The translations under genes and the position numbers were made by a program. Source: Peribolospora baueri (taxonomy: Eukaryota). Taken from it: a stretch of DNA of 64,000 nt. Of this stretch, positions 1 through 64,000 are shown in pieces; position 1 is the stretch's first letter, and each line of letters begins with the position of its first letter. The DNA lies in assembly GCA_029717555.1 (NCBI GenBank), contig JAMDHS010000031.1, positions 124,001 to 188,000 on the forward strand, in the 5' to 3' direction. A model generated the notes under the pieces. That model saw only the letters and a program-made list of their open reading frames with translations, was not told the DNA's origin and did no database searches.

Positions 1-20
1 TTTTTTTTTTTTTTTTGTTC

Positions 21-1097
21 TCAACGTCTCCGTGCCTCCCGAGATGGGTCTGCCTCGTCCCATCCCTCGTCCCGTTCGCGGCCGCGACTGCCGGCGGACC
101 CCTCGCCGACGTTATCGCCGCCCTCGCCTGCGAACCTGGCCCCAGCCCGAGCAGCTCGGGCCTCCGCCTGCATCTCCTCCCATACGCTCATGACAGAAAC
201 ACGAGGTCTACCCACCGGCCTTCCCGTGCCCGTCTTTCCTTTCTTCCTCTGCTGCTGCGGTGGCGGTGGCGGCAGCTCCGCGTCGACCGCGACCGCTCCC
301 GGTCGAGGAGAGGGAGGCGTAGGCGAGGACAGTGGTGGAGAGGTGGCGGTTGTGCGAGAAGTGACGGGTACGCAGCGGATGCGATGGGTGGTGGAGGTGA
401 GCGGGGTGAGATGGCCGGTGCCGTCTGGGGAGGCTGAGAGTGGAGAAGGGACAGGATGGGTGGGAACATGATGAGACAGACATACGACTACGACGACGAC
501 TCGCGCCATCGGTGCGTTGCCGAAAGGCGGACGAGATGAGATGAAATATGTGGAGGTGGACATACGAGCGTCGTCATGGTCATTGTCCTCGTCGTGTCGG
601 AGGAGAAGCTCCGAGTCGAGGAGCGTCTCCCATTGACCCCTAAAGACCGTCTTTCCGACCCTTACGAACGGCGTGTCCGTCTCGAGGCCCTTTGATGAGA
701 GGTGGATGACAGAGAAGAGGGTGACGAAGTCAGCCCGGTCGGTCGGTCGGCGAGCCGACACCTGTGCTCGCGGTGGGGGACAGCGGACGAATGGCGAGCG
801 ACGCACGGTGATCTGATATTCGCCTCCTGCTCCTATGGCCTTCCTCCCTTCAGGACCAAGGTCGAGGGTGATGTAATGCACCTCTTCTTCCTCCCATCCG
901 TCTTCCTCCTCCTCCTCTTCCTCTATCTCTCCGTCGCGCTCGCGCTCGGCGACGAGACGACGCGGGTCGACCCTCTCCCAAGTGTCGTCGAGGATGGGGT
1001 TCGTGTGGCACTGACCCAGAGGAGGCGGCGGCGGTGGCGACGACGACGACGACGACGTCGTTGGATGTGCGAACGAAGGTCCGACGGCAGAAGCCAT
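21..1097 (-). CDS. TFIIIC subunit tau55/GTF3C6-like protein (triple-barrel domain), 3 exons
   Basis: Acidic tract, then EEEVHYITLDLG...GLETDTPFVRVGKTVFRGQWETLLDSELLL, which resembles the TFIIIC triple-barrel domain. Two in-frame introns (about 806-691 and 566-433) have GTGCGT/GTATGT donors and AG acceptors. Confidence 0.65.
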   Translation of the reverse strand: MASAVGPSFAHPTTSSSSSSPPPPPPLGQCHTNPILDDTWERVDPRRLVAERERDGEIEEEEEEEDGWEEEEVHYITLDLGPEGRKAIGAGGEYQITVRRSPFVRCPPPRAQVSARRPTDRADFVTLFSVIHLSSKGLETDTPFVRVGKTVFRGQWETLLDSELLLRHDEDNDHDDARMSTSTYFISSRPPFGNAPMARVVVVVVCLSHHVPTHPVPSPLSASPDGTGHLTPLTSTTHRIRCVPVTSRTTATSPPLSSPTPPSPRPGAVAVDAELPPPPPQQQRKKGKTGTGRPVGRPRVSVMSVWEEMQAEARAARAGARFAGEGGDNVGEGSAGSRGRERDEGWDEADPSREARRR

Positions 1098-1439
1098 TGG
1101 TGGTGACGGCGGTGGTGACGGTGACGGAGGCGAATGAACCGTAACGTCCGATCATCGATCACGACCGTCGTCGTCGTCGTCGGGCTTATCGGGCCTTGTG
1201 GCCGCGATGGCGGTCGTAGGAGGAGGACACACACGCGCTCGTTGCTATCACTCTCCTCACGAGCAGCGGCTTCGGACATGGACATGTACACATGCAATCC
1301 ACCCACGTCTGTCTGTCCCATCTCGTGCTCGCGACGCCGTCGCCGTCGTCCCCCGCCAGAGTATGACTGACGACTGACTGACGACGGACGGTCAACGCTT
1401 TACCCTACGCATCCTCCCGGTTTACTCATGTGCCTAGAC

Positions 1440-4400
1440 ACAAACACACACACACACAGAGAGAGAAAGAGAGACAGACGGCACAGGCTCGTCTGCGCTG
1501 CCGGAGTATGGACACGCAGTCGGTCCGCCCCTGCCCGCGACCATATCGTTGTCGGGAGGGTACGTATGGCGGAGGTACAAGGGGTGATGTGATGGGATGG
1601 GATGGGATGGGATGGAGGGGCGCCGATATCAACGGGCCGCGGCGCCGACGACGACAGGTGCATGCGGCGTGAAGTACTGTGCTGCCGGCGTTGGAAGTGC
1701 ATCATAGGACAGGACAGGATAGGACAGGGCAGGACGGTGGTGTATGTGTATGTGTGCGCCTTTTTTACGTACACAACCGTGCACACACACACACGACCCT
1801 CGTTCCTACACTACACATCTCTCCTCCCCTTCCCGTTCCGACTGCCGCCTCCATCCCGACGCACTGCCAGCGACGGCCGTCGTTCACGCTCTACTCCGCT
1901 CCACGTCGGCGCCAGCCAGCCAGCAGAGCCGTCGCTCGTGTCCCCCCGGCGGCGGCGGCGACATGGGCGTCCAACGCTCCACATCCACCCACATACATAT
2001 ATGACCTTTTTCCCTTCTCTCTCGTCCAAGTCGCGTGGACAACGCACGGAGCGGAACGAAACGAGCGGCTTGAGGCAGGCTCGGAAGGGGGAGGGAGGGA
2101 GGGGCTCGTTTGCTGCCGTTCGTTCTCACATGCCTATCCCACGGCCGGTCGGATGGTGCAAAGGAAGGCCGCTGCAAATCACCATGCAGCCGTTTGCTCG
2201 TCGTTCGTTCGTTTGCAGTCCCAAGTCCGAGCGAGCGAGTGGTTTGTGGGAAAGTGACAACTCCGCTCGTGCGCAGCTCCAGCCCCTCCATCGTCCTTCC
2301 TCCCTCCATCCGTACCCCTCGTCTGCTCTTCCATCCCACCCGGTCGTCCGATCCATCCGGACCGTCTATGCGTGCGCCTGCGCCTGCGCCTGCTCCTGCC
2401 ATCGCCCCGTTTGTCTGTTGTCTGTGTGAGCGCTGGCCATCAACGAGATACAAAGATAAGGAAAAGCCTCGCCGCTCCCTGTGCTCCTATGACGCCGAGG
2501 CTGGACGGACGCCGAACCGAACCGAACCGAACCGAAAGAATGCTCGCTCGCTCGCGAATGACCGGGCGGGGCGGGGGGTAGGTGGGGGGCTACCGACGCA
2601 TGCCCGATGGCGGATCCAAAGCGCGGCGGGCACGGAGGCCGGCCGGCGCACGTCCTTGTCTCGTCCACGCCGTCCGTGAGCGTTCTTCCACTCCACGCAG
2701 AGCCATACTCCACTCCACACAAACGCCCGAGGGCGCACACACAAATTCACTACACAGGACGTCGGCCTCGCTCGTATGCGAGGGGACCGGCGCCGAACGA
2801 ACAAACGAACGAACGAACGACTATGTGAAACGGTGACGGTGACGGTAGCTGAGGTCAAGCTGCATTCTGTATTCTTCATGAGGCCCTCGACGCCTCGTCC
2901 TGCTCGCTTCGCTTCGGTTCGGTTGCGCCTTGGCTTGGCTTCTCGCTGGCTAGTGGACCATTCGGCAAAAAGGTAAAAGCTACTCGTGCCGCCGGTTGGT
3001 CAACCAAACCCGACTCGACTCGGACTAGGACTCGGACTCGGACTCGACTCAGCCAGTGCCTGGCAACAGCCGGCCAGCCGGCGACGCAAGGTCGCACCCG
3101 TTCCTGACACAAATTCGGCTGTTCCGGCGTATGTTAGCTCTTCCAGTCCGTCCGTCAGTCCGTCCCGTCCGTCTCGTCCGTCTCGTCCGTCTCGTCCGTC
3201 TCGTCCGTCTCGTCCGTCTCGTCCGTCTCGTCGATCCGTCCGTCGGTCGGTCCATCGGTGGTGGCCTTGGCGTGGAAGCAAAGCCAGCGGCGAGGGAGGA
3301 TTTCCCCCCATGACCGGACCGGCGTCCAACACTCGGAGCACCCTCTCTCCGAGCGCGGAGCGAAACGGAAAAAGAAAAGGGACGGAAGAATTTCTTTCGA
3401 AATCTTCCGCCCTCCCTTCCCTCCGTCCGTTCGTTCGTTCGTCCGTTCGCTTGCTTCAATCAGCTGCATGTGCAGCGGCGGCCTCCGAGAAAAGATGTCG
3501 GTCGGCTCGCTCGCACTCGACGATGCTCACGGTGGTGGTGCACTCCATCCATTGATCCTCCGTTCTTCCTTCCTCCGACGCGCCGTGGTCGTCGACTATG
3601 GCCTGCAGAGGGTGGGGGCGTTCGGCCTGTCTTCCGTCTGTCTTTCTGTCCTGTCCGTCTGCCCGTCGGTTCATCCGCCGCCCCTCCGTCTTCCATCCGT
3701 CTTCAAGGTTCCTTCGGACGGTCCGAGGGCGGTCTGTCGGCAAGGGCCTTCACGTGCTAGATTAAGGCAGACCTGGTAGACCCAAAAGCTGGGTTAGTCT
3801 AAAAACTTCCAGGGGTGGAGACAAAAAGGTCCGTTGCCGCCGCGAACGGAGGGGAGAGACCCTCAAAGGGCAAGGCAAGGAAGGCTGCATCGGGGGCGTT
3901 GCGTCGAAAGGCCGACCACATGCTGGCCTCGTCGTCTTCGTCGTTTCCTACGCAGTTCTAGTCTGGTGGAGAGGGCGTGTTGGAAGAAAGAAAGATGCTC
4001 AGTCGAGGCGAGGCCGTCTCGTACCTTTTGCGATCAGACCTGCGCACCTCTCGTCGCCCCGGGCGCCCAACAACGTATTGTTCCGGGCCGCTGCGCTCGG
4101 GGGAACCTAAATGGGCGGTCGGTGACGGCAAGGCGACGGCGATGTTGTTGGGGAGGCATACTCTGCGCTGCGACCGACTGGACGGCTTATCCATCCATCT
4201 GGACAGATGGAAGGCTTTCCTTTCTTCGCGCAAGCCGCCTTGTGTGTCTCTTTCTTTCTTTCTTTCTTCGCTTGTCCTGGCCGGACCGCGCTCGCCGGCT
4301 TGGACGCCGGCGGGTGCGGGTGCGGGTGGGAGTTTGCCAAGACGGCGACGGCGGCGGCGGATGGGCAGGATGGGATCGTCCGTTTCCTTCGTCGTCCGCC

Positions 4401-6130
4401 GTCCGTCGCCGCCGCCGATCGGGACGTGGACGACAACGGCAGAAGAGAAGGCAAGCTGCCGCGGCCGGCTGCTGCTTGAAGGAGGGAAGGAAGGAAAAAA
4501 GGATGGTGCTAGTGATGCTACTTACTGCCCTGGCCATCATCCATCCATCGCCGTGCGCGGTGGCTTGTGAAACGAAACGAGTCTGGCCCGGCTCATGAAG
4601 GCCGGGCCCGGTTCTCCATCCATTCATCCATCCATCCCCATGCCGTCCATCCATCTCATCCCGTTCATGCCCGTCAATGTTATGCCGTCCATGCCCGTCG
4701 TCCATCCCGTCCATCGATCCGCAAGAACCGGGACCTAGACCTGGACGGAGCAGAGCGGAACGAGGCGAACAGGTTCTTCTTCCATTCCCCCCTTCTCCCT
4801 CTCCCTGTCCCTCTCCCGCCCGTGCCGTGCTGTTTGTGTGTACCCCGCACGCACGCACGCAGGGACGACGAGCGAATGGACACGGCGCCCACCACATGAT
4901 TGATGCACGACACGTAGTGAAGAGATCGACGGCGTCGTTGTCCACGTCGATGTCGACGTCCCCGCCGTCGTCCTCCTCGTCGTTCTCGTCCGCGACGACC
5001 GACGCCGAGGCCTGCCTCGCCGGACGAGAAGGAAGAAAGGCCGGTGCGAGTGGCATCCATCCACAGAGACACAGACACAGACAGAACCCGTCGGTCGTGG
5101 GTCATGCACATGGAAAAGAGTCGAGATCTGAGACTGAGAGATTGCGCCGGTGGACGGGCGGACGGACGGCCCGAAGCGGGCGCCGGTCGTTTAGCTGCAG
5201 GCGGAGAGGGTGTGAGCGGCGTGGTGATAGGGAGGGGGAGGAAAAAAGGGGAGGGAGCGGCGAGCAAGTTCACCGCTCCCTCGTTGCCCCTCCCAACTGC
5301 CCCTAACCGCTGTTACTTGTCTTGTCATGATCTGTTGTTGAGCGTACGACGGGCAGTGGAAGAAGAACTGCACGGCTATTGTTATTGTTCGCCCCCTGGT
5401 CCGCACGGCGCACGACATCGCGCACGACACGCACCGCGCAGTGACGCTCGTCGCGCAGGCAGCTAGCTGGTAGCGAAGGAGGGTCAGCTGTCGTGGTGGC
5501 TTGGCTTGTCTGTCTGCGTGGCCGTCCTTCGATCGCCTGTCCCTCCGTCCGTCTTTCCTTCTGTCTGTCTGTCTGTCTGTCTGCTGTCGACGTGCAGAGA
5601 GGCGCGACGAACAGGTCGGTATCGACTGGACTCGGACTCGGATCGCCCCGCGCCCGCCGCCCGTCCATTGCTGCTTCACCGTCGGCGAGGAGAGAGGAGA
5701 GGAGAGGTGAGTGAGTGAGTGAGTGAGTGACTGCGCCGCCAAGCCGGCCAGGTTGGTCGGTGGTGGTGCTCTTGGTCGTCGCGTGTGCGTTGTGCGTGTG
5801 TGCGTGGTTGGCGCGCGTGTGTCTGCCTGCCCGCCTGCCTGTCTGCCGACGCACTCCGCTGGTGTTGGTCCACCTCTGCGACATATCCATCGTCATTGTT
5901 TTCGGACGAGGTGGAGGTCGTACATCTGCCCGGTTACGTGGCCCCCTCGACCCCGCTTTCCCCGTCCGCCCATTTTTCTTTTCTTTCTCGTCCTCCCTCC
6001 GAGCTGGGCTTTTCGGTTCACTGTTTCGTTTCGTTTCGTTTCGTTTCGTTTCGCTTCGCTCGTTCGCTCGTTCGCTCGTTCGTTCGTCCGTTCGCTCTCG
6101 CGTTCGTATTCGAGCTCGCTCTCTTGCTCG
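1440..6130. repeat. Microsatellite-dense intergenic region: (CA)n/(GA)n, (GATGG)n, (CCGAA)n, (TTCG)n, (GTGA)n, (TTTCG)n, (TCTG)n
   Basis: Short tandem runs are directly visible at about 1441-1480, 1591-1614, 2514-2535, 5562-5583, 5707-5729 and 6023-6058. The ORFs here translate to low-complexity sequence. Confidence 0.85.
3166..3228. repeat. 9-bp minisatellite (CGTCCGTCT)x7
   Basis: Seven exact consecutive copies read from the sequence. Confidence 0.95.
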
Positions 6131-6891
6131 CTCGCCCGCTCGCCCTCGTCTTCGTAGCCGATTATATCTTCCCTTCACTCTCCTCTCTCCTCCCTTCGCT
6201 CCTTGCTCTTCCCTTCTCTCTTCTATCTTCTTCGCCACTTTCGCTTCTCCTTTCCTTTCGCTTCTCCTTTCCCTTCCCACTCCCACACTCCACTCCCACT
6301 CCCTCTCTCCCTCCCCCTCGATCCTCATCACGTCCAGCCCCGACGACCCGCACGATTTGGCTTTGTCTCTCGTCACCATCACCCTCGCCCCTCTTCTCTT
6401 CTCGTCGCCTCTGACTTCCTTGACCCCCTATCGGGCCCTTCCCAACTCCCACTCCCGCATTCCCTTCCACTGCCAGCCTGCGATCCCCTTCCGACCCACC
6501 CGGCTCGTTTCCTCGCCACCGCTCCAGCACCTCGCCCTCCTCTCTCCCTTCGACTTTGCTTAGCTTCCGTCCCTCTCATTCCCCGAATCCGCCGCGCCGC
6601 TCCTCCTTCCTTCCTTCCACCTCCGATCTACCCCCCGCCTCTGTCTTTGCCTCTGCCTCGGTCCACCAGGTCACCGACCGACCCTCCAAACGTCTTCGTC
6701 GGCGCTCCTTGCTGTCGGCGCCCGGCGCATTGCGCGACGAGCGCAGCGAGGCTCGCTGGCGGCCACCACCATCGCATCGCGCCCCGCGCCCGATCACTTT
6801 CTCCCGCAATCTCCCTCCCCCTCCATCTCTCTCCCTCCCTTGTCTTAACCTCTCCGACGGACGGTCGGTCGGACGAGGAGGCTCGGTCGTC

Positions 6892-9747
6892 ATGACAGAT
6901 CCCATCACCGAGCCCTCCTTTCGTGAGTAACTCCTTTCCTCCGAGCCCCGTGTCCCACTTCTGCTCATCCTGCTCGCGCTCGCTTCCCCGCCCAGGTGGC
7001 TACATCGCCTCGACCCACGACGCCCTCCTCGTCTTTGAGGCCGCTCGCCGCGGCATCATACCCAAGGTCCCCCGCCGGCTCAAGGACGACGAGCGAAAGC
7101 TCATCAAATCCGGTCAGGTCTTTGTCTTTGACGAGGTAGAGAGCGGCATCAAGCGCTGGACCGATGGCCTCATCTGGAGCCCGAGTCGGATCTTGTGGAA
7201 CTTTTTGGTGAGCACCCCTCCGTCTTTCGCGCTCCCCCTCAGCCTTGTTCGTCCGCCCCCACGGCCGTCCCCCTGACGCGCACCCGTCGCTACCCTCCCC
7301 AGATATACCGCCAGATCGACAAAAAAACCGGCGAGAAGGGAAAGGGAAAGGCAAAGGCAAGGGAGACCACGGCCAAGCATGGCTCTGTTTCGACGTCGTT
7401 GGATTCCAAGGACGATGACTTGGCCAAGGTCGCGTTCGGCGCCCCCGCCACCGACTCTGGCTCCCCCGGTTCGTCCTCCCCGCCGTCTCGAAAGAACAGT
7501 GGCGCGACGACGACCGTGGATTTTCCAATGGCTACCGCCGCTTACGGCCTACCTCCCGCCCTCCCGTCCGCGCCGATCGAGGGCGGAAGTGGTGGTGGCG
7601 TGAGCGCCAGTGGCTTACCCGGCCTCTTCAGTCCCGGTGGGCCGTGGACCGGCCTGAGCGAACGGGAGAGAGACTTGGAGAGGGCTCTTGTCGGCAGCCT
7701 CACCAGCAGTTATCCCTTCGTCGAGGAGGGCCTTTGCAAAAAGGTATGTCGTCCCATCTTCCCTGTCTTCCGTTCTTTTCACCTAAAAGCCACCTCTCGC
7801 CGTCGTTTCCTCTCCCCCCAGACCATCTCCCTCCAGGTCAACGGCAGCACGCAGCACCTCATCAGTTATTACACCATCGACGACGTAAAAATGGGCCGTC
7901 TCCGTCGGCCATCGTCGCTGCCCGAACTTGCCTCGCTCGAAATTCACGCCTGCTTTTTGCACAAGCAAAACTTTCGAAATCCGCCCCATATCGAGGTCGG
8001 TCCCGACGGCGTGCCCCGATACCGTGGCGACATCGTCGACCGACCACCAGAGGTATTCCATGAGTCTGCCTTCTCCAGTCGCACTGGCTCCATCGCCTCC
8101 GAAGGCCACCTGTATGGATCTCAGTACGGTCCTCACTCCATCAGCCCAAGTCCGATCCAGGCCTCAGGTACCCTGATCAACACCCAGGGCGCCTACCCAA
8201 CTCATCCCGCCGGCCTTGCCCCTCAACAGCCGCTCTCCACAGCCGCCTTCTCCGCCCCCGAGCTGTATCGCAACGCCCTCGGTCACGGCTCCGGTCCGGC
8301 AGGTATGCCCACCTCCCCCGGTGGCGCGTACTTTGATCACCGACAACCGTCGGCGCAGGCCACCACCTCTCCTCCCTCCTCGTTCTACGCTGGTCCGCGA
8401 CGGAGATCCGACGCCGGCCTCAGAAGTCCTCCTCTTTCCGGTTCGCCGCCTGGCGGATGCAGGCTGCCGGGCGGCCGTTACGAACCGTATCCTCGTGGCT
8501 CCGTCATCGGTCCTACTACCGGATCCCATTCCGCCGCCGGCGGCCAGTCCGCTCTCGGTTTCACCGCCGGACCCCCCGCCGGCCAGCAGCAGTCTTCCGA
8601 CGAGCTCTCCTCGCTTCTCGTTCAAACCCATCATCATCAAAGTCACCAACAATCCCCGCATCTGCGCCAACACTTTACTTGGCCGCCCATCAGCGGTCCT
8701 CCGACATCATCGACTTTTTCGACGCAGGCCGCTGGCGGTCACCACGGCCAAACTGGCATCCACTCTTGGCCGTCCAACAACAACAACAACACCGCCGCCG
8801 CCCTCGGTGCCTCCTCGATGACGCCACCGAAGGCTCGCTCGGGTAGCTTTCGCCAGGACATCAGGACGGTCCGGCCGCCGGAAACAGCTGGTACGGATTT
8901 TCAAGATGCTGATCATTCGTCCACGACTGTCAACCCGTACTCGGACATGTCTGTTGGCGGATCTGCGTCCCAGCCGCCGACATCGACGCAGCAGCAGCCG
9001 TCGTCGCTCCAACAACAACAGCAGCAGCAGTACACGTACCAACCGTTCCAGTCGGAGCCGTATGCTTCCTCCTTTTCGCACGTATTGCATTTTCACCCTT
9101 CTGCTTCCGGCCATGTTCAGCCGTCCTCCTCCTCTTCCTCCTCCTCCACCACCACCACGACCACCGCCCCTTCCTACCTCCCGCCCATGCAGCACTCCTT
9201 CTCCAATCCGATGCCCACACTAGCCACTGTGCCCACCTACGCGCCCAGCTCGCCCACCGAGGCGCTGCTTCCCGTTCAGCCGTCGTCCCATTATGGAGCC
9301 TCTTACCCGTCCTCGACCTGGTCGTCTTCCGGATGGCAGGGACACGCTATGACCACCGCGTCGCAGTCGCGTCAAAACCAGACGTACGAGCACGTCGGCG
9401 TCCAACCGTCATCATCATCATCATCGGCGTCATCCACTTGGCCAGCCAGTCATCCCGGCGGCGGCGGCGGCGGCGGCTGCGAGTCGGCCGCAGAGTCGGC
9501 CCTTCACTCCAACAACGTCGGTCGTTATCCTCCCGCCCTCGCTGGTACGGCTCACGGCAGCGGCAGCGGCATGGTCGCGCAGGCGCAGGCCGCGGCGGCG
9601 GCAGGCCCCGCTCACGGAGCATCGTACGAGTCGTACCCCGGCAGCAACAGCAGCAGCCGACATCCGTCTCACTCTGCTCCCGCACAGGCCGACGTCGAGT
9701 CTGCTGGGCCTTCTTCCGGCATGATGTTCTCCTCCCCGCACGGCTGA
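6892..9747 (+). CDS. Gti1/Pac2 (WOPR) family transcription factor, Gti1/Wor1/Ros1-type; exons 6892-6922, 6996-7207, 7303-7743, 7822-9747
   Basis: Spliced WOPRa box GYIASTHDALLVFEAARRG...SGQVFVFDEVESGIKRWTDGLIWSPSRILWNFLIYRQ. WOPRb box LERALVGSLTSSYPF..GLCKKTISLQVNGSTQHLISYY. Long S/Q/P-rich C-terminus. All three introns are GT-AG and phase-compatible. Confidence 0.92.
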
Positions 9748-10384
9748 CCTCCGCGTCGTTGTCGCGTCGCCGCTTCTCTCGACTCGATTTCCCTTTCTTT
9801 CCTTTTCGAACCCCCGTGTCTCACTCGTCATACCCGCCGTTTCGGCTCCCAGTTTTCATTTCCCGTCTTGCCCTTTTTGCGTGCGTCGCGCGTCGCGCGT
9901 CGTACACGTTTTCCTTTTCCTCCCTTTCCTTCTTTTCCTTCTTTTCCTTCTCTTCCTTGGTTTTCCCTTCCCGCATCATGTTCCATCCTTGCCCAACTCG
10001 GCCGGGCACCGAGCGCCGCTTCCGTCGCCGCCGCCGTCGTCGTCGTCGCTTTTCCGCCTTTTTCCCTGTCCATGAACGTTCGACATTGTTTGTTGTCCCC
10101 CTTTCTTTCGCTCGTCCCTTCTGTTCGTCTCTCTACGTCCGTCCCCCGGTTTTCGCGCCGCTCTTCCCGGTTTTCGGTTTTTGGCTGTACGAGTAGGAGG
10201 AACTCGTCCCTCAAACGCAAATCCATCTTTACTGAGAAAACTTTTTTTCTCCCCGTCCGAAGGCTAAAGATCCAGTTATATGTGAGCCGAGGCGGGACAA
10301 CCCCCCGTGCGTGCGTGCGTGTACGCTACAGACCAAAAAAAGAAAAAAGACTCGGTTCGGTTCGAGGCGAACGAACGAACGAAT

Positions 10385-11609
10385 CTATGACGTGTCCATC
10401 CTCTCGCTGTCCGCCTTGTCCGCTTCTTCTCCCGTCGTCGTCGTCGTCGTCTGCTTCGCCGCGGCCAGGTCCGGTCCGCCGACTTCGAGGACGTCCTCGC
10501 CAACGATCAGATCGCGCACCTTCTCCTTCGTCCACGCCGTCGTGCCCCGCTTAAACCCGTACCGGCGCTCCTTGACGCCTCTCTCGTTCGGCTTGGCGTA
10601 GTTTCGTAGCATCTCTGTCGAGCCTTTGGTGATGACGCATACGTCCACGTTCGATCCAGAACCCAGGTCGTTGAAGATACCGGCCGAGATGGCCGCTTCG
10701 ACCAGGTCCACCGCTTCATCGCGCTACACGCATGACGACGAAAAAAAAAAAAAAAAAAGCCAAACGGATCACGTCACTTTCTCAGTTAGCGCACCTCCAA
10801 ACCCACACACCCATCCTCACCTCCATGTCCTTCTTCCACCCCGTCTCGAACACGGCCATCGCCGCCAAACTTCCAGAGCCCATCGTCACGTATGGCAGCT
10901 TATCCGTCGAGCCGTGCGGCGCCACCGTGAAAAGCTGCGGCCCGGACGCGTCATAACCTCCAAGAACGAGAGCTGCACCGATGTGGCCTTGGTACCTAGG
11001 AGTGAAAAAAAACGTCCGACGTCCCCGAGTCAGCGCTGTGTTCCTCCGGTGCGCGTCCTCGAGCAGAGAGAGAGAGCACGACGACGATGGCAACAGTCGG
11101 CTCACTGGAACAGTCTTTGCTTGAGCATGGTCATGGCCGTCGCCACTCTCGGCTTCCGGCCCGTGTGGAGCTCGTGCAGTTGCATGTTGCTGCTGATGAG
11201 CTGCGTCACGAATTCCGTGTCCGCAGCCGTCCCAGCACCACAGCATCGAATGTTGTCCGAAATGTAATGGATCTAAAGGAGTGAAGAGAAACGGACGATC
11301 TCGTGTTCATCGACAAGACCTCCTCCCTCCGTTCGTCCACCCGTCCACCCGTCCTCCAGCCCGCAGACGTCCTTCCTTCGTTCATCCGATGCTCACCTTC
11401 TCACAGTTCTTGTCCGCCACAATGGGTCCCTCCGTAGCCCTCGTATCGGCGCCGAGGACGATGCCGTCCTTATAGAGCATGCCCACGATCGTCGTACCGG
11501 TCGACGTCGCCTTGGGCAGGTGAAGCCCCTTGGACGCGAGGAACTGGTTCCGCGAGTGGGCGGAAAAGTCAAAACCTGAGGGCGAGGGGGCAGGAACTGA
11601 AGAGGTCAT
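10385..11609 (-). CDS. PUP1: 20S proteasome subunit beta-2 (trypsin-like), 4 exons
   Basis: Propeptide GFDFS..RNQFL, catalytic [54 protein letters not shown]. Confidence 0.96.
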
Positions 11610-11942
11610 GGCGCGGATGGGAGCTGTGTATCGAAGAAGACGAAGAAGAAGACGACGCCGGCGTGCACAAGAGCAGGTGGGCAACCAAGGACGAGACGGA
11701 CGACCAAAAGCCGACTCTCGACTGTCCTTGTACTCCGTGATCGGGTCGCCGCGTCGTCAGCTTCGTGTCTGCGGTCCGTGAGAATGTGATCGTTCACGTG
11801 AGCAACACCGCATTTGGAACCCGCGCCCGCGCCCTGCGAGCGAGCGGCAGGGTGAATCGAGGAAGCCCCGTCGTCGACACCTCGTCCATTGACCCCACGT
11901 CTCTAACCCCTCCTTGCCCGCACCCAGATACATTTTCCGAGG

Positions 11943-13521
11943 ATGGAGCACTGGAACAAGATTCAGAGCAACTTTGGGCCCCTCTCGCAGAGGTGAGCCG
12001 GCGTTTCCAGCCGGCAGTCTGGTGGGCCCCACAGTTCACGCACGTTTATCACCCCTGTCGCATTGGCTTCACAGGGCGTCCAAGGCTTTCGCCAACCTGG
12101 TTAGTACCGTCCCTTTGCTTTTTCGTCCTGGACCGGCCGTCTCCCGGCTTAACAAACATGTATCCCCTTTTGACGTCTTTCTCCCGTTCGCATTCAGAAC
12201 CAATCTGCCCGCGAGCGCTTCGGTGCTGTCGATGCTGATGATATCACCGAGCTGCCGGAGGAGTACAGGGACCTCGAGCGCAGGGTGGATGCTCTGAAGA
12301 CTGCACACACTGGACTACTCAGGTCAGTCACGCTAACTGTCGTTCCACTGGTTGCGTCATATGGGGCGGGATGTGATCCTGTGGAGCGTCCCAGAGCTCA
12401 CGCATAGTTTCCGCGTGTACGGTTCAGGATTGCGAGGGCGTACGAAAACGAGAACTACGACTACCCGACTCAGATCCAAGAATCCATCACCCAGCTCTCT
12501 GCTTCGGTCGGACACAGTCTTACCAGCTGGGCGGCTAGTGCGACTAAGGTGGGTGGCCTTGCGCGTCATTCGTTTTTGCTTGATGACCCGCCTTTTCCTT
12601 AACGCCGATCGCTCTTTTAGGGCACCAATCTCCCCACTGTAAAGCCCACCGCCGCTCCCGAGGAGAGCCACAAGACCCTCGCCCATGCGCTTTCCCGCGC
12701 TTCGGCTACGGGAGCTTTGGAGCTCGGTGCTTCCCCTACGCAGCTGACTGGTGTCCCCATGTCTCCACCTTCTTCTGGAAAGGAGAGGAGCACGCTTGGT
12801 CCCAGCGAGGACCGACTCGGAGAGGCCTTGCAGAAATTCGCTCTCGCCCAGGACACGGTGGGCAACGCCCGTTTGACGCAAGACGACGCGATCAACGACG
12901 CCTTCCTGGCCCCGTGGACCGCTTTCGGACAAGGCATCCAAGTCGCTATCAAGTGAGACACCGCCAACTGACCTAGTCATTCTTATATATTCGATGTGTG
13001 TCCCGAAAAGTGTTGGCCCTGATCACCCAGCTCTGTCTATGCGACATGACTTCTCCAGGGCCCGCCAGAACGTGCGCGACGCTCGGCTCTACCTCGACTC
13101 GTGCAAGCAGGCTCTCAAGTCCATCGAGGCCTCTGCCAAGCCCGACAAGTTGGAGAAGGCTCGCATGGACGTCGAGCAGGCCGAGGACCGTCTCGTCGAG
13201 GAGACCGAGGGGGCTATTAGAGCGATGAAGAGCTGTCTCGAGAACGTGAGTTTGAGCGCTCTAACTTTGCTCCGTCTCAGGTAATTGACCGCTATTAACT
13301 CTGCCCGCTGATGTTCTGTTCTTCCCTTTTCATTTCCATTCCTCGCTTCGCCTCTCTGAACTGACCTCTACCAGCCCGAACCGCTTAAGGCGCTTCACGA
13401 GTTCGTCAAAGCACAGACCGCATACCACACGGCTGCCGCCGAAGTCCTCGCTAGCGTGCAGAATGACCTCGCGGATGCAGCGGTTGCAGCGGAGGGCGAG
13501 TACCGGAAGACGAGGGATTGA
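11943..13521 (+). CDS. GVP36: BAR-domain protein, Gvp36-like, multi-exon
   Basis: Spliced reading MEHWNKIQSNFGPLS...DITELPEEYRDLERRVDALKTAH...HKTLAHALSRAS...LGEALQKFALAQDTVGNARLTQDDAINDAFLAPW...VEQAEDRLVEETEGAIRAMKSCLENPEPLKAL; TGA at 13519-13521. Confidence 0.8.
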
Positions 13522-13935
13522 AGCAAACGTGAATGATGGCGGTACTGGCTTCGTGGAAGGCAGAATTCGTGGCAGGTGTTGCCGCCAAGCCATTTGTAAA
13601 GCAGCGATACGACCGTTTTGATGACCGCCGGACGGCAGATATCCTTGTTTCTCTCCAATTCGACGACTCTTGCGCTCTCTTCCTTCGCCAGTGCCCGATC
13701 TGCTTCTCGTGGTCCTCTTTTGATCCTGTCCGGTGGGGCTCGTAGTAACGAACGCGTTTCTATGCTGGTCATGACCCTTTTGGTTGATGAAGGTAGACAT
13801 CCATCCTATCGCCCTATACGCAGTCGGGGGTTACCTCGCCTCGCAACCATTGGGACCATTGAGCATCGGAAAGGACGACGATGCTCTCGATCACGAGGCA
13901 CACAAGCACAGGCACACGAACGCTGATATTCGGTG

Positions 13936-15337
13936 TCACTGCCTGCGCTCCGCAGCCGTCTTTGTAGAGGAAGCAGAAGCCGCGACGACAACATCGACCC
14001 CTAAGGCCTTGAGCCATTTGCCCGTCTGTCGTCCATCGGCGCGAGCGGTGAATCGCCCCGGTTCGCCTGGCTCCTCGTCCCGCGAGGGAAAGGCCACAAC
14101 GAGCGGGAAAGGATGGCCAGAGGTCGGTACGGGCTTGCCGTTTTTATCACGAGAGATAGACTGGTCGGAGGGGGACGGTGACGATGGCGGTTCCGGGGTC
14201 ATGCCGGGAGATGCGGATTGAACTTGTCGCTGGAAAAAGAGTGCGCAGCATACAAGTTCGCGTATGTAAACACGCGCTGTTGCAGGGTCTGGGTTGACGT
14301 CGGAAGGCGATGCCTTGTCCGTGCTTTCTGCGCCTCCCGTGTACACCTCCGTAGCTTGTCCCTGTGAGCCTCCGCAGTCGTTCTCAGCCGCTGAGGTCGG
14401 TTCGTTGCGCCTTCCGCCTCCATCTGCTCGGTACACCAGTTCCCATGGAACCTTCTCCTCCTCTGCCTGAACAAATAGGCCAGGCGGCCACTTTTCCTGT
14501 GTGCACTCTTTGCCTTCGGAGGCTCCCCGTTCGCTGCTTTCGCTTCCCCGAGTAACGCCTTGTGGACGCTGTTTTTGAAGTTGTCGCTCAAAGTTAAAAC
14601 GCTCTTCGAGGTACCGCGTCGCGTGGCGGGCATTGTAGTTCACGATCCGATCGCCTTTCTTGAGCACATCAAGCGTATTGAGTGCTAATAGAATGCGGAA
14701 GACCGAAAAAAGCGGGGACGAAATTTTCCATGTGGACGATGAGGACCTTCCTGAACGCCTTCCACCTACTGTCCGCAACTCCGTAACTCATCCTGCAATG
14801 AGCGCTTGCAGCTTGCAAAAGTTAGAATACTCACCTTCTAAAGGGACCAATACATGGTAGGAACCGCTGCTGACCCAGCGTCGTATGGTCGGCAACGCAT
14901 AGATCAAGGCGCTCGCATCCACGATGGCCCGCCTCCTTCGCCCTGAAGAATCGTTGCCACGCTCAGAGCGCTTGTCCGACGGTGAGGGCCGATCTTCAGA
15001 GCTTCCATGGGTCCCTTGCGGTCGATCTGTATTGGCTGCGTCACGACTCAATGTCGCATTTCCGCTTCCTCTACGATCCCGACGGCCTCGCTGAGGCCGG
15101 TGGTGGCCAGCTCCACGGTATGGCCCGCCACGGTCGAAATCCAGATCCTGCACGCTCTTCTCAAGCTGATCGACCCTGTGGCTAAGGAACGCAGCTCCGA
15201 GAGCTTTGGAGAGGCGCTCTTGCCGGGCAGCCTTCAGGCGATCGGATGAGCACAAGGGCCGAACAGCAGACAGTGTACCGAGCACGTGCGAACACCAAAA
15301 ACTCTCAAACTCTCACCTTGTCCTCTTCGGAGCTCAT
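13936..15337 (-). CDS. PIN-domain protein (SMG5/6/Swt1-like PIN fold), probably with a degenerate active site
   Basis: AIVDASALIYALPTIRRWV...VLVPLE|ALNTLDVLKKGD...ARHATRYLE matches the PIN beta1/helix pattern. Short first exon MSSEEDK is followed by a GTGAGA donor. Confidence 0.65.
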
Positions 15338-15636
15338 GTCTCATCGTCGGATCACTGTTGGTTTGGTTGTACTAAGTACGATGTGGTTGGTGGTCCGGTG
15401 GCGATCGAACCCTGACCATCAACTGCGGGACGACCGCGGCGACCCGCGTCCATGGTCCGATGCACCCAGGGCTTCAGCGCTTCGTCCTTTCTGACGACCC
15501 CGGCCTTTTTTTTCTTTTCCTTTCCCTTTCTTCGCTTTATCTTCCATCTTCCACGGTCGATCAATTACGAAGTTCTGTCGCTGGGGTCGATGATGATACA
15601 TGTGTAAACGGATTAGAAAAGAACTCCAATGACAGC

Positions 15637-16183
15637 TTATCTTGCTGCAGTGGGTCCCCGATCTGTTGACGATTTCTTCTCGGCGCTTGAGGGAGATGGA
15701 GGGTCAACAGCATCTCCCAATCCAAGGTTATCCATGTCGTCTTTCTCCATGAGGTTGCTGTGGCATATGGGCAGATCCAATTCAAGGTCATGCATTTGAT
15801 TGAGAAAGGGCGCTCGATAGCCATGTCGAGGGCGGCGGCCAGGGGTCGAGATTCGAGGGAGGAGACATCGCAAAGATCACTCACTTGTCCATTCGGCACT
15901 GCAGATACTTCCTACTCAGATGCCGACATTGCCCGTTGTCGTTCTTGTTCTTTTTCAGACAGATCAGATACGACCGCATGAAGGCCTTGCAGTCTCCTGA
16001 AATCCGGAAGGTGTTGTTCGTGAAGACGCCGGAGTGAGAAGGAGACCCCGGAGTGAGAAAGAGACCAGAACCAGCAGGAAGAATAGCGAACAATTACCTA
16101 CCGTCATGGTCGAGAGGAAAACTGCCTCGCTCTGGCGGGCTGACCTGAAAGTTGGAAAAGGTTTGCGGACGACCGAAGGACAT
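15637..16183 (-). CDS. COX19: Cytochrome c oxidase assembly factor Cox19 (twin CX9C), 3 exons
   Basis: MSFGRP...PPERGSFPLDHDG|DCKAFMRSYLICLKKNKNDNGQCRHLSRKYLQCRMD|NLMEKDDMDNLG. Confidence 0.95.
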
Positions 16184-16512
16184 GTCGATGGCTGTGACAC
16201 CTGACAAAGACGTCGACTGCTTGTTCGGGATGGGACTACACAACCCAAACTTGCCGCCTTGGATTGTACAACGATGTGGGCCAGAGTTTCTAGAGTTCAG
16301 GCCGAGGTGGCTAAAAGCGCTCACTTGGATCCAAAGGGAGATCTCCGGCAACGTCGTCGTTAATAAACGTCGTCGACGGCCTCTCGCGATCACTTTCCCG
16401 TCGGCTGCGGCCGGTCGCCGTTCTCCCGAAATTCGAGTTTCCGGATCTCTCTCGCAGCGTGAGGGTCAAGCTTGACGGGTTCTCAGGCATACATAACGCA
16501 AGTACGGGACTA

Positions 16513-19985
<3,473 letters not shown>

Positions 19986-20553
19986 GTCGGAATGCTACGT
20001 CGACCGAAGGTGTACCGAGCGACAAATTGGTAGGCGTCGGCCCAAGTCAACCACGAGGTTGTTTACGACGAAGCTGGCGATATTTGCTAGTATGAAGAGA
20101 TGGCGATGTCCTGCACTTCAAAGCTCTCCAGATGGATCCCGCCTGGAGGTCGATCTAGTGTGGGGGCCGGGGGCCCGTGTGCTGCGGCAAGCCGCCGCTC
20201 AGCATCCTCCGGCTCGGCCGTTGCTCCTCGCTCACATCATCTCTCTCTTCGCGACAGCGTTCGCCCTCTACATTCACCACTGTCTAACGTCTGAGCCCTA
20301 GGTATCCACTGCCCATACTCAAAGGATCAAGCGAGTTTGGGCCGATGGCGCCTGGGCCTTGCGAGACTTATGTACAAACTTGTGGTGACAGGCATGGTAA
20401 AAACGAAGACGGGATCGTCGTGGCCACCAGCAGCTCTTTCACCGCAACATCAACTCGGCCAACGCTTGATATCAGCGTCTCCTCGGAAAGGCCGGTAACA
20501 TCTCAATGGTGTCTCACAGTAGACGAGCAGGAATGTGGTTACATCTCCAGGGG

Positions 20554-22687
20554 CTACATTATGAGTCTCCATATTATAATACTCCTGCCGTCGCCCACGC
20601 CGACGATCCACTCGGCTCCGCGGGGACAGATAGCCACGCACTTGATCGCGGGTGCCCCACTCAAGCCTGCTACTGCACGTGCCTTATCAGCCAGACCCTT
20701 GTGCGTGAGGACGGCCAAGGGTTGCCTTGACGGATGCAGGGGACCCGTAGCCTTGTCGAAGAAACGCTGGGCAGACTCCAAAGGGGGTGGCAGGGCGAAG
20801 TCCGGTGCGAAAAGTTGGATCTTGCCATTGGTAGTGCCGATCCCGAAAAGGCTGGACGTGACGAGGCCTGGCACCCGGTCGGAGCCTCGAGACACCCTAC
20901 GCCCACTAGTCTCGAGAGGGTGCCATGGCGAATGTACACCCCCGCGCATGTACCAAAAGCTGCATTCGCGAAGCGGCATCTCGGCGATGATTTCGAATGC
21001 TTCGGAATCTGCCAGGCCAGAGAACATTTTCCTGGAGTCCGCCGATGCGATGTTGTCATCCACAATCGCCTGGGCGTCCACCGAGCCGGGCCCGATGAGA
21101 CCATCTGACGCGGCTCCATTCGAGTGCAATAATTCGGCAAGTTGCTCAAGATCTCGCCAGCGCCAGAGCACCAGTCGCTCGGTGATGCTGATCGACACCG
21201 ACTTAGACATGATGAGGTCGCCATGGAAATGGACCTGGTCGACGTCTTTCGCATGTTCAGAAAGAGAAGATACACCACGGTCAAGAGAAGACCGGCTACA
21301 GACGTTCCAAGCAGGTGGAGACACTCACAATTCGAGTGGATTTTCGTGGTTGTAAACAGAGGAAAAGGGCGGTGCACGCACGATGTTCTCCGAGACGTCT
21401 CTTCGGGAGCGGAGACTCGCCGTGGTGTCTCATCGGGCGCAGAACCGGAGGGACATGGCGGCAGGGGTGGAACGGACCAGATTTTGATGGCATGGTCGAG
21501 GCCTCCGGATACCAACAGGGGCAAAGTAGGATGAAAATCCTGTATAGAAATGTCAATAGACCCAGTCCGTCAACCGATCCAATAGTGACACTGCTTGCTA
21601 TAAGGAGCCAAGACATAAACTAAGACCCCTCACAGCGGACACCACACTGTTCTTGTGGCCCCCGTGGCCTGCCAAAATCGCAACAAGCTCCTCAGCTGTG
21701 GAGGAGGAAGAACCGGCGGTGCCGAGCCCGGATGATTTTCGGCCTAATTGAGAAAATGACGGAGATGGGGGAGTGGGTTTTTCTGCACAGGTGTTCCATA
21801 TCCTTATCGTGAAGTCCTCAGACGTTGATGCGAGGATATGGGGATGACGCGGATGAACGGCTAGGTGGAGGATACTCTGCAATAGAACAGAAGATACCTG
21901 ACAGTCAGGGGCATCTCCGCGTTGAAAGCGAACAATGGCAGAGGCAAACGATCTGCTTGACTCACTCCTCCGTGGCCAGACAGTACTCTCTCCATTCGAG
22001 CGTTTTCTACGTCGATGATTTTGACCATCCGACCTGTCCCTCCTACAGCGAGTCGCGGAGCAAACGTGAGAGGGTCATAGAGCCAGGCAAGGGCATGTAG
22101 CGTTTCAGACTGTAAAATTCACAGCCGGAAGTGTCAGAATTGATCTTCGGCTCTCGCCCGCCATGGCGAAGAAGGGATGCTCGCCTTTTCATCCTCGAGC
22201 TCGAAAAGAACTTCCACGTCGTCTGTGCTATTCCCCTTCTCCGGCATCCGAAGGAAGGTGACCTGTAACGCAAAGGAGAGGGCATGAGCGGGACGCCAAA
22301 CACGAGCAGTCATAAGGAGGAAGACAGGCCAGGCTCGCAAGGACGCACCCTATTGCCGCCGCACACGGCTACGACATCCTTCCAAGAGAGCCACCGAGAT
22401 GGATAGGCACTTAACAAGCCCACTTCTCCGGAAAAAGGGAAAAATGCAGCAAAGTAATTTTCTTCTGGCAGCTGAGGATGGCAGGGACTCGAAGTCACAT
22501 CAGCTTGACTTTGCCTCCTAATCTGTTCACACTGTTCTTTAGTTACCTTTCCCTTGTTGACCCCCTGGCGAGGCGAACGCGGAGATGTGCAAGAGGTGGA
22601 GATCAGTAGAGACCGCTGAGGGAAACAAAAAGTCCTTTAAAAAGCTGTACTCACAAAGCTGCTCCAAATGAGTTTGTACGAAGTCAT
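20554..22687 (-). CDS. EED: Polycomb PRC2 WD40 subunit EED/ESC/FIE homologue, multi-exon
   Basis: Ordered EED-type motifs after splicing: VAVCGGNRV, ETLHALAWLYD...RLAVGGTGRMVKIID...LSGHGG, ILHLAVHP.HPHILASTSEDFTIRIWN, AILAGHGGHKNSVVSADFHP, SGGLDHAIKIW, FPLFTTTKIHSN.VDQVHFHGDLIMSKS, CSFWYMR, GIGTTNGKI. The first exon (MTSYKLIWSSF) is less certain. Confidence 0.8.
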
Positions 22688-22948
22688 CTTCCTCACAGAG
22701 ACCCCCGGGAAGCGACAAACAGAGCAGGGTCGATCGTGCACATGCGACGCGGGGTAGCGCGTATAAATAAAGCGTGTTGCCGCAGCAGCCGGCTTTCAAA
22801 GGGCCCGGCCGTCGTCTTCCGTCAGTAGGACAAGGTGTTCGTGGCCTCGAGAAGGTATTCAATGCGTTGCACAGACCGCGCTTGGTCGGCTCGTACAAAG
22901 ATCGTCTTATACATATAAACTACAGAAAGCGTAGATATCACGTTCACA

Positions 22949-25900
22949 TCAGTGACCGGCCTGGTGTCTACTGACGACGGAGACGCCGTCCCTAAACTTT
23001 GCGGTGAATAGGACAGGAGCCGAGCGGAAGAGCTCCCCTTTGAGGCTGACAACGATGATCTGTGACTGCTTGAAGCGCGTCTTGAACAGGCGGCCCATGT
23101 TCTGAGTATGCGAAAGGTCGAGAGCCGCGTCGATCTCGTCCAAGATGTACATGGGAGCCGGCTTGAATTGAAGTAGAGCCATGATGAGCGAGAGTGCTAT
23201 TAGAGACCTGAGTATGAAGTGTAAAGCCGAAGAAGGTAATTCAATAAAAGGCAAACAAGCCAATAACGGGCGAGCGCTGCAGACGCCTTGTACGCGCTCT
23301 TACCTTTGCCCACCGCTGAGCTCAGTGAGGCTTTGCTTCCAGACGCTTCCAAGCCGGACCTTCACCTCCAAGCCTTCCGTGATATCCTGCCCTTCCGGCG
23401 GTTGAAGCTTGGAGAAGTTGCCAGGAAGAAGCTCCGCGAAGATGGCGCCGAAGTCGCTGAATGAGCAAGGGACGTTGTAATCAGACTAGAACGCAGGATA
23501 CATTATGAAAGGTCAGTCCTGCCACTTACGCGTTAACCTTTTCCCATGTTGTCTGGAGGGCATCCCGCTTGTATCGGTCCAGTTCTTCAATTGTTGCTTT
23601 GATCTTGCTCTTGTCCTTAAGCACAGTGGCCATCATCTGCTTGAGCGCTGTCTCCTTCTTTTCGACGCTGAACAAAGTCACCACGGAAAGGTCACACCCC
23701 GTCAGCTCGGCCAGCCGAAACGAGTATCTTCTAATGGAAGACATGGATGCGAACCTGTCTATCATGTTCATCACTTTTGGATTGACCTTCTTCCTCATCC
23801 CCTGCTGCTGCTCTTCCAGCTTCTTGCAAGTCTTCTTGATTTCGTGCATGTTGTTCCTTGAAAAGTCATACGCGGTGCCGGGTTGCCCAAAGAACCTGCA
23901 GTGACCAATGACATCGCGGTCAACGTGTTTGCAACGGAACATCCAAGCGCAAATAACACTCACTTCTGCTCCGCAACGATCCACTCGAACTGAGCCTCCA
24001 GCTGCTTGAGGCTCTTCTCAGCGGTGGAGCAGTCTAGGGCCACCTTCTCGATCTCGTGGGTGACCTGCTTGATGTTGAGCTCGGCGTCAACGATCTCCTG
24101 CCGTTTGGCTTTAAGCGCGGTATGCAAGACGTTGAGTTCGTCGTCGTAAGCTGACAGCGTGGCGCGTTCTTGAGCTAGTTGCGCTTCAGCGGCGTCGTGC
24201 TCTTCCTGAGCGGCTTGGAGCTCTTGCCTCAAATTGTCGAGCTCGCTGCGAGTCCTGCGCAAGTTATCTTCAGCCTCCTTCTCCTCTCTTTGTGCATTCT
24301 GCACCTCAGCTTCGAGTTGTTCTGCGGCAGGTAGGACACACGAAAGTCAGGGATACAATGGCCCGTGAGACAGCTTCTGCATGTCCTACTCACCCAGCTC
24401 AAGCTCAGCGGTGCGAATCGCATTCTGCTTAGCCTTGATCACACTGCTCGATTTCTGAACGGCGGCCTTCCGGTCTTTGACATCCGACTGAAGAAAATCA
24501 GGGATAACATGAGTCTTGTGACGGTCGCTGAGATGGTTCGAGGAGGCGTCACGCACCTTGAGCTGTTTCAGCTTCGAGTCTTTGTTGTTGTTAAAGTCAT
24601 CCATGTCCTTTTCCAGTGTCTTGACCTCCTCAGCGGCCTGCTTCTGCCTTCGCGTGGCCTCCGAGATCGTCTCCTTCAGGCTCACAATGGACTCTTTGCA
24701 TTTCTCCACCTCGGTGATGATCTGCAGGACGGACACCAAGTTCCATGGTCAGATTTCCGTGTATGAGATGGATGTCGAGACTGAACGTACCCGTGTCGCA
24801 TTGCTGCTGTTGACCTGCTCCTCGAGCAGGGTAACTTCATGTCTCTTGAGGTCGATGTCCCTTCGCAGCTTTCCGAAACCTTTCGTCTGAGCGAGCTCCT
24901 GCTCGATGCGATTCAGGCGACCCTTGGAATCGGAAAGCTCCTTCTCGACGGCATTTAGCTCTTGCACCTTAACCAGAACGCCGGAGGTGGACGGCTTGCT
25001 CCCTCCGGAAAGCGTGCCGGTAGGGTCGTACACGTCGCCATCTAAGGTAACGCTCTTCATCCGTACAGCTTGATGGAAAGTGACCTGCTTTGCTGTCGCT
25101 GCGTCGGCGCAAATGAGTGTGTTGCCAAAGACGTATCCCATCGCGGCCATGACCTCTTCGTCGTAGCCGACTAGGGAAAGTGCTAGGTCCACTTTACCAG
25201 GAGCGAGCTTCTGAGCTGCTCCAATTTTCTCGGCAGCAGCAACAAATGCGTTGATCTTGTTGAGAGGGATCAAGGTGACTCTTCGCTTGAGCTTTCCGTT
25301 AGCCAACAACTGTGATCCAATCTTCTCGTTCTCGACCACCACCTAGGAAGAGCAGCAAGGGTTTCGTTAGTTCAGCCGAACGGGCCAAACGGAGCGGTGC
25401 AGGAGTACTCACGTTGTACAGTCTTCCTCCAGCGCAGATCTCAAGAGCAGTGGACATCTTGTGGTTCTCTTTGTCGAGGTTGATCAGCGTGGCGACAAGA
25501 CCTTTAACTTTGCTTCGATCAAAGTTCTGGACGGGATCTGAATACGAAAAGTCGAGGCCAGACAGGCGGGATTTCAAAGCGTCTCGCCGCTGTCGAAACA
25601 CAGAAAAAGCTTAATCCATGAGCTAGAGCTTTCAGATGTGAGCTCGATCGATGCGTACACACCTCGAGAAGCTCAATCACACTCTTGCTCTCCTTTGATT
25701 TTGAAGCAAGCAGCTCTCGTTCCTTCTCTTCGTTCCACCCAAGTTGGCTCAACTTGGCTTCCATGTCAGAGACGCGCTTCCTTGCACCTTCGAGCTCCTT
25801 GAGGAGGCCCGCATTCTCTTTCTGCGCCTTGGCCGCCCGTGGCTCCTTCTCCTTGACCTCGCGCTCGAGGTGTTCGATTCGAAGCTTGGCCTGCTCGATC

Positions 25901-27568
25901 TCCGTGCCAGCACCTGCCTGTCGGGAGCGAGCATTGGCTAATTGTCCCATATATCCTCCCGCGCCTTCATCCTTCGAGCCAGTGACACCTGTCAATAATG
26001 TCTGCAGAAGCTCGTCCTGCTTGTTCATAGCGGCCATCGACGCGTCGTGCTCCTCTTTGAGGGCGGTGAAAAACTCAGACAATGAATCCAGCTGCGCCTT
26101 CTTCTCATCTCGGGTCGAGAGAGCCTGAAAAAGACAAGCCAAAAGCTCTCAGCCTAACGGTGTATCAGTAGCCGAAGCTGAGGCAGAGCAAGCTCACCGT
26201 TGCAAGGGCTTCGCGGTCCGCTTGGATATTTCGCTCGTCATCCTCGACCGAGCTAACCTTGAGATCCACCAATGTCTTGATTCTCACGTGCTCTCGGACA
26301 AGCTCCTTCAAACGGTCAGAGAGGGCCTGGAACTTTCCGCCTTTAGCGATTTCCTGAGGGTTTGGCGAGTCAAATGGTCATCAGCATGACTGTGACAGAC
26401 GGCAGAAGGAAAAAAAAAAAACAAATGCGAAGCACTCACCTTGTCCCTTTTCTTCTCAATCGCTGCCAATTCCTTCTCAATACCAGCAACCTGCCGCTTG
26501 AGTTCTTCCACTTCACGCTCGCGAGAGGCAACCTCTTGCTTCCAGGCGTCGACGTTGCCTTGTCGCTCTTGAAGCCGAGTACGCAGTGTCTGCCATTCGT
26601 GCGCTTTCGAAAGGCGAGTCAAGCGCTCGAGCTCGGAGGACGCTTTCTGGTATTCAAGAAACGATCGCTTCTGTTCTCGGAGATTATCAAGTTTTGGCAC
26701 AATTTCATTGTCGAGCAACTGCGTACGGAGGCGCCAGAAGTTAGTTAGGATTGAGAGCATACACGGGAAAGATCACCGAGTGACTCACATCCGTGATCTC
26801 GTCAATTTTCTTGTCCTTCTTCGCCATAGTCTTGACCGCCTTCTCCTTCCTGTCCTCAAACATTCGAGTGCCAGCCGCCTCCTCAATCATCGCCAAGATC
26901 TCGGGCGGCTTCATGTTCAAGACCTTTGTGATCTTGCCCTGCATGATGAGGAAGTTCGGGTTGTTGATGTTGAGCTGGACGCTCTGAAAAAGGTTCTGCA
27001 CCGTTTGCTGAGTGGCCTTGTGACCATTGACCAGATACTTGGACTGACCGCCCATGGCGACCTGGCGAGTTACTGTAATTTGCGAATAATTCTCAAAAGA
27101 GACGGGAGACTTGGATCGGTCGGAGTTGTCAAAGACAATGGTGACAGACGCCTTCGTAATCCCGGCTTGTCCACGCTTGTATATCAAGTCTTGAAGGTTG
27201 GCGGCACGGACCTGCCATCGCAAGCCGGACACGCAAGAGAGCCAGAAGCCTATCTGGGTTAATGCACGTCCGCCGGGTTTCGCCTGCTTTCAAATGGTGA
27301 GCTGGTCGCACTCACCGTCTGCAAATTAGTTATACCGAGAACGAAGCAAATCGCGTCCAGGATATTGCTGGCAGGTAGGCGAGGCGTGGGACAGGTGTTA
27401 TTTCAGGGCCAGGCCTTCGGCAACACTGCATATGTTGTGGTACGAAACTGACCTCTTTCCGGAGCCATTCAGGCCGGTGATGGCGTTGAAAGACGAGTCC
27501 CATCCTGATATGTGCGTTCGGACGGGATATGACTTGAAGCCGTCAATAATGAGCTCGTCGATCCTCAT
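22949..27568 (-). CDS. SMC2: Condensin ATPase subunit Smc2, multi-exon
   Basis: [14 protein letters not shown]...[43 protein letters not shown], hinge [12 protein letters not shown]...[23 protein letters not shown] signature and Walker [14 protein letters not shown]. Confidence 0.97.
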
Positions 27569-27784
27569 ACTTCCTCGTCGTTGGTTGCTTGACGTTGCGG
27601 GTGATTGTCGTCGCCCATCTGCTTCTCTCATTTGCCAATCCGCGTCGCGCGTTGATCACGTGCGCATGCCTGGCCGTGCTGGTCAATCCATTTACACGAT
27701 CTCGATCGCGCCTTTCCAGAGGCGCGTCGAGAAACGGCCAAGAGGAAGGCGGCCTTTGTACGAGGACGACAACGTCGACGCAAA
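27569..27784. promoter_or_regulatory. Compact bidirectional promoter between SMC2 and CDC9 with MCB-like CGCGT cores
   Basis: 216 bp separate the divergent ATGs. CGCGT occurs at 27641, 27648 and 27723, and CACGTG at 27657. Confidence 0.5.
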
Positions 27785-30700
27785 ATGTCAAAGCAGGTGA
27801 CGCTAGGGTAAGTCGTGGCGGTAGTATGCCCTGGTCTGTAGCTGAACTCTCCTCTTGTGCTCACTATTCTCAGGAAATTCTTCAACAAGCCATCCAGTGC
27901 CAAGGCCAGCCCGCCTTTGAAGCGGCCAGTCCCGGCTGACGATGGCGAGGACAGCGACTGGGGAGAAAGCGAAGTGGACGAAGCTGAAGTGCAGGAGGTC
28001 GAGGAAGAAGATGTGGCAGAGGAGGAAGGAGAGAAGGAGCATGAGAATCTGTGAGCAGCATCATGCCAGGCCGACACTACCTTCAAAGTGCTAACACCGA
28101 CGGATGTCTTTCGGCAGCGCGGATATCTTCACACGAGATTACTCCGGGAAGCGAAAATCGGAGGCAGAGAGCACCTGGAAAGATGGTCAAGCGTGAGTGT
28201 CCACCTTGCGCCAAAAAATTACTGAAGCTCCGAAGACTTAGCAAACATTATTTTTGCTCGCCCCAGTGTTCCCTACGCGGCCGTTGCGGACACGTTCGGC
28301 AAGATCGAGAAGACGACAAAGCGCCTGGAGATCACCGAACATTTGACCACTTTCTTTGTAAAGGTCATTGATAGGAGCCCTGACGACCTACTCAAGGTTG
28401 TTTATCTGTGCATCAACCGGGTGAGGACCTTCTGCACATACGCCCTTTGGCTAGGTCACTTATCTAACCGTTTCTATTGCTCATCAAGCTCTGCCCGGAC
28501 TACGAAGGTCTTGAGCTCGGCATTGGCGAGTCGCTTCTTGTAAAGGCCATCAGCCAGTCGACAGGCCGCTCTGTCTTCAAAGTAAAAGAAGACCTTAAAT
28601 GCACCGGCGACCTTGGCAAAGTGGCTCAGGAGTCTCGCGGAAAGCAGCCTACGATGTTCAAGTCTGCCCCGCTCACTGTACCATTCGTCTTCAAGCACCT
28701 CAAAGAGATTGCGGCGACAGGTGGCAACAAGAGTCAGGACAAAAAGATTGGCATCATCAAAAAGCTTTTGGCCAGCTGCGTCGGAGAGGAACCCAAGTAC
28801 CTCATTCGAAGCTTGGAGGGCAAGCTACGGATCGGTCTGGCAGAAAGAACTGTTGTCGTTGCCCTCGCGCAGGCCTGTGTCATTGCGGAGCAGAAGAAAA
28901 GTGAAGGCTTTTTATCTTCCTATGACCAGATGTGTATTGAATGCTCACTTCAAGCTGTCTACGCGACCAGGTGGAAAGCGCGCTTCCAAAGAAGCTTTGG
29001 CTCAGCTTCTGGTGGATGGATCTACAACGGTCAAGGCTGTGTATAGGTGAGTTTGTTCGCAGGTAAACTTGCCTTAGCTTGCGTCTAACCAGCATCCAAC
29101 TTCCCCTAGTGAACTCCCATCGTACGATCTTGTCGTGCCTGCTCTTCTGAAATACGGTCTCTCTCATTTGAAAGAGCATTGCCGATTGACACCAGGCAAG
29201 TCACTTGAGTCAGGATTCCTCGGTAATGATTCGATAGATGAGTGTTAGCTTATTGTTCGTTTCTGCAGGCGTACCCTTGAAGCCAATGCTTGCCAAGCCG
29301 ACCAAGGCTATCACCGAAGTGCTCGACCGTTTCGAAGGCAGGAAATTCACCTGCGAATATAAGTATGATGGAGAGCGGGCTCAGGTGGGTCGTCCAAACT
29401 TTGGCGTCTGCCGTTACGTATCTGTGACCGTGCTCATTGTGTTACCCCCTCTTAGATCCATCGGCTCGATGATGGATCGATTCGAGTGTTTTGTGAGTTT
29501 CCACTGGACGGGCAGGTCGAACGTTCATGGCTGAAGAGCTCATTCATGGCGTTGCAACATTGACAGCCAGAAACAGCGAAGACATGAGCGTCAAGTACCC
29601 TGATTTGGTGGAGCAACTCCCAAGATGTGTCGCAGAAGGCGTTCAGTCGTTTGTTCTAGATGCCGAAGCCGTAGCGTGGGAGAAGAGCATCAAGGACGAC
29701 AAGACGAATGAGGTCAAGCCGGGCCGTTTACTGCCATTCCAGGAACTCAGCCGTAGGAAGAGAAAGGTGGGCAGACGAAGCGCCGGCCTCGTGTATTTGG
29801 AGTGGAAGGTTTGTGTCCTCGTTTTTTATTGAACTCATTTTCCTTTTTGCACCTCGCAGGACGTGAAAGCGGAAGACGTCACGGTCCGCGTCAAGATCCT
29901 TGGCTTTGACTTACTTTTCCTGAATGGAGAGGTGAGTTTGTCCAAGTAACCGTGGCTGGCCACGTCAACTGAATCACATGCGTTTGTATCCTCGTAGCCT
30001 TTGCTGGCGAAATCCCTTGAGGAGCGCCGAAAGCTCCTGTTCTCCAGCTTCCATGCGGTCGAAGACGAATTCGCATTCGCAGAGAGCCGAGACGCAATCT
30101 CCGTTGAGGAAATCCAAGCCTTTTTGGACGGTAAGCTCTGAGAGCACGCTCCAAGGATGACACTCAAGCTGACGCCTGCGACTTCTTCATCCCGCTCCCC
30201 TCAACTCAGCGGCGATGGCGATCGGTACAGAGGGCTTGATGGTGAAGCTATTGGACGGCGAAGGGAGCACTTACGAGCCTTCCCGACGGACCATCAACTG
30301 GCTCAAGGTGAGAAGGACATTTCGACCCCGAAAGGAGAGGAGGACGGTTCGAGTGCTGATGCACCACGCCGTTTCACAGCTCAAGAAGGACTACCTGACC
30401 GGTACGGGTGATTCCCTCGACCTTGTCGTCATTGGAGGTTATTACGGCAAAGGCAAGCGCACGTCTGTGTATGGCGCGTTTCTGCTCGCATGCTACGACC
30501 CGGATTCGGAGACGTATCAATCGATCTGCAAGATCGGCACGGGCTTTTCCGAGGCGGATCTCGAAGCGCACTACAAGACGCTCAAGGAGCTCGAAGTGTC
30601 GCAGAAGAAGGGGTACTACGACGTGGGGGATGCCAAGCCGGACGTCTATTTCGAGCCAAAGGTGGTCTGGGAAGTATTGACTGCTGACCTCAGTAGAAGT

Positions 30701-30996
30701 CCGGTCTACACCGCCGCCAAGGGTTTGGTTGGGGACAGGGGCATCTCGCTCCGTTTTCCTCGCTTCATCCGCATTCGTGACGACAAGAGTCCCGAAGATG
30801 CGACGACACCGATGCAAGTGGGTCACCGATGCCTTGCTTTTCTTGCCGATTTATGCCGTCGCACTGATTGAAGTGCCCCGTTGTTCCATGCCGTCAGGTT
30901 GCGGATTTCTATCGCGCTCAGGTCAGCGCCGGTCCGCCGGCTGCCAAGAGGAGGAAAATCGGAGGGGATGGTGACGATGATGAGGACATATACTAG
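27785..30996 (+). CDS. CDC9: DNA ligase I, multi-exon
   Basis: [48 protein letters not shown], adenylation motif [42 protein letters not shown] at 30994-30996. Confidence 0.96.
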
Positions 30997-31194
30997 TTCC
31001 GTATCTGTACTGCCCGTGTCACACACACCGTTCGAACTAGACTGATGGCGCCTAATCGAGATCAGCCACGAAGCTGGGCGAGGAGCGGCACGAGAAGAAA
31101 CACGCCGCAGCCGCAGTTCGTTGAGATCAGGTCAAAGATCGGTTCCTCGTCCCGTCCACCATCATCGCCCGGTTGGCCTCTGCCTGGCAACACC

Positions 31195-32139
31195 ATGGCG
31201 TCCTCCTCGACACTCTCGACCTTTGGCGTGGCGTGCATGCGGTTACTGTCTCGATCGAGCCCGATGGTGCTGTCGAGCAGAGCGCCAAGCCGCGTTACGA
31301 GTCGGCTCTTTGACGGTGCTCGGGCCGCCTCGTCGTCCTCTTCGTCGTCGTCGCCGTCCCCGTCGCCTTCCGACAAAAACGACATGGACTCATCATCCCT
31401 GGATCCAGCGCTCGCCCAGTCCATTACTGGCTCGCATACCAAAATCCCCGCTGCGTTTCTCGCCGTCCCCGTCGTCCCTCGAACCCACTCCGTTCACGTC
31501 GCCACTCTTCACTTGCGCTGCTATGGCGACACCCTCCCCAACCTCGACTTTTTCGTCGACTTTGCCCGTCGCGTGGCCCACGCCCTGGGCATCCCCTGCT
31601 CGGACGTGGCCTATTTGCCGACGCAAATCAGCCGATGGACAGTTCCTCGCTCTCCGTTCGTCCACAAGAAGAGCCAGGAAAATTTCGAGAGGCGGACACA
31701 CAAGAGGGCGCTCAAGCTGTGGGACGCGGATGAGGAGGTGGTGGACAGGTTCATGCTCTTTCTCCGCCTCCACGCCATGCCGGGCCTTGGCATGAAGGCC
31801 CAGATCTTCCGGCATCGCGAGCTCGGAGTTGGGGAGCGTATGCTCGCCGAGGCCAAGGCGGAGCAGAGGTCTTTGGACGAGCCAGGCACGGCCGCGAGTG
31901 ACGCTTCGGAGAAGTTGACCGAGGCCGACCTGCTTCCATCCTCTACCGGTCCTGCGAGCCCTCAGGAGGTCGAGGAGGAGGTACGGCGTTTGGCGGATCA
32001 GTTCGTCGCTTCAGAGATGGCTGCTGAGGCGAGGGAGGACGAGGGGCGTGCGGAGGAGAACGTGGAGAGGAATACTGGCGCGGAATCGTCGAAGGCAGAG
32101 AAGGCGGGTAGCAAGCAAGGTGGTGAAGAGGGCCGATGA
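31195..32139 (+). CDS. RSM10: Mitochondrial ribosomal protein uS10m, single exon
   Basis: S/R-rich presequence; LDFFVDFARRVAHALGIP...LPTQISRWTVPRSPFVHKKSQENFERRTHKRALKLWD. An upstream in-frame ATG at 31045 is an alternative start. Confidence 0.92.
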   Translation: MASSSTLSTFGVACMRLLSRSSPMVLSSRAPSRVTSRLFDGARAASSSSSSSSPSPSPSDKNDMDSSSLDPALAQSITGSHTKIPAAFLAVPVVPRTHSVHVATLHLRCYGDTLPNLDFFVDFARRVAHALGIPCSDVAYLPTQISRWTVPRSPFVHKKSQENFERRTHKRALKLWDADEEVVDRFMLFLRLHAMPGLGMKAQIFRHRELGVGERMLAEAKAEQRSLDEPGTAASDASEKLTEADLLPSSTGPASPQEVEEEVRRLADQFVASEMAAEAREDEGRAEENVERNTGAESSKAEKAGSKQGGEEGR

Positions 32140-32651
32140 GCGGTCATGTTGCGTACCAACCATCGAAGGACTGGAAAGTGTTTCGCAGACCTCATATACG
32201 GTCCACGGAATACACAATCGATCAACATTTATCGAAAAGGATAGGCTCGATACAGAAAAGAACTGGGACTGTTATAACATGGCTGTGGAGTGAGAGGCAG
32301 AAGTACAGGAATGAGGGGAGGCGGTGGTCAAAGAACAAGCGTAAATCGAGATCAGAGACAGGGGAAAAATATGAGCTAGGAGAGTGACGATAAGGAGCGA
32401 CAGTGGTAAAGCGCACGAAGGGAACGGAGCGAACAGAGGGAGGCGAAGGAAAAAGTGACGGAGCTACATCGCTGACGGCCTAAAAACACAGAAGTCATGA
32501 GGAAGAGGGGATACATGGAGAGGTGAAGGCGAAGAGACACGATAAGTCGGCTTCGATGTTCGAAATTGGAAAGAAATGACGGCATAGAAGCCGGCCGAGG
32601 TAGGCCGGCCCAAACAATGTCGGCTTGGGATCGAGTCGGTAAACTGGATGC

Positions 32652-35580
32652 TCACTCGGGCATGCCGAGGACAGCAAGAGTGGCAAAAGTGCTCACGCCT
32701 CCAACTAGCGCGCCGCAAACAGCGGCAGTGAACGCGCCGAGGCGGCGGCGCTTCTGAGCTCGACGGTCCTCTTTGGCTACGGCCAGAGGAATCGTAGCGG
32801 CAGCGTCCGAAGTGGGAACGGCAAGGGCATCTGACGACGAAGCGGCGGCGGCGGTTGACAATGAAGAGGTGACAGCCTCTTCGCCAATGCTGACGTCGAA
32901 CTTGCGCTTCTGAGCCCGTGAGCCAGATACCTCCGCTTCGCCCTCAACGCCGGTCTGCGAGGCGACTTCCGCGACTTGGGCCTTGGCCTTGGCCACAGCG
33001 ACGGCGCTGAGGGCCTCGGAAGTGGCGGCACGAAGGGCGTCTACCTGATCGGAAAATGCAAGTCTGGCGTGTTCAAGCGCCGTCACACGTGCAACCTCCT
33101 CGAGACGGAACCCTTCGACCATCTTCTGGGCCTGAGCGATGAGAACCGTTATTCAGTAGTTGACGCGCCGGATTTGGCAATCGACAAGAGAACTCACATC
33201 GTACAGGTCCATCGCCTCGCGATGCATGAAAAAGGCATCACAGGAGCTGGGGGCGCGATCTTCGCTTGCTTCAAGGCGCTCGTACATCTCGTCCTGATTC
33301 AGGGGTGGCGAAAGAGATCGTCACTAGGGCCTTCCTATCCGACACCGTTCCGGGACAACTCACGGCAACGGCCTTGGAAAATGCCTTGAGATCTAGGTTG
33401 GAGCCCTTTGCGAAAAGGTTGGCCCCAAGAGTCTCATGGGCGTTCGTCTTTGCTTCTTCCTCCTCGCCTTCCTCCTCGTCCTCATCCTCGTCCTCATCCT
33501 CGTCCTCATCCTCGTCCTCATCCTCGTCCTCATCCTCGTCCTCACCGTCCTCCTCTTCTACTTCCCCATCGTCCTCCTGTTCTTCATAGACTCCATTCTC
33601 ATCGTCCTCCTCGTCCTCACCCATCTCATCGCTCTCCTCAAATTTGACGTTGTTCAAGAATACCGAGCGGGGCACCCCTGGGTAGATCTTTTGAAGGACA
33701 TCAGCGATATCATTCTTGTCGCTGAAGGGCCCAACCTTGCAAAGCTCCTTGCCGAGAGGGCCTCGAATCCACTCAAGCTCTTCATGGATCGTCTTGAGGA
33801 CGTCCTCGGTCTCGGTGGAGACGTCAAGCTGGGAGGAGCCACTCTCGGACTCGTCATCAACGATGCTCGTGTTGTCGCTGGACTCTGACCCTCCTTCGTC
33901 ATCTTCATAATCACTGAGAACTTCATCCTCGGGCTCCAGTTCCTCGTCACCAGCAAGGAGCATCCTGATCGAAGGTCTGAAGGGTTCGGGTGCGTCCGAG
34001 TTCATGTCCGAGTCGACGTATTCATCCGCCTGTCCGTGGTCGGCCTCAGCCTCTTCTTCGTCGTCTCCCACTTCGATGACCGACGTCCCGGACTCGGCCT
34101 CCAACCGGATGGCCTCTTCGACGCTCGGGCCTTGAGCCTGACCATGTTCGCTGGCGTAGCTCCTACGCTGATCGTCGGCACCGCCATTATCGTCATCATC
34201 GATTTGGATTGGTGCATCGGCCCTTCCCTGTGGCCTGTCATTGATGCTGTTCGATTTACCGGCTGGATTGCTCTGATCTTCCTCCTGGCCGTCGGCCACG
34301 GGACTCTCGGCGAGATAAGAGTCGGTGACGCCAAACTTGCGTCCCGGCGACCGGCTGCGAGATGCCCTGTGGGGAGCCATCAATCACTTGGCGACGATGA
34401 GCACACTATTCATCTCTCCAGAACGTCGTCGGCAGAGTAAAACGTACAAAGGGCTGGACGAGGTCTTATTGATTAGCTCGACGGTGGCTTCGATGCAGCA
34501 AAACATCTCTGAAACAGTGTAGAAACAACATGTCAACGCGGCCCAAACGGTGCCTTCCCATGAATTCGTCAGGAGAGCAAAGAACTCACGATCTCCTTTC
34601 TTGACGTCATGACCGACAATGAAGACGTCTCCATCTTTGAGCTGATGAAGGAAATTGTGCACGACACATTAAAACGGCAACTTGCAGGCAAAATAATTGA
34701 TCTGCTCGGTGGAATGACGTTTCCTTACCTGAGTGGCAACGCGCTTGCCGGTCTGCCTAGCCGGGTTCTTGCCTCGCCTGAGGGAGATGCCATGGGACGA
34801 GTTCCAATCGGTGATGTAGACCTGCCAAGGCAGGATGGGCAAGCAAAGAAATAAAGACCTAGTGAGCAAACGATCAACTATTCGCGGGCGGCCGCTCACC
34901 TTTCCACCTTTGAATTCGATTTGTGCATGCTCCCGGCTGACGACGGCGCTGTTGAGATATCCGTTGTTCCAGCGTGGGGCGCGACGAGGGTCGCTAGTGG
35001 AAGCACGGGAGAGCATGACCTTCCTCCCCTCTTCGTAAATGTAGTACTTGGTATCCACGCGCCCAGGAGGCCATGTCGTCTGGCGATAGGAGAGACGGAG
35101 AGCGCAGAGGGCTGGTCGTGTGAAAGAAAATCCGGTCAGTCGTACACGAAGGAGTGGGTCGAGTAGGGCTGTGAACGTCGCAAAGCTTACTCTCGCATTG
35201 CTAGGTATGAGTTACAGAAGAAAAGGGGATGTGAGCATATAACAAAAAGGGCCCGCTCAACCCATCGATCTCATGACAGGAGAACTATCGCCCACCTTGC
35301 GCCCCTCGCCCTCCTTGATCCCCTCCCTGGACTTGATAGGGCTCTTTCCGTCCTCAGAAGAAGACTCGCTGGTATCGCCATGGAGCTCGGGGCTCGAACC
35401 CCTGAGCTGCTGGTGGTGAGCGTTGAAATCGGCAGGCGTTCTGACCTTGACATCCGGACCGGCGGGCGCGGAGGCGCTGGACACGGAAGGCAGATAGACT
35501 CTGAAGAGGTCGGCGTCGGGGAGCGCCATCCTGAGATCGGGGAGTTTCACGGTCGAAGGCGAATCAAAATCGTCGGACAT
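32652..35580 (-). CDS. FHA-domain protein with long acidic region and C-terminal hydrophobic tail, multi-exon
   Basis: FHA-like VMLSRAST...NNGYLNSAVVSREHAQIEF|VYITDWNSSHGISL...LKDGDVFIVG; D/E-rich middle; C-terminus RRLGAFTAAVCGALVGGVSTFATLAVLGMPE. The 5' exon structure is uncertain. Confidence 0.7.
33472..33543. repeat. Coding 12-bp tandem repeat (about 6 copies) encoding poly-(ED)
   Basis: (TCCTCGTCCTCA)n on the plus strand gives EDEDEDED on the minus strand. Confidence 0.9.
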
Positions 35581-36456
35581 GCGGCGTATAAAGAGGTGAA
35601 GGACGGGCTGCCTCGACGGAGATGTGAGAGGGGGTGCCCCGGTCGTCGACTAGGGCAGGAGGGAGGAGGAGTGGGGGATGGAGTACCGGTGGGGAAGGCG
35701 GGTGGGCGTGCTGAGGAGAAGAGGAGCAAAAAAGGCGAGAGGGTGAAAAAGAGGAGACGGGGAGGTGATGGGAGGTGATGGTGGCGCGGACGATTGATTG
35801 ACCAGTCCCGCGGCGGCCCCTCTCCGGCCGTCATCGGCTCGATGCTGACTTGACCGTCCCCGCCCCGCCGGACCACGAGCTAACGGGTGATCAGGTGACG
35901 ACACGTGGTCTGTTTCAGCAGGCGTACCGAAAGCCGTGCCTTTTGTGGTGACAAGGCACGATTGGGACGGCCGGTCACTGCATCGCGGACGGCCTGTCCA
36001 GACGAGGGAGGTCAGATCGATACGAGTTGGAGTGATGTGACCCGTCCGCCAATGTGTACCTCCTTAGCCGAGAATAGCCTGTTCTGTAAGTACGGTCTCG
36101 TTAGAACCTTGCGCGCACGCAGATGGGCTCGAGCCGTCCCAATCCCCTCGCGGTCCGTGCGCGACCCGAACCACGTCTCGGCCGCAGCGGCTGTGTGTGG
36201 GCGCTAGTGGGCGGGTGCTCATAACAAAGTCCCCCGGCGTTGGGTTAGGGTAACGGACGTGTGCCCATAACAGAAGTGCAAGGAAGTGGTCAAAGGGAGC
36301 TGGCGCCGACGTGTCTCCTCTTTGTAGCGTGTATCATCCTCAAGGACTAACAGGTGGCTTTTGCTGGAGCCACCTCACATCGACCTTTGTGCGGTGCTCT
36401 CTACGACATACGCGAGGATTAACTCAAGGCTCTAGATGTCGCCTACTGTACTGTGC

Positions 36457-37613
36457 TCACATCACGTAGGGTTTAGATTGAAGGGTAACAGGGCCGGCAT
36501 TGGTAGAGGCTTTGCAGTGTTGTGGGATTCCGGCCTTCGTCGCTGACTCCGAACAACGCGATGGTCCGCGTCCACGGGTCAACCTCCCGCGCAGCGCACG
36601 CCGCGACTCCTTTTGTTCTTGCCAAGGTTGGACACTGCTCGTCCGTCGCACTTGGTCTTCTCAGCCGGCCATGCGCATGGGATAGCTGCAACCGCATGCA
36701 GGATCTGTCGGTATTTCCTTCGGGGCACTGTCGACCGTCCTCGGTGTTCGAATATCCTCGTTTTATCGACGAGTTCCATCGTGCACATCCTCACACTCTG
36801 TCACGATCTCTTGTTAGCACTCGCCGGGAAACTAACAGAAAACACAAGTCTGCTAACTACTCGTTGTATGCGCCGAGCCTCCTTTGATGAACTGACTAGA
36901 TTGTACGCCCTCCATGGCACCGGCACGAGTTTGCAGAGCGTTTTCCAGGTCACTGACGTGCTTGGGCCGCTTGATATGCCTTTCCAGGGTCATCTCGACC
37001 GCCCGTCGTAGGTCCGACATGCCGGTAGCGCACGTGCAACGCATTGCCCAGGCTGGTAAGGCGCTGGGGTCGGTCGGGATGCCCGTCGGGAGTGTCGAGC
37101 GCTTGCCGCTGGTTCGAGATGGAAGCCTCGAGGTCCTTGAGGGCTGCTCACGATCGTGTAGCCCCAGTAAAAGAGCGACGCCGGCGACGGCTCGGCGGGC
37201 GGTACGTCGCACTCGAGACGTGGAACCCCGTGGGCGTCCTGTGCCAACTGGATGGACGCCTCTGAGTCAGGCCGGTACGTCCTCACGACGTCCCGCAGCG
37301 TCGCAGCTGCCCAAGCCGTATCTCCGGAGTAGTCTCGTTGATACCTCAGGAGGCCTTGCATGAGAGCGGTAGGCGAGTCAAAGGCGCATTGACGCAAGTA
37401 AAAGGTCGCCTTTTGGGCATTGGGCTTGAGGTCCTCTGCTCTGTGACAGGCGTCAAGGGACGACGGGTCAAGGTCAAACGGCGATGTGACCAAGGCGAGG
37501 CCGAGGCGGCGGATGCGGTGGTCGACCTTGGTCCAGATGCTATCGGCGGCATTCGAACGAACCGAAAGAGTTATTCTCTTCCTACCTCCTAAACAAGTGG
37601 TGGGAACATTCAT
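36457..37613 (-). pseudogene. Orphan ORF or possibly frameshifted gene remnant of unknown family
   Basis: 207-aa ORF 36990-37613 with protein-like composition (KATFYLRQCAF...LFYWGYTIVSSPQ). Overlapping continuation occurs in other frames, and a pyrimidine-rich leader lies upstream. No family recognised. Confidence 0.3.
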
Positions 37614-38195
37614 TCATTTATTCTCCGACGACCGGACGCGTCCGATCGACGTCCAGCTGTGGGCGATGTGTCTCCCGAGAAGGAGAAGAACAGAGAGTAG
37701 TGCGGCGTTTGTGCGTGAGGAGCGGACAGAAGAGAAAGAAAGGGAGAAAGAAGAAAAGGGACGACCGGGAAGAATAAAGTGTGGTCGTCCCTCTACCTTT
37801 CCATCTTCTGTACCACATGCCTTCCTGCACTATAAATCCCTAACAGCTACGTGTCAATGAATTATTGCTTGGCTTCATTTAGGAAGCCGGGTACTCTTGT
37901 TACCCAGGCCTCTCTATCATCTCGAGCAACTCGCCGCCTTGTCTCAGGCACCTCGATCAAAAACATTTCGAAATGACTTCGTTTGATCGTTCGAGAATTT
38001 CCGCCCTATGACCGGACCCTATTTAAAAACGTCGCGTCCTTGCCATGATGCATTGCGACCAAGAGTGGCAGGAAAATAAGCTACAGGGAGATAGAGACGT
38101 GCGAGGAAGGAAGGGGAATGACCGAAAGGAACGCGAGACGACAAGAAGCCAGAGTATTCCGCCGGCAGAGCATAGATGATTCGGCCTGGAATCGA

Positions 38196-41100
38196 TCAAG
38201 CGATCATCGCTGTCGATGGCCCAAGGGCTAGGGTAGGATTCGTATCCATAGGAGAAACAGTCTCCACGACCCCGTTGCTCGGCCCTGGCTTCAGTCCATG
38301 CACGACACCTGCCGACTCACCGCTGCCGGTTGCGGCGGCAGTAGCTGCGGCAGCGGCTGCAGTCGAGGATGACAGTAAGCCGGTAACATACTCCTCGATG
38401 GCGGGTAGAGAGGCACGAAGGAGTCGCAGCGCCGACGGCTCCTCTGAAATGGAGATGACAATAGATGGATGGCAGGATCGGTCAGTGCTCGGGCGGTCAG
38501 ATGGTCGCTTGTGCACGGACGGGCAAAGGCAATGCGACTTGGCAAACCCACCAGAACGCTCCGTCTTGCCCAATCGTCGGCCGAACCGTGCTTGCTCCTC
38601 GAACACATACAGAGGATGGTCTCGCGGGCAAATCACCTTGGAATGCTACATTGTGAGGGACGCGTTGAAGCGACGAGAACGTGGTGAGTTTTGTGATCTA
38701 TTGGTTGGGAACGTGGGGCGAAAATTTCGTAGCATCGCGCTGTCTTACCGTGTAATACCACCGTTTCAGTTGATCCCGATCCCTCTGCACCAACGGGATC
38801 GTGTTCTGACCGAGCACTTGGATGACTCCTACGACTTTGCTCATCACAGCTGATCGGAAGAGGAAGAAAAAACAGGGTAAGAGTGAACAGAGATAGAGAA
38901 AAGGAAAAGCGAGGTCAGCTGCGAGAACAGAGAGATCGTGGCACGAATGAAACAAGTTGATTAAGCGCACCCCTTTCATTGACAATGTCCATGACCGCCG
39001 CACAGCCGCTGCCATGGCCAATGAGGACCACCTGCTCGGCGTCGGACAACCTACACGACGAAAGCCACGTACATAGACGATATGACGGTCGTTAGAAACT
39101 GAATGTAGCTAGGCAATGCTGCTTGTTTCACAAGGTCGACTGCAGGACCTCACTCACTCGACGTAGTTGTCCCAAACATACAGCGCCAAGTCCCTCATTG
39201 CGTTTTGCTTCGGTGATCGCTTCGCCCGTGGCGCCGGTATCTTCAGTATCAAATGACCTGTGAACACAAAGCGTCTATGGACAAGAAGACGATGATGAAC
39301 AGAAACTCTCACCAATGGCGCAGCAACTGGCAGGTGGGCGTGAATATTAACGTCAATGAGCTCCCAACCGCCCGTGGCGCGAATCCAGTCGATGAGAGAG
39401 CTCGACGTGTCGATCTGAGGTAGTCCAAACGACGTCAGAAGCAAATCGGAAGAGGGATTGGCGGTGTGAGATTCTGAAGGGCTGACTGCACCCGTCGAGA
39501 CGCACCATATACGACTTCTCGAACTGGATGTTAGTCGTCAATGCTGGCCTTTCGGCTCGTATGCTCCCACTGGGCGTCGATTGGCCCAGCGAAGCAGTGA
39601 AAGCACCGCGAGCGAATGAGTGAGAATAAAATCCAAAAGAAGGTTCATAATTAGAGCGAGGATCCGGGTTGAACTCACAGGTCGTGAATGAAGACAAAAA
39701 GCGTCTTTGCTGAGTACGGGTCTTCACTGCGTGCGTCCAAGAGGGGAGCAGGACGGATGAACGCGGGCCTGCATCATGAAGAACGAGCAGCTACAGGGCA
39801 CAAGCTCCAGGATACTCACGTACAAAGCACCTGGCCATAAAAGGATGCGCACAGGCCGTCGTCCACAATGGGAATCTCCTGCATTCTGTACTTTTGGAAC
39901 AAGTGGTCCGCTCGGTGCGCTTTGAGGAGATCTACGAGGTTGGACGATGTAGGGGCAATGTGAAGGCGATGAGTACGCAGAACGCTCGTGAGATCCGCGC
40001 TGAAGAGGGGCAGTGGATGCGCTTGGGGAAGGTAGAGAATACCGTAACATCGGAAATCACTCACCCGGCAAGGTCCAGACGGTCCCATCACTCCTCGCTT
40101 CCACCAGCTCCTTCGGCTCGAGCGCCTTCGCGTCGATGCATTTCCAATATCGGTCCTGAACTAGCGCCACCTGATGGACCGTCTCCGTGCCGGCGGCCGA
40201 GGCGACAAAGTGACCCGGGCCGACCTCCTCAGGCGGCTCGCCTAGCAGGACCCGTGTGCAGGCGAGGGCAGACGTGGCAATCGCTTCGAGGTTGTATCCT
40301 CCCTGCATCGAGGAGCAGGAAGGAAGAGGTGGAGGATTGCCCTTTCATCAGGATATATGGTCACGTGCCGTCAAAGTGCGTGCACTAGCCGAGATGCTCA
40401 CCTCGAGAGAGATGACGAGCTTTCCCTTGGCCAGACTGGAAAGCATATGCGTCATATGGCTATATCCTGCCGGTGTGACTTTGCACCCACCAAGCGTATC
40501 TCTCTCTGCCGCATCAAAGCCAGCAGATACTGAAGAGCAAAGCGGACGGGACAGAAGGCCCAGCGACACAAAGCGCAGGTGAGCAGACGGACCGTCAAAT
40601 GTAGGCAAAGCTTAGGATACACACTGATGACCATGTCGGGTGCGAACTCGTAAGCTATTGGCATGATGATCTGCTGGAACGCGTAGATGTAATCACCGTC
40701 GCCCATGCCCTCATGCGGCCAAGGAACATTGACGCAACTGAATGGAAATGTCCGGCAAGCAGGTAAGCACAAATCAGCCAAACGTATCCGGCTCAACACA
40801 CGTGGCCTCGTTGTGAAAAACTCGAGGACAACCCAGTTGGTTGGTCGATGGACTACTCACAACCCTTCTCCCGAACCCACGCCCGCCATGTCCGCGCCAC
40901 CGAAGGTGGTACTGGGGTAGAATGTGCCGTTGTCATACCTGTGCAAGGACATGTAGAGCACGTCCGGATCTGCCCAAAACGCTTTTTGGGTACCGTTTCC
41001 TGGAAAAGGGTAAAAATATGAAAGAGGAATATTTGTTCATTCGTGTTTATGCCTGAGCGAACTTGGATGAATGAGGAAGCGATTCGTACCATGGTGTACA

Positions 41101-42525
41101 TCCCTATGCGAAGAAGGTCCCAGGTAGCAAAACACGTAGATAAGCGCCTACCCACCCTCGCGATCGATCAAGGAAAAGGAAACGGAAACAGTCGAGCTGG
41201 GCTACTAAAGTCGGGCCGCCGCTCACCAATCCAGAATGAGAACCCTCTTGATCTTGTCCGGGTATCTCTCCTTTAGAACCCTGATGGCGACGGAGACGTT
41301 GTTGTACAGGCAGAAGCCCATGCTCTCCTCGGGCTCCGCGTGGTGTCCAGGAGGGCGAACAACAGCAAAGCCATTCTGTACCTCCCCTCGCGCTACTGCG
41401 TCGCACATCTCAATGACCCCTCCGCACGATAGACGGGCACAGGTTGCGGTAGCCTCGTTAATGTAGAGCGAGGCCGCCTCGTAAAAGGGCTGATTCGCTA
41501 TTAGGTCGATGCGTGACATGACTGGAACGCGGCGTCCCAGAACCAAACGCAAAACGCGCCAAAGGAAGAGACGACAAGCATGAGCATCTCATCGCACAGG
41601 AAACGGTCAGGAAGTCCTTGCTGGATCGTCAGTCGCGCCATAGGACGCGGGTATAACGTGGTCCACGACGGCAAGACCAAACGGAACCGAACTCACGAGC
41701 CGTGCTCTCCACCTTCTCCCACAACTGTTTTGAGTGTACCATCTCGACCTCCTCCCTGGTGACCTCTCTGATCTGAATCCTCTTCATCCTCTGGGCGCAA
41801 CCATTCCTCTTCAAGAGATCGAAGATGACCCAGATCCGGTCCGGCTCCTCGGGGTGATGCTCCTCCTCCAGTGGTGGGGCGTGGAGCATCATTCGCGAAT
41901 CGTAGACCAGACCGCTGCGAGGGATGTCTGGGTGGAAGGGTGTCAGCGTAAGGGCGGAGGTGAGGGAGCGTTCGGTGAGAGAGTGGTCGGGAAAGCCACC
42001 ATGTGGCATGGGCTCCGTGGGATCGGCAGGTAGGCCAGAAAGAGGGAGAGTGTACGGCAACGCGTCCAGACCCAAGGGAGCGTCACCGGAAGGAGCGACG
42101 CCTTCCACGGCAGCGGGAATTAGATCGTCTTTTTGCTGCTGCTGCTGCTGCTGTGGCGAGGAGGAAACCCCTGGCAAAATCCCAGACCCCTCAGAGCCAT
42201 TCAACGCACCCTCGTCCGCACCGCTCGGGACGCCTCCGTCGGGACCTAGAGACGCAAAAGGAGTTACACCGGATTCGTCACCTGTAGTCTCCATGATGTC
42301 CTCAAAGTGCGAGACGTCGCCGTTGCTGGTCGAGAGATGAGGTTGGGATGCGGGTGCGAAAGCGGATTCCGGAGCCGAAGCGGAGGAAGAAGTGAAAGCG
42401 CGTTTGCCATGCGGTATTGAAATGTCATTCGCGTCGTCCTTGAGTCCGTATACATCCTGTGCTTGCGTGTAGAGCGGTTGAGAGGAGGAGGATGGAGACG
42501 GCAGAGGTTCCCGGTGGCGATCCAT
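38196..42525 (-). CDS. HDA1: Class II histone deacetylase Hda1/Clr3 with C-terminal Arb2-like domain, multi-exon
   Basis: [31 protein letters not shown]...[37 protein letters not shown], then [19 protein letters not shown]. Confidence 0.94.
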
Positions 42526-43103
42526 GGTGGGCGAGCGAGCGAGGATGCGTGCGTCGGCGATGAAGACGCGTCTGATCGCCTGCTTGCGAGTGATTTCAAG
42601 CCCCCCTGAGATGGACTCTGGGCCCTATGCTCGATCTGAGAGACGCGGTCCGATCGTCGAAAATGCAACTGGCGAACTGGGAAGGAGTGGTGGGGGACAT
42701 TGCGCTTGCCGCAGCGGTTGATTATCGGTGTCCATCAACGCGGCGCGGACAAGCTTCCATCTAATTAATATTCCTATGAGAGCGTAGATGGACACAGAGG
42801 AGCCTCGACATGTGCGCTCAAACCCCCACCCTCCCCTCCTAACGCACTCGAAACAGGCCCAGACGCCATCAACCCCGTCCTCTCCCCCTTTCCAAGCGCC
42901 CTGCTCGCCAACAAACCCCCAACCAATCCAGCCGGAGGGTCATGCTCAGGCTATCTAGGGTTATGTGAGCTGTTATGAGATAGTCACGTGCCTCTCTGTC
43001 GATCGTTCGAGGTTGGCGACCGGGTTCGTAGCGGTGGACGTCGTCGTCCAGCTCGACATCTCGGCCTCGCTCTCAGCGCCTTCGTTCTCTGCCGCCCACC
43101 GTC

Positions 43104-44113
43104 ATGCAAGCCTCCATCAATCGTTTCCTCTATGGGCCGCCTCCAGAAGAGCGCATCCGGAAGTGGCAGTCAACCCTACGCTCCGAACAGCGCTTGCTTG
43201 ACCGGGAGATGCGCCATTTGGACACGGCGACGACTAAGGCCAAGGGACAGTTGAAACAGCTAGCTAATAAGGGCGATACGAAGAACGCTAGGCTGTTGGC
43301 CAGAGAGGTGGTTAGGACGAATAGGCAGAAGGACCGATTGGCGACGAGCAAGGCACGGTTGGGGAGCATCGGCATGCAGCTCCAACACCAGCTCGGTGAG
43401 TGGGCGGACCTGGAGCCCCGTCCGGACGAATGCATTGTTTCTTCCGAATGGATTCTATCCTCCTGATTGCTCATTTATTTTATTCCAACTCCTCCCGCCC
43501 TTCGATCTACTAGGCCTGTACAAAGTGACGGGCACGCTACAAAAGTCGACGGAGATCATGAAGCTTTCCAACCAGCTTGTTCGGCTACCTCAGGTGTCGA
43601 TGATTATGCGGGAGATGAGCCAGGAAATGATGAAGGTTCGTGAGCGGCGGGGGCGTGTGCTCTTACGATAGTCGGGCGATCTGGCCAGTTTTAGCTAATC
43701 CTTGACCGCTCCACTTTGCCCAGGCCGGCATCCTAGAAGAAATGTTAGATGACACCCTCGACTCTGGCGTGCTGGGCGAGGACGAGGACGAGATCGAGGA
43801 GGAGGCGGAAGGAGAGGTAGACAAGGTTTTGTACGAGTTAACCGATGGTGAGCATCGTTGTAATGTCTCTTTTTCTCAGCGTCGCTTGTCTCCCTTCCTG
43901 GTTGGCTGACCATTTCTCGCATATGCCTTCACTTCGCGTCTCTGCCGGTCACCAACCCTCCGGATTCTCTCAGGCAAGCTAGGCGCAGCCGTCCCCACTA
44001 CGGCTTTGCCTTCGGAAAACCTGTCCGCGCAGGAACCTGTGCAGACGGAGGAGGAGGACGCGGAGGATATGAGAAGGATGCAGGCTGCGTTGGACGGCCT
44101 GTTACGGGAGTAA
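43104..44113 (+). CDS. VPS24: ESCRT-III subunit Vps24/CHMP3, 4 exons
   Basis: YGPPPEERIRKWQSTLRSEQRLLDRE...LLAREVVR...SKARLGSIGMQL|KVTGTLQKSTEIMKLSNQLVRLP...EMMK|AGILEEM; TAA at 44111-44113. Confidence 0.94.
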
Positions 44114-44691
44114 TGACTCTTGAACGGCATCGGGAGTCCACATCTGGCGCTCGTTACTGCCATCCGGTCATTTCTTTCGCCATCCGTCCTTCTCCACCTA
44201 TCACACCTCGTGTTTCGGATACCCATCCTGCCCTCTGCACGCTCTTCCAGATATTTTCTCGCCATTTGACCTCTCACATTATCCTCTCATCCTGTCTTAC
44301 TTACCTCTGTACTTCTAGCTCTGCCTTCCCCTTCTGGTCATCACCAGCTTCTCGCCTATCTTCGCGCGCTTGGATGGCTAGCTCCCTTACTCCTACCACT
44401 TCCCATACGATGCGCTACGTAGAATGCTCCCACCCCCTACCGCCCACTTTCGAAGAGTTTTTACCTTCATCTAAACTCGTCGCATCGACTCGGCCGCGAT
44501 CGCGCTCCCCTTTCAGCCTGGCCTTGCTTTCCAACAACTGACATCGGTAGCGGTACAGCGTCCAAGTGAAGATTACAATTGTTCTTCCCCATCTACGTAT
44601 ATTCACTTTCCACCCCTTTTGCTCAGGAGGATGAGAGATTGGATATCGGCGCAAGGATGTGGGGCAGAGACGCTCGTGCACAGACTGCGCG

Positions 44692-44731
44692 CTCAGGGCG
44701 CTGGCATACGTCTCAGGGCGCTGGCATACGT
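44692..44731. repeat. Exact 20-bp tandem duplication (CTCAGGGCGCTGGCATACGT)x2
   Basis: Read directly; lies between the convergent 3' ends of VPS24 and VPS34. Confidence 0.95.
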
Positions 44732-44794
44732 TGTGACGACCGATGGTAAAGTGGAAGAGAACATACACGTGAGAAAGGCGGCCGAGGTCGCACC

Positions 44795-47700
44795 TCATTG
44801 CCGGAAGTACTGTGCGAAATCGTGAATGCGGTCGAACACGGCGGAAAGGTAGGAGGTCTCGTTGAGGAGGGCGTCAAAGTGCTTGATCGCATCGTCTTCG
44901 GTGAGGTCGAGCCTAAACTTGTCTTGAACCTGATTGAAAGGAAATAGTGGGGAAGTGAGGTCCGCAGAAGAGACACCAGGCTACCGTTGGTCACTCTACT
45001 GACGCACTTTGATGACCGCCTTGTCCGGCTCGATCTTGATGTCCGGCACGTTGGCGTCGACCATGAGAGCGATGAGGTTGAGGATAAGGTTCGCGCTCTT
45101 CCGGAGGCTCGTGAAGGCGGTGCAGCAGAGGCTCTTGAAGCGACCGTAGTGAGGGGAAGAAGTGCCGCCCATGGCGTCTACCATCTCCTTCGAGACTTTC
45201 ACTGGAGGCGGGAACGGTTTTGGGTCCCGGCCGAAGATGTAGGAAAAGTCCACTGAAGGGAAGGATATCAGTGAGAGTCAGTCAAGCCCAAGCGAGGTGT
45301 GGAAGGCTCGGTACGACGTGGGGTGCCCACCATGGAAAAAGTGACCTAAGGGAGAAGAGAAGGACGCGCAAATTCGAGGTCAGCGGCGTCGCGATGCCCG
45401 ATTCGTATCCTTCGTCGCTCTCACCGTCCGGCGACAAAAGAAGGTTGTCCAAGTGTCGATCGCCAACGCCAAGGAGATAAGTGACGACGCAGTAACCAGC
45501 TAAATGAATAGAAAAAGTTTACGCGCAATCGCTCAGCTCTTCTCGTCTCCTCCGTAGCAGGGTGATTTGACCGCGCCGCCAGCTCACCGCAGCTCCGAAT
45601 GAAGGTGTCCAGCACAGCCGGACTGACTCCATATGTGCTCGGACTGGCGTCATCAGGATGATGCGCCTTGAGATAGTTCAACAGACTGCCCCCATGCTCG
45701 CTCATCACCGCAGCCAAGCTCATGCTAGGAACGAATTGCACCATCCCGTCCACGGTGTCCGTGGCGAGGACTCGGTAGGGCGTCATGCGCAGGTCGAGGT
45801 TCTCCTTGCGGAGGAGCCTGTCCATGAGAGTGATGAGCTGGATGACGAGCTGGTCTTGCCTCAGGTCGTCACCGTTCTTAAAGATCACTGGGTACTCGTC
45901 TCCGTCCTCACACTGGAACTGCAGACGCAAGGGGAACAAGTTAGACTTAAAGATGGTGGACCTCTCGGGGACGACGCCTGTGACGTGTATGCGAGCGTCG
46001 AGGGGTAGCGGAAGAGGCGGGGAGATGGAAGAGAGACCGTTCTTGGGGTCGGCGAGCAGCGCCTTGAGCTTGTCAATCTTCTTGGGCCGAGGATCCTTCG
46101 ACAAGCGGAGCTCCTTGGCACGCGTCGACAACGTCGCGATCATTTCGCCCTGTCTCCGCAACGTGTCTCGCCGTTCCGCTCCATCAGGGAGCTGTATGCA
46201 AGGTCAGTCGCCATCGTACACGAGGAGTTTCCGGGCCACTGGGATGCTCGCTCACCTGCATCATCTTGGTCATAAACTTGAACGCCACCTTGCCATACAT
46301 CTTGCCCACCGCCTTGTCCTCGCACTCAACCATGAGGTACCAATGGAAGTTGTTCCCCAGTACGGGGTTGCGCAAGCTACGCTTGATGAGGAAATCCGCC
46401 AGGCCACTCTCGTCCGCCGTTGTCGAGCTCGAAGGCGAAACCGTGGAGACGCCGCGCACGGTGCGTCGGTGGTCTGAGGACGTCGTGGCCGCAGCTGCAA
46501 GGTGATCAAACTTCAGTGCTTGTACGAGCTGGAGAAGGTAAAGGAGGAGCTCCTATCACAGTCCGTCGAGTCAAATAGGTAAGCGCAAGCAATTTCTCGA
46601 AGGAATGAGAGCGGTCTAGAGCGATTCGATCGACGACGCACCTCATCATCTGCCCTCTCCAACTGCCTGACCGCATAGTTCCGAACCCTCACATCCGTGA
46701 ACCCAGGGCCAAGGAGCTCGAGCGCATCATCAAGCTCGGGATCGGTCCACATGGGCAGCAGGACCTCGACGGCCTGCTTGACCTCACTCTCGTCCGTCCA
46801 GACGACGCTCTTCATAAACTTGGTCAACGCCTTCTTGTCTCTGGTCAAGTAGAAGCGGAACTTCCAGATGAGGTCCTTCTCCTCTGGAGTCAGAGGTTTG
46901 GTCGGAGGATAGCAGAGGATTTCCTGTTTTACGTCGTCAACATTTTCCATCATCCCCGTCAGTCCGATCGGTCCAGCATGCCACAGCCCTGAAGATCGCC
47001 TAGCAGAAGTGGAGGACGAGTTCGACGACAAGGACTTACGTTCAGCTCATCCCTGAGCTTGGCGTTTGGCTTGAGCTCTCTATCCAAAGGACCGCTTCTG
47101 TGGCTCCGAACCAAGCGACGGTACTTGGCCTCTACGGGATTCTCGCGAGCGATGTCAGGGTCAACGACGGTGAATATGGAGGAATCGATCTGCTGCGCTT
47201 GAGAGGAGGGGCCTGCGGGAGAGGGACCAGCCGGGTTGGAGGAGGTAGCTGGGGCGGCAAGGATGGGCGGGGGCCCTTCCTAGAGAATGAGAAAACCATG
47301 CACAGTGCAAATGGAAGGGTGTCATCGGGAAGGGGTTCATGATGTAACGTCAAGGCGTGACGGTCGCAGCGCGACGCACCGCTTCGCAAAAGACGACGGG
47401 GAAGTCGAACCTCGGCATGTCAATGTAAAGGAAAAGGGTTTCCGAACTCTCAGACTCAACCTGAGAGCGTGTGCGAAGAAGTAAAAAGAACGAGAATGAG
47501 CAAGGGCTGATCGAAGGAGCGAGCAGTATGACGCACCGTATGGATCTTCTCGATTTGCCGGAACGCCAGTTTATCCAACCAGTCCATTCGCGGGATATCA
47601 CCTCGTTCGTGCTTCTTCACGAGCTATCATGAACAGCATCAACAGGAGTCGAAGGAATGAAAATAAGATGCACGTTCGCAAGCTCTGCATCCCCATGCAG

Positions 47701-48767
47701 ATCGTGGTCAGGATCGCCGGGGCATTCGCTCACCTTCTCCAACCGACCCATCTCATCCTTTAACCCGACCTTGCTCGGCGTCGCCGTATCCACCATCCCA
47801 TCAGCCTCCTGCTCCTTCCACACAAACAGTCGATGTTTACCTTTCTTGAGCGTCCTGCGAGCATTCGAAAGACAGGGCCGAGATGCAGATGAGAACCGGA
47901 TATCCGTTCCGGCAGGCGCAGAAGAAGACAGAGTCGCTCCCACTCACCCTTTCTTGCCGAACAACCGAAACGTGGTCCCTCCCACGACGTTGGTTTCCCT
48001 CGGTCCGGCAATGTCATAGATAGTAAAGGTGACTTGGGCGTTGAGAGGTAGGTCACACAGCTTGAGGGGCATATGAATCCATTCGCTCCACCTGCGTCGC
48101 CCAGAAGAGCGCGTCCAAAGATGCAAGAAACGCACGCCGATATGAGGGCCGACAAGTATGACCGTTCTTCAGCTTCGGATCTAGACACTCCTGCATCTAT
48201 GACCACGCTCACGCATGATTGGTCTTGAACGGCTTGTACGCGGTTCGGTACGGCACCGTCAAAGGCTTGTTTTCCGCCCACAGTTGGCATACGACATAGA
48301 GGTCCGGGAAGGGGCTGTTATTACGTACGAACATGCGGGAGAACGGTGAGCGGATCGAAAGAAACGATGGGAGAGGAGATACCGTCAGCCTTGAGAGAAA
48401 AAAAAAGGCTGGGCTGTCGCTCACGTGGCTTGGAGGCCCCAATGCCTTGCCTCAGGATGTTCCAACAGCTCGGTGAGCGGCTTGCGTTTCCGGATACCTT
48501 CAAGGGAGGATCTGTAAAGAACGAGGGGATGCAACGACAGAGGACGTAGTATGAGATACGACGAGAACAAAAGCCATAGGCGACGGCGCTCGTCGGTCCG
48601 CGCAATTCTAATCCTAAGCCTCGTCCAGTCCAGCCACTACCGATCGGTGCCTCCTCCACTCGGGCGCCAAACGGGGACGACGACAAACCGATGACGCACA
48701 TCCGGAAGGCCAGCGGAAGTTTGAGGTCGGTGAGCTTGACAAACGAGTAAAAATCCTTTGCGTCCAT
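44795..48767 (-). CDS. VPS34: Class III PI3-kinase Vps34, multi-exon
   Basis: C2 domain (WSEWI..PL...DLP), helical domain [70 protein letters not shown]-terminal HDFAQYFRQ*. Confidence 0.96.
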
Positions 48768-49958
48768 TCTCGTCCGTCCGTCCGTCGTCGTTGTCGTTGC
48801 AGATCGGTTGGACCGAAACCTTGGTCAGGCTCGAAGTGATCGACGCTGGACCTGGCCCGAACGTCGGTGCCGCAGTTCGTCGAGACCGCAGCTGATTGAT
48901 ATCATTCATCCCTTCTCTATCTGCTATATCTGCTATCTGCGAAGACTCAACCAACTCACTCGCCCGCTTCTCGACGAGCCTCATCTCATAGATGGCACGG
49001 CGCGATGTGATGCGACGCCGAACCACCGCGACTGGATCGTGACGTCTCGCAGCGCATGGCTGATGGACAGAGGCAGGCTACAAGTATTTAAAAAAAAAAA
49101 AAAAAAAGAAAAAAAAGGATGAATTGACCAGTTTCCGCATCTCCACCCTTCTCCATCGTCTTCCGCCGCCGCCTGAATCGCTCGTTTTGCGTTGTTCTTG
49201 AAGAGTGCCGATGTAGCTAGCTCATGGGCATGGCCTGGACGACCGACCCGGCCCGACGTGGCACTCGCGGCAGAAGACGTCATGTCATGACATCTGGACG
49301 GCGGCGCTGAGGAAAAAGTTGTGCGCCCATGTTCTAGAAGCTCGCGGTCACAGACGTACATGAGCGACGAATGCGAGCGAAGAAGCCGGCTCGGCTCGTG
49401 TCCGTGTCCGTGGAGGTCAATCATCTATCTATTCGAACGTGCGTCTTACATGTGCGACGCTCGCCGTCTGCCTCGCCTCGACTCTGCTTACGGCAAACTC
49501 CATCCCACAAAAAGCCCCTGCCCCTCACGCTCCCGACGACGACGACGTGCTCCGACGCGAGCGAAGGACGTGCCGCGGGACAGAAAAGAAAGATATTTCT
49601 CATTAAAAGCTCTTGACTGGATGAAGGAGCGGGGCGGAACGAAGTACTCGAAAAGACGAACGAAAGGAGATCGATCGAGAGAGAGAGAGAGACGGGAACA
49701 GACAGAACCTCCTTCCATGTTTTCTCCCTTCCTCGCTTCCTTCCTCGCTTCCCATTCATCCCGTTTCGTGAACAAAGAGGCTCGCGTCCGATCGACGAAT
49801 CGGCGCAAAGGAGAATAGAGAGAGGAGCGTGGTGGTGGGGGGAGGGAAGCAAGAACGGACGGACGGACAGAACGAATTTAGGTATCGGTGTTGGGTGTGA
49901 GAGACGTATGTGAGAGAGATGTGGGTGGCAGGAAGACCGGAGGCGGATCTGGGGACCA

Positions 49959-52527
<2,569 letters not shown>

Positions 52528-53308
52528 GGTGGAGGTGGGGGGTGTTTAGGGAGCGAAGGTGGAAGGGAGCGAAGAGGGGGGCTGGAGGGAAGAAGGGAAG
52601 GAGGATGGTGGTGGTGGTCGGAGCGTTGGCAGTCAAGTCCTGGGCGGGCGGCGACGAGAAGCGCGGGCGTGGGTCGGCAGCGGGGCGGAGGAGAGGAGAG
52701 GCAAGGAAGGAGGGAGGGCGAGAAGGGAGGGAAGAAATCGAGAGCGCGAGTCCTGGTTGGTTGCGCCGCTTGCTGGCCGGCGCACCGCGCTAGCCCTTAT
52801 CCCCACCCATCCCCGCCTCTCTCCGCGACGCGCTCCCCCATGGCGTGCCGCAGCGCATTCCAAACGCAAACGCCCAGCTCGCAGCAGCTTCCTGCCCTCG
52901 TTCGTGACATTCGCCCTCAGTACGGACCATGGCCCGTCTACAATACACAAAGGACGCCGGAAACGTGAAACAGACGAGACGAACACCAAATCGGCGCCAC
53001 AGCAGATGGGGAGAGATGAAAAATGAGATGAGACGAGATAAGACGAGACGAGACGGTAACACATGACACGAGACGGCGTGGGAAAAAAGAAAAAAAGCCC
53101 AGCTGCGCACGCCCTCCCTCTACCGGCGTCAAGGCCAAACAAAGCCTTTGGCTCTTCTCTCTCGAGATCCGGATCCTCTTCGAACGACCCGATGCGACGC
53201 GACGCGACAGACAAAGACAGAAAAGACAGACAGACAGATAACAGGCAAACGAATCGGCGCAAGAGGGAGCGAAACACACGACGGTAAAAGCGCCAAGCGT
53301 CGCCCCCG

Positions 53309-56273
53309 TCACCGCTCGCGTTCGGGCTCACGCTCGGGCTCTGCGGCGGGGACGCCGACGTCCGCGCCTTCGCCCACCACGGCCACGAGGACGGTAATGT
53401 CTAAGTGATGAAAAAGCAAAGAAAAGCAAAGCAGAATAGTCAGCCATCAACCACCCTGCCATCCATCCACCCTCCACACTCCGATAACTCACCATCCCTC
53501 TTCCCCCCCGCGTAGCTCAACCCTTCCTCCATGGCCCTCTGCTGGAACGGACTGCTGACGGCGCGCGTGTCCTGGCTCACCGCCTTGGCGCGCGAGCAGA
53601 GCGCCTCCGAAACGAGCTGCGGCGAGAAGCACGGCCGAAGGGAGAGCGGCGTCGGCGAGCGCGGTCGACACGGCGTCGTCTCTCCTGCCGTCGTCATCGC
53701 CGGACTAGAAGGCGGCTTTCCGGCGCTGGAAGGCGGAGAGCTCGCAGAGGACGATGAGTCTTCGCTCGAGGCCATCGACGAGTCGTCGGACGAGTTGGAC
53801 GTCGGTGGAGGGTACAGCGACAAGAAAGAGAAGGAAGCATCCGCCGACGATGGCGTCCCCGTGTCAGGAGAAGAAGGGGAGGGGCAAGGTTGGGCGAGCT
53901 GTACAAACTTAAGCACCTCCTCGACGATCTGTTCGTTGACCCACCGCCGCACATGAGGGAGAACGAAAGGTCGCACGTCAGCTCGCGTCTGCACATCCAC
54001 CGCCAAGAGAGGCATACTGTCGGACACAGCCACAGCCCACTCACGTCCTCGTCGAACAGGTTGTCCACCAACCCATCGCTCCCGAGCACCACTATGTCTC
54101 CCTTCTCCACCTTGACCGTCCACCTCCCCGCGTCCCGCCTAGGCTCGTCCCACCCTCCGTCGGCGAGTCCTCTTCCCTGAGCAAACTTGGCCTTGCGCGC
54201 GCGGAGCTGCGCCTTTCTAGCATAGTCCTCCGCCGACGTCGTAGAGGTGGAGGAGCGCGCGTCGGACGCCGAGACCGCCGCCGCTGCTCGTCTCCTAGCC
54301 TCGTCCTCCTCCCCCTCTCCCTCCCCCTCCCCCTCCGTAGCCGAAGCGCCGTGCGCCCGCTTGTCTCCCTCCGCAGCACCCATCATGCCGAGCTGAACGG
54401 GGAAATTGAAGCTATGCTGCTGTTCCAAGGTGCGAAAGATGAGTTGGCCCGGTAGAACCGTGCCATCGGCCGCTGTCAGCCGCTCCGTGACGAAGGCCGC
54501 ATCGCTGACCGTAGTGGCTCCCGACCGGCCGTCTTCGACAGACCCTCGCTCGCCACCGCCGCCACCGCCGCCGCCGCTATCACCACTACCGTCGTCAGGT
54601 CGATCAGGCCGGATGAGCATGAGCACGGAATCGCCGATGTTGGCCACCCGGAGCTCGTCGCCGATGAGTAGAGCCAACAGAGCCGTGGAAGAGCCGATGA
54701 TGCCTTCCGCTTGCGCCGCCCGCACGCACCGCTCCCACCCGCGCTGCATCAGCTCCACCGGGTCCTGCTCCACGTCCCCTCGCCCCACGTCCTCCCCCTC
54801 CGACCCGTCCCGCGACCGCTGGTAACGCTCGGAAGAACGCTCGAATCCCTCTCCGGAACCTTCTCTCCTCTCTCCTTCTTCTCTTTCTCCGCGCCCCTCC
54901 GCTCCCTCGCCCGCTTTCGTACCTGCGTCTCTCTGAAGTATGGTGGCCTGGGCGAGAGATTGCGTGGCCTCGTCGGCACAAAAGTGCATGAGCAGCCTAG
55001 AGAACATCGCTGGATCTGCACCCTCCCTTCCCGCCCATCCCCCGACGCCGTCTGCAATCCCGAGGGCGGACGGAAGGAGGAAGTAGGCGTCCTCGCCCAC
55101 CGAGACGGACAGGTGGGCTTGCGGACATGCTGAAGAGGAGGAGGAGGGGTCGAGAGCGAGCGAAGAAGAGGACGGCCGTTCGCGAGAGGAGGAAGGGTCA
55201 ACGGGGATCGGAGGAGGATCTGGCGATCGCTCCTTCTCCTTCTCCTTTCCCTTTCCCTTCCAGCTTCTCTGCCTCTCCGACCCGGCTTCGAAAGTCGACC
55301 CGCTGGGAGGCCGCGAAGGCGGGCCAGAACCGCCGCTCAGAGGGTGCCGCTTGGGAATGCCGTAGGCTCCGGTGCGGAAACCAAAATCCCTTCTGTCCGC
55401 ACCCTTGCTCTCGCCAGCGACGAGGGAATGTCGTCTCCGGGAGCCTTGGGGTACGGCCAGAGGCGGGTAGGCGTGATGTGCCGACGAGGGCGCGTACGGA
55501 GACTGAGGATCGGATGGGTCCGCCGCCGTCGTCGCGGAGGGCGCCGGCGAAGGATGGACAGGCATGGAAAGCACGCCAGGAAGGGTAGGGTCAGATGGAG
55601 GGGGGGTCGAGGACGTCGAGCTAAGCGTCGACCGAGCAGAGCCGGAAGATGAGTTGCCTCCCGACCCGGCCGAGCCGTTCGAGCCGCTCGACGGCCCAGG
55701 GCTCGCCGCACCGTTCGCAGGCTCGCTACCGCAACCGCCGCCGCCAGAGCCGCCGGCGTCCGCTACAGCGCCCCCCCCCGCATCGGACTTGGAGCCGGCA
55801 GGTAAAGGGCGAGGGTGGACGAGAGGAGGAGAGGGGGGAAAGACGGAAGGGTAGACGCCGGCGCCATTGCCGCTCGTTGGAAGTCCCACGTTAAGGCTGA
55901 CGCCGATGTCCGCGCCGTTCAGTTTGTAAGGATAGTACACGGCACCTCCGCCACCGCCGCCACCGCCAGGACTGCCGCCGGGAAGAGGGGCGGACCCTGA
56001 CGGAGAGCCAGCGCCGACATGACCACCTGGGCCAGCCGCGGGTGGCCAGAAGTGTAGCGTCCTCCTCTCCTTCCGATGGTGTTGATGCTGAGAGGGTGCA
56101 GGCGTGCGCGCTCCATCGCGAGAGGCGGAAGGGGCGGAAGTGGACGAGGGAGGAGGCGCGGCGGCGGTAAAGGCGAGCGCGGTGTGGTGTCGGTACGAGG
56201 AGGGGGCGGATTTTGCGGAAAGAAGGGCGGAAGAGCGCCCGGCTCTGGAGAGCAACTTGGTGGACCTAGACAT
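53309..56273 (-). CDS. PTC7: PP2C-family phosphatase, Ptc7-like, probably mitochondrial; 3 exons
   Basis: R/S/L-rich presequence; VGEDAYF..LGIADGVGGW, GSSTALL, ANIGDS, EQQHSFNFPVQLG, GDIVVLGSDGLVDNLFDED|, SPF...GGKRD|DITVLVAVV; TGA at 53311-53309. Confidence 0.9.
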
Positions 56274-57122
56274 CGGCGGTCCGCCCCTGAGAGACGTGAC
56301 AAGGGCCTACCACGGTCTTGGACGGGTCGGTGAGCGGGTCCAGGTTTTGACGAGAGACGGAGAGGTCAAGGTGAAGACGATAAAGATGTGGCGCAGGCCG
56401 GAATACGTCCGTCCGATATTGCGACCGATCGTGCAGGGTAAGAATTGGCAGCGCGGAGGCGGATGAATGGGGGCCTGTCGACTGGAGACCGGCGTGGGGA
56501 GGACGAAACCGACGAGCTGAGCTGCCCAGAGAAAACAGAGATGGTATCAACACGATTGGTCTATGCCCAGGTGTGAGTCGGAAGCCAACTGGGCGACAGT
56601 CGCCCCCGCGACGAGGCTGGAAATCACTCTGAGCCGGGAACTTCCGTCGCCAGGCACGTGACAGCGATGCAGACCACGTGGGACCGGCGAGGCGCTATCG
56701 ATGGCGGAAAGCTGAGTACGTCATGTTCTCGATCCATAAAGATGAGCGCCGGGGTGGTGCCTTGGACGAAGGAACCTCAAGATCTCGCTCAAGCTCATCA
56801 GCACGAAACGTTGCCTTGTCCTTGCATTTTTCACCCTGAAATGGGATATTGTCTCATTCACACTCAACAAAGATCGTTGTCATGGACAAAGAGCGGTCCA
56901 GTCCCAGGAAGGAAGTACAGTATATGAAGGGTCCCGTTCCCTTCCCGCTCTCCCTCCATCCTCAAGCCTTCTCCTCTCCCTACTTACTCCATAATCATCA
57001 CTGGCAAACCTTGCCCTTCTTTACCATCTCCCTCACTCCCTGCCGCCCCACTGCATCAGACTACAATGTCACCATGCTCTGACTCAGACGCCTGAGTCTT
57101 CGGCATTTTAGACACTTGGACG

Positions 57123-57287
57123 GTCAATACCATCGTCGTCGAGGACGGCTCGATCATCGAGTCCGGCACGCACGAAGAACTAATGGCGAGGAGGGGTCGT
57201 TACGAGCAGCTCCAGGCCAAGGGCTTCGTCGGACCCAGAAGTGCGGACGAACAAGGACTAAACCAAGGGCCATGCGGTGCTGAATAG
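57123..57287 (+). pseudogene. Isolated 3' fragment of an ABC transporter (end of nucleotide-binding domain, ABCB-like)
   Basis: Translates VNTIVVEDGSIIESGTHEELMARRGRYEQLQAKG...*, the post-H-loop motif of ABC NBDs. No Walker or signature motifs and no membrane domain upstream. Confidence 0.75.
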
Positions 57288-57320
57288 GTGGACCCAGGCG
57301 GAAAAAGGGCCGTCTGAGGG

Positions 57321-58166
57321 ACGAGAGTAAACATAGACAGCGTAGACCAGTCTAGCGCGACCGCTCTCTTCGCGAGTCCCCTTGGAAAAAAAGCTTTGAA
57401 ATTTTGCCATTCTGTTAAGTTATTCTCTCGGCCCTGCAAGTAGAGCGGCGTTACTCCTCGGCAAATCCCCCTCTTCCCTCGCCGACATCTTTACCGCCCT
57501 CGAAAATGAGCACCTCGCTCAGTTTCGGCACGCCCTCGTCAAACGGCATAACGGGCAAACGCTTTGTATTCTTTGCAAGATGCAAAAGCAGAGGGCACAC
57601 TCCCTGCGGCGATTCAAGGCGCGGTGCCCACCTTTGAACCTGTCCCATCTTTTCCGGGAGTCGGACGCAGCCCGCATGCAGGTCTGGGAAGATAAACTCC
57701 TACAAACGACCCTCCAAGCTCAGGATGCGTATTTCGCGTAGCATGTAGGATGCTATTTCGCGCCTGAGCTTGGAGGGTCGTTTGTAGGAGTTTATCTTCC
57801 CAGACCTGCATGCGGGCTGCGTCCGACTCCCGGAAAAGATGGGACAGGTTCAAAGGTGGGCACCGCGCCTTGAATCGCCGCAGGGAGTGTGCCCTCTGCT
57901 TTTGCATCTTGCAAAGAATACAAAGCGTTTGCCCGTTATGCCGTTTGACGAGGGCGTGCCGAAACTGAGCGAGGTGCTCATTTTCGAGGGCGGTAAAGAT
58001 GTCGGCGAGGGAAGAGGGGGATTTGCCGAGGAGTAACGCCGCTCTACTTGCAGGGCCGAGAGAATAACTTAACAGAATGGCAAAATTTCAAAGCTTTTTT
58101 TCCAAGGGGACTCGCGAAGAGAGCGGTCGCGCTAGACTGGTCTACGCTGTCTATGTTTACTCTCGT
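57321..58166. repeat. Long inverted repeat: arms 57321-57724 and 57763-58166 (404 bp each), 38-bp spacer
   Basis: The arm ends are exact reverse complements. Mirror ORFs 57451-57648(-) and 57839-58036(+) are identical, and all mirrored coordinates sum to 115487. No mismatch was seen in the segments compared, including homopolymer lengths. Confidence 0.97.
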
Positions 58167-58184
58167 TTCGATCAGCCCTATACG

Positions 58185-58600
58185 AGCGGTCCGGCATGAG
58201 ACGACGACGCCACACACGCCTCAGTCAAACGGCGTCGCAGAACGGTCCCGGGGCGTACTCTTCCCGACAGCGCGTGCTATGATGCTCGCGACTAATGCTC
58301 CAGCTCAGCTCTGACCAGAAGCAATGCGAGCTGCCGCTTATCTACGCAATCGCCTACCGACCAAAGGCAGAACCAAAACGCCGTATGAGCTCTGGTTCGG
58401 CAAACCGCCCACCTTCAATCACCTTCGCGTATGGAGGTGCAGAGCGTTCGTACACATCCCCAAAGAGCTCCACGAAGGCAAGTTTCAACCCGCGGCGTGG
58501 GTAGGTGCCATGGTCGGCTACAGCGAAACGAGCAAAGCATGGGATCTACAACGTGGAGACGCAAATACCGAATCGTGCGACGTCGTTTTCAATGAGGAAG
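58185..58600 (+). mobile_element. Degenerate Ty1/copia retrotransposon integrase fragment (end of rve core plus SH3-like domain)
   Basis: RHETTTPHTPQSNGVAER...ARAMM..NAPAQL*PEAMRAAAYLRNRLPT...TPYELWFGKPPTFNHLRVW.CRAFVHIP...MVGYSETSKA...DVVFNE. An in-frame TGA at 58312-58314 replaces the conserved Trp. No LTR, gag or RT seen. Confidence 0.92.
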
Positions 58601-59504
58601 TACGATGTGCGTCGCATTTCCTTTTTTTTTTCTGGCTTAGGCGTTTCTTGTTTCTTCACGCACTGACGTCGGCTCGTTCATTTTATCCGGGCACCCCTCT
58701 TGGCGTTTTGTTCTTCCTCGGATGACTAGGTCTGGCAAGTGGAAAGGGGCGTCATTACCCACTTTGTGATCAGCCCATCCTCCTTCAACCTGCCGTCCTG
58801 CCCGCTTTCCAACGTAAAGTCTTACGAACCTACTCAGAACGCCGCTATCCGCCTTCGCCTTCCCTCCTCGCAGTTGGCGGGCTTAATAAGCGATTGTAAC
58901 CAAGAGAACAAGGTATCGACCGGCTTTCACGCCGTTTGATTCCACCGTTGAAACCAGGGAGAGAGAGAGCGAATGGCGCTCCTTATATACAGCGCATCTG
59001 AGGATCGCATCCTTCCTATTGTTCCCATGCTCATGCACGTGCATACGGCTGCGGCAACTAGCAAGGGAGGCTTAACCGTCCCTTTCTTCTAACAGATGCG
59101 GTCCGTACACGTGCACGTTTGGACAAGACGGTCCCCTCGCACGTCGAACTACTCCGCCACCCTTACGATTTCCATGGCGTCGAAGGCGAAGGGAAACGGG
59201 GACGAGCTTCACCCTCTGAGACATGATAGGAAGCGGTGGCTTTCAACATTGCAACGGAGTGTTCGAGGGAAGGGCATGGGCATGGGCACATGTACACGTA
59301 CATGATCGAGTTATGAGAGCGTCGGGAGACAAGAAAGGAGGACGTCATAGGGTCGGATGGCCCCTCATCGTCGTCATTGATGTCAAGCTACCGACGAAGC
59401 GCACAACCGTCGACGACGGCGGAAGCAAACAATTAAAAGAAGGGAGATATAGCTGAGTAGCGTTCGACTGGTCGAATGTCAACTCGCAGCTCGCCTCCTC
59501 TCCC

Positions 59505-62363
59505 TCACGCCCCCAACCCGCCCGCCAACGCGCCCAACGCGGCTCCTTGCTCCGGGAATTCGCGAATGAAGCGCAATTGGGCGCGGGAGGCCTGTACAAG
59601 ACACGCAAAGCGAGCGAAGGGCCAGATGTCAGACAGTGGAAGCTGAGCCAGCCTCTCACTGACCAAAGCGAGCGACCAGGCCTTGGACAAGGAGGAGACG
59701 GAAAGGACGACTCACGTTTTCATAAGTGATAGCGTTGACCAGCTCCGGCTCCGTCCGGGCAATCTTGGCGCTCCGGTCGAACATGTCGATCGCCTCGTCG
59801 ATCTTACCCTGCTGTAGGCTCAGCTGGGCGAGCGTGGCTACAGCCACGTCGCAGTCTGGGTCGATGGCCAACGCCTCGCGGCAGAGCGCCTCGGCGGCCG
59901 GCATGTCCTGCTTCCACTGGAACAGAGCAAGCGCCTTGTTGATCATCGGCAGAACGTTAGGGCTCACGGACCTGTGAACGGGTATAGACAGATGAACGAC
60001 ATCAGCGAAGAGCGCTCCTCAAATCTAGGCAACAGGGTGTCAAGGCGACTCACTTTTTCCGCTCGATCTCGATCGCCCGGTCGAACTTCTCCAGGGCGTC
60101 CTGGAAACGTTGCTGGTCGAGAAGAAGCTCTGTGATCGCATATGGAATGGGAAAGTGACGATGTCAATAAGCGAGCCCTCCTTTCCGTCGATTCTGCGCT
60201 CCGACTCGACCCACCTCCGTAATAGTTGTACGCCTCGCTGCTCGACTCGAATTGCTTCAAAATCTTACGGAAGCTCGCCGTCGAGCTCGCCACGCTTCCC
60301 GTCTTGTATTGCGCGACGGCAAGCTGCACCTGGCTGAAGATGAACGTGTTGTCGAGCGAGGTTGACTTTTGGTAGTCCGTGATGGCAGAAGCGAACTCGC
60401 CGAGGATAAAGTGAACTGGCGAGGGGTGGCGAAGAAAGAGAAAGTATTGGGAAGTGTGAGGACTTCTCCTCGTGTCGGTCAGCCGGCAAGCCGTATCGAG
60501 TAGCAAGCCGCTCACCTTGTCCCCTGTGATAATAAATGTCTGGGTCGTCCGGGTTGGCTTTAATGGCCATGTCAAAGTCGTTAAAGGCGGCCTCCTTGTC
60601 GCCTGAGAACGAAGAGAAACGGAGAATCTGATCAGACGGTTTAATTCCCTTCCGCCGACTGCGACAACACAGGGCACTCACTCAGCTCCATGTGCACGCT
60701 GGCTTTCTTGACCCAGCTTTGAACGAATTCGGGCTTGAGCGTCGTGCTTTGCTCAAGGTCGACCAGCGCCGACTTGGCATCCCCGATGACGAACCTGACG
60801 AACATCGACGGAGCTTGTTCAGAATCGGTCTTCTTTCTCAGTCGCGAATGCACCTGGGTTCGGCAACGACTCACTTAAAGGTGCCCCGCATGTTCAGCGC
60901 CTCGGCCTCGGCGTCCTTCGTACTCAAGCCTTGCTCGAGTGACTCGTTGAAGAGAATTAAACTCTTGCCATAATCCTTGGCGTTCAGAGCATCGAAGGCG
61001 AGCTGGAGGGTACGATCGCCTTGGCTCGGCTCCGGCGGCAGCGAGGGACGTGGACGCGGGCGGAATGCCTCGAGGTAAGCGGAGACGAAGGTGGGAGAGG
61101 GAAGGCGAGGCTCGCGAGTCTACGAGCAGAAGAGAAACGGAAAGTGCATGTTCAGCCGTCGGGGTATAGAAGACCATCAACTCTGCCGGTCCAAGGCTCA
61201 CCCGAAGGATGTCGGCTGCCTTGCTCGTCGCCAGCTTTTTAAGAACACGCTCGACGCTGGCCGTCGCCGAATCGTCCTTGAACTGACCGAGGATGGCGAC
61301 GGCGGTAAAGTCTGCAGGACGATCCGAATAGAGTTAAGATCGCATAACTGACCGCACCCCGGATGCAGACAAAACTTCCCTCAACTCACCACACAGGGCC
61401 TCGAACAAGAGAGACCTCTTCTCTTCGTCATCCACCACGTCCTCGCCCTCCGTCGCCTTGGCTGCTGCCGCTCCACTCTCGTCCTCGCTTCCCAACGCCT
61501 CCCTAGCGACTCCTCTCCGATTAAGCGCCTTGATGTATTTGCGATCGAGCCTGAGCGCCTCGTTGCAGTCGTCCACCACCCGCCTCGGCTGGCCGAGGTT
61601 GGCATAACAGGCGGCGCGGTTCGAGAAGAAGACGGCTTGGGGGGCACAGGAGATCGCCTTGTCGTACATGGCAATGGCCTCGGTGAACTTCTTCTGGCCG
61701 TAGAGACGGTTGCCAGTCGCCTTAAACTGCTGGGCTAGAGAAGCGCGGCGCTGTCGCGGAAAAGAAGAAATGGGGAAGTGAGCACGTACGCAAGAGCATC
61801 GAACCCGCGAATGCACACATCACTTACGTCAGCGGGCAAGGCGGCGATGTCCGTCTCTGAGAATTTCGAGAGGTCCTCTAACAAGGGCGGTGGAAAAACG
61901 GAGGGGAGCCGAACGAGTGAGGAAGATGCACGACAGCCAATCGGCACAAATTCACAGACTCGGCGGTCCGTTCGCCGTCCTACTCACCCTCGCCCTCGCT
62001 GGTCTTGTCCTTTGGCTTGACCTCCTCCAGGAGCGGCTCATCGCCGGTCTTCTCCAACTGGTCCCTGCTACTGGCGCCGGACCCGGTCTTCTTCCCCTTG
62101 CTCTTCTTCTTCTTCTTCTTATCCGACTTGCCCGCGGCTCCCTCTCCCTTCTCTACATCCCCTCCGTTGTCCCTGCTGGAGGTGTAGTAGTAGTACCCAG
62201 CTCCGGCCGCGAGGAGGGTGGAGCCGGCGAGGAGGGAGAGGACGAGCGTCTGGTTCTCCTCCACCCACCGCGCGAGGCGAGAAGTGGTGGTTTGGACGTG
62301 CGTGGAGGCCGAAGAGGCGGCGTCCGAGGCGCGTGAGGCCGCCGTTCGAGCAGTGTCGGCCAT
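59505..62363 (-). CDS. TOM70: Mitochondrial import receptor Tom70, multi-exon
   Basis: N-terminal anchor [21 protein letters not shown] followed by a K-rich tract; TPR clamp FKATGNRLY...[54 protein letters not shown]. Confidence 0.95.
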
Positions 62364-62923
62364 GGTGGGGGTTGCGGATCGGGCGACGGTAGAACGGTGG
62401 CGCGATCGGCGGCGAGAAGAACGAACGGGCGAAGGGCAAGAGCGTCGATAAGCGGAGGTGATAGATGGATGGCGATGCTACAATCTCCGCGACGATGGTC
62501 CGTCTTCGGTCGTCCGCTGTCGTTCGGCTTGCGCTCTTATGGGATGCGGCAGACGCTGCTCTATGAAAGGAGGAAGAAGGTGTGTAGGTATGCCTCTCGG
62601 TCTCCTCTCTCCAGCGTCGTCCGTCTCCGAGACGCGTCTATCGCCGTCCCGCTTTTTTTCGATCGGACCGCCGTCAGCAACGATCCGGATGTCGGCGCCT
62701 TAACGCCGCCCTTCTCCGCGCCGAGCGCGTGCGACAGCCGCCTCGCGCACGCAATCTGATCGAGTGGTAGCCATGCATGGTGGTGGATGAACGGAGACGA
62801 GGGGGAAGACGTCGGCAGTAAGCCTTTCTTCTCCCTTTCCATCCCATCATCATCGACAGACGCACCTCCGTCGCGCCTCCGCTTCCGCCCCCCCTCACAT
62901 ACTCACCTTTGCTCCAGCACTCC

Positions 62924-63462
62924 ATGTCCGACAACGAGGCCCCCCCGCCGCCGGCAAAGACCGAAGGTGGCAGCGACCAGCTCAACCTTAAGGTCAAGGA
63001 CGCTGAGGGCGGCGAGGTCTTCTTCAAGGTCAAGAAGACCACCAGGCTTGGGAAGCTCAAGCTCGCGTATGCGGACAGGGTTGGAAAGTCGCCCAACACT
63101 GTGCGATTCCTTTTCGACGGTAACAGGATCGCGGACGATGACACGGCCGAGTCGGTGAGTTTTGCTGTGCCGATGGTCGAGGATCGAAGGAAGCTACAGC
63201 ACGACAGGGGGATCTGGATGCTGCTTTGGCAACACAAGTTTAGTCTCTGCTTTCCTGGGACGTCTGTCGTGCGCAAGGGGCTCCGGCGAGACTTTCACCC
63301 CGTGATCGTACCACCAACGTCTTCTGTCTCTTTGTCTCCCTCTCCCATTTTTTCTCCCCTTTTCCCCTTCCGGCTTCACTCATTTCGACTCCCTATCAGC
63401 TCGGCATGGAGGAAGGCGACGAGATCGACGTGCTCATCGAGCAAATCGGCGGCCGGCGATGA
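62924..63462 (+). CDS. SMT3: SUMO; exons 62924-63154 and 63400-63462
   Basis: QLNLKVKDAEGGEVFFKVKKTT.LGKL..AYA...VRFLFDG.RI..DDTAES|LGMEEGDEIDVLIEQIGG-RR*. Confidence 0.97.
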
Positions 63463-64000
63463 ACGTATGCTCCTCGGGCGGCCGGACCCACCTTCCAGCA
63501 TGCGCTCTCGTCTCGCCATCGGACGGGAGGTCCTTCTTCGCTCCCTTTTCCATGTTTCGGAAGAACGGCGGTCCTGGCATCTTCGAGACGTCCCCTCTGC
63601 TGGCTTCGGTGGCTGTGGCCGGCTTGTCTGCGGCGAAGCGGCTTGTGGAAGAGGCTCGAGTGTCTGGACCACGTCACGTTGACGGGGATGCGAACGGGCC
63701 GTCCCATTATCTTTCTTCGCCGCCTCTGACTACCTTCATCACCTCCGCTTTCTTCCCCGTTTGTGTGATCTTTGTCTAACTCCGATACGTCTCTTGCATG
63801 TAAAATTACTTTCCTCTCATACCGTGTGCCACCTCTCCCCCGCTTGGTTGAACCTCAACTGTCCTGAGAACCACCTGCCCTCTTCCTCTCTCACACATGA
63901 GCTTCCTCATCTACTTCCCAGGCCTCCTACCAATCTCCTTCTTTTCTCTCCTTCCTTCTTCCTTCTTTTCCTTCCTTTACACCGTCCTTCTGGTCACCCC

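Follow-up and report, generated by a model that had tools for sequence, protein, structure and literature searches.

Is the long palindrome at positions 57321–58166 a genuine part of the genome and, if so, is it a locus producing silencing RNA or a scar of DNA repair? The window, by which we mean the whole 64-kb stretch of DNA that was analysed (G000:C241:124001-188000), belongs to an assembly of 22.7 Mb in 668 contigs, and C numbers below are contigs of this assembly. Alignment of the two arms agreed with what the earlier note had described from the letters, namely that 57321–57724 and 57763–58166 are reverse complements, matched at 404/404 positions and separated by a spacer of 38 nt, and the peptides that it quoted were located in the palindrome frames. 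The next longest inverted pair in the window is only 38 nt, and no inverted repeat of 40 nt or more appeared in 600 kb of genomic DNA after local shuffling.

Four DNA runs from one study cover the stretch as contigs, two of them from two samples of one organism (X1 and X2, organism A) and two from another (X3 and X4, organism B). They were compared with a reference, 55800–57790, that comprises the left flank, one arm and the spacer and extends 28 nt into the second arm. In organism A the contig of the unique left flank, with a depth of 83.9 in X1 and 107.3 in X2, ends 30 nt inside the arm, and an arm contig begins exactly at 57321 with depths of 180 and 197.6. This is 2.1x and 1.8x the depth of the flank, and not the half coverage that had been proposed as the mark of an artefact. 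A contig of 98 nt holds the entire spacer with both arm ends and is letter-identical to the window in X1 and X2, and in X1 a loose end found at 57321 reads as the reverse-complemented right flank, indicating that the right junction exists. The spacer contig is shallow, with depths of 31.4 and 51.1 (0.37x and 0.48x of the flank), and the whole palindrome is spanned by none of the organism A contigs, which therefore leave the orientation of the spacer unfixed.

A snap-back chimera, made in the library or in the assembly, would fit the shallow spacer and the missing spanning contig; both organism A runs come from one study, and one of them may be the source of the assembly itself. Against it stand the identical spacer in two samples, the raised arm depth, the right flank found at a branch placed precisely at 57321, and similar fold-backs elsewhere in the genome with 2–14% arm divergence, which cannot be library chimeras. 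Hairpins are also reported to hinder PCR-based methods (PMC8701086), and the low spacer depth is likely caused by amplification bias of the hairpin, or else there may be a mixed centre. We consider an artefact extremely improbable, and the palindrome is real.

The palindrome and its immediate surroundings consist of the following features, from left to right:

56780–57132, + strand: dispersed non-coding repeat, LTR-like (22 matches elsewhere in the genome at 66–87% identity, some being pieces of one copy)
57108–57212, + strand: scrap like the C-terminal end of an ABC-transporter ATPase, the family read by eye (6 other genome matches, 38–56%, best E 7e-5)
57321–57724, + strand: left arm, the ancestral copy (organism B contigs are continuous over the flank/arm border, 55800 to 57485)
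57321–57455, no strand assigned: outer arm part, single-copy apart from the duplication (a DNA search of 57130–57470 returns the two arms only)
57456–57737, + strand: inner arm with the first 13 spacer nt, dispersed repeat (82% relative at G000:C77:3510-3703; organism B contigs)
57725–57762, no strand assigned: spacer, 38 nt, local sequence (from its anatomy, the C77 relative and organism B contigs ending at 57737)
57763–58166, − strand: right arm, the new inverted copy, 0 mismatches (arm alignment; organism B without cover at 57743–57790)
58167–58602, + strand: scrap of a Ty1/copia-type integrase end plus SH3, containing an in-frame TGA and directly abutting the right arm (5 other genome matches)
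58604–58869 and 58860–59094, no strand assigned: two more dispersed repeat scraps (71–93% matches on C644, C44, C66, C640 and C88)

This patch is flanked by a PP2C-like gene on one side and by a TPR (Tom70-like) gene on the other. The neighbouring beta-tubulin, PP2C-like frame, TPR gene and SUMO are intron-rich, so the host fits a fungus, and a reading by eye places it as basidiomycete-like. An open frame of 870 codons at 53694–56306 (−) has a PP2C match with an E value of 0.0019, which is under the cut-off, and contains long low-complexity inserts. The repeat at 56780–57132 has a TATA-like box near 56920–56929, oriented toward the palindrome and located in a conserved column block of a 10-copy alignment. 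A scan of 114 ORFs from loci near its copies gave one TE domain (L030) and no family for the repeat. Same-strand pairs of the repeat occur 2.5–2.8 kb apart (C11:98620/101084 and C450:120030/122799), and these could possibly be the LTRs of a small non-autonomous element. The ABC-transporter-like scrap gives 65% over 23 aa in tblastn, while a DNA search of the genome finds this locus only and no close donor; the scrap is present also in organism B. On the right side the scrap matches PF25597 (SH3_retrovirus) with an E value of 4.5e-18, over the cut-off, and rve_3 weakly with an E value of 0.0076, under the cut-off, i.e. an rve end followed by a retroviral SH3-like domain, the order of a Ty1/copia integrase.

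The arm had been taken for the broken 3' end of an unknown gene, a description that does not hold. By the similarity searches it is a mosaic, lying amid transposon scraps, of a 135-nt single-copy piece (57321–57455) and 282 nt of a dispersed repeat (57456–57737). The parent copy that was to be silenced in trans did not turn up either, as the sole other copy found, among the best candidates scored in an assembly that may lack repeats, was the scrap of 194 nt and 82% identity on C77, which adjoins a chromodomain scrap and exactly matches 31 of the 384 21-mers of the arm. The inner arm looks by eye like copia gag (Retrotran_gag_2/UBN2) on a conserved frame of 37 aa. A Pfam search of the arm gave no match, the inner arm is absent from the 10 PF14223 matches of the genome, and compared with a profile of nine gag scraps from the same genome it reached an E value of 0.26 and a hhalign probability of 0.45%. 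Searches for a name of the arm gave none of 8 candidates, 0 matches among 1.84 billion representatives and no atlas match; none of 398 pattern matches was confirmed and there were 0 exact matches in metagenome contigs, Rfam had 0 matches over 55500–60000, and there were no look-alikes of the locus in the other genomes compared. The arm shows no sign of a RIP-like bias, with a CpG o/e of 1.07 and a TpA/ApT of 0.93, similar to tubulin.

The polarity of the duplication can be read from organism B. Its contigs extend from 55800 in the left flank to 57485 inside the left arm, with 35 (X3) and 30 (X4) other letters, corresponding to about 2% divergence, and the bins 57274–57407 are covered by the flank contig only. 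The orthologous copy of the inner arm was assigned by its 0 other letters, and contigs of organism B depart from the reference at 57737 with onward letters that are not inverted. Neither run gives any cover at 57743–57790, i.e. part of the spacer and the start of the inverted arm, and the word share of the organism B runs across 56700–58900 is 0.30. At least three further contigs per run start at 57456 with different upstream letters, and the inner-arm repeat (57456–57737) has several more relatives in organism B (X3 and X4) than in organism A. Since organism B crosses the left junction, is without the spacer and has a closest copy that continues un-inverted, the right arm is the new copy. These contigs show that the left arm predates the split of organisms A and B, and that the right arm and the centre, seen only in organism A, are new. 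The same comparison bears on the frame of the left arm that had been described as ending in DAYFA-TAG inside the spacer; the peptide is there, but the TAG is no natural stop, organism B having other letters at this place.

A copy dating back to the split between A and B would be expected to have 7–8 arm mismatches, and 0 are seen (P 2e-4 to 8e-4). Together with the inverted copy being seen only in organism A this bears out the earlier suggestion of a very recent inverted duplication, and its upper age would lie near 0.4 of the A/B split, unless the arms have been homogenised by mutual conversion.

The spacer has an anatomy of its own. The first 13 nt are the natural continuation of the repeat, as seen in the C77 relative and in the organism B contigs ending at 57737; the 3' part, 57747–57762 (16 nt), re-copies 57722–57738 minus one base; and within the spacer there is a 6-bp inner inverted pair, 57739–57744 and 57750–57755. 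Made of local sequence, the spacer bears a signature of template switching, and an alternative reading of the letters is a tight fold-back with a small secondary switch after it. For an inverted microhomology at the switch point in the ancestral sequence, the comparison by eye covered 30 ancestral letters, from organism B; the 6-bp pair itself belongs to the spacer. No target-site repeat flanks the palindrome, and no direct 16-mer of the arm, i.e. no third direct copy, occurs in 48000–57320 or 58167–64000.

We favour, with a probability of roughly two in three, an in-situ fold-back inverted duplication, a chromosomal repair or replication scar within an old mosaic of transposon scraps, the mechanism being deduced from the anatomy. 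A break or a stalled fork near 57740 would have let the nascent strand fold back or switch to the opposite strand, one or two slips over 7–16 nt would have given the asymmetric spacer, 404 nt would then have been copied backwards, and the inverted copy would have ended in a junction with the integrase scrap that used little homology or none. The palindrome may persist since it lies in junk DNA and its centre is no longer a perfect palindrome, and asymmetric centres are believed to stabilise palindromes (PMC8701086). A transcript reading through it would give a 404-bp stem that Dicer could cleave, as a by-product without a known intact target.

A fold-back transposon or MITE, with the arms as its long terminal inverted repeats, would likewise have long and perfect inverted arms with a short core between them. 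This reading is largely refuted and we hold it to be highly improbable, as the locus has no target-site duplication, the whole unit has no second copy in the genome, the core re-copies local sequence, and organism B contigs pass without a break from the left flank to one arm, indicating resident sequence rather than an inserted end. It is likewise very improbable that the inversion was formed on a retroelement cDNA or a loose single-stranded fragment that was then captured at a break. The fold-backs of this genome do lie mostly in retroelement scraps, and breaks in yeast are reported to capture inverted pairs from one locus (PMC11724301), but the duplicated piece spans the older single-copy/repeat junction 57455/57456 and its left arm is common to organism B, indicating that it was copied from the chromosome after the mosaic existed.

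The fold-back duplication that we prefer has known counterparts. DNA breaks of S. cerevisiae are described as acquiring fold-back (templated inverted) insertions with a loop of 41 nt and an NHEJ-type second junction (PMC11724301), and like them the present locus has adjacent sequence copied inverted, a loop of about 40 nt and a low-homology second junction. The local events in yeast are mostly 5–34 bp and reach more than 150 bp, with a 10-bp inverted microhomology as seed, whereas the copy described here is 404 bp with a re-templated centre in a natural genome. Replication-error inversions are reported with a median inverted piece of 160 bp and a median spacer of 30 bp (PMC13334657), and the TRP/INV events of A. 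flavus reportedly cluster in repeat-rich regions (bioRxiv 10.1101/2025.01.14.632981). The DUP/INV/DUP structures outlined in these two sources resemble our locus in the inversion of hundreds of bases, a spacer near 30 bp and template switching, but here the third direct copy is absent and the inverted arm joins an unrelated-looking scrap. A small inverted triplication of the DUP/INV/DUP type was accordingly rejected, there being no direct third copy after the inverted one.

The genome was surveyed with a script for fold-backs having arms of at least 40 nt and a spacer of at most 1000 nt, and loci duplicating an already counted place were removed (L015 and L016 share 697 nt). In unselected DNA, 600 kb from four large contigs that may be repeat-poor, three clusters were found in 3 of 60 stretches of 10 kb, the edges of which lose a few events. 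Loci picked by repeats or retroelements (31 loci, 97 kb) had seven clusters in six loci, and nine loci picked by genes had none. In a second set, chosen with the gag model, five of nine loci carried fold-backs; without one place that had been counted before, it was four of eight. Pooled, repeat-picked DNA has 12 in 123.8 kb and unselected DNA 3 in 600 kb, a 19-fold difference (binomial P 1.7e-7), and extrapolation of the unselected rate gives about 110 fold-backs per genome (95% range 23–331). Some hits of the survey (L039, L134) may be transposon ends.

Four of these, in unrelated classes of element, share the geometry of short spacers and nearly identical arms. L038:472-825 (G000:C17) has arms of 157 bp (100%) with a 40-nt spacer inside a copia RT scrap, and L135:1727-2023 (G000:C329) has arms of 111 bp (98%) with a 75-nt spacer and cuts a copia gag (PF14223) scrap; in both, the spacer is the coding continuation of the element itself. 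L010:1103-1489 (G000:C665) has arms of 159 bp (99%) and a 69-nt spacer in a scrap that by eye is LINE-endonuclease-like, and L123:1884-2197 (G000:C77) has arms of 133 bp (99%) and a 48-nt spacer in an RT-like scrap. The fold-back on C665 adjoins the closest relative (91%) of the integrase scrap in the window, and L123 adjoins a Penelope-like RT frame, recognised by its motifs by eye and without a Pfam match. Older or nested fold-backs are found at L137:259-1281, L139:550-1534, L059:7292-7805 and L072:6952-7490, with arm segments 86–100% identical. The range of arm identities, 86–100%, indicates a continuing process whose products decay, and the 404-bp palindrome is one of many such scars and not special in this genome. 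In the literature, where subscription papers were mostly outside the coverage, no description of a basidiomycete with retroelement debris rich in fold-backs was found.

Some observations count against the scar, the low depth of the spacer among them. The 19-fold excess in repeat-picked loci seems larger than tolerance in any non-coding DNA predicts, and selection for, or targeting of, TE hairpins may be an alternative to neutral tolerance; a repeat 400 nt upstream carries a TATA-like box directed at the palindrome; and organism B, in which no such hairpin is seen, has more inner-arm relatives than organism A. The function that the earlier note had suggested would be that of a working hairpin-siRNA locus, where read-through would make an 846-nt fold-back RNA that is cut by Dicer and guides Argonaute to relatives of the element. 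The driver of the read-through could be the TATA box of the LTR-like repeat or the converging TPR gene, and the many fold-backs in TE debris would be a kept library of loci that compensates for a missing RdRP.

RNAi genes, whose absence had been named as a ground for refuting the hairpin-RNA role, are indeed present in the genome. One locus each was found for a predicted Argonaute, recognised by pieces of ArgoN, linker 1, PAZ, Mid and Piwi, and for a predicted Dicer-like gene, recognised by pieces of Dicer_dimer, RNase III and dsRBD; the domain pieces follow in order on C175 and C110. A second RNase III match, on C641, was rejected as a Dicer, being mitochondrial mL44-like instead. The models PF05183 and PF25358 gave no RdRP candidate in the genome, a search without a positive control that leaves the absence unproven. 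The full stem is predicted to fold with 415 pairs at -898 kcal/mol. In addition, fold-backs are about 19 times denser in the repeat-picked loci, half of the eight new gag-picked loci carry one, and the surplus of inner-arm relatives is in the organism that shows no such hairpin. On the other side, no intact target was found but one 82% scrap only, single-copy sequence, offering nothing to silence, makes up a third of the arm, the event is younger than the A/B split and hence not conserved, and other fold-backs decay to 86–92%. A working siRNA locus at this place is in our judgement possible but unlikely.

Two silencing systems resemble it. The palindromic loci of Naumovozyma castellii are, as Drinnenberg in 2009 is said to have found, Ty fragments with 100–400-bp stems in a species without RdRP. 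The present locus has the stem, made from a long inverted repeat, that a locus of this type calls for (100–400 bp). In N. castellii such loci give 74.1% of the siRNA reads (PMC7528652), and the likeness extends to long inverted repeats that are many per genome in a fungus with Dicer and Argonaute. Transcripts and siRNAs were measured there, whereas our locus is known from DNA alone, and unlike N. castellii the host here is basidiomycete-like with a canonical multi-domain Dicer. In maize, Mu killer is reported to silence through a read-through hairpin (PMC3440606), and as in our locus a transposon sequence is duplicated inverted with possible read-through from the flank. In Mu killer the duplicated sequence is the transposase and TIR of an element that is active and was shown to be silenced, while here we have a 404-bp mosaic scrap, and no intact or active element nearly identical to the arm was found in the genome, the best candidates scored giving the 194-nt scrap at 82% only.

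Taken by itself, the locus is on our preferred reading an ordinary, well-dated repair scar of a known kind, and its value lies in the genome-wide pattern and in the contrast between organisms A and B. A wider idea, which we regard as speculative and distinctly improbable, is that a host with Argonaute and Dicer that may lack RdRP draws its dsRNA from transposon debris turned into fold-backs, either as a renewable library of hairpin 'killers' or through a fold-back repair biased toward TEs. If this were true, one of the most recent additions would be the perfect 404-bp copy. A close sister pair with and without the fold-back, in a genome whose transposon debris accumulates fold-backs and where RdRP may be missing, would provide a cheap test system for the question whether hairpin siRNA loci begin as repair accidents and are later retained for transposon control.
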